A model generated the notes under the pieces. That model worked only from the letters and a program-made list of their open reading frames with translations. It was not told the origin of the DNA and made no database searches. Positions 1-64,000 of a DNA stretch of 64,000 bases are shown here, piece by piece. How positions within the stretch are numbered: the stretch's first letter is position 1; each line of letters starts with the position of its first letter. A program made the position numbers and the translations under genes. This stretch comes from a virus. The stretch covers positions 1 through 64,000 of the IMG/VR virus record IMGVR_UViG_3300036791_001907; one strand, written 5' to 3'.

Positions 1-549
1 TATTACCGCAACCAGAACCGCTACACCTGGAAGCTGATCAACGAATGGTGCCGGCGGGCCAACCTGCCGAAGTACGACCTGGGCGGGCGGATCGACTGCC
101 CCCCGGGCTACCAGTCGATCGACCTCCTCGATGCCGACATCATCTGCGACGTGACCCAGGGGCTGCCGTTCGAGGACGACTCGGTCGGCGTCTTCCGGGC
201 GGCCGACTTCCTGGAACACATTCCCCGGGAGCACGTCGTTGCCGTCATGAACGAGCTGTGGCGCTGCCTGGCGCCCGGCGGCTGGTTGATCAGCCGCACC
301 CCTTCGACGGGCGGCAAGGGGGCCTTCTGTGATCCGACCCATGCGTCCTTCTGGAACGACTTGAGTTTCCGGTATTATTGCGACCGCCGTTACGCAGCGT
401 ATGTCCCCGAGATCAAGTGCCGCTTCAAGGCGGTGCGGGTCTGGGAGTGCTATCCGAGCGACTGGCACAAGCGGAATGAGCTGAAGTACGTGTACGCTGA
501 CCTCGTGGCACTTAAAGGCCAACGGTATCCTGGACTTCAGCTTATATGA
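1..549 (+). CDS. Class I SAM-dependent methyltransferase domain protein (5'-truncated by the window; possibly the C-terminus of a glycosyltransferase fusion)
   Basis: Frame 1 is open from base 1: YYRNQNRY...KYDLGGRIDCPPGYQSIDLLDADIICDVTQGLPFEDDSV...DFLEHI...MNELWRCLAPGGWL...DPTH. These are Methyltransf_11-type motifs. Confidence 0.75.
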   Translation, partial: YYRNQNRYTWKLINEWCRRANLPKYDLGGRIDCPPGYQSIDLLDADIICDVTQGLPFEDDSVGVFRAADFLEHIPREHVVAVMNELWRCLAPGGWLISRTPSTGGKGAFCDPTHASFWNDLSFRYYCDRRYAAYVPEIKCRFKAVRVWECYPSDWHKRNELKYVYADLVALKGQRYPGLQLI

Positions 550-1094
550 ATGATAAACGATGCAACCGGTGCAAGCAACGTTTGCCTTTGTCCGCGTTCA
601 ATAAGGATCGGGCAACCAAGGATGGTCTGAACTACGACTGTCGTGGATGCTCACAAGCACGGGCCAAGGCATACTATGCCGCCAATTGTGAGGAGAAGAG
701 AGCCAAGAACCGGGCACGGCGTGCGGCTGATCCAGAACGGCATAACGGCTACTGGAAGAGGTGGGCCGCCAAGTCAGGCTATACCGCGCGGTCAGGTCAT
801 CTCAAGCGAAAGTATGGTATCACCGAAGTCGAGTACGCCGCGATGGTTACCACCCAGGGCGGCCTCTGTGCCATCTGCCGCCAGCCGGAAACGATGATGC
901 GAAATGGCGTGCCGGTTCCGCTCTCGGTCGATCATGATCACGTGACAGGCGAGATCCGCCAGCTTCTCTGTTATCTCTGTAATACCGCCGTGGCCATGCT
1001 CCGCGAAGATCCCGAACTGGCGCGTCGCGTCGCAGCGTACCTGGAAGAGCATCATGGGCTTATCAGGCTTGCAGCTGATCTAGCCACGCCGTAG
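546..1094 (+). CDS. Endonuclease VII-family (His-Me finger) nuclease with N-terminal zinc-finger; probable free-standing homing endonuclease
   Basis: N-terminal CxxC...CxxC (KRCNRCK...DCRGC); LKRKYGIT...QGGLCAICR...LSVDHDHVTGEIRQLLCYLCN is the EndoVII motif. Codon usage is visibly more AT-rich than the neighbours. 4-nt overlap with the upstream stop. Confidence 0.85.
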   Translation: MNDKRCNRCKQRLPLSAFNKDRATKDGLNYDCRGCSQARAKAYYAANCEEKRAKNRARRAADPERHNGYWKRWAAKSGYTARSGHLKRKYGITEVEYAAMVTTQGGLCAICRQPETMMRNGVPVPLSVDHDHVTGEIRQLLCYLCNTAVAMLREDPELARRVAAYLEEHHGLIRLAADLATP

Positions 1095-1153
1095 AATCGG
1101 CGCCTGGTAGCCCATGGCCTGCACGGAGGTCATCTGAGGAAAGGGAGTTCCCC

Positions 1154-1699
1154 ATGGCAGCTTCGGTTGACATCCTGCGGTGGTGCGGTGCGGTCGGCAG
1201 CCCCACCAAGACCGTCATCACCGGCATTAACACCCGCGCCAACGCCATGGACGCGCACTCGACGGCCGACACGTCGAGCCCGGTCCAGATCCCGGCCACG
1301 GGCAGCAACTACAGCTACTGGGTGTGCACCCGGCTGACGGCCAACACGTCACCGGCCGGGACCATCAATAACCTGCGGTGGTATTCGTCAGGTACCAACA
1401 ACCTGGGGACCGGGATCACCTGCCAGGGGAACGAGGCCACGGCCTACACCCAGGCCAGCGGCACCGTCGGTCAGACCGGGATCCAGCTCACCACCGCCAA
1501 CTACGCCTCGGTCACGACACCCGCGGACGTCTTCGGCACGTTCACGGCGGCCGCGCCCAAGAGCCTGGCCGGCTCGATCGCGAACCCGACCACGGGCGAC
1601 TTCGGATCATGGTTCGTGTACCAGATCTCGGTCGCGAGTACCGCCTCGCCGGGAGCCACGGCCCAGACCACGTTTACTTATAAGTATGATGAGACTTGA
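1154..1699 (+). CDS. Putative virion fibre/decoration subunit (Thr/Ser/Gly-rich beta protein ending ...TFTYKYDET)
   Basis: SD AAGGGAG before ATG; strong GC3 codon bias; beta-rich composition; location in the structural region. Confidence 0.55.
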   Translation: MAASVDILRWCGAVGSPTKTVITGINTRANAMDAHSTADTSSPVQIPATGSNYSYWVCTRLTANTSPAGTINNLRWYSSGTNNLGTGITCQGNEATAYTQASGTVGQTGIQLTTANYASVTTPADVFGTFTAAAPKSLAGSIANPTTGDFGSWFVYQISVASTASPGATAQTTFTYKYDET

Positions 1700-1728
1700 T
1701 GTTGGTCCGTTGATGTAAGGACAGTGCC

Positions 1729-2412
1729 ATGCCCGATCCCCGCCAACCCCAACGACCCGGCCAGCCGCCGCGACCCGGCCAGCCCCAGCGCCCGGTCCAG
1801 CCGCCGGCCCGGCAGGCAGCACCATTGCCACAGCGGGGTCAGCCCGTGGAGCGGCCCGTTCCTCACGATACTGCTGCCGACCATCTGGGCGCTCCCGACA
1901 TCCACGCCGGTGATCCGGAAGCCGCCGCCAAGCAGGCCAAGGCCCGGCCGGTGCGGCCGCTGGCGCCGGAAGACCAGGCGCCGCCCGTCGAGTTCGAGCG
2001 CAAGCTCAAGAAGGGCGAGAGCTACTGGGTCGTCGGCAACGAGGACATGCCCACGGTCCGCAAGGGGCGGATCATCCGTCTCTCGGACGAACCGGGCAAG
2101 GCCGTTGGTCTCGAGTTCGACGAGCCCATTGAGGGCGTCAACCACACCTGCGACGGCCGGGGCAAGCAGGGGCACTGCCTCTACGCGCGGCCCGACCAGG
2201 TCCTGGACGACAAGGCCATGGAGGCCTGGAAGGCCCACAAGAAGGAAGCGCAGGCGCCGTCGCCGTACGAGGACTTCGACGAGCTGACCGTCGGTCCCCA
2301 GCATTCCCAGCCGCTGACCCCGATGATCGAAGGTCGGGAGCAGATGACCCTCACCAGGGGCGACGTCGGCAAGCTCGATCTCAGCAGGAAGGGCGACGAG
2401 GACGAAGAGTAA
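1729..2412 (+). CDS. Hypothetical protein: Pro/Gln-rich N-terminus plus CAP-Gly/SH3-like domain
   Basis: SD AAGGA; PQRPGQP repeats; GRIIRL...AVGLEFDEPIEGVNHTCDGRGKQGHCLY resembles the GVE(L/F)DEP motif of CAP-Gly-like folds. Confidence 0.55.
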   Translation: MPDPRQPQRPGQPPRPGQPQRPVQPPARQAAPLPQRGQPVERPVPHDTAADHLGAPDIHAGDPEAAAKQAKARPVRPLAPEDQAPPVEFERKLKKGESYWVVGNEDMPTVRKGRIIRLSDEPGKAVGLEFDEPIEGVNHTCDGRGKQGHCLYARPDQVLDDKAMEAWKAHKKEAQAPSPYEDFDELTVGPQHSQPLTPMIEGREQMTLTRGDVGKLDLSRKGDEDEE

Positions 2413-2489
2413 CCCGTGCCAGGACCGGCCGCCGCCGAATACCATCGCCGGCGGCCACTTCGGGTCCAACCCAACAGGAGGGCAATACA

Positions 2490-3293
2490 ATGCCTTTCGC
2501 CTGGACCGCCTTCTATCACGATGGCGGGTTCGCGCAGCAGCGCCGCAACGACCCGCTTCACCTTGACACCAGGATGCTCCGGAGCATCCAGCTCGCCGAC
2601 CACGAGGGTCGGCCCTTTCTTGAGCAGCTCTTCGAGCCCCAGCAGCGGGCGATCTACCACGTCCTGCCCGAGACCCCGATCTCCGGAGCACCCTGCCACA
2701 TGCTGGGCTGGCAGGAGACGCTCATGCGCAATGGCCGCCAGATCTCGGTCCAGCACATCGCCTACGCCTCGGAGGACGGCCGGATCGTGATGGCCGGTCG
2801 TTATGACGAGGGCCTGCCCTGGTTCGCCGTGGCTCGTGATGTCGACGACCGGATCCCCGACCTGACCTGGGTCGCCCACTATGAAGACGGCAAGAGCGAC
2901 CCGATGGTCGAGCCGGTCACCCGTACCGAGATCTCGACCGAGCAGCTCGATCGCAGCCGCCTCCTGTCCGTGGTCCTCTACGGCAACGGCGGCCTGCCCT
3001 GGTTCGAGCAGTACTTCGACCGGGGCCAGCGGATGATCTTCCGGCGGCGCCGGTATGAGGCGCCCGGCGGCCTGGGGGTGGACCAGAAGCAGATCGTCAA
3101 CATGCTGGGCTGGCAGCTCACGGCACAGGCCCAAAGCGGCCATAGCTCCAACGTGCAGCACATCGCCTACGCGATCGAGGACGAGTCGATCATCATGGGC
3201 GGCGCCTTCCAGGAGAACCACCCCTGGTTCCACGCCCCGCAGTATGTTCCCGCTGACGGCTGGGAGATCGGCGGGGTCTTGCCCGAGACCTGA
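2490..3293 (+). CDS. Hypothetical protein made of two tandem copies of a ~125-aa domain
   Basis: SD AGGAGG; both halves contain W-x-A-x-Y-x-DG ... MLGWQ ... VQHIAYAxED ... PWF. Confidence 0.7.
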   Translation: MPFAWTAFYHDGGFAQQRRNDPLHLDTRMLRSIQLADHEGRPFLEQLFEPQQRAIYHVLPETPISGAPCHMLGWQETLMRNGRQISVQHIAYASEDGRIVMAGRYDEGLPWFAVARDVDDRIPDLTWVAHYEDGKSDPMVEPVTRTEISTEQLDRSRLLSVVLYGNGGLPWFEQYFDRGQRMIFRRRRYEAPGGLGVDQKQIVNMLGWQLTAQAQSGHSSNVQHIAYAIEDESIIMGGAFQENHPWFHAPQYVPADGWEIGGVLPET

Positions 3294-3321
3294 CTGGCCC
3301 CCCGGCCCACGGAGGGGCCCT

Positions 3322-6300
3322 GTGCCACCCGCCCAGCCAACCACGTCGCACGGTACCTCGACCGCCCTGGTCGCGGCGCCTGGCGTCGCGCCGCGCGCGT
3401 CGCTTCTCGAGTTCGTCCAGCGCGACAACTGGCGCAACGGCTTCTGGATCGGCCAGTACGGCGCCCAGGGTTATTCCGTGCTCCAGTTCGCCGGCACGCC
3501 CGACGTGCTGCCGCCCGGCTGCACGGTCACCTACGCCGGCGGCACCCTCAGCACCAACTGGGTCAGCGGCACCGACCCGCGAGGGCTTCAAGTCCCGGGT
3601 AGTCCTGGCCAGTTTGGCCTCGGGAACTACGACTCGAACGGCTGCACGGTCACGTTCCAGATCACTGATGGTCTCCCGCATGCGCTGTCGTTCTACTTCT
3701 GGGACGCCAGCCTGATCCACCGCCAGCAGACCATCGCGGTCTACGACGTTACCGGTACGACCGTACTGGAGGGGCCCAGGGACTGCGGCGACTATGACAC
3801 CACCGGCGTGTACATGACCTGGAACACGTCAGGTTCGGTCCAGTTCAAGTTTGCCGTTGGCTATTATTCGGCATTTTTCTGCGCCTGGTTCGTCGATCCG
3901 CCCAAGACAGTCCGTGGCCGGGCGCACGGTACTGACACGGCGCTACTGGCGCCGACGGCCGTGTTTGTGCAGCGCGACAACTGGCGCAATGGCTATTACT
4001 GGATCGGCACATACGGCGCGCAGGGCTATTCGCTCCTCCAGAACCAGGGGGTGGTCGACGTCCTGCCGCCGTCATCCAAGGTGACTCTGAGCAACCCCGC
4101 CAACCTCGCGGTCAACTGGGCCAACTGCGGCCCTCCGGGCGGCCTGGCGATCCCCGGCGGCGGCACCGCTGGGGTCTCGATCTACTACACGAGCGGCAGC
4201 GCGATCATCAGCATCACGTTCCAGATCGGCGACGATCTTCCTCACGCCGTGTCGCTCTATAGCTTTGACACCGGCTATGGCTGGCGGGGGACTCTTGCGG
4301 CCTACGACGGCAGCGGCGGCCAGCTGCTTGACGGGCCCCGCGACATAGGCGACTACAGTACGACCGGCGTCTACATGACCTGGAACATCCGGGGCGCGGT
4401 CCAGTTCCAGCTCGCCGCAACAAACGGGAACATCCTGATCGACGGCTGGTTCATCGACCGGCCGAAGTCAGTCGGCGGCGGCCAGGCGCACGGCACTGAC
4501 ACCCTGTTGCGCGCGCCGACGGCAAGCTTCGTGCAGCGCGACAACTGGCGCAATGGTTTCTGGGTCGGCCCGTACGGCAACCAGGGCTACTCACTCGCCG
4601 GGTACAACAGCATCCCTGATGTTCTGCCGCCGTCGTGCTCATGGACTGTGCCTACCGCTGGCATTGCGAACCCATGGTATACCGGCAGTGATCCCCGCTA
4701 TCCCCAGCACCCTGATGGCTCTGCGGCCACCGGCCTCGCGGCCTATTACGGCGGTGGCTGGACCATGACGTTCCAGCTGGGTGACGGCCATCCCCACGCG
4801 ATCTCGCTCTTCTGTCTCGATGCCGAGAAGATGCGTACGCAGACCATCACGATCTACGACATCACCGGCACCAACATCATCGACGGACCCAGGGACTGCG
4901 GCGACTTTGGTACCACCGGCATCTACATGACCTGGAACGTGAACGGTCCGGTCTACGTTTACGGCATATATACAGGGACAACGGGATATAACGCGGTGAT
5001 CTCGGCCTGGTTCGTCGACCGGCCGATCACCGTCGGCGGCCAGGCGCATAGCAGCGACAGTCTGATCGTGGCGCCCACGCCGGCCGCGCCGACCAGGGCG
5101 CACGCCAGCGACTCGCTCCTGCTCGGCAACCTGATCTCATGGTGGCGTCTGGACGAGACCGCGACGGGCGCGGTCGCGGTCGACTCGGCGCCTCCCGCGG
5201 CCAATGCCACCGACTCGGCCGGCACCACGACCGCGTCGACCCCGGCGCCGATCAACCCGGCGCCCAATGGCTTTCCCAACCCGGGCGGCCGCCACTTCCC
5301 CGGTACCACCGTCTGCCTCGACGCCGGGATCCAGCCCTATCACAACCTCACCAACAACTTCACCGTGGCCGCGTGGGTCCGGCTCGCGGCCGCGAGCACC
5401 TATGCGGTCGTGGGCCACTGCGACAACACGCCATCGACGCAGGGCTGGCTCCTGGGCACGCAGGGCGGCATACCCTACATGGGGGCGTCCAACAATGGCA
5501 TGGGCACGGCGGCCGCCGATGCGGCCCTGACGGCCGGGGTCTGGGCCCACATCACCGGGACCATTGTTGCCGGCAGGGAGCGCATCTACGTTGGTGGCCG
5601 GTTGCAGGCGGGCCAGAACGGTGTCGTACCGCTGCCCAGCCCGACCATGCACACGTACATCGGCCGCAGCGCCACGACGGGCACGGCCCAGTATTACAGC
5701 GGCGACATCGATGACGTCCGTATCTACCGCGTCGTTCTGACCAACGACCAGATCCAGAGCCTGGCCGGCGGCAATGAGCCGCTCTCCGTCACGCCCACAA
5801 CCCAGACGCACAGCACCAATACTTGGGTGATGACGCCGGCGGTCAAGATCTGCACCACCGACATCCGGGTGGTGCGCACGTCGGTCTGGCCGCATGGCAC
5901 CGATGCCATGCGGCATCTCCAGCTAAACGAAGCGCACGACACTGATACCGCGCTGCGCGCGACAACGCCCCGGGCCCACGGCACCAGTGTCACGCCGTGC
6001 GCGCCAGTGTTCCAGGCCCATGCGGCTGATACCTATCTGGAGCCCGAGACCGCGGTGTTCATCCAGCGCGACAACTGGCGCCAGGGCGCCTGGATCGGCC
6101 AGTATGGCGCGCAGGGCTATTCCCTGCTCGGCTACGGTGGGACGCCCGACGTGCTGCCGCCGCAGTGCACGGTTAGCCATGCGGGCGGCACCCTCGTGAA
6201 CCCGTGGGTCTCGGGCACTGATCCGCGCTATCTTCAGACTCCCAGTGCTGGCACCCCGGGGCTTGCCGCGTATCACACGCCGATCACGACCGTGGTCGAG

Positions 6301-6696
6301 CTTGGAGAGACCGGCCCGCACGCCCTGACGTTCTACTGCTTCGATGCCAACCAGATCGGCCGCGACCAGACGATCGCAGTCTATGCCGCCGACGGCGTTA
6401 CCCTGCTCGACGGGCCCCGGGACTGCGGTGACATCGGCACCACCGGCGTCTACATGACCTGGAACGTGCAGGGCACGATCCAGTTCATCTTTACCGCGGT
6501 CAACCAGGATGCGGTCTTTTCCGCCTGGTTCATCGACTCCTGGATCAAGGTCTACGGACCGTTCTACAGTACCGACACCATGTTGCTCGCGGTGCCGACC
6601 ATGACCCATTCGACCGGTTCGTTCCTCGTCAAGATCGTGGCGTCGCGCTCCCGCACCCAGCGGGTGGGCACGCGCCCCACCGCCTTCGGAGACTAA
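3322..6696 (+). CDS. Large fibre/adhesin: four FVQRDNWR beta-sandwich repeats, a LamG/concanavalin-A-like domain and HxTD repeats
   Basis: GGAGG at 3311 precedes GTG 3322 (the track start 3055 overlaps the previous gene). Repeats start at 3412, 3964, 4528 and 6058. LamG motifs LISWWRLDE...FTVAAWV...WAHITGT...IYVGG...YSGDIDDVRIYRVVLT at about 5125-5790. Confidence 0.8.
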   Translation: MPPAQPTTSHGTSTALVAAPGVAPRASLLEFVQRDNWRNGFWIGQYGAQGYSVLQFAGTPDVLPPGCTVTYAGGTLSTNWVSGTDPRGLQVPGSPGQFGLGNYDSNGCTVTFQITDGLPHALSFYFWDASLIHRQQTIAVYDVTGTTVLEGPRDCGDYDTTGVYMTWNTSGSVQFKFAVGYYSAFFCAWFVDPPKTVRGRAHGTDTALLAPTAVFVQRDNWRNGYYWIGTYGAQGYSLLQNQGVVDVLPPSSKVTLSNPANLAVNWANCGPPGGLAIPGGGTAGVSIYYTSGSAIISITFQIGDDLPHAVSLYSFDTGYGWRGTLAAYDGSGGQLLDGPRDIGDYSTTGVYMTWNIRGAVQFQLAATNGNILIDGWFIDRPKSVGGGQAHGTDTLLRAPTASFVQRDNWRNGFWVGPYGNQGYSLAGYNSIPDVLPPSCSWTVPTAGIANPWYTGSDPRYPQHPDGSAATGLAAYYGGGWTMTFQLGDGHPHAISLFCLDAEKMRTQTITIYDITGTNIIDGPRDCGDFGTTGIYMTWNVNGPVYVYGIYTGTTGYNAVISAWFVDRPITVGGQAHSSDSLIVAPTPAAPTRAHASDSLLLGNLISWWRLDETATGAVAVDSAPPAANATDSAGTTTASTPAPINPAPNGFPNPGGRHFPGTTVCLDAGIQPYHNLTNNFTVAAWVRLAAASTYAVVGHCDNTPSTQGWLLGTQGGIPYMGASNNGMGTAAADAALTAGVWAHITGTIVAGRERIYVGGRLQAGQNGVVPLPSPTMHTYIGRSATTGTAQYYSGDIDDVRIYRVVLTNDQIQSLAGGNEPLSVTPTTQTHSTNTWVMTPAVKICTTDIRVVRTSVWPHGTDAMRHLQLNEAHDTDTALRATTPRAHGTSVTPCAPVFQAHAADTYLEPETAVFIQRDNWRQGAWIGQYGAQGYSLLGYGGTPDVLPPQCTVSHAGGTLVNPWVSGTDPRYLQTPSAGTPGLAAYHTPITTVVELGETGPHALTFYCFDANQIGRDQTIAVYAADGVTLLDGPRDCGDIGTTGVYMTWNVQGTIQFIFTAVNQDAVFSAWFIDSWIKVYGPFYSTDTMLLAVPTMTHSTGSFLVKIVASRSRTQRVGTRPTAFGD

Positions 6697-6700
6697 CGCC

Positions 6701-7252
6701 ATGAAGGAGCGGCAGCAGAACAGCACCATCTACCCGATCGGGTTCCTGCTGGTCCTGAGCACCGATCACATCACCGGCGCCACCGGCCGCGCCGCCACGC
6801 TCACCCTGACGATCTCCAAGAACGGCGGCGTGTTCGCCGCCCCCGTCGGCATCGTCACCGAGACCGGCTTCGGCTGGTACAGCTGGTCCCCCAGCTCGGG
6901 CGACCGTGACACCCTGGGCGAGCTGAAGCTGCACGTCGTCGATGCGCTCTCTGATCCTTACGACGAGAAGTACGACATCGTCGCCTACGATCCGTTCGCC
7001 GCCGTGGCGCTGCCGGCCGCCGAGCACACGGCCATCGCCGACGCGATCCTGACTCGCGACTGGACCCAGATCGCGAGCTGGCCGACCCGCTGTTTGCTCC
7101 AGGGCCTGCGGCTGCTGCGCAACAAGTGGTCGATCGCTCCGGCTACGGGCGTGCTCACCGTGACCACCGAGGACGACGCGACCCAGGCCTGGCAGATGCA
7201 GACCCAGAGCCAGGCGGGCGCCGCACCGATCGTGGGCCAGACCCCGATGTGA
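6701..7252 (+). CDS. Virion structural protein, paralogous to the C-terminal domain of the 7265-12934 protein
   Basis: Shares RQ...T.Y..GFLLV...GWY...DR...GE...AIADA.LTR...AWQ...PI.G..PM with residues encoded at about 12400-12934. Confidence 0.65.
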   Translation: MKERQQNSTIYPIGFLLVLSTDHITGATGRAATLTLTISKNGGVFAAPVGIVTETGFGWYSWSPSSGDRDTLGELKLHVVDALSDPYDEKYDIVAYDPFAAVALPAAEHTAIADAILTRDWTQIASWPTRCLLQGLRLLRNKWSIAPATGVLTVTTEDDATQAWQMQTQSQAGAAPIVGQTPM

Positions 7253-7264
7253 CGGACCCTATTC

Positions 7265-10200
7265 ATGGCCTCGATCCCGTTGACTCCCGATGCTGGACCG
7301 ACGGCGGCCCACGGCGCTGACGCCTGGCTGCGGCCCGTTGCCGCGCGGAGTCACCGGACCGGCACGGTCAACGTGGGCCTGGGGCAGACCCGCGCGCAGG
7401 CCATGTCGGTCGTTACGCAGCGTATTGAGGACCGGGGACACGCGACGGCCACCACGATGATCCTCGTGGGGGCAGGCACGCACATCACCGGTGCGCGCGC
7501 CCGTGCCGAACTGACCCAGGTGCATGCGACCGCGACGATCGTGGCTGGTCTGGCGCGCGCCACGCCCCGCGCCGCCAGCCCGGGCTACACGAGCCCGCTC
7601 GGCATCTGGTTGGGTGGTGCCTCCCAGGCGAACTTCAGCGTGCCCACGAGCCACGGCACCAGCACGCTGACGGTCTTCCGCCGCGTGCTCACGTACAGCA
7701 CCGACACGATGGAGCAGGGCATCCCGGCGCGGGTTCAGATCAGCGATACGCTAACGTGGTTCGCCGCGACGCCCATTCACGGCACCAACACGGTGGCGTA
7801 TGCGCGGCTCGCCCAGGCACATCAGACCGATGTGCTGATCCGCACCGCGGCTGCGCGGGTCCACACCACCGGTAGCTTGATCGCATTGCTGCGCACCAGC
7901 GCCCGGGTTCAGCTCACGAACAGTCTTGCCAGAAGCACCTCGACCCGAAGCAGTGCGACCGACAGCCGGACCTACAGTACTGCGCTCCCGGTGAATATCA
8001 CTGATGGATTGCTCCGCGCCACGACCGTCCGGTCCCACGCGACCAGCACGCGCTGCCGCGCCACGGCCGTCCGGTCCCAGACGACCAGCACGCTCTGCCG
8101 TGCTACGCCCATCTGGTCCTTCATGACTGATGCGCTCCGGCGCGCGACCGGAAGCCATCCGCACGCGACCAGCATCCTGCGGTTCGCGTCCGTGAGCCGG
8201 GCGCATGCGACCGATATCCGGACCCGCAGCGCTATCGTCCATGTGCACACGACCGATGTTCGCGCCGCGGTGCGAGTCAGCGCCGCGGTGCTCCATACGA
8301 CTGATGTCGATCGCCACGGGATCGTGGTCCGGACCCACGCGGCCGACGGTCTGAAGCTTTCCCCTGGTGCCTGGGTCTACAACACCGACGCGGCAACCCG
8401 CATCGCGCGGCTCCAGACGCACGGTACCAGCACGCAGGTCGCGCAGCTGGCGGCGCGGCTGCGGGCCAACTTGACCGACACGCGCTCCCGCTGGATCTCG
8501 ATCCGGTCCCATGGCACCGATACCCTGGTCATGCCGGCGGTGGTCGGCCTGGAGGTTTACTCCACTGATATCGTCCTTATGCTGGTCGCGCAGCCTGCCC
8601 ACGGCGCTGACGCCCTGGTCGCGCAGCTCATGGCGACTCCGCAAACCCATGCGGCCGACGCCGATCTCATGGGTCACTGCCATCCGCCCCACGGGACCGC
8701 CACCCTATTCAGCGTATTGACGGCGGCGGTGCACACGACCGACACCAGGATCGCAACGCGCGCGACACAGCAGCGAGTCCATGTCAGCGATACTCTGCTG
8801 CGGCCGCTGGTGGCCTTTGTCCAGCGCGACAACTGGCGCAATGGCATCAACTGGATCGGCCAGTACGGCGCCCAGGGCTACTCGCTCTACAGCTACAACA
8901 ATGTGCCCGACGTGTTGCCGCCGTCCTGCAACTACACCGTCACGAACCTCGGCATCGTCCCCAACTGGGTCACCGGCACGGGGGACCCGCGCTACCTCCA
9001 GGTTCCCAACTCCAGCACCACAGGAGCCGCGGTCTACTACGTGACGACCGGCCCGCCCGGATTGATCACGTTCCAGCTCAATGACAAGCATCCCCACGCG
9101 GTGACGCTCTACAGCTTCGACAAGGAGAAGGCGGGTCGCAAGCAGACCTGGGCGGTCTACGACGTCACGGGCACCACGCTCCTGGATGGTCCCCGCGACT
9201 GCGGCGACTTCGGCACCACCGGCATCTACATGACCTGGAACGTGGACGGGCCGGTCCAGTTTCAGCTCACCGACATGGCGGGCCCCGGGGCCAACGCGGT
9301 GACCTCGGCCTGGTTCATCGACCGGCCGATCACGGTGGGCGCGCGGGCGCACGGCAGCGACGTCGACATGGCGCGGCCGTTCTCCGGCAGGGCCCACTCC
9401 AGCGACACCATGGTGCGGGCAGCGACCGCGGTCTTCGTGCAGCGCGACAACTGGCGGGCATGCTACTGGATCGGCCAGTACGGCGCGCAGGGCTACTCGC
9501 TCTTCCAGGCGGGCGGCGGTGCCGGCACGCCCGATGTTCTGCCGCCCTGGCTCACATACAGTCTGAGCGGTACTGCTGTCCGGAACTGGGATGACGGCTA
9601 TCCGCCCTACTTCCTTGAGATCCCCAACAGTCCCGACGGTATTACCTGGATCTCGATCTTTTACACGGGCACCACCGCGACCGTCACGTTCCAGCTCACT
9701 GACGGTCTTCCTCATGCCCTGACGCTCTTCAGCGAGGACGGTGGCCAGGGCTGGCTGGGGACCATCGCGGTCTACGACGTCACCGGCACCACCCTGCTGG
9801 ACGGGCCCCGGGATGTGGGTCCCATGAGTGCCAATGGCATCTACATGACCTGGAACGTGACGGGCTCGGTGCAGTTCCTGCTTACGGCGACGAATGGCAA
9901 CATGATGGTCGATGCCTGGTTCGTCGACCGGCCGATCACCGTGGGTGGGAAGGCGCACGGCAGCGATAGCCTGACCGCGCAGGTCACGACGGCCAGAGCC
10001 CATTCCAGCGACGCCTTACTGGTACCGGCGGGACCAGCAACCTTCGTACAGCGCGACAACTGGCGCAACGGTGGCCGGTGGATCGGCACCTACGGACTTC
10101 AGGGCTACAGCATCTTCCAGTTGTCCGGAACGCCCGATGTGTTGCCGCCGAACTGCACGGTGATCCCGGCGGGCGGCGGCCTGGTTCAGGACTGGTTTGC

Positions 10201-12934
10201 CTCGAACCCGGGCTACGCCAGCGACCTGCGCCTGATCGAGATCCCCAGCAAGCCTGGCGCCCCTGGGCTCTCGATCTACTATACCAACGGTACCTACACA
10301 TTCACATTCAACTGCGATGACGGTGCCGCACACGCGGTGGCGCTCTACTTCACCGATCCCACAGGCAATAACTGGACGGGAACGGTCACGGCCAAGGACG
10401 TCAACACCGGCGCCGTTCTCGATCCGGTGCGCAATGTGGGCGATGACTGGACGACCGGCGTCTATCTGGTCTGGAACATCATCGGCCATGTCCAGTTCGA
10501 GCTTAGCCCCACGGTGGCGGGCACGAACTTCCCGACTGCGGCCTGGTTCATCGATCGGCCAAGAGCGGTCGGCGGGCAGGTGCATGGCAACGACAGCCTG
10601 ACGGCACTACCCACGCCGGCCGCGCCTGCCGTGGCGTACGCCAGTGACAGCATGCTGCAAAAGCCAGCCGCGCTCTTTGTGCAGCGCGACAACTGGCGCA
10701 ACGGTTTCTGGCTTGACCAGTATGGCGCCCAGGGTTATTCGCTCTTCGACTATAGCGGGGTGCCTGATATTCTGCCTCCCGGATGCACATACAGTGTCGC
10801 CGGCTGCGCCTTCGCGAACCCCTGGCATTCGGGCAGTGATCCCCGCTATCTCCAGGTCCCCAGCGCCTATGGCACCACTCCCGGAGCCGCGGTCTACTAC
10901 ACGACCACGACCGGGACCGTGACGTTCCGGCTCAATGACAACCTTCCCCACGCTGTGACGCTCTTCAGCGTCGACATCGATCGGGTCGACCGCCGGCAAA
11001 CCTGGACGGTCTACGACAGTACCGGCACCAGGATTCTGGACGGACCGCGGGACTGCGGCGACTTCGGCACCACGGCCGTCTACATGACCTGGAACGTGCA
11101 GGGCTCGGTCCAGTTCGTCCTCACCTTTACGGTGAACGCCAATGCGGTACTTTCTGCCTGGTTCATCGATCGACCCTTGCTGGTCGGCGGGCAGGCGCAT
11201 GCCGCCGATAGTTTGGCCCAGACGTTCAGTATCTGCCTCTGGGCCCAGACCACCAGCACGGACTGTCGCGGCGCGGTCATTCGCGCGCATGCCACGAACA
11301 GTCGGATCTATCGTACCGTCGCGGCAGTCCATTCCACGGATCTGTGGACCCTCGCCACAGGTCTGCGCGCGCATGGTACTGACAGTCAGGTTGCGCGGCT
11401 CAGCACTTCGGCTCCAGCGCATACGACCGATAGCAGTCACATCCATACGGCCAGCTGCGGCCATGGCACCAGCAGCGCGGCCCAGTTCATCTTCGCGCAG
11501 GCTCATGGCACCGACGCCGGGACTCGGCTGGTTAGCAGATCCAGCCACGCCACCAGCAGCTGGCTGATGAAGCCCGGCGTCGGCCTCCTGATGCAGACGA
11601 CCGACGTCGACTGCGCCGGTACGCGGCTCCGGATCCACAACACCGGCAGCCTGCTCTCGCAGATCACGGTACGGAAGCATGCCGCGAATGCGCTGGCACG
11701 GCAGACGTTCGTCCGCGCCCAGACGGCGGATAGTTTGCTGGTGCGACCGGCCACGCTGATCCACGCCACGGACGTGCTCTGGCAGCAGCCGGCCATCCGG
11801 GCGCATGCCACGGATCTGCGGACCCACGGGACGTACGCGGCGAACCAGGCGACCGACAGCTGCGCCTTCGCGGCGCACACGGTCACGACCACGACCGATA
11901 CCGGCACCGCGTATCTCCAGGTCAGACGTCATGCAACGGATAGCCGGCCAATGCGGCTCACCACGCGTGCGCACACGGCCGACGCCATGCTCTCCGCGCA
12001 GCGGGCCACGAGCCACGGTACCGACACGGGCAAGCTGGGCTTGTCGTGGCGGCCCAGCTACATCGACGGCCTGAAGCGTGGCACCCTGGTCCGGACGCAC
12101 AACACGAACGCATACGCTGCCGTCGTCCGGACCACGGCGCACGGGACGAATGCCGCGACCTACGGGCTGCGGCTCCAGACGCACGCGACCAGTGCGCTCC
12201 TGGTGCAGTCGCGGTCGTACATCATCAGCACGGATGCGTCGCTCCTGCGGCTGCCGGCGGCCAGGCATCAGACCAACACGGCCGCGGCCGTGCTCAGGGC
12301 GCATGCGCATCAGACCTCGACCATGACCACCATCGCGCCGATCGTCGGCCGCTGGGCCGCGCAGCGGGTCATGACGCGGCAGCCGGCCCAGCTCGCTTCC
12401 CACGATCGCCAGGAGACCAACACGACCTACGGCGTCGGGTTCCTGCTGGTCGGGCCCGACCGGATCACCCCGGTGCTCGGCGCCACGCCCACGGTCCGGC
12501 TCCTGAAGTCGGGGACCACCAGCTGGGTACCCGCCATCGGCACCGTGCGCGAGATCGGCCAGGGCTGGTACGAGCTGATCGGCTCGATCTATGATCGCAA
12601 TGTGGCGGGCGAGACGATCCTGATGGCCACTGCGCCGGGGGCCGAGACCGCCTGGACCAAGTTCGATGTCGTGGTTTCTGCCCCGTATGCCTACATCAGC
12701 TTCGGCACGACGGAACTTGCGGCGATCGCCGACGCAACTCTTACCCGGAGCTTCGGTTCCGCGGCTCTCGTGGCCGCCCGTTCGGTACTCCAGGCGGCCC
12801 GGTCGCTGTTCCAGTGGAACGCGGCCCAGGGCATGCCGTTGAAGATCGTTGCCGAGAATACGACGACGGCGTGGCAGGCCAACACGACGACCGATCCCAC
12901 GATCAACCCGATCCGGGGGGTGGACCCGATGTAG
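7265..12934 (+). CDS. Giant fibre/adhesin (1889 aa): HxTD repeat shaft, four FVQRDNWR domains and a C-terminal anchor-like domain
   Basis: Dozens of ~16-18-aa repeats centred on H-[GAT]-[TSA]-[DSN]; FVQRDNWR domains start at 8816, 9434, 10043 and 10676. Confidence 0.8.
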   Translation: MASIPLTPDAGPTAAHGADAWLRPVAARSHRTGTVNVGLGQTRAQAMSVVTQRIEDRGHATATTMILVGAGTHITGARARAELTQVHATATIVAGLARATPRAASPGYTSPLGIWLGGASQANFSVPTSHGTSTLTVFRRVLTYSTDTMEQGIPARVQISDTLTWFAATPIHGTNTVAYARLAQAHQTDVLIRTAAARVHTTGSLIALLRTSARVQLTNSLARSTSTRSSATDSRTYSTALPVNITDGLLRATTVRSHATSTRCRATAVRSQTTSTLCRATPIWSFMTDALRRATGSHPHATSILRFASVSRAHATDIRTRSAIVHVHTTDVRAAVRVSAAVLHTTDVDRHGIVVRTHAADGLKLSPGAWVYNTDAATRIARLQTHGTSTQVAQLAARLRANLTDTRSRWISIRSHGTDTLVMPAVVGLEVYSTDIVLMLVAQPAHGADALVAQLMATPQTHAADADLMGHCHPPHGTATLFSVLTAAVHTTDTRIATRATQQRVHVSDTLLRPLVAFVQRDNWRNGINWIGQYGAQGYSLYSYNNVPDVLPPSCNYTVTNLGIVPNWVTGTGDPRYLQVPNSSTTGAAVYYVTTGPPGLITFQLNDKHPHAVTLYSFDKEKAGRKQTWAVYDVTGTTLLDGPRDCGDFGTTGIYMTWNVDGPVQFQLTDMAGPGANAVTSAWFIDRPITVGARAHGSDVDMARPFSGRAHSSDTMVRAATAVFVQRDNWRACYWIGQYGAQGYSLFQAGGGAGTPDVLPPWLTYSLSGTAVRNWDDGYPPYFLEIPNSPDGITWISIFYTGTTATVTFQLTDGLPHALTLFSEDGGQGWLGTIAVYDVTGTTLLDGPRDVGPMSANGIYMTWNVTGSVQFLLTATNGNMMVDAWFVDRPITVGGKAHGSDSLTAQVTTARAHSSDALLVPAGPATFVQRDNWRNGGRWIGTYGLQGYSIFQLSGTPDVLPPNCTVIPAGGGLVQDWFASNPGYASDLRLIEIPSKPGAPGLSIYYTNGTYTFTFNCDDGAAHAVALYFTDPTGNNWTGTVTAKDVNTGAVLDPVRNVGDDWTTGVYLVWNIIGHVQFELSPTVAGTNFPTAAWFIDRPRAVGGQVHGNDSLTALPTPAAPAVAYASDSMLQKPAALFVQRDNWRNGFWLDQYGAQGYSLFDYSGVPDILPPGCTYSVAGCAFANPWHSGSDPRYLQVPSAYGTTPGAAVYYTTTTGTVTFRLNDNLPHAVTLFSVDIDRVDRRQTWTVYDSTGTRILDGPRDCGDFGTTAVYMTWNVQGSVQFVLTFTVNANAVLSAWFIDRPLLVGGQAHAADSLAQTFSICLWAQTTSTDCRGAVIRAHATNSRIYRTVAAVHSTDLWTLATGLRAHGTDSQVARLSTSAPAHTTDSSHIHTASCGHGTSSAAQFIFAQAHGTDAGTRLVSRSSHATSSWLMKPGVGLLMQTTDVDCAGTRLRIHNTGSLLSQITVRKHAANALARQTFVRAQTADSLLVRPATLIHATDVLWQQPAIRAHATDLRTHGTYAANQATDSCAFAAHTVTTTTDTGTAYLQVRRHATDSRPMRLTTRAHTADAMLSAQRATSHGTDTGKLGLSWRPSYIDGLKRGTLVRTHNTNAYAAVVRTTAHGTNAATYGLRLQTHATSALLVQSRSYIISTDASLLRLPAARHQTNTAAAVLRAHAHQTSTMTTIAPIVGRWAAQRVMTRQPAQLASHDRQETNTTYGVGFLLVGPDRITPVLGATPTVRLLKSGTTSWVPAIGTVREIGQGWYELIGSIYDRNVAGETILMATAPGAETAWTKFDVVVSAPYAYISFGTTELAAIADATLTRSFGSAALVAARSVLQAARSLFQWNAAQGMPLKIVAENTTTAWQANTTTDPTINPIRGVDPM

Positions 12935-12973
12935 CCGTGGGGATAGGATCGAACCGGCACGGAGGCTCCTTCC

Positions 12974-14203
12974 ATGGCCTTTGAACCGTACACCAGGGTT
13001 GACTTCGGACCCGCCCGGGCCGGCCTCAGAGCCGTCGGCTACACGCTGGTCAAGGCCGGGCGGCCGATCGGCCCGCGGATCACCCGGGGGATCGAGGACC
13101 TGGGGAGCGGCCATTACGGCGCCGCGGTGGACTACCCGAGCCACTTTCGTGGCCAGCTTGTCTGGGACACGGGCGGTCCCAGTCCGCAGACCGTCGCCTT
13201 CAACGTCACGCCCGAAGAAGGCGCCGTCGTGGTGGGCACGGCCGCCGCCGTGAAGCGGGCGGCCGGACCGGCACGCCGCGGTGCGCCTCGGCCGCGCATC
13301 GTGCCGCCGCAGGCCGCCCTGGGCTCTTACCTGGAGGGCTGTGAAGCGCCGCCGGCCGCGCCCGTCATCGGGACGATGGACTCGCTGCCGGTGTCGCCGC
13401 GGCTGCGGTCGGTCATCGTTCCCTCCTGTCCCTGTCCCACGATCTCCTGGACGATGGTCGACGCCGAGGGCTGCCCCATCGACCTGAGTGCCTGCGAGGT
13501 GGGCGCCCAGTTCCAGATCCTGGGCGCGCTCAGCATCGTGCCCGACTGCTTCAACTATCTGGTCACGTTCAACGCGTCGTCGCCAGATCCGCCGGCCGGC
13601 CTGATGGTGGCTGCTATTGATCCGGTGCAGCTCCAGGGCCCGGGCATCTACATCGCCGAGATGGCCGTCTTCGATGCCGACGGCGAGTGCGTGGCGGCGC
13701 AGAACCAGTTCTACCTGGTCGTGCAGCAGAGCCTCTTCGGCGCCAACTTCCAGTGGCGCGGGCCGCCCAGCATGGCCGAGATCCGGCTCGAGCTGCGCGA
13801 CAGCTCGCCCCTGGAGAACGACCTGCTCGACGACTCGGTGGCCTTCGACAACGCCGAGATCGCGGTGGCGCTGCGCAACGTCGTCGACTACTGGAACGAG
13901 TCGCTGCCGCCGATCGCGCCCTACACCACCCAGAACTTCCCGTTCCGGTATTGGTGGAAGCGGGGCGCCAAGGCGCAGCTCTTCTGGATGGCGGCCGAGT
14001 GGCATCGCAAGAACCAGGTCGCCTACTCGGCCGGCGGCGTCTCGTTCGATGAACACGGCCAGAAGGCGCAGCAGTACGATGAGGCCGCTGCGACGATCTG
14101 GCAGGAATACCGGCAGTGGGCCCAGCAGAAGAAGATGTCGATGAACATGGAGCAGGGCTGGGGCGAGGTCGTCTCCGACTATTCGAGGTATAACGCCTGG
14201 TGA
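12974..14203 (+). CDS. Putative head-tail adaptor/neck protein with N-terminal Ig-like domains
   Basis: SD GGAGG; C-terminal helical domain EIRLELRD...NDLLD...VDYWNESLP...NQVAYSAGGVS; position upstream of the sheath gene. Confidence 0.55.
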   Translation: MAFEPYTRVDFGPARAGLRAVGYTLVKAGRPIGPRITRGIEDLGSGHYGAAVDYPSHFRGQLVWDTGGPSPQTVAFNVTPEEGAVVVGTAAAVKRAAGPARRGAPRPRIVPPQAALGSYLEGCEAPPAAPVIGTMDSLPVSPRLRSVIVPSCPCPTISWTMVDAEGCPIDLSACEVGAQFQILGALSIVPDCFNYLVTFNASSPDPPAGLMVAAIDPVQLQGPGIYIAEMAVFDADGECVAAQNQFYLVVQQSLFGANFQWRGPPSMAEIRLELRDSSPLENDLLDDSVAFDNAEIAVALRNVVDYWNESLPPIAPYTTQNFPFRYWWKRGAKAQLFWMAAEWHRKNQVAYSAGGVSFDEHGQKAQQYDEAAATIWQEYRQWAQQKKMSMNMEQGWGEVVSDYSRYNAW

Positions 14204-15153
14204 TGCGGGACCCGGTCTTCAAGCGGCTGCGGATCGACCACATGGTGCTGGGCCAGACCCGGCTGACCTGGGAGATCGCGCCCTGGTTCTGCGACCCGGA
14301 GCCCTGGGAATTCCTGCCCCAGATCTCGGACACGGGCGTCGAGACCTCGGAGTGGGACGACCTGACGGACTGGCTCCCCAACTGGTGGACCTTCATCGTC
14401 GATCCGTTCACGCTCGGCGGCCGCAACCTGACCGCGCACTTCCGGGTCCTGATGCGTACGCCTCACGGCCAGTACACCTCGCGGCCCCAGGGCGTCTTCG
14501 GCACCCTGGCCAGCAGGGAGTGGGTCAAGGCCCGCGTGATCGTCAAGAAGGAGTACCTGCGGTTCCGGATCGCCGGCGTCGTCAAGGGCTGGTTACTCAA
14601 GCGCAAGCGCCGCGGCGATATCCCTGATCCCACGGACCGCCGCAACTCGGTCACCGACTTCCTGACCGGCGAGATCACCAAGACCGTGGATCCCGACACG
14701 GTCGGCACCGAATATCTGGGCGGGTTTTATCTGCCGGTGCCCTATGACCTGGACGCCGAGCCGGGCGGGCTGTATGAACAGCGTGACGAGGTTCAGCAGC
14801 GCGGCACCGTCGATGATGATTCGCTGGTGCGGCAGGCGCGGATCATCCACGACCCACCGGTGGCCTACTGGGATGCCTTCGTCGCCGACCAGTCGGATCT
14901 GCGGTTCTACTTTCACCGGCTCAAGCATGTGGCCGAGATCGGCATGGTGCCGCTGGTCTCCCAGGCCGAGTTACGGCTGGCACCGTTCAGCGACGTGATC
15001 TACACTGTGGAGGTTCCGCTGACCCGTGAGCAAGCCCGAGGACACTGCATCATCGCCCCGCAGCCGATCCAAACCATGGCGGGGCGGCCCGTTGTTGCCG
15101 AAGCTGACGCCCAGGGACATGATGAGCTACGAGCCGGACCCGGAGCTACTTGA
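14200..15153 (+). CDS. Putative neck/head-closure protein
   Basis: Coupled to the upstream stop (GTGA overlap); GTEYLGGFYLP motif; synteny between adaptor and terminator candidates. Confidence 0.5.
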   Translation: MMRDPVFKRLRIDHMVLGQTRLTWEIAPWFCDPEPWEFLPQISDTGVETSEWDDLTDWLPNWWTFIVDPFTLGGRNLTAHFRVLMRTPHGQYTSRPQGVFGTLASREWVKARVIVKKEYLRFRIAGVVKGWLLKRKRRGDIPDPTDRRNSVTDFLTGEITKTVDPDTVGTEYLGGFYLPVPYDLDAEPGGLYEQRDEVQQRGTVDDDSLVRQARIIHDPPVAYWDAFVADQSDLRFYFHRLKHVAEIGMVPLVSQAELRLAPFSDVIYTVEVPLTREQARGHCIIAPQPIQTMAGRPVVAEADAQGHDELRAGPGAT

Positions 15154-15194
15154 TCAGCTCCTGGGCCCGCCAGGAGGCAAGGAGGCCGAGCGTC

Positions 15195-15884
15195 GTGAAC
15201 GGAAGCCCTTCCAACGGTGACCCGGAACTGCGGATCGAGCACTTCTCGAGTCCGTGCTCGTTCGGGCTCACGCCGCTCCTGATGACCGGCTTCCTGATCC
15301 AGTGGCTCGGGGACCACTTCTCCCAGCGCTCGAACCTCGAACATCCCGAGCTGCGTGACGTTCTCTGGAGTGCCAACACCAGAAATGGTATCCTGATCGC
15401 GAGCATCACGGACTGGGATCCCAGCGCTGTCGAGAAGCGACCGGGCATCATCGTCAAGCGAAATGCCTGGACGCCCGAGCGGATCGCCATCGACGATCGG
15501 CTGACGCCCACGGCCGATGGTTATGAGTACTACAGCGTGATCATGCGTGGTTCACATACCATCTTTTGCCTGGCGGGCGAGGGGGCCGAGGTCGAGATCC
15601 TGGGTGCCGAGGTGTTCCGGGAGTTGATCGGGTTCAGTTCGCTCATCCGCCGGACACTGGCTCTGAAACGGTTCAACGTCGGGGAGCTGGGTCCAGTCAA
15701 CGAGCTACAAGAGTCGACGGAGAACTACGCCGTTCCGATCACCGTCGCGTACGCTTCAGACCTGTCGTGGCGCCTCGAGCAGGATTCGCCCAAGCTGAAG
15801 CGGTTTGTGCTATCGGCGAACATTTTGTCGTCAACGGACAATGGCGGCCGGCTCTGCGGGGGTTGCAACCCTGCGGCCGGATAA
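15195..15884 (+). CDS. Putative tail terminator/completion protein
   Basis: GGAGG at 15181 before GTG 15195; EKRPGIIVKR motif; lies immediately before the sheath gene. Confidence 0.5.
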   Translation: MNGSPSNGDPELRIEHFSSPCSFGLTPLLMTGFLIQWLGDHFSQRSNLEHPELRDVLWSANTRNGILIASITDWDPSAVEKRPGIIVKRNAWTPERIAIDDRLTPTADGYEYYSVIMRGSHTIFCLAGEGAEVEILGAEVFRELIGFSSLIRRTLALKRFNVGELGPVNELQESTENYAVPITVAYASDLSWRLEQDSPKLKRFVLSANILSSTDNGGRLCGGCNPAAG

Positions 15885-15932
15885 CAACGGAGTGGATGCA
15901 ATCGTTCGACCTGCATGGAGGCTCCGATAGCG

Positions 15933-18680
15933 ATGGCCTACATTCTGCCCCAGGTGCTCGTCTTCCAGGAATTCGACATCACGCCGGCAGGGTTGACGGG
16001 CACCCTGAACGCGCACATCTCCGGACCGCACGCCTTTCTGCTCCGCTACGCGGACCCCACCGAGAAGGATCTGGCCTACCTGGGCGCGTACGATCCCCTG
16101 AACGGACTGGTCAGCAACTGGCCGCAGCGGCCGCCGGGCGGGCTTGTCGATACGACCTACACCAAGATCTACATCGACAACGCGCTGCTTCAGTACTTCC
16201 AGAACCTGATGGGCAGCGGTGATACCGTCGTGCCGGTTGCTGCCAACAAGGTTCAGCTCAACAGTCCGACTTACGGCTTCGTGGGCAATGGCACCGCCTA
16301 CCCCAGGCTCCCTGCGCTCTATGATCGTGACGTGCAGCCGGGTGACCGGGTCCATATCCGCGGCGCCGTGGCGAGTGTGAACTACGACCTCGATACTTAC
16401 GTCACGGCCATCGAATCCAACCCGGTCAGCGCAGTCGTCGGCGCCGCCTACGCGGACCAGAGCAACGGGCCCACGCAGGCCGCGACCTCGAGCGCCAGCC
16501 AGACCGCCGGCACCGACAACTCGATCACGCTGGCCGCCGACACCACCACCTACAGCGCTCTGACCGATGGGGCACTCTCCGACACCTACACGGTCACGGT
16601 GATCAACGGATCGGTCGGCGGCGACTTCACGACCGCGCAGCTGCGGATCACCACGGCCAGCGGCAATGACGACGTTCTGGCGATCGCCCCGGCGGCCGCC
16701 GGCACGGCCTTCCCGGTCGGCAACCGCGGCCTCTTGCTGACGTTCTCCCGCACCTTGGCGACCGATGATCTGATCGCCGGCCAGACCTTCGAGGTGCAGA
16801 TCCAGCAGGCATACACGGCCATCGTCGCCACCTCGGCCGGCACCTACCGCGGCTCACAGTCAACGACCTACGTGATCCAGTTCACCCAGGGCGGCATGTT
16901 CAATGCGGCCGACCCCGCGCTGCGGCCCCAGTTCAGCGCCATCACCGTGCATGGCACCGACAGCAGCCCGCCGCTGCCGGTCGACGCCCCGGCCACGGCC
17001 TACCCGGTGGGTACTCAGGGCGTGACGGTCCACTTCGGCGCCAGCCCGGACGGCGTCCGCAAGGGGGACCGTTTCTACGTCCCTGTCACCGGCGCGCAAG
17101 ATGGCCAGATGAATATCCTCGTGCTGGCCAACAACCTGCCGGCGCAGCTCTGGACGCCGACCCCGGCCACCGATCTCGATCTGACGCTCTCCGTCGAACG
17201 TGACATCATGGTCGACGAGATGGCCGGCGGCATCACCAACTGGACGCAGAGCGACATCCAGATCATTCTCAACGCGGGCATCGAGGCCTACGACGAGAGC
17301 TTCACCCAGGGGGGCGAGCCCTACGCCCTGCCGGTCATGTCCGGCCTGGTCTATGTGGAATACCGCGCCTGGGTTCCCGAGTTGTCCACCTCGGTCGGCG
17401 CGATCTACGACGTCGGCGATCTGGACGCCCTGATCAGCGGCCCCTTGACCCCCGACAACCCGCTCAAATGGGGCGTGTTCAAGGCGCTCTCGAACAGCAA
17501 CGGCACGAATGTCATGTTCACGTCCGTTGCCGATCCCGCCGACATCGACAGCTGGGACGCCGTGCTGGCGCTCCTGATCGGCCGCACCGATGTTTATAAC
17601 CTGGTGCCCCTGACGTTTGACCGCACGGTCCTCGACCTGTACGCGGCCCACGTCGATGACGAGTCGTCGCCGGAGCAGGCCCGCTGGCGGGCGCTCTTCG
17701 GCTCGATCCAGGCCACCACCCAGGCGGCGATCGTCTCCCAGGCCGACTCGACGGACGGCAACGTCGTCATGGCCACCATCGCGCAGGATCCCCAGGCTGT
17801 CGGCAATGACTTCATCATGCTGACCGTGCCTGCCCAGAACTCCGGCTTCCTGACCAACCAGGTGCAGCCCAGCGACATCGTCCGCACCAACTACGGCGTC
17901 GATCAGAACGGCAACGAGATCTACGACGAATATGTTGTTGACATTGTCCTGAATGAGGACTCGCTCCAGCTGATGTCCGGGCCCGCCGAGGCCGTGACGG
18001 TGGCCCAGAAGATCGAGATCTGGCGCTACCTGTCGAAGGACGAGATTGCCGCGGACCTTGCGACCCAGGCCGGCAGCTTCGGCGACCGGCGGGTGAAGAT
18101 GGTCTGGCCGGACACGGTCGGCTCAGGCGGCATCCTTCAGGAGGGCTACCACCTGGCCGCGGCGCTGGCGGGCCTGCGCTCGGGCGTCGTTCCCCAGCAG
18201 GGCCTGACCAATGTTCAGGTCATGGGCTTCGACGACCTGTCCCGCACCACCGACTTCCTCTCCGGAGCCCAGCTCAACACCATGGCCACGGCCGGCACGT
18301 GGATCGTGACCCAGGCCCCTGACGGGACAGTCTATAACAGGCACGCGCTGACCACGGATAACACGGATGTGAATTCTTCAGAGGAGATGGTCACGTCCAA
18401 CCTGGACTCGATCTCGTACACGTTCGCCAACCAGCTGGCGCCCTACATCGGCCGGATGAACGTCACGCCGTCAGCACTCCTGGTTCTGGGCACCGAGATC
18501 GACTCGGTGATCGACTACCTGAAGTCCAACGGGTATGTCCCCCGCCTCGGCGGTCAGCTGGTCGATGCCACGATCATCAGCCTCCAGCCGCATGCCATCC
18601 TCGCCGACCGGGTGGTCTGCGTCATCGATGTCACACTGCCCTACCCGATGAACAATCTCGAGCTCCATCTGGTCGTCTGA
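15933..18680 (+). CDS. Contractile tail sheath protein
   Basis: SD GGAGG at 15917; starts MAYILPQVLVFQEF; C-terminal sheath core AAALAGLRSG...LTN...QLNTMATAG...RHALTT...YIGRMN...LPYPMNNLELHLVV. Confidence 0.9.
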   Translation: MAYILPQVLVFQEFDITPAGLTGTLNAHISGPHAFLLRYADPTEKDLAYLGAYDPLNGLVSNWPQRPPGGLVDTTYTKIYIDNALLQYFQNLMGSGDTVVPVAANKVQLNSPTYGFVGNGTAYPRLPALYDRDVQPGDRVHIRGAVASVNYDLDTYVTAIESNPVSAVVGAAYADQSNGPTQAATSSASQTAGTDNSITLAADTTTYSALTDGALSDTYTVTVINGSVGGDFTTAQLRITTASGNDDVLAIAPAAAGTAFPVGNRGLLLTFSRTLATDDLIAGQTFEVQIQQAYTAIVATSAGTYRGSQSTTYVIQFTQGGMFNAADPALRPQFSAITVHGTDSSPPLPVDAPATAYPVGTQGVTVHFGASPDGVRKGDRFYVPVTGAQDGQMNILVLANNLPAQLWTPTPATDLDLTLSVERDIMVDEMAGGITNWTQSDIQIILNAGIEAYDESFTQGGEPYALPVMSGLVYVEYRAWVPELSTSVGAIYDVGDLDALISGPLTPDNPLKWGVFKALSNSNGTNVMFTSVADPADIDSWDAVLALLIGRTDVYNLVPLTFDRTVLDLYAAHVDDESSPEQARWRALFGSIQATTQAAIVSQADSTDGNVVMATIAQDPQAVGNDFIMLTVPAQNSGFLTNQVQPSDIVRTNYGVDQNGNEIYDEYVVDIVLNEDSLQLMSGPAEAVTVAQKIEIWRYLSKDEIAADLATQAGSFGDRRVKMVWPDTVGSGGILQEGYHLAAALAGLRSGVVPQQGLTNVQVMGFDDLSRTTDFLSGAQLNTMATAGTWIVTQAPDGTVYNRHALTTDNTDVNSSEEMVTSNLDSISYTFANQLAPYIGRMNVTPSALLVLGTEIDSVIDYLKSNGYVPRLGGQLVDATIISLQPHAILADRVVCVIDVTLPYPMNNLELHLVV

Positions 18681-18736
18681 CAGACCCATAACCCGCGGGT
18701 ATCCACCCGTTTCCCAGGCACGGAGGCACATCAGCA

Positions 18737-19261
18737 ATGCCCGACATCTTTGGCAAGAGCACTCACGGGCTAGGGGCGGCATGGTCCGCCGACGGCGCGG
18801 CGGTCTCGTTCTCGGGCCAGGCGGCCGGCCTGCTCGGCGCCGGCATGATCGTCCAGCAGGTCAACATCGGCTACCAGCAGCAGGTCACCCGGCTCTACGA
18901 GATCGGCTCGAGCCTGACCTACTTCGTCGCGGGCCGCGCTCAGGGTAACATGTCGGTCGGCCGGATCGTGGGCCCGGGCGTGATCATGTCGGCGTTCTAT
19001 TCACGGTTCGGCGACGTCTGCAACGCCAGCCAGAACACGATGAACCTCTACATCGGCACCGGCTGCCGGACCGTCGGCACGACCGCCACCGCCGGCCAGA
19101 CCGCGACGTTCACGAACGCCCGGTTCAAGATGAGCTACGTCGTCCTGATCAATGTCGGCATCTCGGTCGGTGCCATGGACATGGTGATCAACGAGCAGCT
19201 CCAGTGCATGTTTGTTACACTCGAAAACAACGACGCCGCAACCGCCGGGATTGCGGCCTAG
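18737..19261 (+). CDS. Tail tube protein
   Basis: 174 aa directly after the sheath gene; VQQVNIGYQQQVTRLYEIGS...GRAQGNMSVGRI is a tube-like motif; SD GGAGG. Confidence 0.8.
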   Translation: MPDIFGKSTHGLGAAWSADGAAVSFSGQAAGLLGAGMIVQQVNIGYQQQVTRLYEIGSSLTYFVAGRAQGNMSVGRIVGPGVIMSAFYSRFGDVCNASQNTMNLYIGTGCRTVGTTATAGQTATFTNARFKMSYVVLINVGISVGAMDMVINEQLQCMFVTLENNDAATAGIAA

Positions 19262-19330
19262 CGGCGCAGCGGCCAGCGTGCCGTCTGCCGGGCCTCTTGT
19301 GCCCACAACCTCACCGTAAGGTGGTCTCCA

Positions 19331-22048
19331 ATGCCAGGCGAGAACAACCAGGGGCGTCGGCCGCTCTTCGGGCCGATGTCCCAGACAGCGTACGGGCTGG
19401 ACTGGCAGCGGAAGGCGCACCCCAGCTCGGTCTGGGCCCCGATCGACGATGCCCAGGGGGCCTCCCACGACGCGCGCAGGAACCTGAGCATCGGCCCCGG
19501 CATCTATCGCGGCCGGGTCGTGGATGTGGTCGCCTACGCCCAGTGCTACCGCGTGCTGCTCGAGCGCCAGGGGGGCGTGGTGCTCTGCATGGCCATGGCG
19601 GCTACCGGCTTCCTGCCCGTCGGTCCCATCTCGATCCAGTCGATCGGCCCCGGGTCCGAGGTCTACGTGCTGCGGCCCGTGGGCGGCGGCTACGGGATCA
19701 TCCTGGGGGGCATCCCCAGTGCGCAGACGGCCCCCGAGATGGCCCTCTCCGACTTTATCCACCAGACCAGCCGGTGTGGTCTGCGGATCGACAAGGTCCA
19801 CTCGGCGCCGTTCGGGTGCGCCGACCATGGCAGCATCGCCGACTGGTCCAACGGCCGGCCGTTCGACGGCCTGTCGCTGGGCGAGTGGGGCGCGATCACG
19901 GAAACCGGACTGCGGCAGTTCCTGGACCCGTTCATGGCCCAGTGCGCCGTCGACGAGGCGACCGGCGTCTTCGCGTTCTACCATGACCAGCTGCTGCGGC
20001 TGGCCGGATACAACACCCAGATGTTCTCGGGGGGCAACGAGCTCGAGATCTACGTCGATCAGCTCGAGACGCATCACTACGACGGCTTCACCCCCTACCC
20101 CTGGGAGCAGTGCGGCGCCATCGCGCCGGGCGTTGACCCCTATCGGGAGATCGATCCCCAGGACGTCCAGTTCAACAAGCCCTACTACGGCGCCTGGGAA
20201 CCACAAAATGACGACCAGATGCCCTTTCACCGCTCGCTCCTGTTCCGGGGCTACCTGGGGCAGGGGGGCAAGCGGATGGTCCAGGCGCCGCCGCCGAACG
20301 AAAGTGACGTGCCCGCCGCTGGCCGCGACGCCTCGAGCGGACTCAACACCTATGGCGACGACAACCAGTACGCGGCGCTCTTCGAGGAGAACCTCGGCCT
20401 CGACGGCCGCTACTCGCTGCGCTCGGCCAAGGCAATTCATATCGTGAAATGGCCAGCGATCCCGGCCGTGAAGCGGATGATGCGGATCGAGAACGCCGAG
20501 GGGGACAACGAGGACAACTACAAGTTCGCCGGCTACGAGGGGGGCGGTCAGGATCACAAGGTCACGGGCGAGATCGAGGCCGACTCCGATACGCCCCATC
20601 TCCAGCAAGCCGCCGGTCTGATGGATGTCCATGCCTGGGTCTTCAACTGGCTGGGCGCGCACCCGTTCTTCTATCACGAGAACGACTGGCGCATTCAGGA
20701 TGAGGCCGACACCTTCATCCAGAAGGTCGAGGAGCCGATCTCCTTCGGCGATCTGGCCGATGAGTTCTATCTGCCCCGCCCCGACGCCGTGGAGCAGCAG
20801 ATCGACCACCGCTACGAGAAGGTGAAGTACTTCCCGAACCTTTCATACATTGGCATGCATGATGACGGCGGCGTCGTGATCGGCGACGGCTACGGCGCCG
20901 AGATCCGGATGTGCGGCGGCCATATCTTTCTCACGGCACCAGGTGACATCTGGGCCAAGCCCGGCCGCAACTTCAACGTCCTGGCTGGTTATGACGTCTG
21001 CCTGCGGGCCAAGAACTCGATGGACCTGTCGACAACGGAGCATGATCTACGGCTGAAGGCCGAGCACAACCTGCACATGCTTGGCGGCAATAGCGGTGAG
21101 ATCGGCGGTGTGCTGATCGAATGCAAGGCTCCGGGCGCCTACGACTACCAGAACGTCGTCGGCGAGGACGTGACGATGGGGGGCTTTCAGGTGAAGGTGG
21201 ACAAGGGGGACGCCACCCTCTGGGCCTCGAACATCTATCTTCGCACCGGCGGCGGCGATGTGCAGCCAGGCAGCATCACCCTCGACGCCGACGCCGGCAA
21301 GCAGACGATCACGCTCCAGGCCAGCACGATCGCCAACTTCGTCACCAACACGATCCTGGACAACTTCGGTACCGTCGGCAACGTCACGGTCACCCACCTG
21401 TGGGGGGCCGAGTCCAACATCATCGGCTCGGGCTGCTTCATCAACGGCTTCGGCACCTTCACCAACAGTATCCTTGTCGAGGGATGGGTCGAGACCATCG
21501 GCGGCTACTTCGCCAGCGAGCTGGTCAGTCCACAGAACGAGGGTCGGGTTGACGCGATCATGGGTTATGGTCTGAGCGAAGCTTACCAGAACATCAAGAC
21601 GGACAAGGATGATGCGGCCAAGGCTGTGACTGATGCCCAGGCGTTCTGGCAGGATCTCTTCGCCAAATATCTCTATGCGGAGAACCAGGCCGGCAACGAC
21701 GACACCATCACGGCGGTTCACTTCACGTTCCGGAACCCAGCCCAGTACCGCACCGACAACTTCCAGCTCTTCGAGGACCGCTGGCAGCAGATGGCCCGCC
21801 TGAGCGGCCAGGAGCTGAACACGTGGGAGGAGAAAACGATCACCGGCGGCGCCGAGGAGACGATGCCCTATCCCGGCAAGGAGCCCTGGAATGACGATGA
21901 TACTTACATGCAGATGGACCTGAACCTCTATGATCCCGAGGAGGGGATCAGCAAGACCCGAGCGGATTCCCAGAGCGACTACGAGGAGCCCAAGTTCAAG
22001 GATCCGGAGCCCCAGCCGCCGTCCAAGGGCTATCTGGTCATCGTGTGA
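19331..22048 (+). CDS. Baseplate central spike, gp5/VgrG-like (OB-fold plus beta-helix)
   Basis: N-terminal GRVVDV...PGSEVYVL...IILGGIP OB-fold; later beta-repeat region SYIGMHDDGGVVIGDGYGAEIRM...APGDIWAKPGRNFNVLAG. Confidence 0.7.
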   Translation: MPGENNQGRRPLFGPMSQTAYGLDWQRKAHPSSVWAPIDDAQGASHDARRNLSIGPGIYRGRVVDVVAYAQCYRVLLERQGGVVLCMAMAATGFLPVGPISIQSIGPGSEVYVLRPVGGGYGIILGGIPSAQTAPEMALSDFIHQTSRCGLRIDKVHSAPFGCADHGSIADWSNGRPFDGLSLGEWGAITETGLRQFLDPFMAQCAVDEATGVFAFYHDQLLRLAGYNTQMFSGGNELEIYVDQLETHHYDGFTPYPWEQCGAIAPGVDPYREIDPQDVQFNKPYYGAWEPQNDDQMPFHRSLLFRGYLGQGGKRMVQAPPPNESDVPAAGRDASSGLNTYGDDNQYAALFEENLGLDGRYSLRSAKAIHIVKWPAIPAVKRMMRIENAEGDNEDNYKFAGYEGGGQDHKVTGEIEADSDTPHLQQAAGLMDVHAWVFNWLGAHPFFYHENDWRIQDEADTFIQKVEEPISFGDLADEFYLPRPDAVEQQIDHRYEKVKYFPNLSYIGMHDDGGVVIGDGYGAEIRMCGGHIFLTAPGDIWAKPGRNFNVLAGYDVCLRAKNSMDLSTTEHDLRLKAEHNLHMLGGNSGEIGGVLIECKAPGAYDYQNVVGEDVTMGGFQVKVDKGDATLWASNIYLRTGGGDVQPGSITLDADAGKQTITLQASTIANFVTNTILDNFGTVGNVTVTHLWGAESNIIGSGCFINGFGTFTNSILVEGWVETIGGYFASELVSPQNEGRVDAIMGYGLSEAYQNIKTDKDDAAKAVTDAQAFWQDLFAKYLYAENQAGNDDTITAVHFTFRNPAQYRTDNFQLFEDRWQQMARLSGQELNTWEEKTITGGAEETMPYPGKEPWNDDDTYMQMDLNLYDPEEGISKTRADSQSDYEEPKFKDPEPQPPSKGYLVIV

Positions 22049-22055
22049 GGTTTTC

Positions 22056-23276
22056 ATGCCTGAAAAAAGAAAGCTTGATCTTCGCAGGCGGCCCCAGCCG
22101 CAGCCGCCGCCCGCCGCGCCGCCGCCCACGCTCCGGGAGACGCTGGGGCCCGCCCTGTTCCAGCCGGGCCGGCTCATCGATCCCAAGTTCATGACGACCT
22201 GGGAACGGAAGCAGCTGGAGGCCATCGGCTGGGAGCCCGGGACCCCGGTTCCGGGCAATGCCGCCGAGCTGATCGCGGCCGCCCAGAAAGAAGCCACAAG
22301 TGAACTGCTACCAGTGCCACCGGACACGCCGCCGCTCGAGATGCCGGAGCCGGTCGATATCAGCCGGCTGTCCGCCGCGAAGCAGCAGGAGCTGCGCGAG
22401 GCGCTCGCGGACGCGGCCCATTATCAGGAGCAGTTCCAGGCGCAGGAGGCGGCCGTCGCCGGCAAGCCCGCCGGCATCGCCGAGGCGATCCGTGTCGCCG
22501 ACCGGGTCACCCAGGAGGGACAGCCGAACCTGGGCATCTCCGTCGTCGACGATCGGCCGCCCCGGCCGGCGGCGGTACCAGCCGCGGCCCGGCCCACAGG
22601 CTGGCGGCAGCCTGATCCGCCGCCGGAGTCCAAGCCGACGGGCTGGCGGCAGCCGGCGCCGCCGCCCCAGCCGGCGCCGCCAGAACCGGCCGCCGATCCG
22701 CCGGTCGGCGACCTCTCCGATGCCGGCGGGATCGGGATCACCCATTGCCCGCATTGCAACTGGGACCTGAAGCGGCCTGATCCCAGCACGCCCACCGATG
22801 ACGACAAGCGGACCTACCTGATGGCGACCCTGGCCGGTCCCGGCCACCGGTTCACCCGCGAGATCGTGCTCCTGGGCGGGACCGTCAGGGTCGGCTACCG
22901 CGAGCTGACCGGGGGCGAGGCCGACGCGGCGCTGACGCAGATCGCCGAGGACGTGCGCAAGAGCCGGGTCGTGGGTGACGGCGAATGGTGGCAGCGGCTG
23001 ATGGACTACCGGATGACCCAGGCCATCGACTACATCGAGATCCGCAGCGTGGGCCGCGTCCACGAGGGCGTCGACCTGGCGGACATCGAGTCCGACGACG
23101 GCAATTCCACGCCGTACCCGGCGCTGATCGATCACCTGCTGGGCAGCGTGCTTCAGAGCGAGAGCCTGCGGCGGGCGATCGGTCAGGGCTTCATGCGGTT
23201 CCAGCGGCTCTGCGAGAAGCTCGAAGCCAATGCGGATGAGGAGTCTTTCTGGAACGGGATCGGCTCGCTGCGCTGA
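22056..23276 (+). CDS. Putative tail assembly chaperone (Pro-rich N-terminus, CPHC zinc ribbon)
   Basis: ATG 22056 follows GAGG; lies two genes before the tape measure; acidic C-terminus ...ADEESFW. Confidence 0.5.
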   Translation: MPEKRKLDLRRRPQPQPPPAAPPPTLRETLGPALFQPGRLIDPKFMTTWERKQLEAIGWEPGTPVPGNAAELIAAAQKEATSELLPVPPDTPPLEMPEPVDISRLSAAKQQELREALADAAHYQEQFQAQEAAVAGKPAGIAEAIRVADRVTQEGQPNLGISVVDDRPPRPAAVPAAARPTGWRQPDPPPESKPTGWRQPAPPPQPAPPEPAADPPVGDLSDAGGIGITHCPHCNWDLKRPDPSTPTDDDKRTYLMATLAGPGHRFTREIVLLGGTVRVGYRELTGGEADAALTQIAEDVRKSRVVGDGEWWQRLMDYRMTQAIDYIEIRSVGRVHEGVDLADIESDDGNSTPYPALIDHLLGSVLQSESLRRAIGQGFMRFQRLCEKLEANADEESFWNGIGSLR

Positions 23277-23698
23277 TGGTGCAGGCCGCCACTGCCGGGG
23301 TTGTGGACTTCGGCAGGGCCGATCCCCGTGATCTCAAGTGGTGGCGGCACCTGCGGCTGATCGTCGATCAACTGGAGCGGAATAACCTCAGGGAATATTA
23401 TCGGCTGTACTATGATCGGACCGTGACTGTTCTGGGGCGCACCGACCTGTCGCACGAGTCGGCCACGCGGTTGCTGGACGAGTCGGATACGCGGATCGAC
23501 AGCATCGCCAAGCTGCTCTTCCCGTGGATCACCTGGGATCGGCAGAAGATCCGGGAACAGGAGGCCGTGCAATTGCGTGCGTCCTGGGAGGCCTGGTTCG
23601 GTAAGCTGGACGATCCAGATACCCAGCGACGGATCCGCGAGACGGCGGCGTGGCTGCGAAGTACCACCCGGAAGACCCCACGGATGGGAAGGCGCTAG
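23276..23698 (+). CDS. Putative second tail assembly chaperone (possibly a -1 frameshift extension of the upstream gene)
   Basis: TGATG overlap; lies in the -1 frame of the upstream gene, open from 23240; directly precedes the tape measure. Confidence 0.5.
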   Translation: MVQAATAGVVDFGRADPRDLKWWRHLRLIVDQLERNNLREYYRLYYDRTVTVLGRTDLSHESATRLLDESDTRIDSIAKLLFPWITWDRQKIREQEAVQLRASWEAWFGKLDDPDTQRRIRETAAWLRSTTRKTPRMGRR

Positions 23699-26600
23699 AT
23701 GGCAAGCGGCTACTCGAACCCACTGCTCGACGAGTTTGCCATGCACCGCGGCCTCTTCGGCGGTGCCCAGGAGTGGCCGCAGCGCATCGACTTCAACTTC
23801 GGCGACGCCGGCATGGGCGGGCCGTTCGCGAGCATCGCCCCGTTCATCATCCAGCCGGCGATCAACGCCATGTTCGGGCACGGCGGCTTCATGCCGGCCC
23901 AGTTCATGCCCACCCAGAGCTTCCGCGACCAGATGCTGTCCAAGCAGTACTGGCAGGCCCGCCAGGGGGCGATGGCGACCGCCGCGCAGGCCGATCGCGA
24001 GACCTACGTCCGGATGCTCCGCGGCATGGCCCAGATGCGCGGTACGCCGTGGGGCCTGGATCAGCAGCGTTCCGCCAACGTCATGGCGGGCGACCTGGCG
24101 TTCATGGCGCCCTTCCTGGCGCAGGCGATGCCCGAGACGTTCGACGCTCTGCACGGCGTCCGGGGGTCGGCGACGGTCATGGCCTCGTTCCTCCACCGCG
24201 CCGGCCGCTTCGGGGTGGATCCGGCGACCGGCCGGACCGGCCTGTCGGGCGACTCGGCCGGCATTCTCGCCGCCGAGATGCACCAGCGGTTCTTCGGCGC
24301 CGATGCCAACCTGGCCGACTGGCGGGGCCTCTCCGCCGGCCGGGCCGGCGCCCTCTACGATGAACTTCAGACCCGCGGCCTGATGGGCATGTCGATCGGC
24401 GCCATGACCCAGCCCGAGCAGCTGCGGGCATTGACCGGCTCGGCGACCAGCCGGCAGGACGTGCTGCGGCTGCTGCGCGAGCAGAACCCGGACCAGTTCG
24501 CCAGGCTCGGCGGCAGGACGGATGCCGCCGGGCTGACCAATGTACTCCAGGACCTCCAGACCGGTAATGCAACCCAGTTCGATGCGCTCCTGCGGCAGTT
24601 TGACGCCAACCAGGTCGGCAACCGCCTGAAGGGCATGTCCGGCGCCGTGGCGGCGATGCGCGAGATCTTCGGCGATCTCGGCCGGCCCAACGCGCCGATG
24701 ACGCAGCTGATCGAGGGCCTGAATGCATTGACCCAGGGGGGTCTGGCGACGATGAGCCCGGCCGACCTGGAACGGACGGTGCGCACGACCCAGGTCATCG
24801 CGCGCACCAGCGGCATGGGGATGACGGCGCTCCAGGGGATGACGGCGCAGGGCGCCGCCATGGCGCAGCAGATGGGTCTTGATCCCCGCTTTGGCATGAC
24901 GGCGGCCCAGGGTGCCGCCGAATTCGGCGCCGCCTATGGCCAGGTCGGCCGCGGCGATCTCGCCGCCTGGGGCCGCGTCAGCCGCGATCAGCTGACGCTC
25001 ATGGATCAGCAGCTCCGGCTCAACGCGGCCAGCTCGCCCATGGCCAACCGCCTGGGCGCCGCCATGCGGACGGTCGAGACCCAGGAGCAAGCCGGCGTCG
25101 CGGTCACGGGGCCGCTGGCAGCCCTGGCGCAGGCAGTCCGGACCGGCGCCACCGAATTCATGGGTCCGGGCGGACAGATGCAGTCGTTGAACATGAACGA
25201 GACGCAGTGGCGGCAGATGATGGCCGCGAGCAACATCGACGCGGGGACGGCGATGGCCATGCTGCGGTCGCCGGCCGCCAACCAGCCGCAGATCGACCGG
25301 TACCGGTTCCAGGACGTCGCACGGACATTCCAGGGAGGTGAACTCGTCAACATGATGAGTCAGAGCATGCGCGAGCCCGTCCTCTCGCGCCTGTCCGCGG
25401 CTGGCATGCGCGATCCGGGGCGGATGCGCGATATCGCCACGACCGCGGCGCGCGCCCAGGCGGAGGCGTTCATGAACATGCCGGTCGAGATCCGGACCGA
25501 CGATCAGGCCCGCAACCAGTTCATGATGGATGCGACCCGCTCGGCCATGATGGCCCAGGGCATGAGCGAGGCGGAGTTTGACCGTCTCTTTCCCCGCGAG
25601 CAGTTCGCCGCGATGGTGGCGGCCGGTCTGGGCCGGGCCGAGCAGCGCCGCGCCAGCGACCCGCGGCTCCGCGCCTACACCAGCTTGAACGCGATGGCCG
25701 ATCTCAATAACCGGGCCGTGCTCAAGCGCCAGGCCTTCCTCCGGCAGGAGACCGCGGCCGAGGTGGCCGTGGGTACGGCCCTGGGCGGGCTGGGCACGGC
25801 GGGCCCACTGGCGCGGCTGATGGAGGAGATCCAGGATCCATCGCCCAATATCGGCGACGCGATCAAGAAGTTCCTGGGCGGCGTCAGTCCGGAGACGGTT
25901 CGCGAGCGGCTGGGCGGTATCGACGTGACCCGCATCGAGGCCGAGGGGGGCGTCGGCGCCACGGAGCGGGTCGGCGTGATCATGGAGGAGCTGATGACCG
26001 CCACGGAGGCCTACCAGCGTGGTCAGGCTGGTCCGGGAACGGATGCGGAGAAGCTCCGCGCCAAGGAGGCATTCGCGACCCACGCCGCGGCGCTACGGCG
26101 TGGCGGCACGCTGGCCCGGGACCGGGCCCGGCAGGTCCTCCGTGATGCCGGACTCATTGGCGACAGCGCCACCCCGGCCGACGTGCAGGCCAAGATCAAG
26201 GAGGTGCTCAACGACAAGAATGCCAACCCGGCGCTGCGGAAGACGATCGGCGCCCTCGCCGCCGCCGGCGCCACGGCTGATAACGCGGCCATCTATCAGC
26301 AGCAGGTGACGTTCCTGAAACAGCACGGGGTCACCGATCCCGCGGCGATCCGGGCCGCCATGGCGGGCGACCTGGACAAGCTGCCGGATGAGGCGGCGCG
26401 CGATCGGTTCCGGCAGATCGGTGGGCTGCGGGGCGGCCTGGACGTCCATGCGGCCAATGCCGGCATGGCCACAGGGGCCGCGGTCGGGGCCAAGGATCTG
26501 GCCGACGTGACCGCACAGCAGGCGCTCCTGGACACCGATCTGGCACGGGCCCGGACCCTCGTGGGTCCCGAGGAGCGGGACGCGATCGCCGCGCGGATGC

Positions 26601-27439
26601 GGCACGCCGGTGCCGTTGTTGATCGCAGCCGCGACGTGGTCAGCGCGCTACTGGGGGACAGCGCCGCGATGCGCAACCTGGGCGAGGGCGGCTTCGACAA
26701 GGCCAAGGGAGTTCGGGACAAGCAGCAGGAGATCGACCGCCTCATCGGCGAGACGGGGTTGACGCTGACCGACATCGTGGCCGGCAACTATGACGAGAAC
26801 AAGCTGAACGCCGATCAGGTGACGGCCGTCAACCGGATCAAAGGGCTCCAGACCGATGTCGTGAAGGGGATCGGCGAGCTGGGCGGCATGATGCGCCGGC
26901 CGACCGGCAAGATGAAGCCCGAGGAGGTGGCAAGGCTCACCAAGTACCAGGCCGAGCAGCGGCGGTCGGATGATGACCGGAACCGGGAAGCGATCAACGC
27001 GGCCGCCAAGGCGCTGGGGATCACCGTCGATGATGACAAACGGGCCACGTTCATGAAGCAGCTGGGCGCGGGCCCGGAAGCCGCGGCGCGGCGCTACGCG
27101 CTGGGCCGGGGCGTAAGTGCCCAGCAAACGCTCGAGATGATCGCCGAGGAGGAGGGCGTCAGCTTTGCGCAACTCAAGAAGACGGGCGGAGCCACCGTCA
27201 AAAAACTGTTCAAGGAGGCCGGCGCCCTGGCGGAGGGTGAAACCAGCGCCGTCATCGGCGCGGCGCTGAACCAGATCAACGAGCGGCGCGGGCAAGCGGC
27301 CGAGGCCGGCAGCAAGGCGGCCGCCGCGGGTGACGGCAAGTTCCAGATGTCGGGCACGGTGAAGGTGTCGTTCAAGGACGGCACGATGGACATGGCGGGG
27401 GCGACTGGAACCATGGGATCGACACCGGTAGCAGGGTGA
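23699..27439 (+). CDS. Tape measure protein
   Basis: 1246 aa, Ala/Gly/Met/Gln-rich and helical; canonical position after tube and chaperones. Confidence 0.8.
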   Translation: MASGYSNPLLDEFAMHRGLFGGAQEWPQRIDFNFGDAGMGGPFASIAPFIIQPAINAMFGHGGFMPAQFMPTQSFRDQMLSKQYWQARQGAMATAAQADRETYVRMLRGMAQMRGTPWGLDQQRSANVMAGDLAFMAPFLAQAMPETFDALHGVRGSATVMASFLHRAGRFGVDPATGRTGLSGDSAGILAAEMHQRFFGADANLADWRGLSAGRAGALYDELQTRGLMGMSIGAMTQPEQLRALTGSATSRQDVLRLLREQNPDQFARLGGRTDAAGLTNVLQDLQTGNATQFDALLRQFDANQVGNRLKGMSGAVAAMREIFGDLGRPNAPMTQLIEGLNALTQGGLATMSPADLERTVRTTQVIARTSGMGMTALQGMTAQGAAMAQQMGLDPRFGMTAAQGAAEFGAAYGQVGRGDLAAWGRVSRDQLTLMDQQLRLNAASSPMANRLGAAMRTVETQEQAGVAVTGPLAALAQAVRTGATEFMGPGGQMQSLNMNETQWRQMMAASNIDAGTAMAMLRSPAANQPQIDRYRFQDVARTFQGGELVNMMSQSMREPVLSRLSAAGMRDPGRMRDIATTAARAQAEAFMNMPVEIRTDDQARNQFMMDATRSAMMAQGMSEAEFDRLFPREQFAAMVAAGLGRAEQRRASDPRLRAYTSLNAMADLNNRAVLKRQAFLRQETAAEVAVGTALGGLGTAGPLARLMEEIQDPSPNIGDAIKKFLGGVSPETVRERLGGIDVTRIEAEGGVGATERVGVIMEELMTATEAYQRGQAGPGTDAEKLRAKEAFATHAAALRRGGTLARDRARQVLRDAGLIGDSATPADVQAKIKEVLNDKNANPALRKTIGALAAAGATADNAAIYQQQVTFLKQHGVTDPAAIRAAMAGDLDKLPDEAARDRFRQIGGLRGGLDVHAANAGMATGAAVGAKDLADVTAQQALLDTDLARARTLVGPEERDAIAARMRHAGAVVDRSRDVVSALLGDSAAMRNLGEGGFDKAKGVRDKQQEIDRLIGETGLTLTDIVAGNYDENKLNADQVTAVNRIKGLQTDVVKGIGELGGMMRRPTGKMKPEEVARLTKYQAEQRRSDDDRNREAINAAAKALGITVDDDKRATFMKQLGAGPEAAARRYALGRGVSAQQTLEMIAEEEGVSFAQLKKTGGATVKKLFKEAGALAEGETSAVIGAALNQINERRGQAAEAGSKAAAAGDGKFQMSGTVKVSFKDGTMDMAGATGTMGSTPVAG

Positions 27440-27445
27440 TCAGCG

Positions 27446-28147
27446 ATGGCCGATATCTTCAGCAACAGGCCTGGTGTCGTCGCGGTGCTCAACACGGGCG
27501 GCATCGACGACAACCCGTTCCGGGTGACCCTTGACGGCTTCTCGCAGAACGGCGCGCAGAGCGGCGTCATCTTCACGGAGATGGCCATCCAGCGCGCCGG
27601 TAACTACCAGTTCCTGCACACGCTCAACGACCTGGTCTATGTCTATAGTTTTGGTGAGCGGATCGGCCAGATCCGCGCCAGCGGCATGCTCTTTGCGCAG
27701 CTGTGCAACGGCGTCGGCGGCCTGTCGACTCTCCTGGCGTATTACGAGGCCAACCGGCTCGAGGCCCGCCCGGACCCGGTCTCGATCATCATCGGTACCA
27801 GTGATGCTGGCCGGTTCCGCGGCTTTCTGGTCGAGCTGAACGTCGACGTCGCGCGGCCTGATGCCCGGCTGGCCCAGTTCGGCATGCAGTTCCAGGCGCT
27901 GCCCAGTTCCAGCGCCAGCGGCAGCGGTGGCGGGTTCTTTGGCGGCGGCGGTGGTAATGGCAGTGGCGGTGGTGGCGGTGGTGCTGGTCCGGGTGCGCTT
28001 GCAGCCGCAGGTGCCGCCGGACTCGCAGGTGCCGCCCTGGGTGCCATAGGTGCCCCCGCGAGTGCTGTGGGAGCAACGGAAGGCGACTTCGCCAGCGGCG
28101 GCATGGGCGGGATCCCTGGGGGCATGGGATCCCCGGGTGGGTTCTAA
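27446..28147 (+). CDS. Tube-initiator/baseplate tube-like protein with Gly-rich tail
   Basis: NYQFLHTLNDLVYVYSFGERIGQIRASG is a tube-fold-like motif; follows the tape measure; poly-Gly C-terminus. Confidence 0.55.
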   Translation: MADIFSNRPGVVAVLNTGGIDDNPFRVTLDGFSQNGAQSGVIFTEMAIQRAGNYQFLHTLNDLVYVYSFGERIGQIRASGMLFAQLCNGVGGLSTLLAYYEANRLEARPDPVSIIIGTSDAGRFRGFLVELNVDVARPDARLAQFGMQFQALPSSSASGSGGGFFGGGGGNGSGGGGGGAGPGALAAAGAAGLAGAALGAIGAPASAVGATEGDFASGGMGGIPGGMGSPGGF

Positions 28148-28162
28148 ACTCGAGTATCAGCC

Positions 28163-28954
28163 ATGGTGAACCATGTACGCACACTTCTGCTGAACCGTCC
28201 GGCGTCGGCCGTGACGCCGATGGGCGAGTACGTGCCGCCGTCGTTCCGCACCGTGGCGCTGCCGTCCTATCTTCAGCAGGCGCGCGGGCTCCTGTTCGGC
28301 CCCCGGCCCGATGCCACGATGCTCGACTACCGGCTCCGGCAGTACATGGCGCTACTGCATTCGACCGAGCTGGTGGAGTTCGTCACCGCCCCCGATCCGC
28401 GGATCACCTACACGCCGGGCGACCGCACCATGGCGGACTTCAGCTTCGCGCCGGCGGTGCTGCCGGTCGGCCACGACAACCTGCTCTACATCGTCGGCGA
28501 TCCGCCGATCGCCACCGACGGCGGGATGGTCTACTCCTGGCAGGTCAAGGTCCTGCTTGCCGGCCGTCCGGCACCGGTCGCGGCCGTGACCCAGCGCAGT
28601 CCGGTCCAGGGTTACGTCGAGCACGCGATCAGTTACACCGAAACACTATCGAATGAGTTCCCCCTGGATGGCTCGCCGCTCCTGGCGCGCTTCGGCAGTA
28701 CCGGCATCGTCGACGGCACGACGTGGATCGTCACCTGCCTGGCGCCGCCGGCGGAGGACCCGGGCCAGGTCGCCGCCACCTTCCGGGCCGTCGGCGGCAC
28801 GATCCTGGGCCAGCTCTTCGGCGGTGCCATCGCGGAGCCTTATATCACCGGGTATTCACTCTGGGACTCCGTCCAGCCGCTGCCCTACCGGCTGGGGGCC
28901 GTGCTGCTGGCCGTCGCCACCCGGACCGATGAGATTCGCAGGGGGATCAGCTGA
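28163..28954 (+). CDS. Hypothetical baseplate-region protein
   Basis: Good codon bias; MVNHVRTLLLN start; operon context. Confidence 0.55.
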   Translation: MVNHVRTLLLNRPASAVTPMGEYVPPSFRTVALPSYLQQARGLLFGPRPDATMLDYRLRQYMALLHSTELVEFVTAPDPRITYTPGDRTMADFSFAPAVLPVGHDNLLYIVGDPPIATDGGMVYSWQVKVLLAGRPAPVAAVTQRSPVQGYVEHAISYTETLSNEFPLDGSPLLARFGSTGIVDGTTWIVTCLAPPAEDPGQVAATFRAVGGTILGQLFGGAIAEPYITGYSLWDSVQPLPYRLGAVLLAVATRTDEIRRGIS

Positions 28955-30639
28955 TGCCGTCGGACGCACCGTGGGCCCGTTATGATCCGCGGATCCGCCT
29001 GCTGGTTAGCGGCCAGGAGATGCCCTGTATTCGCTGCTCGGTGGACTACGAGCTGAACGCCATCCCGCAGGCGGCGGCAACCCTCGCCGTGGGCCGCGAC
29101 ACCTACAGCGGCGCGCCGTCGCCGGTACACGGGCTGGTCGAGAACTTCGTCGACCGGGCGCCGGCCGAGATCTGGATCAACCCCTACGCGCAGGGCCCAT
29201 CCGATAGCTCGGCGGCGCAGCCGGGCGACCTGGGCCTTCCCGGCGGCTGGGTGCGGATCTTCGACGGCTTCGTCACCGGGGCCGGTTTCAGCCGCTCCCG
29301 CGGGCATGCGCAGTTCACCATCCAGATGGAGAACTGGCTCTCGGAGCTGGGGTTCAGCTCGATCTTCTCCAAGATGAGCCACCCGGCCAATCCGGGAAAG
29401 TATTCCTTCGGGGCGCTGGGCCCGACGGGCAGCGCCGGCGCCGTCTGGGCCAACATGGCGCTCGGCGCCGATCTCATCGACGCCGGCAATCTCAGCGTCG
29501 ACTTCTGGGGCGAGGCGCTGAAGCCGTTCTTCCTGATGCTCTGTGACATGGATGCCTTCTGGGCCTGGGATCCGGCCCTCCACGGGGAGGGCGCCAACGA
29601 CGGCGCCAAGGCGGCCCTCCAGCGGTTCAACAGTCCCTGGCAGCAGCCGCTGGCCATGGACATGACGCCCGATGCGGATGTCGTCGCCAACATCGTGGCC
29701 CACATCAGTGAAACCACCGGCGATCCCTCGCAGCTGGCCAACCAGACGCTCTGGGATGTGCTGATCGGATCGTTCGCCTCCGAGTACCTGTTCGCGATCG
29801 TGCCCCGGGTCGAGGACGCGGTCGTGGCTGCGTTCCTTCCCGGCTACCGCCAGAACTTCACCACCATCTCCGCCAACACGGAGACCCAGATCGAATGGAT
29901 GCGCGGTCTCGGCCGGCCGCTCCGCGGCGTGGGCATCCTCTGCGGCACGGACTCCACCACCGGCGCCACGAAGCCCGGCGAGGGCGCTGATCCGGAACTC
30001 GGCATCGGCGGCTTCTACTCGCCCTATGCGGCCGAGGACGCCAGCGCCAAGGGCATGGTCATCATCACCCAGGGTCCGGCCTGGATGACCAAGCTTTACT
30101 GGCCCAGCCTGTACGGCGCGGAGTCCACCGGGGTCAGCGGCGGCAACGGCAACGGCGGCAACCCCGCGCAGCGGGCCGCGGGCGGCGGTAACGCCATCGG
30201 CAATGCCGTGCAGCCCGGGGGCAAGGCCGTGAACAACGTGCCGGATGACGTGAAGCAGCGCCTGAACGGCATCGTCCTGCCGTTCCTTTCCCGGTATGCG
30301 CAGGCGCGGTATGCCCTCGAGAAGCTCCGCACCCGCCAGGCCGTGTGCTCCTGCCCCTTCCGGCTCGATATTGCTCCCGGCTCGACGGTCATGGTCCAGA
30401 ACGCGGGCGAGCAGTTCATCGCGGGCGATCCGTTTGCCGCGCCGTTCTTTGCGCATGTCGCTCGCGTCTCGCTGGCCGTGGACGGCGAGCAGCCCATGAT
30501 CGGCACGTCGTTTCACCTGTCGCACATCCGCAGTGCCAAGGAGAATGGCCAGGACACGACGTCGGTCGCCTCGCATCCGCTTTACAAGCAGACCTTCGCG
30601 GGATGTCCCCTGGTCGGTAACCCCGCAAAGCAGAAGTAG
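28954..30639 (+). CDS. Baseplate hub protein (gp27/gpD-like)
   Basis: N-terminal SVDYELNAIPQAAATL...IFDGFVTG and C-terminal FRLDIAPGSTVMV...HVARVS; size and position fit a hub. Confidence 0.6.
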   Translation: MPSDAPWARYDPRIRLLVSGQEMPCIRCSVDYELNAIPQAAATLAVGRDTYSGAPSPVHGLVENFVDRAPAEIWINPYAQGPSDSSAAQPGDLGLPGGWVRIFDGFVTGAGFSRSRGHAQFTIQMENWLSELGFSSIFSKMSHPANPGKYSFGALGPTGSAGAVWANMALGADLIDAGNLSVDFWGEALKPFFLMLCDMDAFWAWDPALHGEGANDGAKAALQRFNSPWQQPLAMDMTPDADVVANIVAHISETTGDPSQLANQTLWDVLIGSFASEYLFAIVPRVEDAVVAAFLPGYRQNFTTISANTETQIEWMRGLGRPLRGVGILCGTDSTTGATKPGEGADPELGIGGFYSPYAAEDASAKGMVIITQGPAWMTKLYWPSLYGAESTGVSGGNGNGGNPAQRAAGGGNAIGNAVQPGGKAVNNVPDDVKQRLNGIVLPFLSRYAQARYALEKLRTRQAVCSCPFRLDIAPGSTVMVQNAGEQFIAGDPFAAPFFAHVARVSLAVDGEQPMIGTSFHLSHIRSAKENGQDTTSVASHPLYKQTFAGCPLVGNPAKQK

Positions 30640-30666
30640 CCGTTACGCCGCATAACGCGGGAGCCC

Positions 30667-31461
30667 GTGATGCCCGGTTTCACCCCATTCAAACCCGATC
30701 CTGGCTTCGATACGCCAACCAACCGGCTCGAGCCCCGGTTCGCGCCCGCCTTCCATGCCTGGTCGGCTGATCCCAGCCCGGCGCGCGCCGGCGAGTTCCT
30801 GAAGACCATCGATCCGGTGATCCAGGAGGGACTCTCGGTTTACGGCGGCGCCAACGCCAACCCGATGATGCGGAGCCGCGCCCGCCAGATCGCGCTGGAC
30901 GCGGCCCGGAAGTATGATCCAGCCCGGGCCAGCCTGAAGACGCACCTGATGGCCCATTTCCAGGGCCTGCGCCGCTACGGCGCGCAGCAGACCCAGGTGA
31001 TCCATGTCCCCGAGGCGGTGGCGCTGGACCAGCAGCACCTGGTCACGGCCGAGACTGAGCTGCGCGACCGGTTCGGCCGCGACCCTTCCGACCTGGAGCT
31101 GGCCGACCATACCGGGCTGTCGCGCAAGCGCATTGCCCACATCCGGGGCTACCGGCCGGCGGTGTCCGAAGGGCAGCTGGCTGTCAGCGGCGATGAGGAC
31201 GAGGAAGGGGGCGCCGGCGGCGGGTTCGAGCCGGCCGTCGAAGGACCTGACCGATCCATGCTGCGCGCTCAGTTCCTCTATCACGACCTCGGCCCGCATG
31301 ACCAGGTGATCCTGGAATACGGCATGGGCCTAAACGGCAACCCCAGACTGCCGGCCGCGCAGATCGCGCGGCGGCTGCGGATCTCGCCGGGTGCCGTCAG
31401 CCAGCGGGCGGCGCGGATCCAGCAGCAGCTCGACGAGCTCGAGGACTCCGAGGTGCTCTGA
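30667..31461 (+). CDS. Phage RNA polymerase sigma-70-family factor (FliA/WhiG/SigF-like)
   Basis: Region 2 KYDPARASLKTH; region 3 ELRDRFGRDPSDLELADHTG; region 4 HTH DQVILEYGMGLNG...AQIARRLRISPGAVSQR. Confidence 0.85.
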   Translation: MMPGFTPFKPDPGFDTPTNRLEPRFAPAFHAWSADPSPARAGEFLKTIDPVIQEGLSVYGGANANPMMRSRARQIALDAARKYDPARASLKTHLMAHFQGLRRYGAQQTQVIHVPEAVALDQQHLVTAETELRDRFGRDPSDLELADHTGLSRKRIAHIRGYRPAVSEGQLAVSGDEDEEGGAGGGFEPAVEGPDRSMLRAQFLYHDLGPHDQVILEYGMGLNGNPRLPAAQIARRLRISPGAVSQRAARIQQQLDELEDSEVL

Positions 31462-31485
31462 TAGTCACCGACCAGGGGAGCCGCG

Positions 31486-32001
31486 ATGAGTAACGGGTCT
31501 AGCAGCGACCAGGGCGGCAGCCAGAGCAAGGGCAAGATCCATGATATCTTCCAGAAGAATATTGAAGGGCTGGCAACGCAGGGCGGCGAGCAGGGCGATG
31601 CCATTCGTGGTACAGGATTCCGTCCCTGGAACCGTCCGGATCAAACCACAAGTGACACCCGCGCAGCGCGCAGCATGGACCCGCGCGACGCCGCCGGCAT
31701 GGATCCGCTTGATATCGCCGGCATCACCGACGGCTACAACCGCGACGAGATCGATACCAACTACGGCGAGCTGATCCAGTCGGGCGAGGACGCGGGGACC
31801 TGCGGCGACGTGATCGCGGTCAAGACCCAGGCCGACTACGTCGCGATGCAGGAGCGCGGCTACCGGGCCCGCAACGCGACGCCGGTCCGGTGCATCGGCC
31901 ACGCGATGGCCCGCCGCAAGGGCCACTCCAATGACGCCGGCGTCTTCCTGGGCGGCGTACTCAAGCACGTGCAGAGCGCGATCAAGGCGGGACAGGGATG
32001 A
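31486..32001 (+). CDS. Hypothetical protein
   Basis: SD GGGGAG; good codon bias; coupled to the downstream gene. Confidence 0.55.
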   Translation: MSNGSSSDQGGSQSKGKIHDIFQKNIEGLATQGGEQGDAIRGTGFRPWNRPDQTTSDTRAARSMDPRDAAGMDPLDIAGITDGYNRDEIDTNYGELIQSGEDAGTCGDVIAVKTQADYVAMQERGYRARNATPVRCIGHAMARRKGHSNDAGVFLGGVLKHVQSAIKAGQG

Positions 32002-32474
32002 GCAACGGTACCCTGCGGGTCTACGATGTCCTGGCGCTGCAAGGGGCCAGGCCCACCGGCGAGGTCCAGCTCGAACAGATCCTGTTCGATGCGGATGCCG
32101 CCGGCATGCTCTGCACCGGGATCCAGAAGCTGGCCCAGCGGTTCGTCCTGGAGCTGCTCACCGAAAAGGGCTCCATGCGCTACCTGCCCAGCCGCGGCAC
32201 CACGTTCATGACCCAGCTCCGCCAGGGTTACCTCCGTACCGAGACTGATGTCTTCATCGCGTTTAACCTTGCCCTGAACGATCTCGAGCTGAACCTGACC
32301 GCGGAGGATGCGACCACGGACGCGCCCGACGAGCAGTACGCCAGCGCCACGCTCAATAGCGTGACGATCCTGGCCGGGACCGTGGTCCTGCACGTGACGC
32401 TCATGAGCATGGCCGGCATCGCGCGCCAGGTGGTCATGCCGGTCTCGACCACACCGGGCATCGTCCCGAGCTAA
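31998..32474 (+). CDS. Baseplate wedge subunit, gp25-like
   Basis: TGIQKLAQRFVLELLTEKGS...RGTTF is a gp25/GPW motif; 158 aa; precedes the J-like gene. Confidence 0.7.
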   Translation: MSNGTLRVYDVLALQGARPTGEVQLEQILFDADAAGMLCTGIQKLAQRFVLELLTEKGSMRYLPSRGTTFMTQLRQGYLRTETDVFIAFNLALNDLELNLTAEDATTDAPDEQYASATLNSVTILAGTVVLHVTLMSMAGIARQVVMPVSTTPGIVPS

Positions 32475-32485
32475 CGGAGACACCC

Positions 32486-34147
32486 ATGGCCGACATCCTC
32501 GATGTGCTCGACCTGTCGACGATCGACCCCACGCTCGTGGACCTGGTGCACCAGCAGATCTCCGAGCGGATGGCGGAACAGTTCCCCGAGCTGGAGATCA
32601 AACGGGGAGTTATTCATGATATCGTCCTGTATCTGATGTCGATCCTGGGTGCCGAGCAACGGACCCGGATGCAACTGATCTTGCAATCCAACAGCCTGCT
32701 GTCGATCTCCCAGAACCCGGCGCTGAGCGACGACACCACCGTCGATCTGCTGCTCTCGAACTTCCGGATCACCCGCGAGCCCGGCGCGCCCGCCGCCGGT
32801 ACGATCACCATCATTCTCAGCGCGCTGACACCGGTCGTGATCCCGGCGGCCGCCCTGTTCTCTTCCGGCACCATGACGTTCACGCCCGGCCAGGCCTACG
32901 CGGCGCGGATCAACGCCGCCACGGCCACCACCGATACGGACCGCGTGCTCTACCCGCTGGGCGACGGCACTTACGCATTTTCAATACCGGTGACGGCCAC
33001 GGCGGCGGGTTCGGCCGGCATGCTCCGCCGCGGCGCCGGCCTGACGCCCCTGGACCCCATCCCCTACTTCGACCGGGCGTTCGCCGAGAGCGACTTCACG
33101 GGTGGTTTCGACCCGGAAACCAACCAGGACATGCTCAACCAGCTCCAGAGCGGCATGGCGGCCCAGGCGTGGTCGAACCGGGTCACGATCGACGCCTCGA
33201 TCCGCGCCATGCCCGAGTTCTCCCGCATCCTTCAGACCTCGATCATCGGCGCCGGCGATCCCGAGATGCTCCGCGACAAGCATACGGTGATGCCGATCGC
33301 CAACTTCGGCCGGGTCGATCTCTATGTTCGCACCCAGGCGCTGCCGGCGTCGCGCACCCTGACCTACACGGCCACCTTCATCCAGGCCACTTCCGGCGGC
33401 GGGATCTGGCAGTTCTCGGTCGCCTCGGCCGACGCCCCCAGCTTCTACGTGGTCGACCGGGTCGGGCCGCCGCTGGGGCCACAGGATGATGCGGGTTACG
33501 AGATCACCAGCGACATTCGCGGCGTGGATCTGAACTACCCCGGTTTCGTGCCCGACATCATGAACCCGCTGGAGGCGACCTATAGCCGCTATCAGGCGGC
33601 GACCGTCCAGTTCCTGGACACGGACACGCCGGTTACCGGCCTGGTTCCGAACCAGTCCACCGCGCAGTACTCCGTCTCGCTCCTGCTGATGCCCCTGATC
33701 GACGCGATCCAGGATACCGTCTCCGGCCGCTCCTTCGGCGCCCCGGCCGGGGACTGCCTGGTCAAGGCCCCGGTCCCCTGCTTCCTGACGCTCAGCTTCA
33801 ACATCAACAAGCGGGCCACCGTGATCGTCGATCAGCCGACCATCGATGGCATCAGTACGTCCGTGGCCAGTCTGGTCAACTCGCTGGGCTTCATCGGCCA
33901 GCTCTACGCCAGCCTGCTGGCCGAGACGATCCAGCAACAGCTGCCCGATGGCGCCTACCTCGGCGCCATCGATATGTTCGGAACCATCCGGCTGCCGGAC
34001 GGCACGATCCGGCGGATCCGCAGCCCGGAGGTCCTTGAAGTCCCTGATATCCCTGCGCTGATGGTCACCGCGCGCACGGTGATCTTTCTGCTCGACCCGC
34101 TCGACATCGGTATCTCCGTGATCGATGTGGACATGCCCGACATCTAA
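32486..34147 (+). CDS. Baseplate J-like (gp6) wedge protein
   Basis: NFRITREPGAPAAGTITI...VTATAAGSAG...FTGGFDPETNQDM...GRVDLYV are Baseplate_J motifs. Confidence 0.85.
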   Translation: MADILDVLDLSTIDPTLVDLVHQQISERMAEQFPELEIKRGVIHDIVLYLMSILGAEQRTRMQLILQSNSLLSISQNPALSDDTTVDLLLSNFRITREPGAPAAGTITIILSALTPVVIPAAALFSSGTMTFTPGQAYAARINAATATTDTDRVLYPLGDGTYAFSIPVTATAAGSAGMLRRGAGLTPLDPIPYFDRAFAESDFTGGFDPETNQDMLNQLQSGMAAQAWSNRVTIDASIRAMPEFSRILQTSIIGAGDPEMLRDKHTVMPIANFGRVDLYVRTQALPASRTLTYTATFIQATSGGGIWQFSVASADAPSFYVVDRVGPPLGPQDDAGYEITSDIRGVDLNYPGFVPDIMNPLEATYSRYQAATVQFLDTDTPVTGLVPNQSTAQYSVSLLLMPLIDAIQDTVSGRSFGAPAGDCLVKAPVPCFLTLSFNINKRATVIVDQPTIDGISTSVASLVNSLGFIGQLYASLLAETIQQQLPDGAYLGAIDMFGTIRLPDGTIRRIRSPEVLEVPDIPALMVTARTVIFLLDPLDIGISVIDVDMPDI

Positions 34148-34156
34148 GGAGGAGTC

Positions 34157-34642
34157 ATGACGACCGCCATTCTCCAGGGACATCGACAATGCGTTCGCGA
34201 CTTCATCGACACTGTGCTGGAGGCCCACTATAACCTGGGCGCAGCCCGGCCCACGCTGGCCGGCCTGGTCGCTTGTCTGACCGATGAGGAGATCACTGGC
34301 CCGTCGCGCGACGAGCCACTGGCTGTAGCGCCTGAGTTCCGTCAGCCCCATCCGACCGGCTGGCTCCGCCGCGACCACGGCAGCGCCGGCGTCTGGGCAC
34401 ATCTGCCGGACACGGGATGTTACCTGCACTTCCCGGATCGGTTCGCAGTCCGCTACAAGTTCGAGGTCAGCGGTGACTACGCGGCGCTGTCACTCCAGGC
34501 GGCGCCGCCGCTTCCGGGATTCGTGTTTTCGGAGAACTTCGTCGAGGTTCCGATCGGTCGGCTGATCATCGACGCGACGCTGATCACGATCCTCGTGCTC
34601 GATCATTCTCCGCATCAGGACGTTGAGATCCTCGTCTCATGA
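34157..34642 (+). CDS. Hypothetical protein inserted in the baseplate operon
   Basis: Strong SD AAGGAGGAG; ATGA overlap with the next gene; weaker codon bias. Confidence 0.55.
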   Translation: MTTAILQGHRQCVRDFIDTVLEAHYNLGAARPTLAGLVACLTDEEITGPSRDEPLAVAPEFRQPHPTGWLRRDHGSAGVWAHLPDTGCYLHFPDRFAVRYKFEVSGDYAALSLQAAPPLPGFVFSENFVEVPIGRLIIDATLITILVLDHSPHQDVEILVS

Positions 34643-36159
34643 CCTACGCCTACGTCGACAGCGATCTGCACAATGCCCGCAAGCTGCTCTCCTTCCTGGG
34701 CAGCTTCTGGGGCGACACGTACCAGGGAGTCGACCAGATCGTCGCGTACTGCGCCGATCTGGGCGAGGCCGGCTACCAGGCCAGCATCGACCTGTCGGAG
34801 GTGATCAACGCGGTCGGCCGCCATACCGTGCCGGTGTACCACACGGAGCAGTGGCAGGTTTATTACCTGCTCGGGTCCCAGAAGGGCATCGCCCCGGTCA
34901 GCTACGGCGCTCCGGGGGCCGGCAGCTTCGGCGGCAGCCTGGTCTACGGCTCCAGCGGCGGCGCGCCGGCCTACTCCTGGACCTGTCCGGTCACCACGGT
35001 CGACCTGATCTTCAACCGCATCTACGAGCCGTCCGCCACCTTGACGCGCGGCGTGGACTTCGACATCACCGCCGGCCGGCTGGTCTTCCGCGCTGACCCG
35101 TTCGCCGATCCGCGGTTCATCGCGCAGCCGGTCATCGACGATACCGGCCAGGAGGTCGACAGCCAGCTGGCGCTGTGGCTGTTCCGGCCGGCCATCGATC
35201 AGGAGTTCATCTGGACCCAGTTCGGCTACGTCATGGGTATCCGCCTGGCGTCGTCCCAGGACTACAAGGACCTGGTCAACGCGCTCCTGGATGCGATCGT
35301 CGGCTGCACGGCGGCCGATCAGCTGCTCGCCGCGCTGGCCGCCGTGACGGACTGTCCGCTGGCCCGCGGCAATGAAGTCGTCGAGGACATCGCCATCGTT
35401 GCCGATGAACTTCTGGTGATCACCGATGGCTGGGTTTACCGGTACTCGACGGCATGTACGGCCGTCGTTGCCATCGGTGATCAGCTCACCGCCGGCGACG
35501 CGCTCGTCGACACGGTCGAGACCCATTACCTGAACCACGGCACGGTGCCGGACTGGCTGGATGCGCTGTCGGTCGGGCACAACCTGCTGCTGGCCAGCTA
35601 CCTGTCGGACATCATCTTCAGCAACACCGAGACGCCCCTTGTTGTCGAGCTGAATGTTGACGGCTACACCAGGGTCAGCTGGGCCCTGGGCGGGTTCCCG
35701 GCCGACGTGACCGAGTTCTGGGACCAGGTCCACAGCCGCGGGGTGTCCAGCGGCACGACCCTGGCCCACCTGCTCGATGTCCGGACCAGTCCGGTCGGCG
35801 AGCCGACGGCGGCCAGTCTGCCGGCGACGATCAATCCGCTCGAGTTCCTGGCGGCCAACTACTTGCGGCACAACGCCCTGCTAGTCAGGATCAGGACCGG
35901 CGGCTTCGGCCCGGGAGCGCTGGGCCTGGAACAGCTCCGCCATCTGCGGCGGATCATACCACCCCATGAGCTGGTCCTGATCGTGATCGAGATGCCGGTC
36001 GTGTCGGACTCTGTTACAGTGGACCAGGTCGCTGAGGCCCTGCTATCCTACAGCGCCGCAGAGCCGCTCTATGAGGTCGCTGATCCGAGCCTCATCGGCG
36101 ACGGGCCAGCCACCGGGAGCGTGGTCCTGGGCACCTGTTACGCGAGGGCTGGTTCATGA
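34639..36159 (+). CDS. Baseplate wedge protein (gpI/gp7-like)
   Basis: Follows the J-like gene; LLSFLGSFW start, FGYVMG...YKDLVNALLD and LRRIIPPH motifs. Confidence 0.6.
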   Translation: MTYAYVDSDLHNARKLLSFLGSFWGDTYQGVDQIVAYCADLGEAGYQASIDLSEVINAVGRHTVPVYHTEQWQVYYLLGSQKGIAPVSYGAPGAGSFGGSLVYGSSGGAPAYSWTCPVTTVDLIFNRIYEPSATLTRGVDFDITAGRLVFRADPFADPRFIAQPVIDDTGQEVDSQLALWLFRPAIDQEFIWTQFGYVMGIRLASSQDYKDLVNALLDAIVGCTAADQLLAALAAVTDCPLARGNEVVEDIAIVADELLVITDGWVYRYSTACTAVVAIGDQLTAGDALVDTVETHYLNHGTVPDWLDALSVGHNLLLASYLSDIIFSNTETPLVVELNVDGYTRVSWALGGFPADVTEFWDQVHSRGVSSGTTLAHLLDVRTSPVGEPTAASLPATINPLEFLAANYLRHNALLVRIRTGGFGPGALGLEQLRHLRRIIPPHELVLIVIEMPVVSDSVTVDQVAEALLSYSAAEPLYEVADPSLIGDGPATGSVVLGTCYARAGS

Positions 36160-36413
36160 TGACGACAACCGGCGCAGCCGGACCCGAGCGGCTCTTTCGC
36201 GAGACCAGGCCCGGCGATACCTTCCAGGCCATCTGGAAAGGGAAGCGCGGCGACTACATGACCCTGGACCTGGCCCGGGCCGCACCGGACAGCAACAAGC
36301 CATGGGACTACCGGGCGGCGGCTCATCTTGAGACTGGCGAGGTGGTCTGGTTCGCGGACACTCAGATGGTCGCCATGACCCAGATGAAGGCGGTTCCCCT
36401 GACGAACACCTAG
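36156..36413 (+). CDS. Small hypothetical protein inserted in the baseplate operon
   Basis: Overlapping start; fills the gap; ETGEVVWF motif. Confidence 0.5.
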   Translation: MMTTTGAAGPERLFRETRPGDTFQAIWKGKRGDYMTLDLARAAPDSNKPWDYRAAAHLETGEVVWFADTQMVAMTQMKAVPLTNT

Positions 36414-36429
36414 CAAGGACGCAACTTCC

Positions 36430-37020
36430 ATGGACGGACCCAGGGCTGGCGGCAAGCACATCGCCTTCCATGTCGACGACCGGACCAGGATCTGGACTCC
36501 GATCCAGCGCCTGCACACTCCGAACACGCTGCTCTACACCTGGGGCTACATCGTCGCGCGCTCGGTCGGGATGGGCGATCCGAACTACCGGGTCGCCTGG
36601 GCCTACCTCGAGTTCGAGAACAACTCCGGCACCATTTCCGTCCCATCGTTCAGCCGCGCCGATGGGCTCCAGTACTACATGGATCTGTCATCCAGCTCGG
36701 TCCGGGACTACCTCCGGGTGCCGATCCGGCCCTACCCCGAGATCGTCGTCGCCCCCGGCTTCGAGCAGTACCTGGACCCGAGTCAGGGCAACCAGTGCAT
36801 CTTCTACGCGCAGAGCGCAGGTGGTACCGGGGTGCATGGCCGGCCATTCTCGGATGGGGTGCAGTCCAAGGTCTTCGGGATCGCCCTGGCGGCCGGCCCG
36901 GCTCCCAATGATCCGTCGCAGGACGTGCTCTTCGCCCGCAGCTACTACGACCCGGCGAACCAGGTCCCCAAGGTGCCCTCGGGACAGATCGGCGTCCAGT
37001 ATCCAATGACCTTCGAGTGA
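36430..37020 (+). CDS. Baseplate/fibre attachment protein
   Basis: SD AAGGA; YLEFEN and DVLFARSY motifs; position before the fibre genes. Confidence 0.5.
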   Translation: MDGPRAGGKHIAFHVDDRTRIWTPIQRLHTPNTLLYTWGYIVARSVGMGDPNYRVAWAYLEFENNSGTISVPSFSRADGLQYYMDLSSSSVRDYLRVPIRPYPEIVVAPGFEQYLDPSQGNQCIFYAQSAGGTGVHGRPFSDGVQSKVFGIALAAGPAPNDPSQDVLFARSYYDPANQVPKVPSGQIGVQYPMTFE

Positions 37021-37038
37021 GCGCTCAGGGAGGAGCTG

Positions 37039-38853
37039 ATGCCCGGGACATGGATCAACCGCATCCAGCACGTCAACGACGGCGAGCCCGTCAGCGGCGC
37101 CGTCGACAGCCGGCCGACCCGCGGCCTCGAAGGCAACACCCAGTACCTCAAGGACCGGCTTGACTCCGCCGAGCTGGGCGAAGGGGTCTGCGCCTACGGT
37201 GAGACGGTCGAGGCCGCGGCGGCCGTCGGCATGCCCGTCTACCGCAACAGCGTCACGGCGCAGTACGAGCGGGCCTTCGCCGCCGTCGTGCCGGACCCGG
37301 CGACCGGTGTGCTCGTGCCGGCCCCGTCCTGCGACTGCGTGGGCATCATCATCTTCAAGTACAACGCCACCCTGGCCGACATCCTCCTGGGCGGCCAGCG
37401 GCAGGTCGATCTTTCGGCGGCCGTCGATCCCACGCTGCTCGTCGATGGCGTGGCGCTCCCGGGCCGGTATTACCTGTCCAGCGCCACGCCCGGCATGCTC
37501 GTCCAGCAGCGTCCCCCCGTCTCGGTCTCGGTGCTGGTCTACACCGATGACGGCCTGGCGATCGTCCAGCCGGTGCAGCGCGACTTCCTCGAAGACCACA
37601 TTCATTACAAGGTCCAGCTCTATGCGCAGCCGGCCGGAACCAATGTCATCAGCGCGGGCCGCCACTCGGTGGGTTCACCGGACCCGACCCTGCCGGGCTG
37701 GCTGCCGGCCGGCCACCCCAGCTTCAACGGCCGGGCGCCGACCGGCGCCGCGTTCGGTTACAACCTGGCGGCGCACCCGCAGCTCTCGCGGATCTTCCCG
37801 CCGATCCCCCCGTCGGGAGCGGTCGTCTACCTCGATCGCGGCGAGGACAGTACCGGCGGCAAGCTGGTCCCCATGGGTCCCGGCGGCCTGTGCTCAGTCG
37901 ACTCGTTCGGCATCTGGTGGATGAGCGACTGTCAGGATGATGCCCCCTGGCCTGTGAACTGGTCCGCCCCCATCAACGACCAGACCGGTAACGCATCCAG
38001 CGGCCCCGAATGCCCGCGGATCGTGGACTTCGTGATCACGCTGTCCTACACCATGATGGTCTTCACCACCGAGCGCACCTGTGTGACCAGCTTGCAGCCA
38101 GCCGAGGGCAGCCCGCTGGTGTTCACCGACTGCGACGGCGATCCCGCGACGACCGGCGATCTGCTGGCCGACATGGATCTCAGGTTCCTGGTCGGCCCCG
38201 GCCCGGTCACCGGCAGCCTGGTCTTCAAGGAGCTGGACGGCGCCACCTTCTATCAGGGCCTCGTGGTCGAGGGGCTGACGGCCGGCCCCGGCTGCGCGCT
38301 CTCCTCCACGAACCCGACGCCCCAACCCGGCGGCGGCACCCTCCATCAGGGGATCGTCCAGGTCGCGATCGACACGGCGCCCGCGGAGCAGGAATTGCCG
38401 GTCGACCTGATCCGGCTGGCGCAGACCGAGGAGCGGTTCTATCTCGAGATCCCCTACATCGGGTTTGACCCCGGGGTCTCGACCAGCCTGCGAATGCGTT
38501 TCTACGTCCCTCCCGACGGCCTGCCCGCCAGCCCCATGGTGGCGCTGCGGATGCAGCTCCTGGGCCGGTCCGCCGGCACGCTGCCGCAGCTCACCGTGAC
38601 CTACCGGATCCTGCCGCGGCCGCAGGTGGCGACCAACCTGCCGGACATGACCGCCGAGCAGGCCATGCAGATCGTCACCAACGTGCCGGTCGGGGCCAAC
38701 CAGTACATCGAGGTCCAGGGTACGGCGTTCTCCGTCAGCGCTGGCGACACGATCCTGGTCAACCTGGTGCGGAGCAACAACGACGGCTACACCGATGAGG
38801 TCGGGTTGCTCCGCCCGGTCGGCATCCTGACGGGCACGGGCCCGGGGAGCTGA
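37039..38853 (+). CDS. Tail fibre-proximal/baseplate protein
   Basis: SD GGAGGAG; N-terminal DGEPVSGAVDSRPTRGLEGNTQYLKDRL resembles fibre N-termini; GRYYLSSATPGML motif. Confidence 0.6.
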   Translation: MPGTWINRIQHVNDGEPVSGAVDSRPTRGLEGNTQYLKDRLDSAELGEGVCAYGETVEAAAAVGMPVYRNSVTAQYERAFAAVVPDPATGVLVPAPSCDCVGIIIFKYNATLADILLGGQRQVDLSAAVDPTLLVDGVALPGRYYLSSATPGMLVQQRPPVSVSVLVYTDDGLAIVQPVQRDFLEDHIHYKVQLYAQPAGTNVISAGRHSVGSPDPTLPGWLPAGHPSFNGRAPTGAAFGYNLAAHPQLSRIFPPIPPSGAVVYLDRGEDSTGGKLVPMGPGGLCSVDSFGIWWMSDCQDDAPWPVNWSAPINDQTGNASSGPECPRIVDFVITLSYTMMVFTTERTCVTSLQPAEGSPLVFTDCDGDPATTGDLLADMDLRFLVGPGPVTGSLVFKELDGATFYQGLVVEGLTAGPGCALSSTNPTPQPGGGTLHQGIVQVAIDTAPAEQELPVDLIRLAQTEERFYLEIPYIGFDPGVSTSLRMRFYVPPDGLPASPMVALRMQLLGRSAGTLPQLTVTYRILPRPQVATNLPDMTAEQAMQIVTNVPVGANQYIEVQGTAFSVSAGDTILVNLVRSNNDGYTDEVGLLRPVGILTGTGPGS

Positions 38854-38854
38854 C

Positions 38855-39802
38855 ATGCCGACCGGGATCTGGAACTTAGAGTTTTTGAACCACAACTCGC
38901 AGCGGTCCTACCCGCTGGCCGAGGATGCCACCAAGACGGACCTGACGGGCACGTTCACGCTGCCTGACGACTTCATCGTCGAGCTTTACTTCCCCATCAA
39001 CGCCGGCAACGACGTCGACGCCGACCTGTTCTTCATCGCCTCGATCGCGGTCTTCGCAACCGGTTTCAATATCTCTATTGGTTACAATGACGGTTCCGCA
39101 AACCCGCCCATCGTTGCCTCGGCGATCATCAGCCAGACCACCTTCACGCCCAACCTGTCCTACGCGCTGCCCGGCGTCGAGCCGTTCGACGACTCGGTGG
39201 GCAAGATCGTCATCGGCCGGCTCGACTCGATCAACCTCCAGCCCTCCGGCCAGTTCTTCTTCAGCTACGAGGGGGGCAAGCTTGATAGCGACGCCATCCG
39301 GCCCCAGATCCGCGGCATCCAGTCGATCCGCGTCCTCAACAATGGCGAACTCAGCGACCGCCTGACGGGGCATGTGATCCTCTCGGCGGGCACCAACTTC
39401 CAGATCTCGGTCACCCAGGTAGCCGGCCAGCCTGCCCAGATCCGCTTCGATGCCGTCGACGGCGCCGGCCTGACCGAGAGCTGCGACTGCGAAGGTACGA
39501 TCAGCGGGCCGATCATGACGATCAACGGCCTGGCACCTGATATCAATGGTAACTTCGCCCTGGTCGGCAACCAGTGCCTCGATATCGAGCCGATCTCGAA
39601 CGGTCTTCAGCTCACCGACACCTGCTCGACGCCCTGTTGCGGCTGCACCGAGCTGGAGCAGATCACCCAGGAACTCCAGATCATCGGCAGCGGCGCGGCG
39701 ACCGTCGACAACTTCGTCCAGCAGCTTGCCGTCCAGATGAATACTTTTAGTCAAGTGATATTGGGTTCGCGCTTGAACGATCAGGGGTGCATGCAGTCCT
39801 AG
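38855..39802 (+). CDS. Cys-rich virion protein, paralog family member 1
   Basis: N..RSYPL N-terminal motif; TINGLAPDINGN; CSTPCCGC followed by a coiled coil. Confidence 0.65.
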   Translation: MPTGIWNLEFLNHNSQRSYPLAEDATKTDLTGTFTLPDDFIVELYFPINAGNDVDADLFFIASIAVFATGFNISIGYNDGSANPPIVASAIISQTTFTPNLSYALPGVEPFDDSVGKIVIGRLDSINLQPSGQFFFSYEGGKLDSDAIRPQIRGIQSIRVLNNGELSDRLTGHVILSAGTNFQISVTQVAGQPAQIRFDAVDGAGLTESCDCEGTISGPIMTINGLAPDINGNFALVGNQCLDIEPISNGLQLTDTCSTPCCGCTELEQITQELQIIGSGAATVDNFVQQLAVQMNTFSQVILGSRLNDQGCMQS

Positions 39803-39814
39803 AGGGCGACGCTG

Positions 39815-41152
39815 ATGTTGGTTCTCCCGACCGGCGGCATGGGTATCGGCGTCGAGGCCGAAGGGTCCAACTTTCCCTTCGTGGCTCCGAGCAGCGATAT
39901 CCAGGGTCTGCTTGCCGACCTCTGGGTGACGACCGATATCCCGTTCGCGCCGCCGCTGACCGTGACCCGGCTGGCGGGCTTCCAGGAAGCCTTCGATGGT
40001 TTGCCGTCGGCGGCCGGCATCACGATCACTGACGCCCAGAGCGCGACCGTCTTCGACTCGACCGGCGCGACCTACTGGTGGAAGGACTGGGGCGCCCGGC
40101 TGCGGATCCACGAGTGGCTCTTCGCGGGCTCGGTCTGCCGGGTCGTGCAGCACCGGGCCGTCCCCGCGGTCCGGGCGCCGTGGCCCGAGGAGATCGTGCC
40201 CGCCAGCGGCGTGCTCGACGAACGCACCTCGGAGCTGATGTCCCAGCGGCTGCTGGTCCTGAGCGAGGCGTCCAGCGGCGCGGCGGTCACGGGCGAGATC
40301 ACGCTGGCCGCCGGCTATAACATCGTGATCAGTGAAGCGCCCTATGCCGAGCCGCTGCGGAACACGACCATGCTGACCTTTAGCGCCATTCCCGGTAACG
40401 GTCTGGGCCGTGCCCCTGGTTGCCTGGCCCCCAGCAGCGCCATCCGCGCGATCAATGGCGTCAAGCCCGACGCACAGGGCAACTTCGCGCTCGCCGCCGG
40501 CCAGTGCTACTTTGTCCGGCAGCCGGTCAATGTCGTCGGCGCGCAGGGCGTGCCGATCGCGGCCACCCTGGACCTGGGCAACGACTGCGGGCCGTGCTGC
40601 GAATGCGACGACTTCGTCAATGTCCAGCAGGCCATCCTCAACATCGAAACACAGGTGCGGGGCACAGGGGCGCTGGCCGAGGCCACGCGTGATGAGATGA
40701 ACACGGGCATCGAACGATGGAACCAGCAGAAGGAATGTCGCGAAAGCCATGCGGTGTCGACGACGGCGGGCACCACGGCGCGGCTCTACGCCGACATCAA
40801 CATCCTGATCGGCAACCCGACGAACCAGTGCATGACCGAGCTCATGGTGAGCTTCACGGTCGTGACCCAGCCGGCGGGGCACTGGAGCGTGGTCCCGGGC
40901 ACGACCTACATCTCGGAGGCCAACTCGGCGGCGATGATCCCCTACCAGCTGGTCGGGCCCACTCCGAGCGGCGCCGCGGCCGCCCATCTCGACGCGATCA
41001 ATCCCGGATCCTCCGGCCGGGTGCGCACCCGGCTCGTCTGGGACTACCCGATGCCGCCGGGAACGATGCTCACCGTCACGGTGAAGGTCGACGGCCGGTC
41101 TGCCGGCAACCTGTTCCCGCAGTACGCCGCGTACACGACCATCATGACCTGA
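39815..41152 (+). CDS. Cys-rich virion protein, paralog family member 2
   Basis: SNFPF; AINGVKPDAQGN; CGPCCEC followed by a coiled coil. Confidence 0.65.
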   Translation: MLVLPTGGMGIGVEAEGSNFPFVAPSSDIQGLLADLWVTTDIPFAPPLTVTRLAGFQEAFDGLPSAAGITITDAQSATVFDSTGATYWWKDWGARLRIHEWLFAGSVCRVVQHRAVPAVRAPWPEEIVPASGVLDERTSELMSQRLLVLSEASSGAAVTGEITLAAGYNIVISEAPYAEPLRNTTMLTFSAIPGNGLGRAPGCLAPSSAIRAINGVKPDAQGNFALAAGQCYFVRQPVNVVGAQGVPIAATLDLGNDCGPCCECDDFVNVQQAILNIETQVRGTGALAEATRDEMNTGIERWNQQKECRESHAVSTTAGTTARLYADINILIGNPTNQCMTELMVSFTVVTQPAGHWSVVPGTTYISEANSAAMIPYQLVGPTPSGAAAAHLDAINPGSSGRVRTRLVWDYPMPPGTMLTVTVKVDGRSAGNLFPQYAAYTTIMT

Positions 41153-41164
41153 GCGAGGAATTCC

Positions 41165-42895
41165 GTGGGTGCCATCAGCCAGGACTGGTACGCCGGTAAC
41201 GCGACCCGCGCCTACCCGCTCGACGACGCCGCGACGGCGCGCGACGACGCTGGTCTGGAGCTGCCGCCACAGATCCTGGTCGACTGTCGCGTTCGCTTCC
41301 CGCTCGACCTGGGGCAATTCGCCTACCTGGGGGGCGTGACCGTCGGGCCTGCCATTGTGACCGCCATCTTGATGGCCGCCCCGGACTCAGTCCGGCCACC
41401 GGCGGACGTGCCCCCCTACGGCACGCCCCTCCAGCCCCTGGGGGCCGTCTCGCTGCCGCGGCCGGTCGTACCCAACCGCCATTACCCGATCCAGCCGCTG
41501 GCCGACGGCGTCGGCGGCTGGATCGTGTTCGGCCGCGGGATCGATGAGTTCTACTCGGGCCGGTTCTCGACGCCGGCCCAGTCGCTGCTCCTGCCCCGGG
41601 TCGCCTCGGCCTATCATCCCCTGCCCATTCCCACCCTGGGCAAGCTGGGGCTGGCCGATGCGCTGACCGGCGTGGTCCAGCTTCTGGGCGGCACCGATCT
41701 GGAGGTCGTGCAGGACCTGCGCACCATCAATGGCGCCGAGGTTAGCGCCGTCATCATGCGGTTGACCGACAGCCTGAACCGCAACGTCTACCAGTTCTAC
41801 ACGGGTCCCTGCGACGGCCGCCCCGAGAGCCAGAGCTGCGGCACGCCGGTGCTTGAGTCGATCAACTCGGTTTCCCCCGACTGCAATGGGAACCTGACCA
41901 TTGACTTCAGAGGTGTGGATATCTATCCGTTCGAGGGGGGCGGCGGCCTCGCCCTGGATCTGGCGCTGGGCCTGGCCGATGTCTGTACCGGGCAAGACTA
42001 CTTGCCCGATGACACCGGCAAGCTCCCCAGCGACTACACGGGCGACTGCGCGCCGCCCGAACCACCCGTATCACCCACACCCACACCCACACCAACGCCG
42101 CCATTGCCGAGCGGCTGCACGGCGCTGCCCTTCTACGACAGCTTCGATGAGCCGGTCCTGTCCAATGCCTGGGTCATCTCCAACGGCGCCTTCGGCTTCG
42201 AGGCCGATGACTCGCCGGGCGAGCCCTTCGGTCTGATGGCACCGGGCACGGGCGCGCCGCTGCCCGGCCATCCTCCTGGTATTCCGGGGCTGCCCCCCTT
42301 GCACCGGGCGCAGGCGATCGCAGCCCTGGGCGGCACCCCGATCAACCAGTGCTATTCCGCGACCAGCCAGTCGCAGCGCAACGTGGTGGCATGGGACTGC
42401 GACTATGACTACCGGACGACGGACCTGACCTGCCTGACCCATCTCAAGCTGATGCCCGGGCCCCAGATCAATGGCGGCATCGTGTTCAACTACAACGGGA
42501 GCGACTCTCGCTCGGGCGGCCGGCCGACCTACAACATCGCCTCGGTCAACCCGGTCAGCGGCTACCTGGAGATCGACGCCTACACCGGTTACTCCATGCT
42601 GCCGCTGGTCATCGGGTGGTCATTCGCCGCCTACAATATCCCGCTTCCCCGCGCCGGCGACTGGTACGCGCTCCAGATCCGCACCCGGCCCGCTCCGATC
42701 GCCGGCTGGGCCTCGCGGATGCTGATCGACCTGACGCTCAGCGGGGTCTCGGACCCGCATTTCCCGGTGATGAGCATCCCCAACCAGCCCATCGGCGGTA
42801 ACACCGCGTCCCCCGCGCCCAGCAAGTTTGGCCTCGGTGCATACAACGCCTACACCCGGTTCAGCTTCTTCTCCCTGGAGGTGACCCCGCCATGA
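41165..42895 (+). CDS. Virion protein, paralog family member 3, with C-terminal lectin-like beta-sandwich
   Basis: NATRAYPL; SINSVSPDCNGN; PT-repeat linker, then a concanavalin-like domain (FYDSFDE...GDWYALQI...FGLG). Confidence 0.65.
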   Translation: MGAISQDWYAGNATRAYPLDDAATARDDAGLELPPQILVDCRVRFPLDLGQFAYLGGVTVGPAIVTAILMAAPDSVRPPADVPPYGTPLQPLGAVSLPRPVVPNRHYPIQPLADGVGGWIVFGRGIDEFYSGRFSTPAQSLLLPRVASAYHPLPIPTLGKLGLADALTGVVQLLGGTDLEVVQDLRTINGAEVSAVIMRLTDSLNRNVYQFYTGPCDGRPESQSCGTPVLESINSVSPDCNGNLTIDFRGVDIYPFEGGGGLALDLALGLADVCTGQDYLPDDTGKLPSDYTGDCAPPEPPVSPTPTPTPTPPLPSGCTALPFYDSFDEPVLSNAWVISNGAFGFEADDSPGEPFGLMAPGTGAPLPGHPPGIPGLPPLHRAQAIAALGGTPINQCYSATSQSQRNVVAWDCDYDYRTTDLTCLTHLKLMPGPQINGGIVFNYNGSDSRSGGRPTYNIASVNPVSGYLEIDAYTGYSMLPLVIGWSFAAYNIPLPRAGDWYALQIRTRPAPIAGWASRMLIDLTLSGVSDPHFPVMSIPNQPIGGNTASPAPSKFGLGAYNAYTRFSFFSLEVTPP

Positions 42896-43653
42896 GGATC
42901 ACCTATCCGGAATTCCGCAGCGAGAACCTGGACTCGCGCTACCCGTTCGCCGACACGGCCACGCTCCTCTCCCGCGACAAGCTCGCCATCGATCCGGCGA
43001 TGCTCATCGACGCCGTGGTTTACCCCATTGGCGCCGCGGCGCGGCTCTACATTTCGACGATCGAGGTCTCGAACCGCCTGGTCACGATCTGGATCGGCGA
43101 CTCCACCCAGCCCCAGCTCGCGTCAGGGTCCTTTGACCCGCTGGCGCCGCTGGCCACGATCGTCCTGACGGATCCCTACGGCCGGCCGGCCGGCATGTTT
43201 GTCACTGATCCCATTCTTCTGGCCTCGGCCCAGGCGTGGCCGTCCGGCGCGCATACCTTCGATATCGGCAGCACCGAGTTCGCCGCCAGCTGCACGATCG
43301 CCACGCCGGAAGCCGGTGTCCGGGGTCTGATCACGGCGCAGGGCCCGCTGGCGGCCGGCGACGTCTGGCTGGTCGGCGAGGGGGGGATCATGATCAGCCT
43401 GGACGAGGATGGCTCGATCCGGGTCGACGTGGTGGGCGACCCGCTCTTCGCGCGCCGGCTCTGCACCCCGGTGAACCTGTTCGCCGCGCCCCGGTTCGTG
43501 CAGACGATCAATGGCGTGCCCCCCGGTCCCGACGGCGACTTCCAGATCGCCGTGGCGACCGCGAGCGCCGCCGATACGGTCCTGCGGATCATTCCCCAGC
43601 CCCCCGATACGCTGCGTATTGGCCTGGTGGGCCGGTCGGTCCAGGGAGGTTAG
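42892..43653 (+). CDS. Virion protein, paralog family member 4
   Basis: NLDSRYPF; TINGVPPGPDGD. Confidence 0.65.
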   Translation: MRITYPEFRSENLDSRYPFADTATLLSRDKLAIDPAMLIDAVVYPIGAAARLYISTIEVSNRLVTIWIGDSTQPQLASGSFDPLAPLATIVLTDPYGRPAGMFVTDPILLASAQAWPSGAHTFDIGSTEFAASCTIATPEAGVRGLITAQGPLAAGDVWLVGEGGIMISLDEDGSIRVDVVGDPLFARRLCTPVNLFAAPRFVQTINGVPPGPDGDFQIAVATASAADTVLRIIPQPPDTLRIGLVGRSVQGG

Positions 43654-43655
43654 CC

Positions 43656-44630
43656 ATGGCGCTGCCGGGGTTCTACAACGAGAACGAGGGACGGGCCTAC
43701 CCGCTGGTGCCCTTCTCCAGCGTGACGCTGGGCCCGGATGATCCCAGCCCGCCGGTCCGGATCTCACTCCCCCTGGATACCCTGATCGACTTCGGCTGCC
43801 TGGTCGGCCTCGACGCCGAGTTCGACGATGCCCGGCACGTCATCTACCTGCACGAGGTCAGGCGTACAGGCAGCCAGTTCGCATTCGACTTCCGCTCAAA
43901 TGCCCCAGGTCTCCTGGACTACGCACTCATATTCACCCGGGACGTGGCCGACGGCGAGTATGCGACCGGCTACGCCGAGGCCACACCGCTAACCGGCCCC
44001 ACGGACGCCCAGGGGCCGCTCTGGGAGGGTTTCCTGGTCACCGGGACCATGGACAGCCTCGATGTCGTGCTGCCCTGGGACGGGGCCTTGACGGCCTCCA
44101 CCGGTGCGCAGGTCGAACCGGCCCTCGTCCAGAACCTGGGTCTCAGCTACCTCCGGACGATCAACCTGGCCAACCAGGACCGCACGCATGCATTGCCACC
44201 CCCCGGCTGTCCCGGCGACACGACCACCGACGACTACGCCTACATCGTCAACGCCACCGGCCTGGCGGGCGACCTCCGGTTCAAGGAAGGCTACAACCTG
44301 TCGATCCGGCAGACGGCCCGGACCAACTCCCTGGCCTTCTCGGCGATCCAGGGCGCCGGCGCCGGCGCGCAGTGCGGGGAAGTGCCGCTCTATGCCGGCG
44401 AGCAGCCCCCCGCGGGCAGCACCCTGCTGACGGGCGGCCCATCCTGCGACGAGGTCGTGACCAGCGTCAACGGCCTGACAGCCAGTACGATCCAGCTGGT
44501 CCCCGATCTGGGCACGCAGATCATCCCGTCGCCCGATGACCCGAACACGTTGATCGTCGACTTCGACCGCAACAACATGACGGTCTGCGGTCCCATCGTG
44601 ACGATCGTCGAGGACCTGGGCGATGGCTGA
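43656..44630 (+). CDS. Virion protein, paralog family member 5
   Basis: SD GGAGG before ATG 43656; NEGRAYPL; SVNGL. Confidence 0.65.
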
Positions 44631-45690
44631 TCTACCAGATCCCATCTTCGATCCCGCGAAGTGCCCGGTACCGCCCCTGGCGCCGGTCAGCACCGAGCCG
44701 TTCATCAACGACTGCACGGTGCCCGACGCGCCGGATCCGATCTTCGACTTCCCGCCGGTGATCGATATCCCGATCATCGGCCCCAGCGGTCTCCAGGGGA
44801 TGCTCGGCATTCAGGGTCCGTCCGGCCTGCAAGGTCCACAGGGACCACAGGGTCCGCAGGGACCACAGGGACCACAGGGCATCCAGGGGCCGCAGGGACT
44901 GCAAAGTCCCGAGGGACCCGCCGGTCCCATGGGACCGCAGGGTTTCCCCGGTCCCGAGGGACCAGAAGGGCCGGAGGGGCCAGAGGGTCCTGAAGGGCCA
45001 GAGGGTCCTGAAGGGCCAGAAGGGGCGGCGGGACCGGACGGATCGCCGGGACCGTCGGGACCACCAGGGGCGCAGGGGCAGCAGGGGCAGCAGGGCGCCA
45101 AGGGAGCGTCTGGGCCCCAGGGAACCCAGGGAAACAGTGGTAACCGAGGCCCGCAAGGGTTGCAGGGGAATACCGGCAACTCGGGCCCGCAGGGAACGCA
45201 GGGGAACCAGGGAAATACCGGGTCGACGGGGAACCAGGGCCCGCAGGGGAACAAGGGCCCGGACGGCTCCCAGGGGGACAAGTACGCCATCGTGCCCCTG
45301 CACGGCGGCAAGGATGACTACGTTGGCCTGTTCTGCGCCGAGATGCCCGAGTCGCGGTTCTTCGATCTCTACGACGTCAGCAACATCGATGAGGGAAGCC
45401 ACCTGGTCTGCCGGCTTGATCACCGGTTCATCGACGTCTGCGTGCCGGGCTCGATCGTGCCGGTCTCGGTGGCGCCCAACCGGCCCTGCCAGGTCGGCGT
45501 CGCGGTCAAGGACGGCGGCATCTGGATGGACATCGTCGCCAGTACGCACGGCGTGCCGACCCGCCTGACCGTGACCGTCTCGGGCATCCGCCGCGGCAAG
45601 AAGGGAGACCGGTTCCCGGCCTTCAAGGCCGATACGGCGCAGCGGAACCGGGCATTCTGGTCCCAGGCTTACGAGCCCGGAACGGACTAA
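44623..45690 (+). CDS. Collagen-like fibre protein with C-terminal tail-fibre domain
   Basis: About 55 Gly-X-Y triplets (44779-45279; GPQ, GPE, GNQ). The C-terminal [13 protein letters not shown]...RFIDV...SGIRRG resembles the terminal domain of phage fibres. Confidence 0.8.
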
Positions 45691-45721
45691 ACATCCGCCT
45701 GAAAACCTGTCATCTATGGTG
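45687..45721 (+). promoter_or_regulatory. Candidate promoter CTAAA-N17-GTCATCTATGGTG
   Basis: Begins at the collagen gene's stop codon and runs into an AT-richer gap; the same bipartite motif recurs at 47062. Confidence 0.4.
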
Positions 45722-45779
45722 AGGCCGTCCCTGGTGTGGGGCCGACCCGGTTCGCCGCCCCGATAAGGACTCTGATCCG

Positions 45780-46106
45780 ATGAAGAAGCCATCCAAGATG
45801 ATCGACCCCAAGGTGCTCAAGGTCGACATGCTGGAACTGCTCGCCAAGGCCAAGAAGAAGGGGCTGACGGTCGATGAGGCCGCCGCCCTGCTGCTCGGCC
45901 AGGAGACGTACGCGCACTACATCAAGGACAAGAAGTACGTCCATGAATGGGCCCAGTCGATGCTCCAGAAGCTCGCCAAGGAGCAGCTGGCCATCCTCAA
46001 GGACGACCGTTACGTCCTGGTGCCGACGCCGATCTTGCAGGACACGCCGCCGGCGCCGGAAGAGTATCTGCCGTCCGAGGTCGTCAAGCGCGGCAAGCAA
46101 AAGTGA
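45780..46106 (+). CDS. Lys-rich hypothetical protein
   Basis: SD TAAGGA; strong codon bias; downstream of the candidate promoter. Confidence 0.65.
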   Translation: MKKPSKMIDPKVLKVDMLELLAKAKKKGLTVDEAAALLLGQETYAHYIKDKKYVHEWAQSMLQKLAKEQLAILKDDRYVLVPTPILQDTPPAPEEYLPSEVVKRGKQK

Positions 46107-46176
46107 TCGAAGGGTCGCCCCGCGTGGGGACGTCCGCTATGCTAGGCGGAACGCACTGGGGTCAGGAGGACACGCG

Positions 46177-46662
46177 ATGGCCACGACGTCTACGGTCCAG
46201 CAGTTCGGGGACGCCATGGTCGTCGCGGTCGGCGGCCTGTCGATCACGGTGTTGCCCACATTCCAGCAGGGGTATGTGCCCAACGTGGTCGACGGCTTCC
46301 GGTTTACCATCCAGATCACCGGCGCGACCCAGATGCCGACCAAGATCTTCCGCTACCGGCTGGTGCCAACCAAGATCCAGCCTGCGGTCAACCAGCCGCC
46401 TACTGCCATTGAGTACCTGGGCACGCTCGACGGCGTGTGCAGCCCAGCTGACCTGGAAGACTTCCCCGAGGACTGGCCAGTCCAGAATGCGAGACCACCA
46501 TGGTACCGGCTCGACTACGTCGACCTGATCGTCCGCAGCCGCTCGATCGCCGACCAGGCGTACCAGGCCATCCTGTTCGAGGTGCAATCGCTGGTCGATA
46601 CCCTCTACCTCATGAACCAGCAGGTCGCGGCGCCGCCGGTCACCATCACGCCGGGGGGTTGA
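46177..46662 (+). CDS. Hypothetical (probably virion) protein
   Basis: SD AGGAGG before ATG 46177; DGVCSPADLEDFPE motif. Confidence 0.65.
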   Translation: MATTSTVQQFGDAMVVAVGGLSITVLPTFQQGYVPNVVDGFRFTIQITGATQMPTKIFRYRLVPTKIQPAVNQPPTAIEYLGTLDGVCSPADLEDFPEDWPVQNARPPWYRLDYVDLIVRSRSIADQAYQAILFEVQSLVDTLYLMNQQVAAPPVTITPGG

Positions 46663-46664
46663 AC

Positions 46665-46985
46665 ATGCTGCCGGATCAGCCCCGCGGCCCCGCGCACAAC
46701 CTGGTCGTGATCGAGAACCATCTGATCGACTCGCTGGCGGCCAACGACATGTTCCGCCGCGAGTTCCCCTACCTGGCCGCGCTGGTGCGGCCCAAGACGG
46801 GCCAGGGCTGCCGCCGCTGCCCCAAGAAGCAGCGGGCCACCCTGGCCGAGTACCGCACGTTCAAGGATAACCTGGCGGCGCTCCAGCCCGAGGAGAAGAT
46901 CCGCTTCAAGCAGTTCCTGAACGCGAAGCAGGTCCGGGTCGTGCACGTCAACGCGGCCAACCGGATCACCAACCGGATCTTCTGA
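46665..46985 (+). CDS. Hypothetical protein with CxxC
   Basis: ATG 2 nt after the upstream stop; GCRRC; good codon bias. Confidence 0.6.
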   Translation: MLPDQPRGPAHNLVVIENHLIDSLAANDMFRREFPYLAALVRPKTGQGCRRCPKKQRATLAEYRTFKDNLAALQPEEKIRFKQFLNAKQVRVVHVNAANRITNRIF

Positions 46986-47012
46986 TCCGGGATCATTGAT
47001 AGCAACCGATGA

Positions 47013-47058
47013 ATGCGGCCTGAGGTGGGAAAACCCGCCCCAGGCCGCATGCGTTTTT
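47013..47058 (+). terminator. Rho-independent terminator ending the structural module
   Basis: ATGCGGCCTG...CAGGCCGCAT stem with inner GGTGGG/CCCGCC, followed by GCGTTTTT. Confidence 0.7.
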
Positions 47059-47061
47059 CAC

Positions 47062-47096
47062 CTAAACTTTGATCACTTTCCGGTCATATATCAGTG
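47062..47096 (+). promoter_or_regulatory. Candidate promoter CTAAA-N16-GTCATATATCAGTG
   Basis: Immediately after the terminator at the module boundary; matches the motif at 45687. Confidence 0.45.
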
Positions 47097-47162
47097 GACC
47101 AGCCTAGTGGCTGGATCTGCTGGCTTCATGTGAAGCCGGTGACGACAACAGGAGATCCGGCA

Positions 47163-47462
47163 ATGAAGGGACGTTTTCCGGATGTCAACCTGGCGGCCCA
47201 CTTCCTCGGCCTGGTGCCGCGGAACTCCCGTCGCCTCTGTGTTCACTGCGATGAGCTGGATGGGGAATGCCGCGTCTTGCTACCAAGAAGGCGCCGGCGT
47301 GACCTCGTCAAGCGGCTCTGCGCGCCGTGCGCGCGCCAGGTCCTGGGCTACGACCCGCTCGCGGTGACGGACAGCCAGGATGAGCTGGTGCTATGCGAAT
47401 ACATCGCGGTCTGCCTTCTCGACCGGCTCCCTGACCGGCGGACCGTGGCGTACCGCGCCTGA
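47163..47462 (+). CDS. Small zinc-finger protein
   Basis: SD AGGAG; CVHC...CAPC. Confidence 0.55.
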   Translation: MKGRFPDVNLAAHFLGLVPRNSRRLCVHCDELDGECRVLLPRRRRRDLVKRLCAPCARQVLGYDPLAVTDSQDELVLCEYIAVCLLDRLPDRRTVAYRA

Positions 47463-47471
47463 GCGGCGCAG

Positions 47472-47684
47472 TGGGCCGGCCAATGATCCTCCATCTTCCG
47501 CCGCATGACGGGGAGGATCATCGACTATGGCCGGCCCATCCCAGTCACCTCGACCATCTGAGTCAGTCCCGTCCACGGGGGCTGCCGCTGGCTCCTTCTT
47601 CTTCCCTTTTGGTCGAGGTGGGGGAGAAGGCAGTCGCAGTAGGCGGCGGCCCCGTGTGTTTCTGACCTCGACCAACCTCGACCG
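47472..47684 (+). ncRNA. Candidate structured RNA or leader (two long hairpins plus pseudoknot potential)
   Basis: Stems at 47472-47538 and 47574-47656; loop TGGTCGAGGT is complementary to ACCTCGACC at 47547, 47665 and 47675. Confidence 0.4.
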
Positions 47685-47714
47685 TTTCGTTCTTTCACCT
47701 GGAGAATTCCTACC

Positions 47715-49193
47715 GTGGCTAAACGCCAACCCGCCTCGAAGTCCGTCAAGTCCACCAAGTCCACCAAGTCCACCAAGTCCATCAAGGCCAGCAGCAAGGC
47801 CTCCCGTAAACCCGCCCCGATATCGGCTCCGGAGCCGACCGTGGAGCAAACCCAGGCAGCCGCCCCGGCGCCTGGTGCAGAACCGATCGTGACGCCGGCA
47901 CCGGAACAGGCCACGGCGACGGAACAGGCCGTGGTGCCGGCCGTCACGTCGGTTGAGGAGCCGCCCGCGGATCCCGGCGACAGGCGCAATCTGCCGCGGC
48001 CGCGGTGGGCGCCCAGGCCACCGCTCAAGCGGCGGCCGCGGCCTGCCATGCGTGTGGCGCCAGCGCCCGCTCCGGCGCCGGCAGCGGCGCCGGCAGCGGC
48101 GCCGGCCGCCACGGCCGCCCCGATGTCGGCGGAGGCGGCCGGTGATAAGCTCGCGGAGGTGCTGGCTTCGGCCATGCCCGCCGAAGGCATCGCCTACGAG
48201 CCGGACAACGTGATCGAGGCCCCGTTCCAGGTGATCTCCGTCACGGACAATCCGGCTCCGTCCGCCCCGGGTCCGTTTGCCCGGGCTGGCATGGCCGGCA
48301 GGGCTGCGGCGGCGACGGCTCGGGTCGCGGCACAGCCGCAGGCGGCTCCGACAGCACAGCCGCAGGCAGCCGCGACGGCGCAGCCGCAGGCAGCTCCGAC
48401 AGCCCAGCCGCAGGCAGCCGCGACGGCGCAGCCGCAGGCGGCCCCGACCACGCCGCCGCCTGGCTTCTTCCAGTTCCGCGAGTCGCCCCTGGTCAAGGAC
48501 TTCGGGCCGATCTTCCGGTGGCTCTGGAGCGTCATCACGTGGATCGGAAAGGGCATCGCGAAGCTGGTGATCTGGCTCCGGGACAAGATCGCCACCAAGC
48601 TCCGAGCCACGGAGACGGGCCGGGCGATCGCCAGGCACCGGTACAGCATCGGGATCGCGGCGGCCGCCGTGGTCACGATGATCGCCGGGATCTGGGTGTA
48701 CCCGTGGCTCCAGATCAGCACACCCACGCTGGGCGTGCTGGCTCCCCGCGGCACGGTGGTCACGACGACCCCGTCCGGCCAGGTGGTCGTCACGAAGACC
48801 GCCGGGTCGGCCCGTCTGCCCTGGGCCGAGGTGCCTGGCCCTGGGTTCCGGCCGGACAGCCTGATCCAGGAACTGGTCGTGCGCCTCAATGGCGAGCGCG
48901 CGCCGGTGGCTCAGGTCGTCAGCGAGCTGGCCGCACAGGTCGGCAGCAACGGCTACATCGCCATGTGGGCCGAGGAGTGGCCCTGTGGCGCGGTCGACGT
49001 CCACCTGGAGGTCGAGCGCGACACAGCCCTGACGATGTTCCCCGGCATGGCGCAGATGCGTGACCAGGTCACGACCTGCTGCCGCGACGGAAGCGTCGCC
49101 GTGAAGGTCATCCATGACGGCCCCAAGCCGGCCGCCCCGTTGTCCTCGCCCGTAGTACCGGCCGCCCCCAGGGCGTTCCTGGTCAGCCAGTGA
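47715..49193 (+). CDS. Single-pass membrane protein with long low-complexity Ala/Pro/Lys N-terminus
   Basis: SD GGAG; KST repeats; AQPQAA(P/A)T x5; TM segment IGIAAAAVVTMIAGIWVYPWL; small C-terminal domain. Confidence 0.7.
   Translation: MAKRQPASKSVKSTKSTKSTKSIKASSKASRKPAPISAPEPTVEQTQAAAPAPGAEPIVTPAPEQATATEQAVVPAVTSVEEPPADPGDRRNLPRPRWAPRPPLKRRPRPAMRVAPAPAPAPAAAPAAAPAATAAPMSAEAAGDKLAEVLASAMPAEGIAYEPDNVIEAPFQVISVTDNPAPSAPGPFARAGMAGRAAAATARVAAQPQAAPTAQPQAAATAQPQAAPTAQPQAAATAQPQAAPTTPPPGFFQFRESPLVKDFGPIFRWLWSVITWIGKGIAKLVIWLRDKIATKLRATETGRAIARHRYSIGIAAAAVVTMIAGIWVYPWLQISTPTLGVLAPRGTVVTTTPSGQVVVTKTAGSARLPWAEVPGPGFRPDSLIQELVVRLNGERAPVAQVVSELAAQVGSNGYIAMWAEEWPCGAVDVHLEVERDTALTMFPGMAQMRDQVTTCCRDGSVAVKVIHDGPKPAAPLSSPVVPAAPRAFLVSQ
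47739..47783 (+). repeat. 9-bp tandem repeat AAGTCCRYC x5 (KSV/KST/KSI)
   Basis: Seen directly in the sequence. Confidence 0.85.
48330..48449 (+). repeat. 24-bp coding tandem repeat x5 (AQPQAAPT/AQPQAAAT)
   Basis: Seen directly in the sequence. Confidence 0.85.
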
Positions 49194-49200
49194 TCCCAGT

Positions 49201-49238
49201 GACGGCGGCCGCACAGTGCGGCCGCCGTCTTGCTCTTC
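49201..49238 (+). terminator. Perfect inverted repeat or terminator-like hairpin
   Basis: GACGGCGGCCGCAC-A-GTGCGGCCGCCGTC, then TTGCTCTT. Confidence 0.55.
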
Positions 49239-49262
49239 CCACCCTGACCAGGAGAGATCACC

Positions 49263-49616
49263 ATGATCCGCCGGTTCTTAACCAAGGCCGCCCTGATGGC
49301 GGGCTTTTGCGTCGTTTACTTGCTCGTTTACTCCGTTGCGATCAATGTATGGCCCGAGACTTACTGGTCTAACCCAGTCAAGCCTAAACCCACCTCGGTG
49401 TACATTGCCGGCTGTATCTTGTTTACCACTGTCTGGATCGCCTACACCAGCATCGTGAACACGATGATCCCGGGCATCGTGTTCCGGCATTTCCCCGAGG
49501 CGCGCTGGCTGGCCCCGGAAAAGATCGAAACCCGAACCGTGGCGCGGAGGACCATGCGATGGTCACCACGCCACGAGCCGGAACCAACGGATCTACCTGG
49601 TTCATCCCAGGTGTAG
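49263..49616 (+). CDS. Small two-TM membrane protein
   Basis: SD AGGAG; two hydrophobic segments; lower GC. Confidence 0.6.
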   Translation: MIRRFLTKAALMAGFCVVYLLVYSVAINVWPETYWSNPVKPKPTSVYIAGCILFTTVWIAYTSIVNTMIPGIVFRHFPEARWLAPEKIETRTVARRTMRWSPRHEPEPTDLPGSSQV

Positions 49617-49696
49617 TCCACGCCAGGGATCGGCAAACCATTGTCGCTACAACCGCTGCGGCGGTTCAAACCTCGATGCGTCGAGGTGCGGGGGAC

Positions 49697-49763
49697 GAGT
49701 CCCCCAGGGGTACGATCGCAGACAGCTTCCCCAGCTGTCAACGATCGTATTCCCTGGGGACTC
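49697..49763. repeat. Long imperfect inverted repeat (about 28-bp stem) in an intergenic region
   Basis: GAGTCCCCCAGGGG-TACGATCG-CA-GACAGCT-loop-AGCTGTC-AA-CGATCGTA-TTCCCTGGGGACTC. Confidence 0.75.
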
Positions 49764-49910
49764 ATTGCGCGCCGGCGCGCCGGCCTTTTGGTTTAGCTTT
49801 TGGCTTTAGCTATTGCCGCTCCGGCACATGCAATTGATCGCCGTGCGCCCGCCCTGTACGATGGCCGCGAGGTACCAGACAAGCTCGCAGGCCAGCGCAG
49901 GAGCAGCAAC

Positions 49911-50195
49911 ATGGGCGTCACGCTCGTCGATCAGCCGGAAGGGGGCAAGATCACCGTCAACGGGCCGAAGGCCATGGTGACCGTCGAGGCGGACACCTCG
50001 CGCGAGGTGAGCGACTCGGTCGCCCGGACCGCGGCGCTGAACGCAGCCCGTGGTTTTCTCACCCGGCCTGGCATCGCGGGTCAGAGTGGACCCTATCCCG
50101 TGGACGCGGACGGCAACCAGCTCGAGGACCTGACCAAGGGGCTCCCCGAGGGCTTCCGTTACCGTCAGGACTACACGATCCAGGAGGGCATGTGA
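49911..50195 (+). CDS. Hypothetical protein
   Basis: SD AGGAG before ATG 49911; good codon bias. Confidence 0.6.
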   Translation: MGVTLVDQPEGGKITVNGPKAMVTVEADTSREVSDSVARTAALNAARGFLTRPGIAGQSGPYPVDADGNQLEDLTKGLPEGFRYRQDYTIQEGM

Positions 50196-50752
50196 CTGGA
50201 AACCAGATCGAGATCCCGGCAATCCAGGCACCCAGCCTCACCGAGGCTGAGGTCCAGGCGCTCTTCCGGCTCATCATCCGGCGGCCGGCGCCGCGTCGGA
50301 ACGACGACAAGCTCACCACGGCCGAGGTGGTCCTCATCACCGCGACCAACCTCCTCAGAGGCAGTTACGGCTTCGACCTGGCATCCACGCTGGCGATCGT
50401 GAGCCGGCTCTGGCCCTGGCTCGAGGCCGACGACCAGCAGATCTTGATGTTCAATATTGTCGACCGCCGCTATGTCGGCTGGACCTGCCGGGAACACAGC
50501 ATCCTGATCGACGCGGTCACTGGCGACGAGGTGGCGCCGTCCCAGATACTATCCCGCGTACTGGAGTCGACCGCGTACAATCTCTACGAGATGCTCGACC
50601 GGCAGATGGCGCTGGTCCGCGGCGCGCGGACGTCGTTCTGGGAGGGAAAGGATGCCCCTTCGCAAACCCCATGTGGTACGGCGGCAGCAGACGGCGACGG
50701 CCTGGGAGAACCCCAAGTCGTTCGCGACGACCCTGGTGCACCTGTTCCATGA
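50192..50752 (+). CDS. Hypothetical protein
   Basis: GTGA coupling to the upstream gene; the last 101 nt overlap the next ORF. Confidence 0.55.
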   Translation: MTGNQIEIPAIQAPSLTEAEVQALFRLIIRRPAPRRNDDKLTTAEVVLITATNLLRGSYGFDLASTLAIVSRLWPWLEADDQQILMFNIVDRRYVGWTCREHSILIDAVTGDEVAPSQILSRVLESTAYNLYEMLDRQMALVRGARTSFWEGKDAPSQTPCGTAAADGDGLGEPQVVRDDPGAPVP

Positions 50753-51419
50753 TGAGTATTTCGATCCCAGGGATCCGCCGGGAGAGAACTGCTACACCTG
50801 GCATCCCGGCACGATCCTGCTCGAGATCCGCGACGACTTCGGCGTCGAGCTGCCGCGCGCCAGCTTCGACCGGCTGATGGCGGGGATCCAGCTGGTCACG
50901 TCGGACGCCTTCTATAAGAACGCGCCGACGTTTGTCGACCTGTGCAACGTCCTGGCCGGGGGGCTGTATGACCCGGCGACATGGGACCCGGCCGACGCGA
51001 CGGAATGCGCCTGGGGGATCACCGAGGCCATGCTCCTGGCACCACCCGACGATGACGATGAGGAGCCATTCTCTGCGGAGATCCGCGGCTACTTGGGCGC
51101 AGTCCTGGACGAGGAGGGTATACTGGACCCACCCGACGTGCTCCGGATCGCGCTGCGGGACGGCGGGCTGAACCAGACCGCGCGGGTTCATTCCCAGTTC
51201 GACGATCCCGGGATCCGTGCGGCCATCACTGGAACCGAGGCTGCGAAGGTCAAGGAGATCAATGACCACGTCCGCTCAAACCTACGAATGCTGATCGGCC
51301 AGCTTGAAGCGCTTCACCTGGCGCACGGTGACGCCAGCGCGCTGGCAGGCAAACTCGCCCAGGCCATGGGCACGGAGGGATCGCAATGGTTCTCGTCGCC
51401 AAGCAGGAAAAGTACGTGA
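50652..51419 (+). CDS. Acidic hypothetical protein
   Basis: SD GGAGGG; WHPGTILLEIRDDF...TSDAFY...ECAWGITEA; globular composition. Confidence 0.65.
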   Translation: MPLRKPHVVRRQQTATAWENPKSFATTLVHLFHDEYFDPRDPPGENCYTWHPGTILLEIRDDFGVELPRASFDRLMAGIQLVTSDAFYKNAPTFVDLCNVLAGGLYDPATWDPADATECAWGITEAMLLAPPDDDDEEPFSAEIRGYLGAVLDEEGILDPPDVLRIALRDGGLNQTARVHSQFDDPGIRAAITGTEAAKVKEINDHVRSNLRMLIGQLEALHLAHGDASALAGKLAQAMGTEGSQWFSSPSRKST

Positions 51420-51874
51420 TCATGAAGGGTGGCCTGTACGCCAACGTGGACCGCAAGTTCGGCGGCAAGCCCAAGGTATACACCACCCTGCGCGAGGCCC
51501 AGTACGACAACACCCACTATGCCGCGCTGCGAGCCGGCGTCATCGCGCCCTACACGGGCACGGAAGTGGCCCGGACCCCGGGCGTCGCCGCGACCACCAA
51601 GCCCCGATCGGGACCGGTGCCGCCGCCCCGGCCGGCGCGCGCCGCCGCCGGTATGGCCACCAGTGCGAAGACCGTCAAGCCCAGGGTTTCCGGTCCACCG
51701 CCTGGCACCACCAGACTCGCGCCGCCGTTGCCGTCGGGCAGACTGGTCCCACTGGGGCGCGCCGCTGCCGCCGCTCCTGTGGCCAAACCGGCGGACAAAC
51801 CGGCGGACAAGGGCAAGACCAGGAAAACGAAGACGGTCAAGGTCACGGCAACGAAGCGAACCACCAGCAAGTGA
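51386..51874 (+). CDS. Basic protein with Lys/Thr/Pro/Ala-rich histone-like tail
   Basis: SD GGAGGG; C-terminus KPADKPADKGKTRKTKTVK. Confidence 0.6.
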   Translation: MVLVAKQEKYVIMKGGLYANVDRKFGGKPKVYTTLREAQYDNTHYAALRAGVIAPYTGTEVARTPGVAATTKPRSGPVPPPRPARAAAGMATSAKTVKPRVSGPPPGTTRLAPPLPSGRLVPLGRAAAAAPVAKPADKPADKGKTRKTKTVKVTATKRTTSK

Positions 51875-51973
51875 CGGTGCAAGCGCTGGTCACTACGCCC
51901 GCTGCAACGGCACGCTCCGTAGCGGGCGTTTCCCTGCGCAGCTATTCTGTGGTAGGCCAAGCGAGGACCATCC

Positions 51974-53689
51974 ATGTCGATGATCAATCCGAACGTCAAG
52001 AAGCGAGTGCAGATCCTCTGGGGATCGAGTCAGACCATTGTCTCGGTGCGGACCGCCGAGGACGGCCGGTTCGTGCGCGACATCGAAACGATCATGAGCG
52101 AGACCGAACCCGAGTGCGTGCTCGTGGTCTGGGATCGGGCCCGCGGGTTCAACTGGAACCGCGTCGACAAGCACGGCTACATGCTGGAGTTCCCCTTTGG
52201 CAAGGGGGGTACCAACATCAAGGGCACCGACTTCACCAGCATGCTGGTGGCCCTGGAAACGATCGCCGTGCTGGACTCGACGAAGCTGAAGAGGGCGGTG
52301 TTCATCTTCCTGGACCCGCATGATGTCTTCGACGATCCGGTCGAGGGCCCCGCCTGCCGGCGGGTCGTCAAGACCATGGTCAATGAGCTTCAGCTCTCCC
52401 GGGCCAAGGACAAGGAGACCGGGGCTCCGGGCCATCGCCGCCAGGTGATCTTCGTCTCGCCGGGGCCGGTCCACCATGAGCTGCACGACTACGCCGTGCC
52501 CCTGGACTATCCCCGTCCCACCGAGCAGGAGCACGTGGACACGGTCGGCGTGGTCGAGAGCGGCACCGACGGCAAGAAGTGCCCGGAGGAGATCCGCCAG
52601 GCCCTGGCCGCCATCGGCGTCGGTCTGACCATGGTCCAGTTCGAGAACGCCGTGGCCGCGGCCACGCACGAGCACAAGGGCTTCTCGCCCGCGGTCCTGG
52701 ACTCGGTCGAGCGCAAGAAGGCCGATCTGATCGCCCAGCAGGGGTTCCTCACCTACGTGCCGTTCAGTGAGCTGCCCCATGAGGGTGACATCCGGGGGTT
52801 CGATGAGGTCCATGACTTCCTGGGCATGCAGGCCCAGTCCTACAAGAAGGCCGACCGGGGTCTTGATCGGCCCAAGGGCATTCTCCTGATGGGCGTGGCC
52901 GGGACCGGCAAGAGCCAGATGGGCAAGCTGGCGGCCCGGATCTTCTACACCCAGACCGGCAAGCGGTTCCCGGTCTACCTGCTCAACGTGCCGGCGCTCT
53001 TCGGCGGCATCGTCGGCCAGACCGAGGCCAACGTCCGCTGGGTCACCGAGACCCTGAGCGCGCAGGGCCACTACATGCTTGTCATCGACGAGCTGGAGAA
53101 GATGCTCGCGACCGGCGGCTACAACGGCGACAGCGGTGTCTCGCTCCGCGCCGTCGGGCAGATCCTCAACTGGCTGTCGGAGCGGGTCAGCAATCCGCTC
53201 GACCGGGGCTACATCATCGGCACCCTGAACACGATCGAGGGGATCCGCCCCGAGTTCTTCCGCCGCTTTGGCGCTGTCTTTGCCACCGATCTGCCCACGC
53301 CGGACGTCCGCCGGGAGATCATCGCCAGCCACTTCCAGCGCCGCGGGGTGGATCCCGGCAAGATCGTCGGCCTGAACGGCGCGCCCTTGACGGCGGCAGA
53401 CTGGGACGCCCTGATCACCGGCACCGAGAACTTCATCGGTTCCGAGCTGGAGGACGTGGTCGTCCAGTCCCGGGAGCTGGCCTCCTACAGCCGAGACACG
53501 GCGATCCCGGTCTTCGAGGAGATCGAGGAGACCGTGCGCAACCGGGCCCAGAACATCGTGGCCAAGACCCACAGCGACGAGGTCCAGGCCGTCCGCGAGT
53601 ACTGCCGGACGTCGGCCCGCCCGGTCCATGTGCAAAAGGCCCCGGTCCGGGGTGTGAAACGTTCACGGCAAGTTAATACAGGTGACTGA
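51974..53689 (+). CDS. AAA+ ATPase, Ycf46/SpoVK-like
   Basis: PKGILLMGVAGTGKS (Walker A), LVIDELEK (Walker B), GTLN...PEFFRRF; degenerate N-terminal AAA domain (FIFLDPH). Confidence 0.9.
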   Translation: MSMINPNVKKRVQILWGSSQTIVSVRTAEDGRFVRDIETIMSETEPECVLVVWDRARGFNWNRVDKHGYMLEFPFGKGGTNIKGTDFTSMLVALETIAVLDSTKLKRAVFIFLDPHDVFDDPVEGPACRRVVKTMVNELQLSRAKDKETGAPGHRRQVIFVSPGPVHHELHDYAVPLDYPRPTEQEHVDTVGVVESGTDGKKCPEEIRQALAAIGVGLTMVQFENAVAAATHEHKGFSPAVLDSVERKKADLIAQQGFLTYVPFSELPHEGDIRGFDEVHDFLGMQAQSYKKADRGLDRPKGILLMGVAGTGKSQMGKLAARIFYTQTGKRFPVYLLNVPALFGGIVGQTEANVRWVTETLSAQGHYMLVIDELEKMLATGGYNGDSGVSLRAVGQILNWLSERVSNPLDRGYIIGTLNTIEGIRPEFFRRFGAVFATDLPTPDVRREIIASHFQRRGVDPGKIVGLNGAPLTAADWDALITGTENFIGSELEDVVVQSRELASYSRDTAIPVFEEIEETVRNRAQNIVAKTHSDEVQAVREYCRTSARPVHVQKAPVRGVKRSRQVNTGD

Positions 53690-53690
53690 C

Positions 53691-53885
53691 ATGGCCAAGC
53701 AGATCGTCTTCACGATCGACCAGAACACCGGCGGCGTCACGATCGAGGCCTCGGGCTACAAGGGCCCCGAGTGCAAGGTCGCCACCGCCCCCTACGAGAA
53801 GCTCTTCGGCACCCCGGCGTCGGATACGCCCACCAAGGAGATGGGGATCAAGGCCACCGAGCAGGTGCGCCAGAGACAGGGGTGA
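53691..53885 (+). CDS. DUF2997-family small protein
   Basis: IVFTIDQNTGGVTIEASGYKGPECKVATAPYEKLFG fits the family pattern; usual neighbour of Ycf46-type ATPases. Confidence 0.75.
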   Translation: MAKQIVFTIDQNTGGVTIEASGYKGPECKVATAPYEKLFGTPASDTPTKEMGIKATEQVRQRQG

Positions 53886-53888
53886 GCC

Positions 53889-54236
53889 GTGGCTCAGGAA
53901 CTGGTTTTTAACATTGGCCCGGACGGGGTCGTGCGCTACATCCACAGCGACGAGGCAGTCCGCCTGGCGGCGGGCGCCCTCGGCCGTCCCGTCATCAACC
54001 GGGCCAGCCATGTCGAGTACGACAACGAACGAGGCGGCTGGACAGCCGACATGTCCCCCCTCGGAGCGCCCGTGATCCTCGGGCCGTACACCACCAGGGA
54101 AGAAGCCCTCGAGCGCGAGCATACATGGCTCGCCGCGTACATGCCGATGCTGCCCTGTGCGCAGTATCGCGCGGTCGACTACGGTACGCTGCCGGCCGGC
54201 AGACCGGGCGAACTTCCACCACGAGACTCGACATGA
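53889..54236 (+). CDS. Conserved small protein of the AAA/DUF2997 cluster
   Basis: I.PDG.VR.I...LG...I.RASHVE...W.ADMSP.G...LGPY..R.EAL..E..WL motif. Confidence 0.7.
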   Translation: MAQELVFNIGPDGVVRYIHSDEAVRLAAGALGRPVINRASHVEYDNERGGWTADMSPLGAPVILGPYTTREEALEREHTWLAAYMPMLPCAQYRAVDYGTLPAGRPGELPPRDST

Positions 54237-55258
54237 GCACGGTCATGGAACCCCAGAAGGAAGCCGTCCTGGCGGACGGCGTCAGCGTCCAGGACGTCAA
54301 GCTGGATACCGACATCTATTTGCTGGATATCGTCAAGCACCGCTGGTCCGGCGAGCACGTTCTCGACCCCAAGGCCCACGCCAAGGTCGAGGTCAAGGGG
54401 CAGGAGGTCAAGGACAAACTGGTCAAGAAAACCGTCTGTCTGATCCCCAAGTCCTTGAGCAGCGTGCTGACGCCCGGCTACGCGCAGGTGGACCACGTGC
54501 TCGCCCGGTTCACCACCAACTTCTCCGGCGCCCGGGCGCTCTCGGGGCCGGCGAAGGAGCAGTTCTTCACCGAGCTGAAGGCGGCCCGCGCCTTTCTGGC
54601 CGAATGCGTCGCCGAGTTCGTCGGCCGCTACCAGGCGGAGGTCATCGACTACAACCAGGCAGAGTGGGAACCCACGCTGGGTGCTGACTACGGCGTGGTC
54701 ATCGGCAAGCTGCTCACGGCCGTTGAGTATGTTGGCGAACGGTTTCGCTACAGCGTGCGCAACATCCGCCGGCTGGAGGCGCCCAGCGAGGAGTACAAGA
54801 AGATCGCGCGGCTGGACAAGGAGCTGCTCGCCGAGGTCCGCGCCAACAAGCGCGATGACTACGAGGCGGCCATGGACGAGCTGGTGGCCGGCCCCCGCAA
54901 GGTTCTGGCCGAGTCCCTGGACGGTCTGATCCAGCAGCTTCAGGACGGCAAGATCATCCAGCGGGCCTCGTTCAACGCCGTCCTGGACGCGATCGCGCTG
55001 AACCGCGCGTTCGCGGGCACCATCACCGACGCCAAGCTCCTGGCTACATCCCAGGCGCTGGAGCAGGCGATCGACAAGGCGATCGTCACCGCCGAGAACA
55101 ACAAGACCAGTTCCACGAGCTGGTCCGATCTGCTTTCGGCCCACAAGGGCGACCTGGAAAAGGCCATCGCACCGGTGGCCGAGGCCGCCAAGGACTCCGC
55201 CGCGGTGGAGCAGGTCCGTCGACGCCTGAATGCACGGGTCCGCCCGGTCGATGCGTAA
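54233..55258 (+). CDS. DUF3150-like helical protein
   Basis: ATGA coupling; LLDIVKHRWSG...LIPKS and a helical remainder; cluster context. Confidence 0.55.
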   Translation: MSTVMEPQKEAVLADGVSVQDVKLDTDIYLLDIVKHRWSGEHVLDPKAHAKVEVKGQEVKDKLVKKTVCLIPKSLSSVLTPGYAQVDHVLARFTTNFSGARALSGPAKEQFFTELKAARAFLAECVAEFVGRYQAEVIDYNQAEWEPTLGADYGVVIGKLLTAVEYVGERFRYSVRNIRRLEAPSEEYKKIARLDKELLAEVRANKRDDYEAAMDELVAGPRKVLAESLDGLIQQLQDGKIIQRASFNAVLDAIALNRAFAGTITDAKLLATSQALEQAIDKAIVTAENNKTSSTSWSDLLSAHKGDLEKAIAPVAEAAKDSAAVEQVRRRLNARVRPVDA

Positions 55259-55278
55259 GCTGATGACGGAGCCGCGCC

Positions 55279-55920
55279 GTGGGCATCACGGTCAGCTACC
55301 TGGCGCCGGCCGCGGCCGGCGCCACCTTCGCCTACTCGGTTGAACGGCAAGCAGATGGCAAGTTCTTTGACTTTACCCTGAACACGTTCCGGCATTCCGC
55401 GCTGGTCCTGACAGCCGCACGCACCCGGCCACTGGTCCCGCGCGACGAATTCATGGACATGGCCGCCGAGTTCGCTCATGTCGAGGACGGCGCGACCTAC
55501 ATCATCCGCATCCATCGCACCGACAGGGTCACCCGGATCGTCGCTGCGCTGCCAGTGACCGTCTGGTTCGCCGGGGACCGGGTTACGACCGTCGAGGAGG
55601 GACAGCTCGTGGAGCCCAGCTACCGGGCGGGCAAGAAGTTCTTCGAGGGCCGGACGATCGAGGCCAAGTGGCGGCTCACGTTCTATGGCGATGATGGGTT
55701 CACCATCCATACCGCGACGCTCTGGGAAGATGCCACCAGTTCCTGCAACTGCCCGCGCTGGTGCCGGAAGATGCAGGGCCAGCGGCGCAGCTGTCCGCAC
55801 GCGGAGCGGGCGCTGACGCTCACCGCCAACGTCGACGAGACCGGCGCGCAGCCGGCGGTCCCCAGTGCGCCGCCGCCGCCCGTTCCACCCCGCCAGCGGT
55901 CCCGGCCCGTCGATACCTGA
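55279..55920 (+). CDS. SWIM zinc-finger protein (paralog 1, with extra N-terminal domain)
   Basis: SCNCPRW...CPH (CxC...CxH). Confidence 0.7.
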   Translation: MGITVSYLAPAAAGATFAYSVERQADGKFFDFTLNTFRHSALVLTAARTRPLVPRDEFMDMAAEFAHVEDGATYIIRIHRTDRVTRIVAALPVTVWFAGDRVTTVEEGQLVEPSYRAGKKFFEGRTIEAKWRLTFYGDDGFTIHTATLWEDATSSCNCPRWCRKMQGQRRSCPHAERALTLTANVDETGAQPAVPSAPPPPVPPRQRSRPVDT

Positions 55921-55943
55921 TGGCGGCCCGCAAGGAGAATCCA

Positions 55944-56261
55944 ATGACATTCCATGGCGGCCAAAAGTTCATCGGCAGCCTGGCGATCTCGGCCAGATAC
56001 CGCCTCACCTGCTTCGGCAGCGATGGGGTCACCATCTACACCGCGACCCTCTGGGCCGATGGTACCAGCTCCTGCAACTGCCCGGCGTGGCGGTTCGAGC
56101 GCAACGGCGTACGCAAATGTAAGCACGCCACCCGGGCTCTGAGTCTCACTGCCGACGTCGATGAGACCGGCGGACAGGCTCGTCCTACACCAGCCGCCGC
56201 GGAGGAACCGGTACAGGGAACCAACCCATTCCGGCGGCGCTCCCGACAGGTGGATACCTGA
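55944..56261 (+). CDS. SWIM zinc-finger protein (paralog 2)
   Basis: SD AAGGAG; SCNCPAW...CKH; alternative start at 55920. Confidence 0.7.
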   Translation: MTFHGGQKFIGSLAISARYRLTCFGSDGVTIYTATLWADGTSSCNCPAWRFERNGVRKCKHATRALSLTADVDETGGQARPTPAAAEEPVQGTNPFRRRSRQVDT

Positions 56262-56262
56262 G

Positions 56263-56526
56263 ATGTACCACGTCAAGTACCGCGACTTCTTCGGCAAGCT
56301 CGTCCTCTGTGCGGGCCGGTCCACATTCGAGGACGCGCAGTCCGAGGCCGAAGACCATGCCCACGCGGGCCAGCGCGAGGTGGCGATCCTCATCGACCTG
56401 GACACGGCCGACGTCAGCATGGAGGTGGCCGCGGCCCTCTCCCGTCGCCATTCCCTTCCGGGGACAGCCCGACCGGGCTGCCGCGACGATGGCCGCACGC
56501 AGACGCAGGCCGCGACTCTTCGGTGA
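56263..56526 (+). CDS. Small hypothetical protein
   Basis: Starts 1 nt after the upstream stop; good codon bias in the 5' part. Confidence 0.5.
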   Translation: MYHVKYRDFFGKLVLCAGRSTFEDAQSEAEDHAHAGQREVAILIDLDTADVSMEVAAALSRRHSLPGTARPGCRDDGRTQTQAATLR

Positions 56527-57274
56527 CCCCCACATCGCCAAGCTGGGCGGGCTGATCTACCCGTTCTCGATCCCGGCCATCCGCACCTGCCCCGGCCGGA
56601 GCGGCTTCTGCGAGTCGATCTGCTATGCCGACGATGGGTTCTTCCTGATGGAGAGCGTGCGGCAGAAGCACATCGCCAACCTGAAGCGGACTCGCGAGCC
56701 CGAGTTCGTCGCTGACGCCGTGGCCGAGATCAAGTCCCGGTGCATGGGCGTCGTCCGCGTGCACATGGCCGGCGACTACTACACGGCCAAGTACGCCGGG
56801 AAGTGGGTGTCGATCGTCCGCCAGTGCCACCGGACCACCTTCCTCTGCTACACGCGAAGCTGGAAGGTCGATGCGATCCTGCCGGTCCTGGCCACGCTGG
56901 CGACCCTGAAGAACATGAACCTGTGGTTCTCCACGGACCACGAGATGCCCGATGCGCCTGCTATTCCTGGTGTGCGAATTGCCTACCTGCTGGCTGACGA
57001 CGAGGACCCGTCCCGGGTTCCCGCTGGGCAACATCTCGTCTTCCGTGACAATGAGCGCGTGCCCCTGAAACGAGCCAACGGCGTGCTCGTGTGTCCTTAC
57101 GAGCAGGGCATCAAGCGCCAGGTCAAGATCACGTGTTCCAATTGTCGGATCTGCTGGACCCCTGAGAGGAAGAAGCATCATGGCCAAGCAGCCACCGAAG
57201 AAGAAAACCGCCGCCCGCCGCGCGCCGCGCGCCGCCAAGCCCGTCCCGGCAACTCCGGCCGCTCCGGCCGCTGA
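56489..57274 (+). CDS. Gp88-like (radical-SAM-related) Fe-S protein
   Basis: FSIPAIRTCPGRSGFCESICYA, VRVHMAGDYY, YTRSW and C-terminal CPY...CSNCRIC. Confidence 0.75.
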   Translation: MAARRRRPRLFGDPHIAKLGGLIYPFSIPAIRTCPGRSGFCESICYADDGFFLMESVRQKHIANLKRTREPEFVADAVAEIKSRCMGVVRVHMAGDYYTAKYAGKWVSIVRQCHRTTFLCYTRSWKVDAILPVLATLATLKNMNLWFSTDHEMPDAPAIPGVRIAYLLADDEDPSRVPAGQHLVFRDNERVPLKRANGVLVCPYEQGIKRQVKITCSNCRICWTPERKKHHGQAATEEENRRPPRAARRQARPGNSGRSGR

Positions 57275-57926
57275 GCCCGTCGTGGTCGACACCGGCACGG
57301 ACATCGTCGTTGCCGGGACCGAGCGCCCCAACACCCGGATCGTGCTCGATCTGGGGATCGACAACTTCGTCGCCGTCGGCGTGGTCCGCGCCGAGACCCG
57401 GCTGACCGCGCGGCTCGAGCAGCACGTCAGCGAGGCCCACCGCCTGGGCGTCGCGATCAGCGACCGGCTGGCCCAGCTCCACACGATCTACAAGGAGGTC
57501 AAACCGGATCCCCAGTTCGTGCGGGATTGCGAGGCTCTGGTCGAGGTGGCGGCGAAGGTTGGCATCAGGCTGTCGTTCGAGACGATCACGGGGGACTTCA
57601 ACCCGGACACCCTGAGGTATAACGTCGCCGTCCGGTTCCGCGGCGAGCTCACGACAAACCGGATCTACACCGTGGATGATAGGAATGCCGAGGCGCTCCG
57701 CGACGAGATCGCCGTGCTGCGAGTGCAGCAGAATGGGCAGACCCGGGAAGCCAAGGGCACCAAGGAGCGGCTCAACCCGGGACGGCTCGAGAAGCTGATG
57801 CGCGCCGGCATCGCCGAGAACGCGATGCGCGGCACCGAGGAAGGCGCCCAGACGCTCGAGGCCTGGCTCGCCTACATCGACGCGGCCGTCGACGGCCCCC
57901 TGCCTCGCCAGATCGGTGTCGACTGA
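57180..57926 (+). CDS. Hypothetical protein (basic N-terminal tail, coiled coil)
   Basis: SD GAGGA; good codon bias. Confidence 0.6.
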   Translation: MAKQPPKKKTAARRAPRAAKPVPATPAAPAAEPVVVDTGTDIVVAGTERPNTRIVLDLGIDNFVAVGVVRAETRLTARLEQHVSEAHRLGVAISDRLAQLHTIYKEVKPDPQFVRDCEALVEVAAKVGIRLSFETITGDFNPDTLRYNVAVRFRGELTTNRIYTVDDRNAEALRDEIAVLRVQQNGQTREAKGTKERLNPGRLEKLMRAGIAENAMRGTEEGAQTLEAWLAYIDAAVDGPLPRQIGVD

Positions 57927-57927
57927 C

Positions 57928-58158
57928 ATGGGCGATATCGTCTACTTCCTGGTCCGATCCGGGCGGGGAACATGGATTGACCCGGATGGCTTTACCGATG
58001 TGATCAGCGGCGGCTGGCGCGTTCCCCGCCGGCACCAGGGAGACTGGCAGTCGGTCACCTGGAAGCGCCGCCGCTATCAGCTCTTCGGCGGTATCCGCAC
58101 GGGCTACTTCATCTGCACCAACAACCCACTTCGGAGGCGTACATGCCCAAAAAAGTGA
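57928..58158 (+). CDS. Small basic hypothetical protein
   Basis: Tightly packed between neighbours. Confidence 0.55.
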   Translation: MGDIVYFLVRSGRGTWIDPDGFTDVISGGWRVPRRHQGDWQSVTWKRRRYQLFGGIRTGYFICTNNPLRRRTCPKK

Positions 58159-58991
58159 AGGCGGCCGTTACGCCGCGTAACGCCGGACCAGTCGACATGG
58201 AGGCCATCCCATCGTTCCCACTGACCAGCAACCAGTCGCTGGACTACGTCCGGGCGGTCCACCGCCATGTCTTCGGTAACGACTCGTTCCTGGTCGTGCT
58301 CTACGGCGCCCTCAATGTGGGGGGTCTTATTGGCACGGAGCACAACGGGATCGCCGTGCTCTGGGAGAACCGTGGCAAGGTCGTGCTTCTGGGTCACTAC
58401 CGGGACAGGTCATACATGCAGCCGAGCAATTCCCAGCGCCAGGAATATGCGCGGATCTGCGTCCTGAAGGCGACCCAGTTCCGGTCGTTCATCAACAGCC
58501 ATCCGTTTGCGCAGTGCCAGGTCATGGTCGCCCGGCCTCAGCCGATCGTCCGGCCGAAGCTCCGGTTCAGAGCTGCCGACTTCACGGCGACCCCGTTTCA
58601 TTCGGCCCGGAGCAAGGTCGCATTCCTCAAGGCCCTGATCCAGTTCCTCTGCGACCACTGCGACCAGGATCAGTTCAGTCGGCAGCTCTACGATGGACTA
58701 TCCCAGCATCTGGGGCACATCGCCCATTACAACCGCGATGGGTTCTACGCCGAATGGTTCGTGGACCCGGCCGCACGGATCCGGTTCCTTGAGTACCATA
58801 CTCGTGTGCAGCTCTGGGGCGACTGGAGCGATGTTCGCAAGGCGCTCCAGCAGTGGATCGAAGGACCGGAGGGGCAGGCCGTGTCCGGGCACTGGCGGAA
58901 CGTGCTGGCGGCGGCGCGCGAGCAGGCCGAGCGGCGGGAGCTTGCCCGGCTCAAGGCCGTGTACGAACCCGCCAATGGGGAGGCACCATGA
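58143..58991 (+). CDS. Two-domain hypothetical protein (GHIAHYNRDGFYAEWF motif)
   Basis: SD GGAGG; the C-terminal motif is typical of MGE hypothetical proteins. Confidence 0.6.
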   Translation: MPKKVKAAVTPRNAGPVDMEAIPSFPLTSNQSLDYVRAVHRHVFGNDSFLVVLYGALNVGGLIGTEHNGIAVLWENRGKVVLLGHYRDRSYMQPSNSQRQEYARICVLKATQFRSFINSHPFAQCQVMVARPQPIVRPKLRFRAADFTATPFHSARSKVAFLKALIQFLCDHCDQDQFSRQLYDGLSQHLGHIAHYNRDGFYAEWFVDPAARIRFLEYHTRVQLWGDWSDVRKALQQWIEGPEGQAVSGHWRNVLAAAREQAERRELARLKAVYEPANGEAP

Positions 58992-60208
58992 GACGGAAGA
59001 GGCGGAGACGATACGACTACAGCCGCGACGAGAAAGCGTTGCCCAAGGCGGAGCCACTCACGGGCGAGATCATCGGGGCGAGGCGACTGGGCGTGCGGTT
59101 CCTGGAGGAGGGGATCATCGCGCTTGGGCACGTCGCCGAGCGGTGGCGGCTCACTGATGACATCGACGCCTTGCTGGCCCCCGATGACGAGTTCGTTGCC
59201 GGCAGCTCGTATCGCGAGATCAGGAAGGCCCTGGAAGCACGGCATCCCTCGCCGGTCCCTGGCGTGAGCCGGGTCGAGATCTGCAACGGCAGCGACATGA
59301 AGCTGCACGTCATGCCGTTCGCCGACTCGGTGATCGTCCAGGTCAGGAGGAACCCGCAGCACGTCCAGTACCGTTGGGGTGATAGTTACATCAAGACCTG
59401 GATCATCAATGCGATCGAGACCCTCACACGGCTCACCGCCGGGGGCGAGGACCTGCTGATCTCGCACGAGGCCGAGGAGATCATTCGTACCCGGGAGGAC
59501 TTCGAGGGATCGGACCTGGTCATCGCCCGCCGCGACAACTGGTACTCGATCGTCAAGTACCGGCCCAGCAAGGCCGCAGCACGGCGGCATACCAGGACCA
59601 CGATCAAGAAGAAGGATGAACACGCCAATGAACTGGTCGTGGCGGCCCGCGAGCTGCGCGGCGCCGCGATCGAAGCTTATGCTGCGCTCCGCGAGGAGCT
59701 GGACCGGTTCGGCGCCTGCGCCGTTCTGACCGAGATCAAGCCCCAGAGACACTATCACAGCGATGACGACACGAATTCGCTGGTCGGGGTCCGGTACATC
59801 CACGCGCTGCTGCCGATCCATGCGGCCCTCCTGGGCAAGCATGCCTATCGTTACAATCTCCTCTGGCAGGGGTTTCTCGACAAGGTCCGGGCCCGCCTCC
59901 AGGACCTCGACGATGTCACCTGGGGCAACTACGGGGACGTCAAGCCGTGGCTCGAGGCTGAGTGCCGACTCCGGAAGCTGCCGCCGACGGCGAAGATGCT
60001 CGCCGCGAAGGCTGCGGCCGAAGCCGAGGAACTGCGGAAGCTGACCTGCGCCCGCTGCGGCGACCCCGTGCCCAACATTCATCACCTGAGCTGGCCACCG
60101 ACCGGATGCCGGACCCGGTATCCACGGGAAGCCAGGCTCTGCGGCGCCTGCTGGCAGTTCGAGTACGAGACCATCGGTGTGGCGGAACCCGTGGCCGCGG
60201 ACGGCTGA
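58988..60208 (+). CDS. Hypothetical protein with C-terminal zinc finger
   Basis: SD GGAGG; CARC...CGAC. Confidence 0.6.
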   Translation: MRRKRRRRYDYSRDEKALPKAEPLTGEIIGARRLGVRFLEEGIIALGHVAERWRLTDDIDALLAPDDEFVAGSSYREIRKALEARHPSPVPGVSRVEICNGSDMKLHVMPFADSVIVQVRRNPQHVQYRWGDSYIKTWIINAIETLTRLTAGGEDLLISHEAEEIIRTREDFEGSDLVIARRDNWYSIVKYRPSKAAARRHTRTTIKKKDEHANELVVAARELRGAAIEAYAALREELDRFGACAVLTEIKPQRHYHSDDDTNSLVGVRYIHALLPIHAALLGKHAYRYNLLWQGFLDKVRARLQDLDDVTWGNYGDVKPWLEAECRLRKLPPTAKMLAAKAAAEAEELRKLTCARCGDPVPNIHHLSWPPTGCRTRYPREARLCGACWQFEYETIGVAEPVAADG

Positions 60209-60236
60209 TCCGTCTGGGAACTCCGGGAGGAACATC

Positions 60237-60785
60237 ATGGTCGGGAAAGCCTACGGACCACGGGGCATGATGAAGTCCCGCGAGGATGTGACCCAGGGAT
60301 GGGCCCAGGCCATCAAGGCCAACGTCCGGCCGCCTGAAGGCGGCGTGCTCACGGACGCGGCGGCCAGCGACTACGCCGATCAGTTCTGGAGGTCGCTGGA
60401 GCAGCGCCATGTGCCGATCAAGGAGATCATGGCGGTACCCGGCAGGGACGCTGTGGCATGGGTGCTGCTCGCCGCAGCTCCGGCTACAACCATTGAGATC
60501 GACGCGATGGCGATCGACGAACCCCCGGAATTCGAGGAGGACCATGTGAAGACGGCGCAGGGCAAACCCATCGATCTGGGGACGCGCGATGTGACGGTAT
60601 CGGTATACGCGCTCCTCAATGCCACGATCCGCGTCAAGGGCGATGACGGCGAGTATCATCCCGTGCCTGTCCAGGCCGAGCTCGAGATCCATCACGGGAG
60701 TCTGCGCCAGCTGGTCCAGAAGGCCAACACGAACATGTCGAAGAAGAGCAGCGACGGCGCGGTGACCGTTCGCATCCGCGGGTAA
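60237..60785 (+). CDS. Hypothetical protein
   Basis: SD GGGAGG before ATG 60237. Confidence 0.55.
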   Translation: MVGKAYGPRGMMKSREDVTQGWAQAIKANVRPPEGGVLTDAAASDYADQFWRSLEQRHVPIKEIMAVPGRDAVAWVLLAAAPATTIEIDAMAIDEPPEFEEDHVKTAQGKPIDLGTRDVTVSVYALLNATIRVKGDDGEYHPVPVQAELEIHHGSLRQLVQKANTNMSKKSSDGAVTVRIRG

Positions 60786-60799
60786 CCCAATGAAGGAGG

Positions 60800-61057
60800 A
60801 TGATGGGCATGTGGACGTCTTATCTTCAGCTCCGCGGCGCCGAGGCCCGTGCGGCCGGACGGTCCCGCGACGATCACCAGCTCGACAGCCAGGACGCGGC
60901 GCTGTGGCTGGAGGGCTACGATGCCATGAACCAGAGGATCACGTCGCTCCTCGGCGAGATCCGCAGGGGTTGGCTGGTCCCGCACGTCGTCTTCGTCCAG
61001 CGAGAGCGACCCAGCGTTCCCGTGGTGATCACTCCGATCCGAGGATTGTCCGAATGA
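60800..61057 (+). CDS. Small hypothetical protein
   Basis: SD AAGGAGG; the start may be 60803 or 60809. Confidence 0.5.
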   Translation: MMGMWTSYLQLRGAEARAAGRSRDDHQLDSQDAALWLEGYDAMNQRITSLLGEIRRGWLVPHVVFVQRERPSVPVVITPIRGLSE

Positions 61058-61278
61058 ACAAGCCCAAGTATCACCGCGGCCAGAAGTTCCGGATGGGCAG
61101 CGACGGCTCGCGGTTCGAGATCGAAAACGTGCGCGTGCTGGCACCCGATGATCGGATCGGCTACGAGCTGCGCGGCCTGGAGGAACCATTCCAGGGAATG
61201 GTTCTTCACCGCTTCGAGGCCGAGCTGGAACGCGACTTCGAGCTGGAGCCAGAACCACCAAAGGAGGACCCAGCGTAA
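61054..61278 (+). CDS. Small SH3-like hypothetical protein
   Basis: SD GAGGA; PKYHRGQKF start. Confidence 0.55.
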   Translation: MNKPKYHRGQKFRMGSDGSRFEIENVRVLAPDDRIGYELRGLEEPFQGMVLHRFEAELERDFELEPEPPKEDPA

Positions 61279-61289
61279 CGATGCAGCGA

Positions 61290-61318
61290 ACCGACGGCCA
61301 GCGGTATATCTGGCGGTG
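61290..61318 (+). repeat. Array leader hairpin, copy 1 (ACCGACGGCCAGCGGTATATCTGGCGGTG)
   Basis: 29-nt repeat also found at 62220 and 62529. Confidence 0.9.
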
Positions 61319-61320
61319 AT

Positions 61321-61688
61321 GGCAGCGATGGGTATGTTGCGGCGGGCCGAGCTACGTCGTGGTAGGTCCGGCAGCTGCGGTTGGGTTCGTCATGGCGAGC
61401 CGAGCATGGGTATGCTCCGTCATGGCAGCCGAGGCATGGTTTGTTGGACCATGGCGAGATGAGCTTAGCCGAGCTTCGGCGAGGCAGCCGGGGTGTGGTT
61501 CGGCGGGCTGTGCGGCGCCACGCCAGGGTTGGGCAGCTCAGATCAGGTGTGGACAGCTCTGGCCGGCAGCGCCAGGTCATGGCAGCCGAGGATAGACCTG
61601 GCCAGCCACGCGGAGCCGTCGTGAGCCGGGGCAGCATTGGCTGGTCACGTCATGACACGGCCAGTCGAGCACGGCCATGTTATGTCAG
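61321..61688 (+). ncRNA. Pentamer-periodic guide-RNA array 1 (7 units; GNY-NN modules)
   Basis: GGCAG anchors at 61321, 61370, 61424, 61483, 61532, 61581, 61630 and GTCAG at 61684. Spacings are 49, 54, 59, 49, 49, 49, 54, all 9+5n. Confidence 0.8.
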
Positions 61689-61706
61689 CATTGAAAGGAG
61701 GTGAAT

Positions 61707-61928
61707 GTGTCAAAGATAGTTCATTTGATCTATCATCGCGTCCCCAACGATCGGATCTCAGACATGAGCGAGGTCGTGGGGGTCGTGACCACGGGCTGGC
61801 AGGATGCCGATGCGATCGTGGATCAGCTCAACGCGCGGGACCCATCCGGATTCGGCTGGCAGCGCGACTACTGGAAAAAGGAGGTTGATGTCATCACCAA
61901 GGATGATGTTCCGCGTCGCACTCCATGA
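61707..61928 (+). CDS. Small hypothetical protein between arrays
   Basis: Perfect SD AAGGAGGT; GTG 61707. Confidence 0.6.
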   Translation: MSKIVHLIYHRVPNDRISDMSEVVGVVTTGWQDADAIVDQLNARDPSGFGWQRDYWKKEVDVITKDDVPRRTP

Positions 61929-61940
61929 CAGGAGACAGCG

Positions 61941-62207
61941 ATGATCTGTCCGGAATGCGGGCATTCCAACCCGGTGATCGCCGCCGAGTGTCTCAAGTGC
62001 CGGTGCCGGTTCCTGGAACACGGTTGTTTTTCCGAGCAGTATCAGCACCCGCTCGTCGGCAAGCGAATCCAGGTCAATACCAGGACCGGCTGCATGGCCG
62101 AAGGGGTCGTGGAGCGGGTGGTGTCTTCACGTTTCGGCCTGCTCGCCTGCCTGGAAGGCGAAAACGGCAGGGCCTGGGCCGTGAACCAATGCACGCCGGT
62201 CACCTGA
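61941..62207 (+). CDS. Zinc-ribbon protein between arrays
   Basis: SD AGGAG; CPECG...CLKC. Confidence 0.65.
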   Translation: MICPECGHSNPVIAAECLKCRCRFLEHGCFSEQYQHPLVGKRIQVNTRTGCMAEGVVERVVSSRFGLLACLEGENGRAWAVNQCTPVT

Positions 62208-62219
62208 CCGGCGTCATGG

Positions 62220-62248
62220 ACCGATGGCCGGCGGTATATCCGGCGGTG
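62220..62248 (+). repeat. Array leader hairpin, copy 2 (ACCGATGGCCGGCGGTATATCCGGCGGTG)
   Basis: Compensatory stem change GCCAG/CTGGC to GCCGG/CCGGC. Confidence 0.9.
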
Positions 62249-62250
62249 GT

Positions 62251-62522
62251 GGCTAGCCCTGGCGACATCAGCAATGGTCGCGCGAGCACTGCCGTGGCGC
62301 GTTCAGGCAGTACAGGCGGGGTGATGCGGGCAACGGCAGGGCCGGGTCCGTCCGGCGATGTCATGCCACGGTATGGCAGCTCAGGTGAGTTCAGATCGGC
62401 CATGCGCGGGCTGGCTGCGGTGACCAGAGGTGGGTCGAGCCGTGGCGAGGCAGCGTAGCCATGGAAGGGTCGGGTCGGTTGAGCTGCGGCGAGCCCAGCT
62501 GACGCAGGGCTGGCCGCGGCAG
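62251..62522 (+). ncRNA. Pentamer-periodic guide-RNA array 2 (4 units)
   Basis: Anchors GGCTAG 62251 and GGCAG 62306, 62375, 62449, 62518; spacings 55 (1-nt insertion), 69, 74, 69. Confidence 0.8.
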
Positions 62523-62528
62523 CAAAGA

Positions 62529-62557
62529 ACCGATGGCCAGCGGTATATCTGGCGGTG
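62529..62557 (+). repeat. Array leader hairpin, copy 3 (ACCGATGGCCAGCGGTATATCTGGCGGTG)
   Basis: Third copy of the 29-nt repeat. Confidence 0.9.
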
Positions 62558-62569
62558 ACGGGAAGCATC

Positions 62570-62628
62570 GGCAGCGACGGAATGGCAGGGCAAGTTGCGT
62601 CTTGTTCCGGCCAGCCAAGTCATGGCTG
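62570..62628 (+). ncRNA. Pentamer-periodic guide-RNA array 3 (single unit matching the adjacent Cas7-like gene)
   Basis: GGCAG 62570 to GGCTG 62624 (54 nt); the NN string matches 62854-62883 at 9 of 10 dinucleotides. Confidence 0.8.
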
Positions 62629-62754
62629 CGTCGTATTGCCGATCACTACGAGGACGATCCGCCTGCGCGGTGGATCGGAACACGTACTGAACACCCTACA
62701 GTTGCAGGGCCGCGGGACGCGCGGCCCGTCTCACTGGCGACAAAGGATGATCCA

Positions 62755-63666
62755 ATGCCAGCCAAGAAAGGTCCGGCCAAGGGGACAGTCCCGGTCAACA
62801 TCCCCCAGCCACAGATCCTCGACTTCGGGATCGGACTCATCGGCGTGACGCCGACGATCTCGAACGCATTCCCGCAGAAGATCCGTGAGAAGCTCGTGGC
62901 TGATCACATGCACATGCCTGAGGCCCTCATCCCCCACGAGGCCAAGGACCCGTGCGCCAACTTCAGCGCGTGCATCCACTACGTCAAGTCCAAGGACGGT
63001 GGGGTCAACTTCGCCATGCCCGGCTCCTCGTTCAAGGGGGCCATGGTCGCGGCGTGCCGGATGACCAACAAGAAGTTGGACATGGCCAGTGCCAAGCAGT
63101 TCTTCCAGGTGATCCCGTTCCGGGTCCAGATGTACGGCGACGAGCCGATCATGTGCGAGCACCGGGTCCGCAACGACAACGGCGGCGTCGACATCCGGCA
63201 CCGGGCCATGTACTGCCGTTGGTCGGTGATCCTGCCGATCCGCTACCACGCGGGGTCGATCTCCAAGGAGTCCCTGATCTACCTGGCGGAGCTGGCCGGC
63301 TTCGGCTGTGGCATCGGTGACTGGCGGATCGCGGCGCCCAAGAGCCCCAACGGGCAGATGGGCGCCTTCCGCGTGGCCCGCGAGGGCGAGATCGTCGGCC
63401 CGGCGTACTCCAAGTGGTGCGCCAAGAACCCGTTCGACTGGGACGAGTTCGAGCAGTACGGCATCGTCCCGCCCGCGCGGGTCGAGTACTACCGCAAGGC
63501 CGCCGAGATGGTTCGCGGCCTGCCGCCCGAGCAGCGGGGCACGCCCAAGAAGGGCAAGAGCCGGAAGGCTGTGCCCACCGCTGCGGCCGCCGCGGCGATC
63601 ATCAACGGCGTCCAGCCCGTCGACGGCCTTGAGCCGCCCGATGACGGCTACGTGCCGCAGCAGTAA
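62755..63666 (+). CDS. Stand-alone Cas7/RAMP-like RNA-binding protein (candidate guide-RNA effector, Vipr-like)
   Basis: SD AAAGGA before ATG 62755. RAMP hallmarks: beta1 IGLIGVTP, MPGSSFKGAM (cf. IPGSSLKGA), thumb region HRVR...DIRHRAMY..W and Gly-rich loop AGFGCGIGDWR...GQMGAFRV. Confidence 0.75.
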   Translation: MPAKKGPAKGTVPVNIPQPQILDFGIGLIGVTPTISNAFPQKIREKLVADHMHMPEALIPHEAKDPCANFSACIHYVKSKDGGVNFAMPGSSFKGAMVAACRMTNKKLDMASAKQFFQVIPFRVQMYGDEPIMCEHRVRNDNGGVDIRHRAMYCRWSVILPIRYHAGSISKESLIYLAELAGFGCGIGDWRIAAPKSPNGQMGAFRVAREGEIVGPAYSKWCAKNPFDWDEFEQYGIVPPARVEYYRKAAEMVRGLPPEQRGTPKKGKSRKAVPTAAAAAAIINGVQPVDGLEPPDDGYVPQQ

Positions 63667-63741
63667 CCACTTCGTGCAGGAGGACGACCGGGGGCCAGGA
63701 TGGCCCCATCTTTCCCGCAACCCTAGCAGCAAGGATCGAAC

Positions 63742-64000
63742 ATGCCATCGGGTGTCAAGAAGAAGTCATCAGCGCCGGCGCCGGCGCTCAAGTACGAGTT
63801 CCGGGCCTGCTTCCGGAGCCCGCTCGATCCCAACGTCGTCGCGGCGCGGCTCGAATGGCTCAGAACCAGACTGAGCCGGGACCCGGAGGGTCAGGACGTC
63901 CTGGAAGACGCCCGGCCCGTCGGCTCGCCGTTGCATGATCACTTCGACTGGAATGACTACGAGGCCGGCGAGAAGCATCGGCTCGGCCAGGCCACGGATC
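63742..64000 (+). CDS. Partner protein of the Cas7-like gene (3'-truncated by the window; absent from the ORF track)
   Basis: SD AAGGA; open to the window end: MPSGVKKK...DVLEDARPVGSPLHDHFDWNDYEAGEKHRLGQA. Confidence 0.7.
   Translation, partial: MPSGVKKKSSAPAPALKYEFRACFRSPLDPNVVAARLEWLRTRLSRDPEGQDVLEDARPVGSPLHDHFDWNDYEAGEKHRLGQATD

What the first reader, a model, noticed from the sequence alone, without database searches (positions are those of the whole stretch)
61290..64000. Phage-encoded RNA-guided system: 5-nt-periodic GNY-NN arrays, a lone Cas7/RAMP-like gene and a partner gene
Seen in sequence: three non-coding tracts, each starting with the same 29-nt hairpin, hold 12 units of the form GGCAG-NN-NN-(GNY-NN)n with n=8-13. 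Unit lengths are 9+5n (49, 54, 59, 69, 74; one unit is 55 through a 1-nt insertion in its anchor). In nearly every module the first base is G and the third is usually C/T, while the last two bases vary freely. Established knowledge: the downstream 303-aa protein has RAMP/Cas7 hallmarks (PGSSFKGA, C-terminal Gly loop), and Cas7-type proteins polymerise on RNA with a fixed nucleotide period. No cas1, cas2, cas3, cas5, cas6 or cas8 and no repeat-spacer array occurs in the window. Inference: each protomer binds one GNY scaffold triplet and displays an NN dinucleotide, so each unit is a programmable guide that is not CRISPR-like. From memory this matches the outline of the recently reported VIPR-type (GGY/NN) viral systems; here the scaffold is relaxed to GNY. 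That attribution needs checking.
Basis: partly seen in the sequence, partly recalled or inferred. Interest (0 to 1): 0.97.

Follow-up and report, generated by a model that had tools for sequence, protein, structure and literature searches.

The report
Phage VIPR locus with staggered guide arrays
A large soil phage carries a VIPR system, a CRISPR-like RNA-guided DNA-silencing weapon first described in 2026 preprints. It has about 60 guide RNAs written in 5-base units, so the finding is real and striking, but it is a new member of a known kind.

Summary
The tracts at 61321-61688, 62246-62522 and 62574-62628 are built of 5-nt modules: G 94%, then G/C/T, then C/T 84%, then two free bases. No other part of the window shows this periodicity. 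The locus runs past the window to about 67870 of the 161-kb virus record and holds about 59 units and 710 modules.

Units have 8-17 modules and end in GGC(A/C)G. Its last G is also the first G of the next unit. This is the 1-nt-overlap "staggered array" of the VIPR preprint (bioRxiv 10.64898/2026.04.26.720920).

A family profile led by the 303-aa protein matches PDB 36pp, "SUSP1 Vipr protein" (E 1e-14), and its model has a Cas7/Csm3 fold. A 177-aa partner gene is syntenic in relatives. Homologous loci also carry pentamer arrays.

The "hairpin" is an H-type pseudoknot: 26 copies, 100% paired, with compensatory changes. It leads each sub-array instead of capping each guide.

One guide (62574-62628) matches the phage's own vipr gene at 18/20 bases (19/22 with its last module), in frame, under the published skip-one-base rule. 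That happened in 1 of 300 shuffled guide sets. No other targets were found, and no RNA data exist.

The scan has met type II VIPR loci before on other DNA. This is a different clade. Verdict: new member of a known kind.

The parts
61290..61314 (+). Leader pseudoknot copy 1 (stem A ACCN/N'GGT, stem B 5 bp, loop GGTATAT overlapping stem A)
   Evidence: Alignment A4 columns 9-33; 26 copies from three phages are 100% paired and 5 of 9 pairs show compensatory changes
61321..61688 (+). vrRNA sub-array 1: 7 staggered units of 9-12 pentamer modules, each ending in GGCAG
61707..61928 (+). Small ORF (about 73 aa) with an AGGAGG ribosome-binding site directly after array 1; not found in the relatives' loci
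61941..62207 (+). Small zinc-ribbon-like ORF (88 aa) between arrays 1 and 2; not found in the relatives' loci
   Evidence: Pfam Zn_Ribbon_1, E 0.006, below the cut-off
62220..62244 (+). Leader pseudoknot copy 2 (stem CCGG/CCGG, compensatory relative to copy 1)
62246..62522 (+). vrRNA sub-array 2: 4 staggered units of 13-15 modules
62529..62553 (+). Leader pseudoknot copy 3
62574..62628 (+). Single vrRNA unit (11 modules) whose NN string reads codon positions 1-2 of the vipr motif TISNAFPQKI
62707..62727 (+). GC-rich hairpin between the last upstream guide and vipr; terminator-like but without a T run
   Evidence: Read from the sequence. The relative L002 has a canonical terminator with a T run at the same place
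62755..63666 (+). vipr: 303-aa RAMP protein; core residues 1-213 plus a clade-specific C-terminal extension
   Evidence: Profile hit to PDB 36pp_D 'SUSP1 Vipr protein', E 1.1e-14. AF2 model pLDDT 89.9. Foldseek top hits are Csm3/Cas7. 1,721 cluster representatives at E<=0.001
62854..62885 (+). Site inside vipr (codons 34-44) matched by guide 62574-62628 under the NNx code; 19/22, in frame, with mismatches at the Ser codon (TCG in the gene, AG in the guide)
63742..64000 (+). Partner gene (vap candidate), 177 aa, continuing to 64275 beyond the window
   Evidence: phrog_15946, unknown function. Syntenic directly after vipr in L001, L002, L050, L053 and L054. AF2 pLDDT 92.5; only weak winged-helix-like matches

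Best explanation
This is a VIPR (Viral Interference Programmable Repeat) system of a large tailed soil phage.

Proposed mechanism:
1. The + strand of the arrays is transcribed in sub-arrays. Each is led by a small H-type pseudoknot and holds 1-9 guide units.
2. Each unit (vrRNA) is a run of 8-17 pentamers. One Vipr protomer sits on each pentamer, buries the constant part (G, G/C/T, pyrimidine) and displays the two free bases.
3. The displayed NN pairs read double-stranded DNA with one target base skipped after each pair. In coding targets the skipped base is the wobble base.
4. The filament silences genes of competing mobile elements.
5. The 4-nt step at GGC(A/C)G resets the register, so neighbouring guides overlap by one G.
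6. One guide is aimed at the conserved TISNAFPQKI motif of vipr genes. It most likely targets rival alleles that encode Ser as AGY, while the phage's own gene uses TCG.

Shown here: the periodic anatomy; homology to the solved Vipr; the RAMP fold; array conservation in relatives; pseudoknot covariation; the guide-to-vipr match.

Inferred by homology: filament assembly, DNA binding and silencing.

Unknown: how units are cut apart, what the pseudoknot does, and all other targets.
For: Protein:
- The A1 profile (70 sequences, window protein first) hits PDB 36pp_D 'SUSP1 Vipr protein', E 1.1e-14, over 179 of 219 profile positions.
- The G-loop C-G-I-G-D-W-R keeps the SUSP1 residues D177, W178 and R179. 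R150 aligns with thumb R138.
- AF2 gives pLDDT 89.9, and 52 PDB matches at E<=0.001. All 50 rows shown are Cas7-type RAMPs.

RNA:
- About 710 modules read G / not-A / Y / N / N, with no information at N4 and N5.
- Units have 8-17 modules, against the published 9-16.
- The phase drops by one at 42 of 48 boundaries. The same holds in relatives L001 (22/25), L002 (29/32) and L024 (37/38). This matches 'staggered arrays ... 1 nt overlapping'.
- 23 of 25 homologous loci have pentamer tracts beside the vipr homologue.
- Strand: G.U pairs in the pseudoknot exist only on the + strand (14/26 at one pair). A strong hairpin terminator closes the last array at about 67842-67870.

Code:
- Guide 62574-62628 matches vipr 62854-62882 at 18/20, in frame on the sense strand. 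A match of 90% or more anywhere in the 161-kb genome arose in 1 of 300 shuffled guide sets, and never inside vipr/vap.
- The same guide reaches 16/20 on the vipr genes of relatives L001 and L050. Skip 0, 2 and 3 gave no hits.
- NN composition correlates best with codon positions 1-2 of the sense strand (r 0.75).
- vipr-targeting vrRNAs are published.

Context:
- IMG/VR virus record; tail sheath and baseplate genes.
- No Cas1, no CRISPR array, no second Vipr.
Against: - No RNA data: the only public run holding the locus is a DNA soil metagenome. Transcription, processing and protein binding are therefore untested.
- Apart from the vipr match, none of the other guides searched has an identified target. 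Nothing reached 85% in the phage's own genome outside the locus (searched slightly different guide sets). Six exact-pattern scans of IMG/VR and JGI metagenomes gave nothing or only chance hits.
- Position 2 of the module is G in only 44%, although the residues that hold G2 in SUSP1 (R138, W178) are conserved. The SUSP1 G1 contact H17 is Asn here. The binding details may therefore differ.
- The pseudoknot precedes sub-arrays instead of capping each guide's 3' end as in SUSP1.
- The partner protein could not be matched to any named vap family.
Confidence: 0.86

Rival explanations
1. The locus is a VIPR system, but the guide at 62574-62628 is an autoregulator. The Vipr filament loaded with it binds codons 34-44 of the phage's own vipr gene and throttles vipr-vap transcription. 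It is not aimed at rivals.
For: The best match of this guide anywhere is the phage's own gene (19/22), against 15-17/22 for the five relatives examined. It is the guide closest to the gene, in a one-unit sub-array just upstream. No better-matching rival allele was found in IMG/VR or JGI metagenomes.
Against: The mismatch is a full Ser codon-family swap (AG against TCG). That fits a guide derived from an AGY allele, and such alleles exist in relatives L001, L050 and L054. The single guides upstream of vipr in L001 and L002 do not match their own vipr. The published systems show no self-targeting at 80% or more, and vipr-targeting guides there score lower on self.
Confidence: 0.2
2. The periodic tracts act as DNA, for example as arrays of protein-binding sites or a recombination substrate, and are not guide RNAs.
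For: No transcript evidence exists. Periodic G tracts could in principle phase a DNA-binding protein.
Against: The leader element covaries as an RNA pseudoknot, with G.U pairs that would be A.C on the other strand. The periodicity is strand-specific: G on the + strand, with no matching C periodicity in this clade. A terminator follows the last array. The adjacent protein is a homologue of an RNA-binding RAMP solved with its pentamer RNA.
Confidence: 0.03
3. The locus is a decayed or inert relic: an orphan Cas7-like gene beside degenerate repeats with no current function.
For: The module consensus is looser than GGY. Several units have off-register modules. No targets were found.
Against: vipr and its partner are intact and syntenic in at least five related phages at 50-60% identity. 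Those phages keep the module frame, the GGCAG junction and the pseudoknot while their NN pairs differ completely. That pattern indicates purifying selection on the scaffold and diversification of the guides.
Confidence: 0.04

Closest known systems
VIPR systems with staggered vrRNA arrays (bioRxiv 10.64898/2026.04.26.720920, Fig. S18 legend and type classification)
   Same: A Vipr RAMP gene with an adjacent accessory gene, on a virus, flanked by long arrays of pentamer repeats. Consecutive guides overlap by 1 nt. The repeat consensus is relaxed relative to GGY (the paper lists NNNGG, YNNNG and NNNNG). Guides have 9-16 repeats.
   Different: I could not see the paper's figures or locus tables, so I cannot say whether this clade is among its 667 systems or which of the seven types it belongs to. 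Close relatives (>50% identity) turned up only in JGI metagenome and Logan read-assembly contigs, not in the species genomes or IMG/VR scanned. The paper says staggered arrays were not among the architectures confirmed by small-RNA sequencing. The consensus here keeps G1 and Y3 and relaxes G2, a form not in the paper's list as written.
Type II VIPR of Escherichia phage SUSP1 (PDB 36pp; bioRxiv 10.64898/2026.04.26.720920, .720927 and 10.64898/2026.10.15.759431)
   Same: Homologous Vipr core with the same G-loop D-W-R and thumb Arg. Pentamer guides on both sides of vipr-vap. A pseudoknot is associated with the guides. The NNx (1-nt skip) code applies. vipr-targeting guides exist.
   Different: SUSP1 has 4 separate guides of about 100 nt, each with strict GGY and its own 3' pseudoknot tail. 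This locus has about 59 abutting guides in 11 sub-arrays, a single pseudoknot ahead of each sub-array, GGC(A/C)G as the only per-guide constant, Asn in place of His17, and a 90-residue C-terminal extension on Vipr.
Cas7 backbone proteins of class 1 CRISPR-Cas (Csm3, type VII Cas7, Cas7-11, Csf2)
   Same: RRM core, glycine-rich loop and thumb. Best structural matches at Foldseek E 2e-5 to 1e-3. One protomer binds per fixed RNA step.
   Different: The step is 5 nt with 3 bases hidden, not 6 nt with 1 flipped. There is no repeat-spacer array, no Cas1 (the only cas family searched) and no other cas gene evident in the locus. Sequence identity is about 10%.

Membership tests
VIPR system | Vipr protein: a RAMP homologous to the described Vipr family | tested here: met
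   Profile A1 against PDB 36pp_D 'SUSP1 Vipr protein', E 1.1e-14. The model has a RAMP fold, with top hits Csm3/Cas7.
VIPR system | RNA-contact residues of the G-loop (D177, W178, R179) and thumb (R138) of SUSP1 Vipr | tested here: met
   G-I-G-D-W-R and R150 are invariant in the clade. The exception is the G1 contact His17, which is Asn37 here.
VIPR system | vrRNA genes: tandem pentamers with a constant triplet and a hypervariable NN pair, at least 4 repeats and typically 9-16 | tested here: met
   About 710 modules read G/B/Y/N/N; units have 8-17 modules. The consensus is relaxed at position 2.
VIPR system | Minimal locus: vipr plus an accessory vap gene, with no cas genes or CRISPR array | tested here: met
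   A conserved 177-aa partner lies directly downstream. No Cas1, no second Vipr and no CRISPR-like repeats. Only Cas1 was searched by profile.
VIPR system | The accessory protein belongs to one of the named families vap1-vap6 | not testable with these tools
   No vap reference sequences are available. The partner is phrog_15946 with unknown function. Only weak winged-helix-like structural matches, Z about 5.2-5.4.
VIPR system | Guides recognise DNA by the 1-nt-skip (NNx) code | tested here: met
   In silico only. Guide 62574-62628 against vipr is 18/20 in frame; 1 of 300 shuffled sets reached this level. It reaches 16/20 on two relatives' vipr genes, and only with skip 1. No targets were found for the other guides.
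VIPR system | vrRNAs are expressed and co-purify with Vipr | not testable with these tools
   Only one DNA run holds the locus, and no RNA run does.
VIPR system | Encoded on a virus or provirus | tested here: met
   IMG/VR record of 161 kb. Tail sheath and baseplate wedge genes lie in the window.
VIPR type II (SUSP1-like) architecture | Each vrRNA carries its own invariant 3' tail with a pseudoknot | tested here: not met
   There are 11 pseudoknots for about 59 units. All 11 are followed by units, but only 7 are preceded by one. The per-unit constant is only GGC(A/C)G.
VIPR staggered-array architecture | Consecutive vrRNAs overlap by 1 nt | tested here: met
   The register drops by one at 42 of 48 boundaries. 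34 junctions show an exact shared G.
CRISPR-Cas (class 1) | A repeat-spacer array and adaptation genes (cas1/cas2) beside the Cas7 protein | tested here: not met
   No Cas1 in the 161-kb record. No CRISPR-like tandem repeats in the window.

The most novel reading that the evidence does not exclude
This clade may be a VIPR subtype that the preprints have not resolved. Guides would be made as pseudoknot-led operons of up to nine abutting units, with the 4-nt GGC(A/C)G step acting as the stop/start or cleavage signal. Only G1 and Y3 of each pentamer would be read by a Vipr that has Asn in place of His17 and a 90-residue C-terminal extension. With about 60 guides whose NN strings look like codon positions 1-2 of proteins, it would be the largest known VIPR arsenal, aimed at protein-level-conserved sites of rival phages.
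Probability: 0.3. Interest if true: 0.7.

Novelty: new member of a known kind. Interest (0 to 1): 0.5.

Why it matters
VIPR is months old as a concept, and only the type II (SUSP1-like) form has been studied at the bench. This locus offers three things.

First, it is a natural, very large example of the staggered architecture that the discovery paper did not confirm experimentally. It has clear sequence punctuation (the GGC(A/C)G junction and a pseudoknot per sub-array) that makes guide biogenesis directly testable.

Second, it shows in silico that the skip-one-base code holds in a distant, GC-rich clade whose second scaffold base is free. This bears on how Vipr reads its RNA and on how compactly guide arrays could be engineered.

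Third, its vipr-directed guide, with a Ser codon-family swap between guide and own gene, is a clean natural case for testing self versus rival discrimination.

Tried and rejected
- Pfam gave nothing for either protein. PHROGs gave only unknown-function families.
- Rfam found no family in the 8.3-kb locus, so no hammerhead or other ribozyme separates the units.
- blastn against GenBank phages found no match.
- Target hunting, own genome: nothing at 85% or more outside the locus, and no enrichment over shuffled guides.
- Target hunting, relatives' guides against this genome: 79 guides gave one 19/22 in-frame hit (L002 guide on 99894-99925). Shuffles reach this level in 17 of 100 sets, so it is only suggestive.
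- Exact NNx pattern scans:
  - The vipr guide (20 specified bases) and the guide at 67057 (26 bases) in IMG/VR gave 0 hits.
  - The 67057 core (20 bases) in JGI metagenomes gave 0 hits.
  - Shorter vipr-guide cores gave 16 hits in IMG/VR and 22 in metagenomes. All were low-GC chance matches without a vipr context.
- The phage's own DnaB-like helicase lacks the ADAVIILYR-like motif that one guide spells.
- The records of relatives L001 and L002 are not held for whole-record searches.
- No RNA holder is listed among the sequencing runs.
- Partner-protein fold: Foldseek against PDB gave nothing at E<=0.001. VIA-align gave only a generic helical hairpin (Z about 6) and weak winged-helix rows (Z about 5.2-5.4). 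No family could be assigned.
- The sigma-70 promoter scan found no consensus promoter ahead of the pseudoknots.
- No complex prediction was run, because I make no claim that Vipr and its partner bind.
Full report
**What is in the sequence**

Lag-5, 10 and 15 autocorrelation of G is 0.2-0.3 inside them. The 14 highest-scoring 200-nt windows of the 64-kb window all fall at 61251-62651. Phase tracking shows 5 of 5 G in register over long runs, with the register dropping by one base at each unit boundary.

Over about 710 modules the composition is as follows:
- Position 1: G 94%.
- Position 2: G 44, C 34, T 16, A 6.
- Position 3: C 55, T 29, A 12, G 5.
- Positions 4 and 5: near uniform, 0.05 and 0.01 bits.

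Its anchor GGCAG is better read as the last module of a unit, a canonical GGY-NN. The final G of that module is also the first G of the next unit. At 34 exact junctions the consensus is G-G-C-(A 73% / C 26%)-G, followed by C or T.

**The locus is larger than the window**

The window is the first 64 kb of a 161,481-bp IMG/VR record. The same periodic sequence continues at 64285-65922 and 66240-67840. In all there are about 59 units of 8-17 modules, mostly 10-14. They are grouped into 11 sub-arrays.

A 10-bp GC-rich hairpin terminator on the + strand closes the last array at about 67842-67870, and the next gene is on the other strand. Three small ORFs with good ribosome-binding sites follow directly after array ends: 61707-61928, 61941-62207 and 65937-66152 of the record. 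The last two are zinc-ribbon-like.

**The protein**

The 303-aa product of 62755-63666 has no Pfam family and falls in an unannotated PHROG. An exhaustive search finds 1,721 cluster representatives at E<=0.001. Most are 200-240 aa and match residues 1-213, so residues 214-303 are a clade-specific extension.

A profile of 70 family members with the window protein first matches PDB 36pp_D, deposited as "SUSP1 Vipr protein", at E 1.1e-14. The AlphaFold model is confident (pLDDT 89.9). Its best PDB matches are all Cas7-type RAMPs: Csm3, type VII Cas7, Cas7-11 and Csf2.

The residues that the cryo-EM preprint names as RNA contacts are mostly kept:
- G-loop D177, W178 and R179 correspond to D189, W190 and R191.
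- Thumb R138 corresponds to R150.
- The G1 contact His17 is Asn37 in this clade. It is His in most of the wider family.

**The partner gene**

The gene at 63742-64275 (177 aa) follows vipr in every close relative examined and has 19 detectable homologues. Its model is confident (pLDDT 92.5). It matches nothing significantly. There are only weak winged-helix-like rows for residues about 12-128 and a generic helical hairpin for 127-177. A DNA-binding accessory protein would fit what the preprint says of vap genes, but I could not test that.

**Relatives**

Close relatives (50-60% identity) occur only in JGI metagenome and Logan read-assembly contigs, some over 200 kb. The one public run that holds the window's own DNA is a soil metagenome. 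The genes upstream of the locus are syntenic, so the system sits at a fixed place in a lineage of large tailed phages.

Relatives L001, L002 and L053 keep the module frame, the GGCAG junction, the one-base register drop and the leader element, while their NN pairs are unrelated. L050 and L054 also carry pentamer tracts beside vipr; their junctions were not examined. Of 25 more distant homologous loci, 23 have pentamer tracts next to the vipr homologue.

**The leader element**

The "29-nt hairpin" is an H-type pseudoknot. In 26 copies from three phages, a 5-bp stem encloses a loop with the invariant GGTATA(T/C). The first four loop bases (N'GGT) pair with ACCN lying upstream of the stem. All 234 cells are standard pairs, and 5 of 9 pairs show compensatory changes. 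Sliding the partners by one to three columns drops pairing to 26-51%. G.U pairs are frequent and would be A.C on the other strand, so the folded molecule is + strand RNA.

All 11 copies in this genome are followed by units, but only 7 are preceded by one. It therefore behaves as a sub-array leader. It is not the per-guide 3' tail of the SUSP1 type. Rfam finds no ribozyme or other known family in the locus.

**Comparison with what is known**

The VIPR preprints describe:
- a viral Cas7-like protein that forms a filament on RNA made of GGY-NN pentamers, hides GGY and uses NN to read dsDNA with one base skipped;
- seven types, relaxed repeat consensuses and "staggered arrays" in which vrRNAs overlap by 1 nt;
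- guides aimed at rival elements, including rival vipr genes.

Every feature I could test fits, except the type II tail architecture. This scan has already met type II VIPR loci on other DNA. The present locus belongs to a different, GC-rich clade.

**Does the code apply here?**

[quoted passage not shown] The match is on the sense strand and in frame, so the skipped bases are wobble positions. With the order of NN pairs shuffled within each guide, the whole set of 44 guides gave a match of 90% or more anywhere in the genome in 1 of 300 trials. It never did so inside vipr/vap.

The site encodes TISNAFPQKI, which includes Asn37. The only fully mismatched pair is at Ser: AG in the guide, TCG in the gene. 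Both Ser codon families occur at this codon among relatives. It is AGC in L001, L050 and L054, and TCG in L002 and L053. The guide reaches the preprint's 80% threshold on the vipr genes of L001 and L050, and only with skip 1.

I read it as a rival-directed guide whose own-gene copy is shielded by the codon swap. Autoregulation remains possible, because the own gene is still the best match found.

NN composition also resembles codon positions 1-2 of the sense strand (r 0.75, against -0.16 to 0.62 for other frames). This is weak support.

**What remains open**

- No other target was found, neither in the phage's own genome nor in public collections by exact-pattern scans.
- One guide of relative L002 matches a gene of this phage at 19/22 in frame, but shuffles reach that level in 17% of trials.
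- No RNA data exist.
- How abutting units are separated, what the pseudoknot does, why position 2 is free although its SUSP1 contacts are kept, and what the partner and the C-terminal extension do are all unknown.

**Verdict**

The system is a new member of the recently described VIPR kind, of the staggered-array form, with an unusually large arsenal and clear punctuation. That makes it a good subject for working out guide biogenesis. It is not a new category.

Noticed in passing
L024:1850-4700 (IMGVR_UViG_3300047313_000057): A distant Vipr relative (28% identity) has 40 staggered units that also end in GGCAG. Its modules read G-(C/G)-A-N-N, with a purine (A 64%) at position 3 where VIPR is defined by a pyrimidine. 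Its NN composition fits the antisense strand of codons instead of the sense strand.
   Followed up: partly
window 61941-62207 and genome record 65937-66152 (L005:5438-5653): Two small Cys-rich, zinc-ribbon-like ORFs, plus a third small ORF at 61707-61928, sit between arrays. Each has a ribosome-binding site immediately after the last guide unit, as if co-transcribed with the array. They are absent from the relatives' loci.
   Followed up: partly
window 63394-63666 (Vipr residues 214-303): A clade-specific C-terminal extension of Vipr: confidently modelled helices, a Lys-rich linker and a conserved end motif (G-Y-x-P-Q-E). It is absent from the about 200-aa majority of the family and from SUSP1 Vipr.
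   Followed up: no
genome record 99894-99925 (L048:495-526): A guide of the related phage L002 (unit at L002:8682) matches this phage's 329-aa gene of unknown function at 19/22 under the NNx code, in frame on the sense strand. Shuffled guides reach this level in 17 of 100 sets.
   Followed up: yes
L050:2707-3537; L001:8295-8900: Gene callers place 'proteins' of 200-276 aa on top of the pentamer arrays in relatives' contigs. These ORFs are probably artefacts of GC-rich periodic sequence.
   Followed up: no
genome record 67057-67126 and other guides: Read as codon positions 1-2, several guides spell protein-like strings. One resembles the D-x-V-x-x-L-Y-R motif of DnaB/RecA-type ATPases. The phage's own DnaB-like helicase (112150-113826) lacks it.
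   Followed up: partly
L002:4920-4985 and window 62707-62727: A terminator hairpin separates the single upstream guide from vipr. In L002 it is canonical with a T run; in the window it is GC-rich with no T run. This suggests the upstream guides are transcribed apart from vipr-vap.
   Followed up: no

What the first reader, a model, noticed from the sequence alone, without database searches (positions are those of the whole stretch)
61290..62557. Three-copy 29-nt leader hairpin with a compensatory base-pair change
ACCGAYGGCCRGCGGTATATCYGGCGGTG occurs at 61290, 62220 and 62529, each immediately before an array. Copies 1 and 3 pair GCCAG/CTGGC and copy 2 pairs GCCGG/CCGGC, a double compensatory change; the loop CGGTATAT is invariant. 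Inference: a processing or loading handle for the guide RNA, a binding site for the partner protein, or a promoter/operator, since the loop contains a TATAT -10-like element.
Basis: partly seen in the sequence, partly recalled or inferred. Interest (0 to 1): 0.75.

Follow-up and report, generated by a model that had tools for sequence, protein, structure and literature searches.

The report
Pseudoknot heading phage VIPR guide arrays
The repeated 29-base "hairpin" is real, but it is one helix of a small RNA pseudoknot that opens each run of guide RNAs in a phage VIPR system (a CRISPR-like, RNA-guided gene-silencing system first described in 2026). In the studied VIPR systems the equivalent knot closes the end of each single guide.

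Summary
The 29-nt motif is at 61290, 62220 and 62529, with none expected by chance. It is an undercount: the 161-kb phage record has 12 copies, all on the + strand, and five related metagenomic phages carry 37 more.

Across 48 copies, 431 of 432 base-pair cells pair. The 5-bp stem covaries at 4 of 5 pairs and has many G·U but no A·C pairs, which points to + strand RNA. The "invariant loop" is not a loop. Its first four bases (CGGT) pair with ACCG upstream and covary with it, giving an H-type pseudoknot. The remaining TATAT-like part changes between genomes, so it is not a -10 box.

The "arrays" are runs of 8-24 (mostly 9-15) G-S-Y-N-N pentamers separated by 4-nt GGCA units. The 303-aa gene at 62755-63666 matches the solved SUSP1 Vipr protein and folds like Cas7. 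The locus is therefore a VIPR system with staggered vrRNA arrays.

The knot has the same architecture as the SUSP1 3' tail pseudoknot. Here it sits at the 5' head of each array, about one per five guides, often directly after a stop codon.

Its most likely role is a structured handle or cap for assembly, processing or protection of the guide ribonucleoprotein. This was not tested. It is a new variant of a known kind. Other reports of this scan reached the same reading on an adjacent stretch of this genome.

The parts
61054..61278 (+). Small protein gene (74 aa) whose stop codon lies 11 nt before pseudoknot copy 1. There is no guide array upstream of copy 1.
   Evidence: upstream P3 = 7.1 and P5 = 0.9, i.e. 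coding periodicity, not pentamer periodicity.
61290..61318 (+). Pseudoknot copy 1. S1 is 61290-61293 (ACCG) with 61302-61305 (CGGT). L1 is 61294-61296. S2 is 61297-61301 (GCCAG) with 61310-61314 (CTGGC). L3 is 61306-61309 (ATAT). It is followed by GGTG(AYGG), which runs into the first pentamers.
61319..61693 (+). Staggered guide array 1: seven runs of 9-11 G-S-Y-N-N pentamers separated by 4-nt GGCA units.
61707..61928 (+). Small gene (73 aa, GTG start, AGGAGG ribosome-binding site) inside the locus. No family match.
61941..62207 (+). Small zinc-ribbon-like gene (88 aa). Its stop codon lies 12 nt before pseudoknot copy 2.
   Evidence: weak Zn_Ribbon_1 match, below the Pfam cut-off.
62220..62248 (+). 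Pseudoknot copy 2, with S2 = GCCGG/CCGGC.
62249..62528 (+). Staggered guide array 2: four runs of 12-14 pentamers. It ends in the GGCAGC boundary plus purine-rich linker (GGCAGCAAAGA) that precedes copy 3.
62529..62557 (+). Pseudoknot copy 3, with S2 = GCCAG/CTGGC. It is 98% identical over 52 nt to the copy at genome position 67133.
62558..62650 (+). Short array 3: three pentamers, GGCA, then a 10-pentamer guide at 62574-62623. No pseudoknot follows it. Non-periodic hairpins and the vipr ribosome-binding site come next.
62574..62623 (+). Guide whose NN dinucleotides (AC AT AG AA GC TT CC CA AA AT), read with one skipped base between them, match the phage's own vipr gene at 62854-62883 in 18 of 20 letters.
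   Evidence: The lead came from earlier finding e1-5669350.
62755..63666 (+). vipr: a 303-aa RAMP protein with MPGSSFKGAMVAACR and the G-loop AGFGCGIGDWR.
   Evidence: The family profile hits PDB 36pp_D 'SUSP1 Vipr protein' at E = 1.6e-5. The top Foldseek PDB matches of the AF2 model are mostly CRISPR RAMPs (Csm3, Cas7, Cas7-11, Cmr), best E 1.8e-3, none at or below 0.001. It matches phrog_4652.
63742..64000 (+). Start of the conserved 177-aa neighbour gene, which runs to genome position 64275. It is the probable vap accessory gene. Pseudoknot copy 4 starts 9 nt after its stop codon.
   Evidence: It is syntenic in all six genomes. Its family has 2,815 representative clusters. No clear solved-fold match.

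Best explanation
The motif is a transcribed, compact H-type RNA pseudoknot. S1 is 4 bp, ACCN with NGGU. L1 is 3 nt. S2 is 5 bp and freely covarying. L3 is 4-5 A/U/C-rich nt. It is the fixed structured module of the guide RNAs of a phage VIPR system (Vipr RAMP protein, accessory gene and pentamer-coded vrRNAs).

In this clade it stands at the 5' head of each staggered array. A purine-rich single-stranded linker (GCARNRA) follows a GGCA boundary or a gene's stop codon. Then comes the knot, whose 3' strand runs straight into GGUGA-YGGNN pentamers and on into 1-9 guide runs.

Shown here: the structure, its strand, its position, and its architectural identity with the SUSP1 tail pseudoknot.

Inferred: what it does. 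My best guess is that it acts as the end cap or anchor of the Vipr-vrRNA filament, fixing where and in which 5-nt register Vipr protomers start. It may also mark and protect the 5' end of the array once the array is separated from the upstream mRNA or array, for example by cleavage in the linker, with the knot blocking 5'-to-3' decay.

Rough odds: RNA pseudoknot belonging to the VIPR guide arrays, 0.9. Head rather than tail of the functional RNA, 0.75. Cap or assembly/processing handle as the actual function, 0.55.
For: Structure. 48 copies from 6 genomes give 431/432 paired cells. S2 has double changes at 4 of 5 pairs. S1 pair 1-16 is AU 42 / CG 5 and pair 4-13 is GC 42 / CG 4 / UA 2. No shuffle of 500 reached the observed paired percentage or covariation score, and all slid controls fall to about 30-50% paired. 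The 12th copy adds U-A at pair 1-16. L024 copies 5153 and 6147 share the same S2 and are 89% identical over 57 nt; among their differences are motif positions 4 and 13, C-G versus G-C.

Strand. There are 27 G·U cells and no A·C, and all copies lie on the gene-sense strand.

System. vipr is identified. Pentamer periodicity with G at every 5th base (75-90%) occurs in this genome and in L007 and L009. There are 60 runs of 8-24, mostly 9-15, pentamers separated by GGCA, matching the 9-16 YNNGG repeats and 'staggered arrays' of bioRxiv 10.64898/2026.04.26.720920. One guide matches vipr at 18/20 letters by the 1-nt-skip rule. One guide is conserved between two phages at 17/18 NN letters while its scaffold letters differ.

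Homology of architecture. SUSP1 tails read from the phage record are S1 4 bp (GTAG/CTAC, GTGG/CCAC, AAGG/CCTT), a short L1, S2 5 bp (GTCTC/GAGAC, GGTAG/CTACC, GGCAG/CTGCC) and an A/U-rich L3. Cryo-EM shows that this knot caps the vrRNA end next to the best-ordered protomers (10.64898/2026.04.26.720927).

Head position. 25 of 27 copies are followed by a periodic array, while 8-9 of 27 are preceded by coding sequence. In all six genomes a knot starts 3-12 nt after the vap stop codon. The last array ends at a terminator without a knot. The solo copy at 85.3 kb has the order stop codon, knot, array, terminator-like hairpins. The vipr-matching guide has a knot only on its 5' side. The knot is fused without spacer to downstream pentamers, whereas upstream there is a linker.
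Against: There are no RNA data of any kind, so transcript ends, processing sites and Vipr binding are unobserved.

In the only studied VIPR systems the pseudoknot is at the 3' end of every guide. Homology therefore argues that the knot could belong to the guide upstream of it.

One short array (genome 66160-66232) follows a small gene and has a knot only on its 3' side.

Only about one knot exists per five guides, so most guides would lack a cap if guides are cut apart at GGCA.

The copies within a genome are paralogues, so the covariation counts include inherited events rather than independent ones.

An alternative outer helix, ACC with GGU at positions 26-28, is also possible and has one compensatory G-C case.

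ViennaRNA energy is not better than shuffles, and it cannot score pseudoknots.
Confidence: 0.7

Rival explanations
1. The knot is the 3' tail of the guide immediately upstream, as in type II (SUSP1) vrRNAs. Copies that follow genes would be orphans, or would double as 3'-end stabilisers of the mRNAs. Arrays without a downstream knot would use another 3' end.
For: It has the same pseudoknot architecture as the SUSP1 3' tail, and that knot caps the 3' end in cryo-EM. About 40 nt separate the last GG of the upstream GGCAGC from the end of the motif, similar to the tail of about 40 nt in the preprint. The short array at genome 66160-66232 has a knot only at its 3' side.
Against: 8-9 of 27 copies, plus the solo copy, have coding sequence upstream and no repeats. 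At least five arrays in this genome, including the one holding the vipr-matching guide and the last array, have no knot downstream. The knot is separated from upstream repeats by a linker but fused directly to downstream pentamers, the mirror image of SUSP1. In six of six genomes the first element after vap is a knot, not an array.
Confidence: 0.15
2. The motif is a DNA element, either a promoter with the TATAT as its -10 box or an operator bound by a dimeric protein, which drives or controls each array.
For: There is one copy per array, all in one orientation, and an A-rich stretch lies upstream. The loop reads TATAT in this genome.
Against: The TATAT part is ATAC, ATAA or CTAT(T) in relatives. 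No hexamer has the A(-11)...T(-7) pattern, and the scan finds no sigma-70-like site at any of the three copies. Arm sequences change freely while pairing is kept, which is the opposite of a protein-read palindrome. G·T-only mismatches are strand-specific. Covariation between position 4 and loop position 13 has no meaning for a promoter.
Confidence: 0.05
3. The knot unit is a purely cis-acting RNA processing device that separates arrays. It would be either a very small self-cleaving ribozyme or a host RNase site, analogous to the hammerhead-interspersed VIPR arrays, and it would have no role in the mature ribonucleoprotein.
For: The preprint describes hammerhead ribozymes between vrRNA segments in other VIPR types. 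The knot unit sits between GGCA boundaries in a fixed register, like a cassette. It lies at every junction between mRNA and array.
Against: There is no match to any Rfam ribozyme family, even at E <= 1. A 25-nt H-type knot is smaller than any known self-cleaving ribozyme. Its close architectural match to a knot that stays in the mature SUSP1 complex argues for a role in the particle.
Confidence: 0.1

Closest known systems
3' pseudoknot tail of type II VIPR vrRNAs (Escherichia phage SUSP1 clade; bioRxiv 10.64898/2026.04.26.720920 and 10.64898/2026.04.26.720927)
   Same: It is an H-type pseudoknot with a 4-bp S1, a short L1, a 5-bp S2 and an A/U-rich L3. It is fused directly to GGY-NN pentamer repeats. 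It is encoded beside a Vipr RAMP gene and an accessory gene in a phage. Its stems covary while the architecture is kept.
   Different: Here it lies 5' of the repeats, not 3'. There is about one per five guide runs, not one per guide. It is more compact (L2 = 0, L3 = 4-5 nt against 8-9). It often lies directly after a stop codon. There is no sequence similarity to the SUSP1 tails.
Staggered vrRNA arrays of VIPR systems (fig. S18 of 10.64898/2026.04.26.720920)
   Same: Runs of pentamers abut with a one-base register slip, here the 4-nt GGCA unit (GGCA|G). Run lengths are mostly 9-15 pentamers.
   Different: The text and legends that I could read do not mention a structured module heading such arrays, and the figures are not held. 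I therefore cannot tell whether the authors drew one.
CRISPR repeat hairpins bound by Cas6 (class 1 systems)
   Same: It is a short conserved stem-loop that punctuates a guide precursor and is read by, or next to, RAMP proteins. Its stems covary.
   Different: There is no repeat-spacer regularity and no cas genes. The guides are gapped pentamer codes rather than contiguous spacers. The element is a pseudoknot and is not present at every guide.
PeSL (promoter-early stem-loop) cassettes of T4-type phages
   Same: It is a repeated, co-oriented motif of 30-60 nt with a stem-loop, flanking small genes in one region of a large phage genome. This comparison rests on my own knowledge and was not checked here.
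   Different: PeSLs carry a recognisable early promoter and flank protein genes. This motif has no promoter consensus and heads non-coding guide arrays.

Membership tests
VIPR system | A Vipr protein (minimal RAMP with G-loop and thumb) encoded in the locus | tested here: met
   A profile of the 303-aa protein family hits PDB 36pp_D 'SUSP1 Vipr protein' at E = 1.6e-5 over the G-loop region. The top fold matches of the AF2 model are mostly CRISPR RAMPs, best E 1.8e-3, none at or below 0.001. The G-loop CGIGDWR corresponds to the SUSP1 residues C171, V173, D175, Y176 and R177 that read GGY.
VIPR system | vrRNAs made of 9-16 tandem pentamers, with a conserved GGY (or related) triplet alternating with variable NN | tested here: met
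   G is at every 5th base (75-90%) and the consensus is G-S-Y-N-N. The same lag-5 signal is seen in this genome and in two relatives checked (L007, L009). There are 60 runs of 8-24, mostly 9-15, pentamers. The second G is weaker here (45% G, 33% C) than in SUSP1.
VIPR system | Adjacent accessory gene (vap) | tested here: inconclusive
   A 174-193-aa gene follows vipr in all six genomes, and its family has 2,815 representative clusters. The confident AF2 model (pLDDT 89.6) has no clear solved-fold match, only weak WH1/Rep-like rows. Identity with vap1-6 could not be tested, because no vap sequences are at hand.
VIPR system | Guides specify targets through NN letters with one skipped base | tested here: inconclusive
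   One guide matches the phage's own vipr at 18/20 letters in the codon frame. One guide keeps 17/18 NN letters between two phages while its scaffold letters differ. No external target was found.
Type II vrRNA tail pseudoknot | H-type pseudoknot directly fused to the pentamer tract | tested here: met
   SUSP1 sequences; this family.
Type II vrRNA tail pseudoknot | Located at the 3' end of each single guide | tested here: not met
   Its position is 5' of the arrays, and there are 12 knots for about 60 guide runs.
Sigma-70-type promoter | -35 and -10 hexamers at 16-18 nt spacing, with A at -11 and T at -7 | tested here: not met
   The scan finds no site at any copy. The TATAT-like part is not conserved in relatives.
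Intrinsic terminator | G+C-rich hairpin followed by a U run | tested here: not met
   No terminator-like sites occur in 60700-64000. The motif is followed by GGTGAYGG.
Any Rfam family (including hammerhead, twister, pistol) | Covariance-model match | tested here: not met
   There is no match at gathering score in the window. Nothing relevant appears at E <= 1 in 9 kb of the arrays.
CRISPR array | Regular repeat-spacer units with cas genes | tested here: not met
   Motif spacing is 309-1755 nt and irregular. Tandem Repeats Finder reports no array in 60000-64000, only two short simple repeats inside coding sequence. The only RAMP gene present is vipr.

The most novel reading that the evidence does not exclude
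In this clade one pseudoknot serves a whole run of four to nine guides. It would be the entry point and register-setter for Vipr filaments on a long multi-guide precursor, or the 5' cap of a single multi-guide particle. That would be a route of guide biogenesis and a polarity opposite to the studied type II VIPR, where a knot caps the 3' end of every guide and target engagement spreads 3' to 5' from it. If true, the same RAMP-plus-knot module works from either end of the guide.
Probability: 0.4. Interest if true: 0.7.

Novelty: new variant of a known kind. Interest (0 to 1): 0.6.

Why it matters
VIPR is a months-old class of RNA-guided DNA recognition, and only the E. coli and Pseudomonas type II systems have been dissected. 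This locus is from a soil phage. Its contig is 228 kb, and its closest isolated relatives by vipr are Mycobacterium and Gordonia phages. The same kind of pseudoknot is kept here but moved to the head of long staggered arrays holding about 60 guides in all.

That gives a concrete test of what the knot is for, whether cap, nucleation site or processing mark. It also gives a test of how staggered arrays, which have not been verified experimentally, are matured. The 48-copy alignment and its covariance model give a handle for finding such arrays elsewhere. It also corrects the simple reading of a hairpin with a -10 box in its loop.

Tried and rejected
- **blastn of the locus against 50,697 phage records:** no match.
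- **Exact motif pattern in IMG/VR:** no match outside the own record.
- **Back-translated search for vipr in IMG/VR:** nothing. Relatives came instead from the protein database.
- **tRNA and tmRNA scan:** none.
- **Tandem Repeats Finder:** misses the arrays because only one base in five is conserved.
- **MFE folding of whole units:** z = -1.7 to -3.0, similar on the opposite strand, so not informative.
- **MFE of the 29-mers:** not better than shuffles.
- **Unit-against-unit blastn:** only the motif is shared. This ruled out paralogous long ncRNAs.
- **Ideas dropped once the 5-nt lattice and the VIPR papers were found:** helical-phase protein binding sites, Chi-like sites, an origin or pac site, integron attC, and REP elements.
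- **Local search of all 60 guides, with skips of 0-3 bases, against the own genome (locus masked) and two relatives:** not above shuffled controls, apart from one guide shared with L007.
- **xNN pattern of that conserved guide:** 5 hits in low-GC viral contigs and 64 hits in unrelated proteins of all phyla. All fit a generic G-[IM]-S-x-A-[DE]-x-x-[DE] peptide and the number expected by chance, so no target was identified.
- **Sequencing runs:** one soil DNA run, probably the source sample. No RNA holder is listed.
- **Fold search of the 177-aa protein:** nothing clear. The protein atlas gives only viral hypothetical clusters.
- **Intergenic gaps next to vipr homologues in Mycobacterium phage Donkeykong and Gordonia phage UmaThurman:** no obvious GGY lattice or knot by eye. 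Not pursued.
Full report
**Observation.** The stated 29-nt pattern occurs at 61290, 62220 and 62529 on the + strand and nowhere else in the window, even with three mismatches. Shuffles give none. The A-T to G-C exchange between copies 1/3 and copy 2 is as described.

The window ends inside the feature. The record is a 161,481-bp IMG/VR virus record, classed there as a provirus, and the contig on record is 227.7 kb. Eleven copies lie between 61290 and 67513, all on the + strand. A covariance model built later finds a twelfth at about 85319.

**Structure.** Copies beyond the window show many more arm variants: GTCGG/CCGGT, GCCAC/GTGGT, GTCAC/GTGAC, GTCGC/GCGAC.

The 303-aa protein encoded inside the locus has metagenomic homologues at 44-60% identity. 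Their contigs are syntenic and carry the same motif on the same strand. In all, 48 copies from six genomes were aligned.

With a pseudoknot notation, 431 of 432 cells form standard pairs. The 5-bp helix (S2, motif positions 8-12 with 21-25) has double changes at four of five pairs, and the fifth alternates G-C and G·U.

Its pair 1-16 is A-U in 42 copies and C-G in 5. Its pair 4-13 is G-C in 42, C-G in 4 and U-A in 2. No shuffle of 500 reaches the observed paired percentage or covariation score, and sliding the partners drops pairing to 31-52%.

The solo twelfth copy reads UCCG/CGGA, adding U-A at pair 1-16. Two L024 copies that share the same S2 and are 89% identical over 57 nt have C-G versus G-C at positions 4 and 13.

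The alternative of an outer helix, ACC with the GGU that follows S2, fits less well, with seven unpaired cells. Those bases also read as the first GGY of the array.

All wobble cells are G·U (27) and none is A·C. The folding strand is therefore the + strand, which is the sense strand of every flanking gene, so the folded molecule is RNA. Thermodynamic prediction alone does not single the motif out.

The four loop bases that remain single-stranded (L3) are ATAT here, but ATAC, ATAA or CTAT(T) in relatives.

**The arrays.** The non-coding stretches after each copy are G-rich (39% G) and enriched in GGCAG, 67 observed against 24 expected. Aligning on GGCAG shows that every fifth base is G (75-90%) for at least 35 nt on both sides. 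The consensus is G-(G/C)-(C/T)-N-N, and GGCAG is a 4-nt step that shifts the lattice by one.

The lag-5 signal is present in every array of this genome and in those of L007 and L009. It is absent from coding sequence. In this genome it is concentrated at 61.3-67.8 kb, with a weaker patch near 85.3 kb; scattered single windows elsewhere also reach the top 60.

A five-state parse gives 60 runs of 8-24, mostly 9-15, pentamers separated by GGCA (or GGCC/CGCC) units.

**Identification.** A literature search for pentanucleotide periodicity led to bioRxiv 10.64898/2026.04.26.720920. VIPR systems consist of a Vipr RAMP protein, an accessory vap gene and vrRNAs.

- The vrRNAs have 9-16 YNNGG repeats, and their NN letters read double-stranded DNA with one skipped base.
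- Type II vrRNAs end in an invariant 3' tail with a pseudoknot.
- Other types have 'staggered arrays' with a 1-nt overlap, or hammerhead-interspersed arrays.

The 303-aa protein at 62755-63666 carries MPGSSFKGAMVAACR and AGFGCGIGDWR. Its family profile hits the solved 'SUSP1 Vipr protein' (PDB 36pp_D, E = 1.6e-5) across the G-loop. Its model's top fold matches are mostly Csm3, Cas7, Cas7-11 and Cmr chains, with best E 1.8e-3 and none at or below 0.001.

The structural preprint (10.64898/2026.04.26.720927) assigns GGY recognition to the SUSP1 G-loop residues C171, V173, D175, Y176 and R177. These correspond to C-G-I-G-D-W-R here.

The next gene (177 aa) is conserved in synteny and is the probable vap, but its fold gave no clear match.

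A guide at 62574-62623 matches the phage's own vipr at 18 of 20 code letters in the codon frame. Another guide keeps 17 of 18 NN letters between this phage and L007 while the scaffold letters differ. That is the pattern expected if NN carries the information.

**Relation to the known tail.** I read the SUSP1 locus from its GenBank record. Its tails are H-type pseudoknots:

- S1 of 4 bp: GTAG/CTAC, GTGG/CCAC, AAGG/CCTT.
- L1 of 2-3 nt.
- S2 of 5 bp: GTCTC/GAGAC, GGTAG/CTACC, GGCAG/CTGCC.
- An A/U-rich L3 of 8-9 nt.

They are fused at their 5' side to the last repeat. The motif here has the same plan in a tighter form (L1 3 nt, no L2, L3 4-5 nt).

**Head or tail.** In this clade the knot precedes arrays.

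- 25 of 27 copies are followed by periodic sequence, while 8-9 are preceded by coding sequence.
- In all six genomes a knot starts 3-12 nt after the vap stop codon.
- The last array runs into a bidirectional terminator without a knot.
- The solo unit at 85.3 kb has the order stop codon, knot, about 130 nt of array, then terminator-like hairpins.
- The vipr-matching guide has a knot only on its 5' side.
- The knot is fused directly to downstream pentamers (GGUGA-YGG is nearly invariant), but a purine-rich linker separates it from the upstream boundary.
- The register is fixed: GGCAGC plus 5 nt precedes S1 in 27 of 48 copies, and a GGCA unit lies 6, 11 or 16 nt after S2 in 28 of 48.

The knot unit therefore looks like a cassette the size of a guide run, placed about once per five guides. 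One short array (genome 66160-66232) is the exception, with a knot only at its 3' side.

**Mechanism.** Shown: a transcribed pseudoknot that belongs to VIPR guide arrays and heads them.

Inferred: by analogy with SUSP1, the knot caps the vrRNA end beside the most ordered protomers. I propose that here it anchors or starts the Vipr filament and fixes its 5-nt register at the 5' end. I also propose that the linker-plus-knot marks and protects the array's 5' end after separation from upstream RNA.

Rivals are a 3' tail of the upstream guide (0.15), a pure processing device or ribozyme (0.10) and a promoter/operator (0.05). The promoter reading fails on three counts: conservation of the TATAT part, the consensus scan, and the strand-specific RNA pairing.

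**Limits.** No RNA data exist for this soil phage. Copies within a genome are paralogues, so the counts are not independent events. The figures of the preprints are not held, so I cannot exclude that a head module is already drawn for some VIPR type. The host is unknown. The closest isolated phages by vipr are Mycobacterium and Gordonia phages, and the DNA is 66% G+C. An actinobacterial host is therefore an inference only.

**Earlier notes of this scan.** I consulted the index only after reaching this reading. It lists independent first-stage notes and follow-ups on the neighbouring window that also call the motif a pseudoknot heading VIPR arrays.

Noticed in passing
genome 85312-85680 (outside the window; G000:C1): A solo unit lies 17 kb from the main locus. 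It has a stop codon, a pseudoknot with S1 = UCCG/CGGA, about 130 nt of pentamer array, then strong hairpins. It resembles the 'solo vrRNAs' described for SUSP1-family phages.
   Followed up: partly
window 62574-62623 versus 62854-62883: The guide just upstream of vipr spells the conserved T-I-S-N-A-F-P-Q-K-I stretch of the phage's own vipr at 18/20 letters. The miss is the Ser codon: TCG in the gene against AG in the guide. Relatives L009 and L020 use AGC there but differ at other letters, giving 16/20.
   Followed up: partly
genome 67624-67668 versus L007:13697-13745: A nine-pentamer guide is shared by two phages whose Vipr proteins are about 52% identical. 17 of 18 NN letters are the same, while the G-S-Y scaffold letters differ at several positions. 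No target was found for it.
   Followed up: partly
window 61941-62207 and genome 65937-66152: Two small Cys-rich (zinc-ribbon-like) genes with good ribosome-binding sites sit between guide arrays inside the locus. Their role is unknown.
   Followed up: no
window 62650-62754: Between the vipr-matching guide and the vipr start codon lie two non-periodic hairpins, GATCCGCC...GGTGGATC and GGGCCGCG-GGAC-GCGCGGCCC. They could end that guide RNA or attenuate read-through into vipr.
   Followed up: no
L010 (Mycobacterium phage Donkeykong gene 49) and L011 (Gordonia phage UmaThurman gene 39): Distant vipr homologues (about 28-30% identity) sit in the early operon next to the immunity region of temperate actinobacteriophages and are annotated as hypothetical. 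The adjacent gaps of about 110 nt showed no obvious GGY lattice by eye.
   Followed up: partly
L009:11513-11545: A degenerate knot copy occurs right after vap (GCCG...CGGG, G·G at pair 1-16, GGC instead of GGT after S2). It shows that copies can decay at this position.
   Followed up: partly
window 1-60000: The rest of the window encodes large structural proteins on the + strand: baseplate J-like at 32486-34147, a 1213-aa protein with a laminin-G/lectin domain, and proteins of 1889 aa and 1246 aa with no family. The contig on record is 228 kb, so the IMG/VR label 'provirus' may be doubtful and this may be a jumbo phage.
   Followed up: no

Follow-up and report, generated by a model that had tools for sequence, protein, structure and literature searches.

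VIPR is a CRISPR-related DNA silencer that was described in 2026 (10.64898/2026.04.26.720920; 10.64898/2026.04.26.720927; and a third preprint). Its protein, Vipr, is a minimal RAMP related to Cas7, built of an RRM core, a glycine-rich loop and a thumb, and an accessory gene (vap) is a neighbour of vipr. Its guide RNA, the vrRNA, is made of 9–16 tandem five-base repeats with a conserved GGY and a hypervariable NN dinucleotide (VIPR preprints, 2026); NNNGG, YNNNG and NNNNG are listed as motif alternatives (10.64898/2026.04.26.720920). Seven VIPR types have been published, and the supplement text assigns the so-called staggered arrays to none of them (10.64898/2026.04.26.720920). In the Vipr protein of Escherichia phage SUSP1, residues R138, C173, D177, W178 and R179 are contacts of the GGY letters (10.64898/2026.04.26.720927). 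Natural targets of VIPR are known for a few clades, and the published systems' own guides do not self-target (VIPR preprint, 2026).

The locus described here was found in a stretch of viral DNA spanning positions 1–64,000, hereafter the window; whole-genome tests were done on the 161,481-base record, the contig on record being 227.7 kb. A scan of 146 proteins of this record against PHROGs identified sheath, baseplate, terminase and replication genes, and by this gene content the DNA belongs to a large tailed phage. We consider it highly probable that eleven repeat units in the window are vrRNA guides of this phage's VIPR system, arranged in the staggered array layout.

The eleven dinucleotide strings given in the earlier note were reproduced from 61329–61686 (seven units) and 62259–62520 (four units), and all of them read exactly as the sequence has them. 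Each guide contains 8–14 repeats, and of the 116 pentamers, 109 carry G in position 3 and 102 carry C or T in position 5. The NN letters at positions 1 and 2 are near random, with entropies of 1.94 and 1.99 bits, respectively, over the 731 pentamers of 64 parsed units, 93% of which carry G at position 3. The consensus is G-B-Y and not GGY, which becomes YNNGN when written in the notation of 10.64898/2026.04.26.720920. Runs of the form NNGNN with at least seven pentamers are concentrated here on one strand: 12 of the 24 found on the + strand of the window fall inside 61329–62626, versus 0 of 24 on the − strand, and in the 161,481-base record 38 of the 42 + strand runs of at least nine pentamers lie inside 61329–67838 or at 85421. 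Spectral power at period 5 peaks at 4.0 at position 62376 (window mean 0.78, sd 0.51). The five-base pattern is far beyond chance.

It is worth noting that the second repeat letter (position 4) is G in only 54 of the 116 pentamers (47%), though the protein encoded here retains the residues by which SUSP1 Vipr holds the second G. The consensus YNNGN also lies outside the three motif alternatives listed in 10.64898/2026.04.26.720920.

All features of the locus are on the + strand. Array 1 is preceded by the first copy of an array-start motif (GGCCAGCGGTATATCTGGCGGTG; 61296–61318), which has a 5-bp stem and an 8-nt loop. The motif is found eight times in the record, always on the + strand, and the copies differ by changes on both sides of the stem. 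The array comprises guide A (61329–61368; 8 repeats; TG AT GC GG GA AC GT AG), guide B (61377–61426; 10 repeats; GC TG TC AT GA GA TG AT CC AT), guide C (61431–61485; 11 repeats; GA AT TT GG AT GA GA TA GA TC GA), guide D (61490–61534; 9 repeats; GG GT TC GG GT GC AC AG TG), guide E (61539–61583; 9 repeats; CA CA GT CA CT CG GC AG AT), guide F (61588–61632; 9 repeats; GA TA CT CA AC GA GT GA GG) and guide G (61637–61686; 10 repeats; TT TG AC AT AC CA GA CG AT AT). The irregular ends that had been ascribed to guide A are real: the unit begins after the 5-letter AGCGA and stops one letter before the usual NN-GGC. Two small ORFs follow, one of 75 aa that immediately follows array 1 and has a ribosome-binding site (61701–61928; no family found), and one of 88 aa (61941–62207) with a weak match to the zinc-ribbon family PF13240 (E 0.0058; 16.8 bits, below the Pfam cut-off of 25). 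The second motif copy (62226–62248; stem GCCGG/CCGGC) is followed by the four units of array 2: guide 1 (62259–62308; 10 repeats; CT GA CA AT CG GA CT GT GC CA), guide 2 (62313–62377; 13 repeats; CA GG GA GG AC AG CG CC CG AT AT AC AT), guide 3 (62382–62451; 14 repeats; CA GA CA CG AT CG TG GC GA GA GG GA GT GA) and guide 4 (62456–62520; 13 repeats; TA AT AG CG CG GA GC GA CA GA AG TG GC). A third copy (62535–62557) precedes array 3 with a twelfth guide (62577–62626; AC AT AG AA GC TT CC CA AA AT), which provided an internal positive control.

The pattern extends over about 6.5 kb, on one strand only, behind the eight motif copies, and the locus holds at least 64 different guides, distributed over eight transcription units that each follow a copy of the conserved 23-nt hairpin motif. 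Units nearly always finish with a repeat of the canonical GGC form (43 of 51 units end in GGC), the 4-letter spacer between units is AGCN in 26 cases, and at every unit junction the five-base phase moves by −1, which corresponds to the one-letter overlap mentioned in the legend to fig. S18 (10.64898/2026.04.26.720920), as far as that legend describes it. That the guides are all distinct was borne out across the 64 units, since any pair has at most five dinucleotides in common in register, the same level as in 30 shuffles (mean 5.2, maximum 6). The guide units do not fold better than shuffled sequences (z from −2.25 to +0.09) and are devoid of a structured 3' tail of the SUSP1 type. Rfam returned nothing in the arrays, its sole row being a chance microRNA match elsewhere (E 0.39). 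A simple scan of 61000–64000 found no terminator-like site and two promoter-like sites at 61691–61736, away from the start motif. One public run is listed with this DNA; it is probably the source DNA sample, none being recorded as RNA, and its contigs over 61280–63700 represent a single strain with zero variant letters.

Downstream of array 3 lies a gene (62755–63666) encoding a 303-aa Cas7-like RAMP protein and putative guide binder. Using phmmer, its product matched the solved SUSP1 Vipr chain 36pp_D (E 7e-4) over a short alignment of 45 residues, in which the thumb arginine and the C-G-x-G-D-W-R loop are aligned, such that R150, C185, D189, W190 and R191 of the present protein correspond to the SUSP1 contact residues R138, C173, D177, W178 and R179. 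The product also matched phrog_4652 (E 4.6e-12). An AlphaFold model of moderate confidence (mean pLDDT 67.3) was submitted to Foldseek, and the best 30 rows were all chains of CRISPR-Cas effector complexes; those named by their titles were Cas7-family chains (Csm3, Cas7-11 and gRAMP), plus one Cmr1. The best E value was 1.8e-3, with probability up to 1.00 and 0 rows below E 0.001. Taken with moderate strength, these sequence and model-based matches point to the gene as vipr, encoding a minimal RAMP related to Cas7.

Among cultured phages, the nearest Vipr homolog is gp49 of Donkeykong, with 32 other records, while the DNA of 60800–63700 had zero matches in these phages. No Vipr relatives were detected in viral_contigs, with either the single protein or an alignment as query, nor in genome_contigs with the alignment; in metagenome_contigs the alignment recovered five loci only, each by a match of 17–18 residues, and none of the five contains an NNGNN run longer than nine pentamers. 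Directly after vipr, a 177-aa ORF (63742–64275, ending beyond the window at 64000) is a candidate accessory (vap) gene. It has a single homolog (P0012, 50% identity), and the longest contig is 43,292 bases for both this homolog and the Vipr relative P0002. The ORF has no Pfam family, the Atlas gave only viral clusters without a Pfam family and, for named families, structural matches with TM below 0.5, and the structure model of the ORF product was unusable (pLDDT 36.6).

The earlier note had read the guides through a gapped NNxNNx code, in which the fixed G sets the register, the pair of letters ahead of it being read, and one base of the target is skipped. The twelfth guide bears this out. 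It matches the phage's own vipr at 62854–62882, in codons for TISNAFPQKI, at 18 of 20 letters (shuffle maximum 16) and at 10 of 10 positions at the amino-acid level, and when 20 combinations of register and skip were tried the sole outlier was this register with a skip of 1. The decoding rule is hence confirmed in this genome, for one neighbouring guide. Of the 64 units, the eleven included, only the twelfth guide matched nine Vipr relatives (P0002–P0010) at the amino-acid level (8/10).

External targets were sought with exact patterns only, in ten scans that covered six of the eleven guides; guides A, B, D, E and F, with 16–20 specified letters, were left out as exact external matches would be approximately at chance level by our estimate. 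Array 2 guide 3 (dinucleotides 2–13) gave 0 matches in viral_contigs and in genome_contigs, the latter sampling 185,579 species by a single genome each. Likewise, 0 matches were obtained for array 2 guides 2 and 4 (dinucleotides 4–13 in viral_contigs and 3–13 in genome_contigs), for guide C (dinucleotides 2–11 in viral_contigs and all 11 in genome_contigs), and for array 2 guide 1 and guide G, each as a whole guide, in viral_contigs. This null is weak evidence because the collections searched are also without relatives of this phage. No guide match of at least 80% was found in L014–L019 (61,516 bases). As no target was recovered for any of the eleven, guide function is shown for none of them individually.

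The NN letters have a G+C content of 51.6%, versus 66% in the genome, and they fit best to codon positions 1–2 on the coding strand of phage genes (−3.968 bits per dinucleotide, versus −4.099 for genome dinucleotides). The earlier impression that several strings look protein-like was substantiated by log-likelihood, with 8 of the 11 leaning to coding-strand codon positions 1–2 and four of them by at least 7 bits: guide C (+7.3), guide F (+8.4), array 2 guide 3 (+11.0) and array 2 guide 1, the last with three additional 5' dinucleotides included in its score. A resemblance to coding-strand codon positions 1–2 is seen in some three quarters to four fifths of the 64 units, GA making up 10.7% of their dinucleotides versus 3.6% for TC, and their mean log-likelihood ratio is +2.06, compared with +3.28 and −3.24 for sense and antisense windows of phage genes. 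We put forward tentatively, and with some doubt, that the guides carry a coding-strand bias readable without a known target and that, if it is general to VIPR arrays, guides may be made from the coding strand or selected to copy it. Such a bias would be a clue to how VIPR guides are acquired, for instance from transcripts. It could also mean a preferred pairing with the template strand; no such preference was seen in published VIPR reporter assays. The statistic is cheap and could be tried on all VIPR arrays.

These letters bear on whether the arrays might be mainly decoys or sponges, that is, Vipr-binding RNAs that soak up or redirect the Vipr of a rival phage and whose NN letters need no target. 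The zero targets found for eleven guides speak for such RNAs, and the third preprint describes stand-alone, satellite-borne vrRNAs in E. coli that redirect the VIPR machinery of another element. However, this phage has its own vipr beside the arrays, the published decoy vrRNAs still possess real target sites in the host, the NN letters are non-random and resemble coding-strand codon positions 1–2, and one guide of the locus, the twelfth, has a clear match to a gene, vipr. We therefore regard a mainly decoy role as very improbable.

Searching the eleven guides against the 161-kb record produced no standout match at the DNA or amino-acid level, which extends to the whole record the absence of a convincing match that had been noted for the window. 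The best own-genome matches cover 12–20 letters (68–83% of the NN letters), and each was equalled by 11–100% of 100 shuffles. Matches of at least 70% identity numbered 141, against 123.4 (sd 11.8) in shuffled strings, and the skipped base fell on the wobble position in 0.30 of the real and 0.33 of the shuffled matches. The gapped patterns thus show neither an excess over shuffles nor a codon-phase bias in 161 kb, the two observations that the earlier note had named as counting against its target predictions, and its expectation of targets elsewhere in this genome was not supported within 161 kb of the 227.7-kb contig. The lack of an excess is also what avoidance of self-targeting should give, and the eleven guides are without self-targets in the 161 kb. 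These data are difficult to reconcile with guides that regulate the phage's own or host genes, for timing or takeover by partial matches, and not those of rivals. Regulation of this kind would accommodate the near match of the twelfth guide to vipr and the location of arrays 1 and 3 in the 5' leaders of protein genes, but own-genome matches and wobble-position skipping stay at shuffle level, and 4 of the 11 guides had no match across the 185,579 species genomes in scans for exact matches only; we judge it very improbable.

A site for guide D at 8624–8649, in register and antisense within a gene for a 1889-aa repeat protein, was followed up as a lead. Its 15 of 18 letters are formally above the published 80% line, as are those of 14% of shuffles. 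The site was rejected as a target, the coded peptide being present in 0 of 4 relatives (best 5/9).

There is scarcely any chance that this stretch codes for protein or is no more than a simple repeat, with the five-base pattern as a by-product, since, although mechanical ORFs of 78–177 aa overlap the arrays, period-3 (coding) power is minimal across them (0.4–1.4) where period 5 peaks, Tandem Repeats Finder reports no array over the tract because only positions 3 and 5 repeat, and the one-strand pattern continues for about 6.5 kb behind eight copies of a single start motif. TRAP-type RNAs carry a conserved (G/U)AG triplet at five-base intervals and are accompanied by a gene for a TRAP-family protein. 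An RNA of this type for a TRAP-like ring protein was rejected here, as the letters before the G are nearly random and no TRAP-like family was found among the 146 proteins (PHROGs).

Returning to the guides as vrRNAs, analogy with the VIPR preprints suggests how expression, processing, filament assembly, DNA binding and silencing may proceed at this locus and what the targets may be. Each array would be transcribed from its conserved start motif, and cleavage of the transcript at the ...NN-GGC / AGCN junctions would release guides of 8–14 pentamers, adjacent units sharing one letter at the cut junction. One Vipr protomer would bind per pentamer, hiding the G-N-Y letters and presenting the two NN letters, which could then pair with double-stranded DNA reading NNxNNx..., usually at codon positions 1–2 with the wobble base skipped. 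A gene bound by a guide would be silenced, and the most likely targets are genes carried by rival phages, or by mobile elements of another kind, that the collections searched do not contain.

The known working picture of VIPR is unchanged by these arrays, and comparison with described systems helps to place them. One is Class 1 CRISPR, whose Cas7 backbone with crRNA has in common with the present system its RAMP fold, a single protomer for every fixed step along the guide RNA and a periodically interrupted pairing. The step is five letters with two pairing in VIPR and six with five pairing in Class 1 CRISPR; unlike the latter, the locus here is virus-borne and lacks a repeat-spacer array, cas1/cas2 and any nuclease adjoining the gene. 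The experimentally characterised Type II VIPR of Escherichia phage SUSP1 and a Pseudomonas fulva prophage has the same decoding rule as the twelfth guide, and its GGY-holding Vipr residues are conserved here. Solo vrRNAs of the SUSP1 family are reported to be directed at a vipr gene, as is the twelfth guide. However, SUSP1 vrRNAs are about 100 nt long with a conserved 3' pseudoknot tail and number few per locus, whereas the guides here are tail-less and abutting, and the alignable part of the two Vipr proteins is only 45 residues. In Mycobacterium phage Donkeykong (NC_051648.1), gp49 has about 30% identity to the present Vipr over residues 26–207, and a staggered array whose units begin CAGGC lies directly upstream of it. 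Unlike the G-B-Y array described here, that of Donkeykong follows the canonical NNGGC, and the ORFs annotated over it are for hypothetical proteins; Donkeykong is a 59-kb temperate siphovirus whereas the present phage is large and myovirus-like.

The closest likeness is to the staggered VIPR arrays themselves, to the extent that the fig. S18 legend (10.64898/2026.04.26.720920) describes them. They too are carried by phages, have one Cas7-like Vipr gene next to extended non-coding tracts, and show the same five-base repeats with a fixed G and Y and two free letters, 8–14 repeats per guide, the same one-letter unit overlap in which the end of one unit marks the start of the next, the same one-base-skip code in codon register, seen here for the twelfth guide, and the same absence of self-targets. 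What is new from this soil phage is, first, the size of the arsenal, which comprises at least 64 different guides spread over eight transcription units, with a 23-nt hairpin motif before each and small ORFs between the arrays, and second, a relaxed G-B-Y motif, with the second G in 47% of repeats and the last repeat of a unit nearly always GGC, despite conserved GGY-holding Vipr residues. The twelfth guide is evidence from within the genome that the published code holds for the relaxed motif as well, and the eleven decoded strings are ready queries that, given genomes of rivals or hosts, should reveal the opponents of this phage.

The plus-strand stretch 61321–62522 consists of two non-coding tracts with two small ORFs between them, and both tracts proceed in five-letter steps in which the third place is a fixed G and the fifth a pyrimidine. 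Phase-tracking segmentation divided array 1 (61329–61686, +) into seven units and array 2 (62259–62520, +) into four, and the eleven strings of free dinucleotides (NN) that an earlier note had read by eye were recovered letter for letter from the dinucleotides ahead of each fixed G. Among the 116 pentamers of these units, G occupies position 3 in 109 and position 4 in 54, and 102 have C or T at position 5. NNGNN runs of at least seven pentamers in the 64-kb window fell inside 61329–62626 in 12 of 24 cases on the plus strand and in 0 of 24 on the minus strand. Period-5 power peaked at the arrays (4.0 versus a mean of 0.78, sd 0.51), which is also where period-3 power was lowest. The array signal is thus no chance product of a G+C-rich genome. 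Tandem Repeats Finder and Rfam gave no report within the arrays, consistent with just two of five positions being fixed. The intervening ORFs encode 75 aa (61701–61928) and 88 aa (61941–62207), the latter with a sub-threshold zinc-ribbon match. Since the 75-aa ORF has a strong ribosome-binding site immediately behind the last guide of array 1, this array may be the 5′ leader of the mRNA for the two small ORFs.

The virus record, of which the window forms the first 64 kb, is 161,481 bases long. In it the five-base pattern extends past the window as far as about 67,840 and reappears in one further array near 85,400, and 38 of the 42 plus-strand runs of at least nine pentamers in the whole record lie within array tracts. 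A total of 64 units (731 pentamers) was parsed from record positions 61329–67838 and 85300–85540, a few long units probably being two merged ones; the locus holds at least 64 different guides. Across all units the two NN letters carry 1.94 and 1.99 bits of entropy. G fills position 3 in 93% of pentamers and position 4 in 47%, where C (31%), T (16%) and A (7%) make up the rest, and 85% have a pyrimidine at position 5. The units are regularly bounded, with a GGC end in 43 of 51 followed by a four-letter spacer (AGCN in 26 cases), and therefore the five-base phase moves by one at every junction. One copy of a 23-nt motif, GGCCAGCGGTATATCTGGCGGTG, stands ahead of every array; the eight copies in the record are all on the plus strand, at 61296–61318, 62226–62248 and 62535–62557 in the window and at 64290, 64685, 67139, 67491 and 85325 beyond it. 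Its 5-bp stem shows both-sided changes between copies (GCCAG/CTGGC, GCCGG/CCGGC, GCCAC/GTGGC), and the first GGCAGC junction follows about 5–20 nt after it. The motif could be a phage promoter, operator or 5′ processing hairpin; a sigma-70 scan did not call it.

A TRAP-kind ring protein wrapped by RNA was our initial reading of the arrays, and it was given up after comparison with the VIPR preprints. The available text of these describes VIPR as a phage-borne system of one Cas7-like protein (Vipr) and vrRNAs, the guide RNAs, of 9–16 five-base repeats, in which two free letters alternate with a GGY motif and read double-stranded DNA as NNxNNx, x usually being the codon wobble position (10.64898/2026.04.26.720920). 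The same text mentions relaxed repeat consensuses and "staggered" arrays with a one-letter overlap between adjacent vrRNAs (10.64898/2026.04.26.720920). The eleven units are very probably the guides of a VIPR system whose arrays are staggered, a known kind of system.

A twelfth guide (62577–62626) served as a control for the decoding rule, and was scanned against the whole record in five dinucleotide registers with skips of 0–3 bases. The sole outlier was the earlier note's register with one skipped base: 18 of 20 letters matched at 62854 inside vipr, where 30 shuffles reached at most 16 in the record, and in a separate test the match also exceeded all 100 shuffles. A similar shuffled-guide calibration appears in the available part of another preprint, which also reports guides directed against the vipr genes of rivals (10.64898/2026.10.15.759431). 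At the amino-acid level the agreement with vipr is 10/10 (TISNAFPQKI), and the ISNAFPQK core is kept in Vipr relatives. The register of the NN strings is therefore correct, and the NNx decoding proposed earlier holds for this twelfth guide.

The composition of the guide letters points in the same direction as the "protein-like strings" noticed by eye. The NN letters are 51.6% G+C (genome wobble positions, 84%), and the best of seven composition models for them was coding-strand codon positions 1–2 of the phage's own genes; GA makes up 10.7% and TC 3.6% of the NN dinucleotides of the 64 units. A sense-versus-antisense likelihood, which gave +3.28 for own-gene windows read as sense and −3.24 for those read as antisense, averaged +2.06 per guide and was positive in 42 of 64 guides, where 53 and 11 would be expected for the two readings, respectively. 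By this reckoning, about 75–80% of the guides would be coding-strand copies. Eight of the eleven guides lean to sense, and guide D of array 1 leans antisense; a lean of at least 7 bits to sense was seen for guides C and F of array 1 and for guides 1 and 3 of array 2, guide 1 being scored with three extra 5′ dinucleotides. Indirectly, these data point to genes, read in codon register, as the targets, provided that their amino-acid usage is roughly like that of this phage.

The best matches of the eleven guides in the record comprised 12–20 letters, each equalled by 11–100% of 100 dinucleotide-order shuffles, and at the amino-acid level, in both orientations, none of the eleven exceeded 30 shuffles. 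Pooled matches numbered 794 at ≥65% identity (shuffles 762.9, sd 47.7), 141 at ≥70% (123.4, sd 11.8) and 31 at ≥75% (24.9, sd 5.3). The fractions of in-gene matches that skip the wobble position at these thresholds were 0.34, 0.30 and 0.27, versus 0.34, 0.33 and 0.40 in shuffles. The shuffle and codon-phase check outlined in the earlier note thus gave neither an excess nor a wobble bias; its suggestion of targets elsewhere in this genome finds no support in the 161 kb of the record, where we conclude that the eleven guides have no targets. Only the twelfth guide, among the 64 units, rose above its own shuffles in the record. Published VIPR systems are, in the available preprint text, likewise without targets in their own genome (10.64898/2026.04.26.720920). 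Guide D has a 15/18, in-register, antisense match at 8624–8649 in a repeat-protein gene (7265–12931), and this candidate was rejected after the coded peptide was found in 0 of 4 relatives of the protein. The 1889-aa product has many internal repeat matches at residues 380–540, with an approximate H-x-T-D pattern about every 20 residues, and its relatives reach 3108 aa with Pfam lectin-like domains in the database's precomputed matches; a virion fibre or decoration protein is the probable identity of this product.

External scans with exact patterns returned 0 matches for six of the eleven guides in the virus collection and for four of the eleven in species-representative genomes, neither of which holds a close relative of this Vipr. 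A Vipr search of the metagenome collection found five distant loci only, with no guide match at ≥80%. These negatives say little, because the scans were exact-only and the collections are without close Vipr relatives; by analogy, rival elements or the host would be the likeliest place for the targets of the eleven guides. The phage is large and tailed, with genes for tail sheath, baseplate wedge, large terminase, ribonucleotide reductase, DNA polymerase, primase and helicases. It also encodes a CsrA-like regulator (record 104273–104494, −; phrog_9500, E 2.6e-22), a possible clue to what kind of host it infects.

The vipr ORF (62755–63663, +) directly follows the third array. Its product matches the functionally unassigned family phrog_4652, and it also matches the solved "SUSP1 Vipr protein" (36pp_D, E 7e-4), in an alignment that covers the thumb arginine and the C-G-x-G-D-W-R loop; these residues are invariant in all nine metagenomic homologs (44–60% identity). 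The available text of a structural preprint has each repeat bound by one Vipr protomer and names the GGY-holding residues (10.64898/2026.04.26.720927). The best structural matches to our Vipr model (mean pLDDT 67.3) are CRISPR Cas7-family chains, none passing E 0.001. Between the twelfth guide and vipr, the 128-nt leader (62627–62754) folds with a modest advantage over shuffles (z −2.16) and has a G+C-rich hairpin lacking a T run.

Compared with canonical VIPR, this locus has a relaxed second repeat letter, a very large number of guides and no structured tail; the folding of its guide units did not surpass that of shuffles (z −2.25 to +0.09). The nearest cultured-phage homologs of Vipr, at about 30% identity, are in 27 Mycobacterium, 5 Gordonia and 1 cyanophage records. 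Mycobacterium phage Donkeykong (NC_051648.1) carries a canonical NNGGC staggered array (about 36914–37233) directly upstream of its Vipr homolog gp49, beneath the annotated hypothetical-protein ORFs gp47 and gp48, which are probably not genes there.

Follow-up and report, generated by a model that had tools for sequence, protein, structure and literature searches.

VIPR (Viral Interference Programmable Repeat) is a CRISPR-like, RNA-guided silencer described in 2026 preprints (bioRxiv 10.64898/2026.04.26.720920, 10.64898/2026.04.26.720927). The published systems combine a minimal RAMP protein, Vipr, with an accessory gene, vap, and guide RNAs (vrRNAs) made of 9-16 GGY-NN pentamers, whose NN pairs read dsDNA with a one-nucleotide skip per unit, on either strand and with no PAM; in coding sequence, the skipped bases are mostly wobble positions (10.64898/2026.04.26.720920). 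EMSA, repression of GFP and cryo-EM demonstrated this 1-nt skip rule (10.64898/2026.04.26.720920; 10.64898/2026.04.26.720927), and in the SUSP1 cryo-EM structure a thumb Arg and a G-loop hold the fixed triplet (10.64898/2026.04.26.720927). Staggered arrays and the alternative repeat consensus forms NNNGG, YNNNG and NNNNG are also known (10.64898/2026.04.26.720920, fig. S18). Guides directed at early codons of vipr itself have been published for the SUSP1 family, with a lower self- than non-self match proposed as a way of avoiding autoimmunity; serine and six-fold codons are not discussed there (10.64898/2026.10.15.759431).

A VIPR locus in a soil phage genome

The genome analyzed here is a single 161,481-bp contig (65% G+C) from a soil metagenome, and its first 64 kb (64,000 nucleotides) constitute the stretch we call the window. 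Tail sheath and baseplate wedge genes are present in the 161-kb genome, indicating that the locus is phage-borne. Judged by its gene and repeat content, the locus is a VIPR system comprising a Vipr RAMP protein, a candidate accessory gene and staggered vrRNA arrays. The original prediction, made from the letters of the window, had proposed a gapped target read two bases on and one off in register with codons, with the consequences that wobble mutations give no escape and that the RNA base-pairs to the template strand of dsDNA. All three proposals agree with the published system, respectively with its mechanism, its wobble-aligned skip rule and its targeting of dsDNA. The read-two, skip-one code is thus real, yet it was already published in 2026; the locus is an independent natural example that broadens the reach of the published code to an actinophage-like, diverged clade, here with 63 guides built on a GNY scaffold. 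The window contains pentamer tracts only and no CRISPR repeat-spacer array, no Cas families were found among the neighboring ORFs scanned, scanning the window for Rfam families and tRNAs returned nothing, and 60700-64000 had no blastn match among cultured phage records. An RNA that binds a TRAP-like ring protein (11 repeats, period 5) was also considered as an explanation of the pentamer tracts and was dropped in light of the homology to Vipr and of the published work on VIPR.

The vipr gene (62755..63666, + strand) encodes a RAMP effector of 303 aa (P0001) assigned to phrog_4652. A profile built from this protein and nine homologs matches PDB entry 36pp_D, 'SUSP1 Vipr protein', with an E-value of 1.6e-5. 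In the alignment of the two proteins, SUSP1 residues R138, C173, D177, W178 and R179 correspond to R150, C185, D189, W190 and R191 here, such that the Arg of the thumb and the C-G-x-G-D-W-R G-loop are both kept. When an AF2 model (pLDDT 67) was searched with Foldseek, the top matches were almost all Csm3/Cas7 proteins, at probabilities up to 1.00 and E-values of ~2e-3. On the strength of this homology and of the modeled structure, the 303-aa protein is Vipr, with a predicted Cas7/Csm3-like fold, which gives the 'Cas7-like gene' of the original prediction its proper name.

The nine Vipr homologs, which share 44-60% identity with the protein, were found in metagenomes; neither the protein nor the alignment, used as profile queries, retrieved a relative from viral contigs or genome contigs, and a search for shorter or fragmentary Vipr homologs found none. 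A second soil run (X2), the only other DNA run listed, contains a vipr relative with ~91% nucleotide identity over 62956-63537, on a contig that ends before the target site discussed below; no RNA run with the locus is listed. Comparisons at the DNA level were made with six relatives (L001, L002, L004, L010, L011 and L012), leaving out homologs P0004 and P0010. More distant Vipr homologs, at 27-30% identity over residues 26-207, occur in the Mycobacterium phages Donkeykong, Saal and others and in the Gordonia phages Pipp and UmaThurman, where they are annotated as hypothetical proteins; these actinophages may offer tractable models. Directly 3' of vipr, every relative has a gene of 174-193 aa. 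Its counterpart here, the candidate vap gene, starts at 63742 and runs through the end of the window (63742..64000, + strand) to genome position 64275, encoding 177 aa (phrog_15946, no Pfam). Two further small genes of the VIPR locus lie between the array blocks: a 75-aa gene (61701-61928) and an 88-aa gene (61941-62207) with a weak zinc-ribbon match (E 0.006) that is below the Pfam cut-off.

Guide units were called with a five-phase Viterbi parse of the G-every-5th-base periodicity, which yielded 63 units in the genome, mostly of 8-15 pentamers each (median 11). Runs with this periodicity are almost confined to 61331-61684, 62330-62624 and 64331-67837. Within the window we delineate two staggered vrRNA array blocks, both on the + strand, of seven units (block 1, 61331..61686) and four units (block 2, 62251..62520), and the main array, 3.5 kb in length, follows the candidate vap gene at genome 64331-67837. 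The composition of the pentamers (n=707) defines the scaffold: G fills position 1 in 93% and C or T position 3 in 81%; position 2 is degenerate (G 42%, C 36%, T 17%), giving GNY, and base use at positions 4-5 is nearly uniform. The units end in four nucleotides that shift the 5-nt phase, namely GGCA (36 cases), GGCC (9) or CGCC (3), and they abut without spacers as in the staggered-array subtype (10.64898/2026.04.26.720920, fig. S18). An outlying cluster of three guide units is located at genome 85359-85537, 17 kb from the main VIPR locus.

The resemblance to the published VIPR systems (10.64898/2026.04.26.720920) thus covers a minimal RAMP protein, encoded by a phage, that has the thumb Arg and the DWR of the G-loop, a small gene (the candidate vap) directly downstream, pentamers that pair a fixed triplet with a free NN, a repeat number in the 9-16 range, head-to-tail units that overlap or abut and, here deduced from sequence alone, 1-nt-skip target reading aligned to wobble positions. 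The locus differs in that its scaffold is G-N-Y rather than GGY, its Vipr has 303 aa versus ~200 aa in SUSP1, and a single genome carries 63 guides; unlike the published type II vrRNAs, each of which has a 3' pseudoknot tail, a structured motif lies 5' of each block. With the Cas7 filaments of Class 1 CRISPR systems (Csm3, Cas7) it shares a RAMP fold and, as expected from the published mechanism, one protomer per fixed-length segment of RNA and a thumb that breaks the guide-target duplex periodically, but no CRISPR repeats were seen here, nor cas1/cas2 or other cas genes among the neighboring ORFs scanned, and the period is 5 nt with two bases read versus 6 nt with five read.

Match of guide 12 to its own vipr gene

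Guide 12 (62570..62627, + strand) is a solo vrRNA unit that directly precedes vipr, which is encoded on the same strand. The unit parses as GGCA, ten G-N-Y-N-N pentamers (62574-62623; gcgAC ggaAT ggcAG ggcAA gttGC gtcTT gttCC ggcCA gccAA gtcAT) and GGCT, so its NN string is AC AT AG AA GC TT CC CA AA AT. It is preceded by a leader motif of ~32 nt (62529..62560, + strand; ACCGAYGG-CCRGC-GGTATAT-CYGGYGG-TGA) followed by GACGGGAAGCATC. The motif is found 5' of every array block, with further copies at 61290-61321 and 62220-62251 in the window and at 64284, 64679, 67133 and others in the genome, and among the six copies listed its arms covary (CCAGC/CTGG, CCGGC/CCGG, TCGGC/CCGG). GACGGGAAGCATC is common to the guide 12 leader and the block at genome 67146. 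Indeed, window 62520-62578 is almost identical to genome 67125-67182 up to and including GACGGGAAGCATC-GGCA-GCGAC, and immediately beyond this first pentamer the similarity is lost, a pattern which suggests that block leaders were duplicated and that the guide content behind them was then replaced. Since gcgAC is part of the stretch shared with the 67146 leader duplicate, the first NN (AC) of guide 12 may be inherited and not selected.

Downstream of guide 12 there are ~85 nt of non-periodic sequence; in L002, the corresponding guide extends to the terminator. Between guide 12 and vipr, the minimum free energy fold contains a G+C-rich hairpin, GGGCCGCG-GGA-CGCGGCCC (62707..62725, + strand). 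At the equivalent position in L002 and L011, a hairpin is followed by a T-run. A promoter and terminator scan of 61200-62900 detected no promoter-like site near guide 12 and no terminator-like site, the hairpin at 62707..62725 escaping the consensus terminator scan because it has no T-run.

The target of guide 12 is at 62854..62883 on the + strand, which reads ACG ATC TCG AAC GCA TTC CCG CAG AAG ATC and encodes T-I-S-N-A-F-P-Q-K-I, codons 34-43 of vipr, in frame with the ORF 62755-63666. As originally predicted, the NN string spells codon positions 1-2 of the guide's own effector gene: nine of ten dinucleotides and 18/20 bases (90%) match, with every wobble base skipped, and the sole mismatch pairs AG of the guide with TC of the Ser36 codon TCG. 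The match depends on the register and the skip length. When four dinucleotide registers were compared, only the two bases after each G gave it, and among skip lengths of 0-3 only a skip of 1 was an outlier, the 20/20 obtained at skip 3 being guide 12 on itself.

To what extent could this arise by chance? When the order of the dinucleotides was shuffled and both strands of the 161,481-bp genome were searched, 3 of 30,000 shuffles reached at least 18/20; none of 3,000 base shuffles reached 18/20 (whole genome, both strands), and in a reversed-genome decoy the best identity over all 63 guides was 0.80. Equally good gapped matches from shuffled units, the outcome that the original prediction had named as one that would refute it, are thus rare. 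The family-wise chance over 63 guides is ~6e-3, before counting the location in the effector gene, which accounts for 912 of the 322,962 positions scanned, and the wobble alignment. Among the other 62 guides there is no significant self-match in the genome. The early chance estimate of 2e-5 for this unit in the window was therefore about tenfold too optimistic, but the conclusion drawn from it, that the match is not due to chance, stands. Because the match, besides being wobble-aligned, falls in the effector gene next to the guide and there on the most conserved N-terminal motif of the family, chance is rejected as the main explanation of the guide 12 self-match on these sequence statistics. 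In the first preprint, guides compared with their own contigs gave no self-match of at least 80% NN (10.64898/2026.04.26.720920). A self-match at 90%, one serine codon-family swap from the phage's own gene, is an unreported detail.

The serine codon and the possible roles of guide 12

Several properties of the target site bear on what guide 12 might do. The motif at 62854-62883 is the most conserved N-terminal motif in the Vipr family of the window: P-x-I-S-N-A-F-P-Q-K is nearly invariant, as are the individual residues P33, I35, S36, N37, F39 and K42 in 10 homologs. Ser36 is encoded by TCG in L002, L011 and the phage of the window and by AGC in L001, L004, L010 and L012 (4/7). Serine is the sole residue of the site for which a synonymous change at positions 1-2 exists; it therefore offers the only protein-neutral escape from a guide that skips wobble bases. 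Among the relatives, guide 12 matches the vipr of L010 best (17/20, with the eight central dinucleotides at 16/16), followed by L001 and L004 (16/20 each) and L002 and L011 (15/20 each). None of 200 whole-locus shuffles reached the observed value for L010, nor did any of 200 for L001 or for L004. The flanking dinucleotides AC (Thr34) and AT (Ile43) fit the own gene of the phage only and match in none of the six relatives compared at the DNA level.

The reading we favor, held at about even confidence, is that guide 12 is directed against the vipr alleles of rival phages and that the phage's own copy is spared by the serine swap. By analogy with the published mechanism, each Vipr protomer would bind one pentamer, hold its G-N-Y triplet and present the NN pair, such that the filament would read dsDNA two bases on and one off. 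Read by this code, guide 12 would specify the conserved I-S-N-A-F-P-Q-K motif of the vipr family and, presumably transcribed and bound by Vipr, would be aimed at sibling or rival phages whose vipr carries an AGY serine, whereas the phage's own TCG copy, given a sufficient effect of the single mismatch, would be spared or bound weakly. AGC alleles in four of the seven members and the perfect match to the central dinucleotides of L010 speak for this reading, as do the conserved target motif, the non-chance match, the 91%-identical vipr relative in another soil run and the cross-targeting of this phage by guides of two relatives that is described in the last section. The single mismatch is moreover a synonymous swap between serine codon families; for a mismatch placed at random, the probability of hitting the serine and reading AG is only ~1/10 x 1/15, or ~1/150. 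A further point in favor is that TCG of the window looks derived from AGC, since the three basal lineages in a maximum-likelihood protein tree have AGC, with the proviso that the midpoint root of this tree lies on a long branch. The vipr-directed guides of the SUSP1 family (10.64898/2026.10.15.759431) provide a precedent: like them, guide 12 matches early vipr codons and is wobble-aligned. Those guides are mostly on phages that lack vipr, whereas the carrier here is VIPR-positive; the difference between self and non-self is here one serine codon-family swap, and the phage's own gene is the closest known match (90%).

Against rival alleles as the target stands that no natural 20/20 target was found in viral and metagenome contigs. 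The exact gapped pattern, with 20 specified bases, which the original prediction had put forward for searching phage and metagenome databases, does not occur in the viral contigs; its four occurrences in metagenome contigs are in DNA of 41-44% GC with stop codons around and none is in vipr, and they were rejected as targets and read as chance. Serine codon-family switches also occur at two of the four other conserved serine columns of the family, so that the switch is not exceptional by itself, and serine switching is for this reason given little weight as a special signal. The first NN (AC) lies in the stretch duplicated with the 67146 leader. Finally, the phage's own gene is the best match known and only its Thr34 and Ile43 fit the flanks, an observation that also counts in favor of a different role.

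That role would be autoregulation, in which a complex of Vipr and vrRNA12 binds codons 34-43 of its own vipr despite one unpaired dinucleotide and acts as a roadblock, so that vipr and the accessory gene, and perhaps also the array downstream, come under negative feedback whose strength the mismatch tunes. From the sequence evidence we consider this less likely than the first reading, but a serious rival to it. Partially matching CRISPR guides are used for self-regulation, and the own gene, the best match anywhere, exceeds at 90% NN the 80% threshold that the preprints use to call targets. Autoregulation would also fit the position of the solo guide, immediately 5' of vipr and in the same orientation. 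In SUSP1, R-loop formation proceeds along the vrRNA from its 3' end toward its 5' end; the part of guide 12 where such an R-loop would start, the seven dinucleotides nearest the 3' end, matches the own gene perfectly, and self-binding may therefore still occur even if rival alleles are the intended target. On the other hand, nothing would require a mismatch that serves tuning to be the alternative synonymous serine codon (~1/150), and the systems surveyed in the first preprint had no self-match of at least 80% (10.64898/2026.04.26.720920). L002 and L011 likewise keep a solo guide in front of vipr, with its leader and terminator, yet this guide matches no vipr (best identity <0.7), and a conserved autoregulatory guide was rejected for this reason.

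Least probable, and in our judgment improbable, is that guide 12 has no present function and is a coincidence or a decaying, unexpressed guide left from a past conflict or from duplication of the 67146 block: a self-match in only one of 63 guides, the ~0.6% family-wise chance of 18/20, the ~85 nt of non-periodic sequence after the guide (unlike L002) and the lack of a promoter-like site in the scan of 61200-62900 are in keeping with it, but location in the effector gene (912/322,962), wobble alignment, the conserved motif and the synonymous type of the mismatch are jointly far below chance, and guide 12 keeps an intact leader, its GGCA start and its G-N-Y scaffold.

Discrimination against rival alleles and autoregulation can be joined in a broader proposal, which we advance tentatively and with less than even confidence: a VIPR-positive phage may keep a guide against its own effector family, at the conserved N-terminal motif, with the serine TCN/AGY swap setting either the discrimination between self and rival or the strength of self-repression. 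The swap is one of few synonymous loopholes in a code that ignores wobble changes. If this is general, VIPR escape and self-immunity would be fought out at the six-fold-degenerate codons (Ser, Leu, Arg), and guides directed at self would constitute a regulatory or kin-discrimination layer absent from the preprints. The TCG/AGC contrast bears on self/non-self discrimination by VIPR, on the cost of one internal dinucleotide mismatch and on VIPR self-regulation.

Guides and targets among related phages

Matches between guides of the relatives and genes of other members were also found. Guides at L001:8805 and L002:8699, which share the NN run TA CG GA AT CA AT AC, both match genome positions 100206-100253 in wobble alignment, at 24/28 and 18/22, respectively, with 0/200 shuffles each. 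This site (L014:3206-3253, motif NYRELHITKREAKEI) is in an ORF at L014:2531-3520 that encodes 329 aa and has no Pfam or PHROG match. There, the phage of the window has Leu (CTC) where the L001 and L002 guides read AT. A guide of L002 (7922-7985) matches L011:3084-3119, vipr codons 28-40, at 20/24 (0/200 shuffles) versus 15/24 at the equal offset of its own vipr; this match is not wobble-aligned and may be due to chance in view of how many tests were made. The convergence of L001 and L002, the L002 guide to L011 and the 91% vipr relative support an arms race among these phages.

One guide of the window other than guide 12 has a possible counterpart in a relative. The guide at 61634-61686 matches L002:4900-4929, the start of a small gene (MTPERIII...), at 16/20 with 0/200 shuffles, a weak lead in which the seven units at the 3' end fit best.
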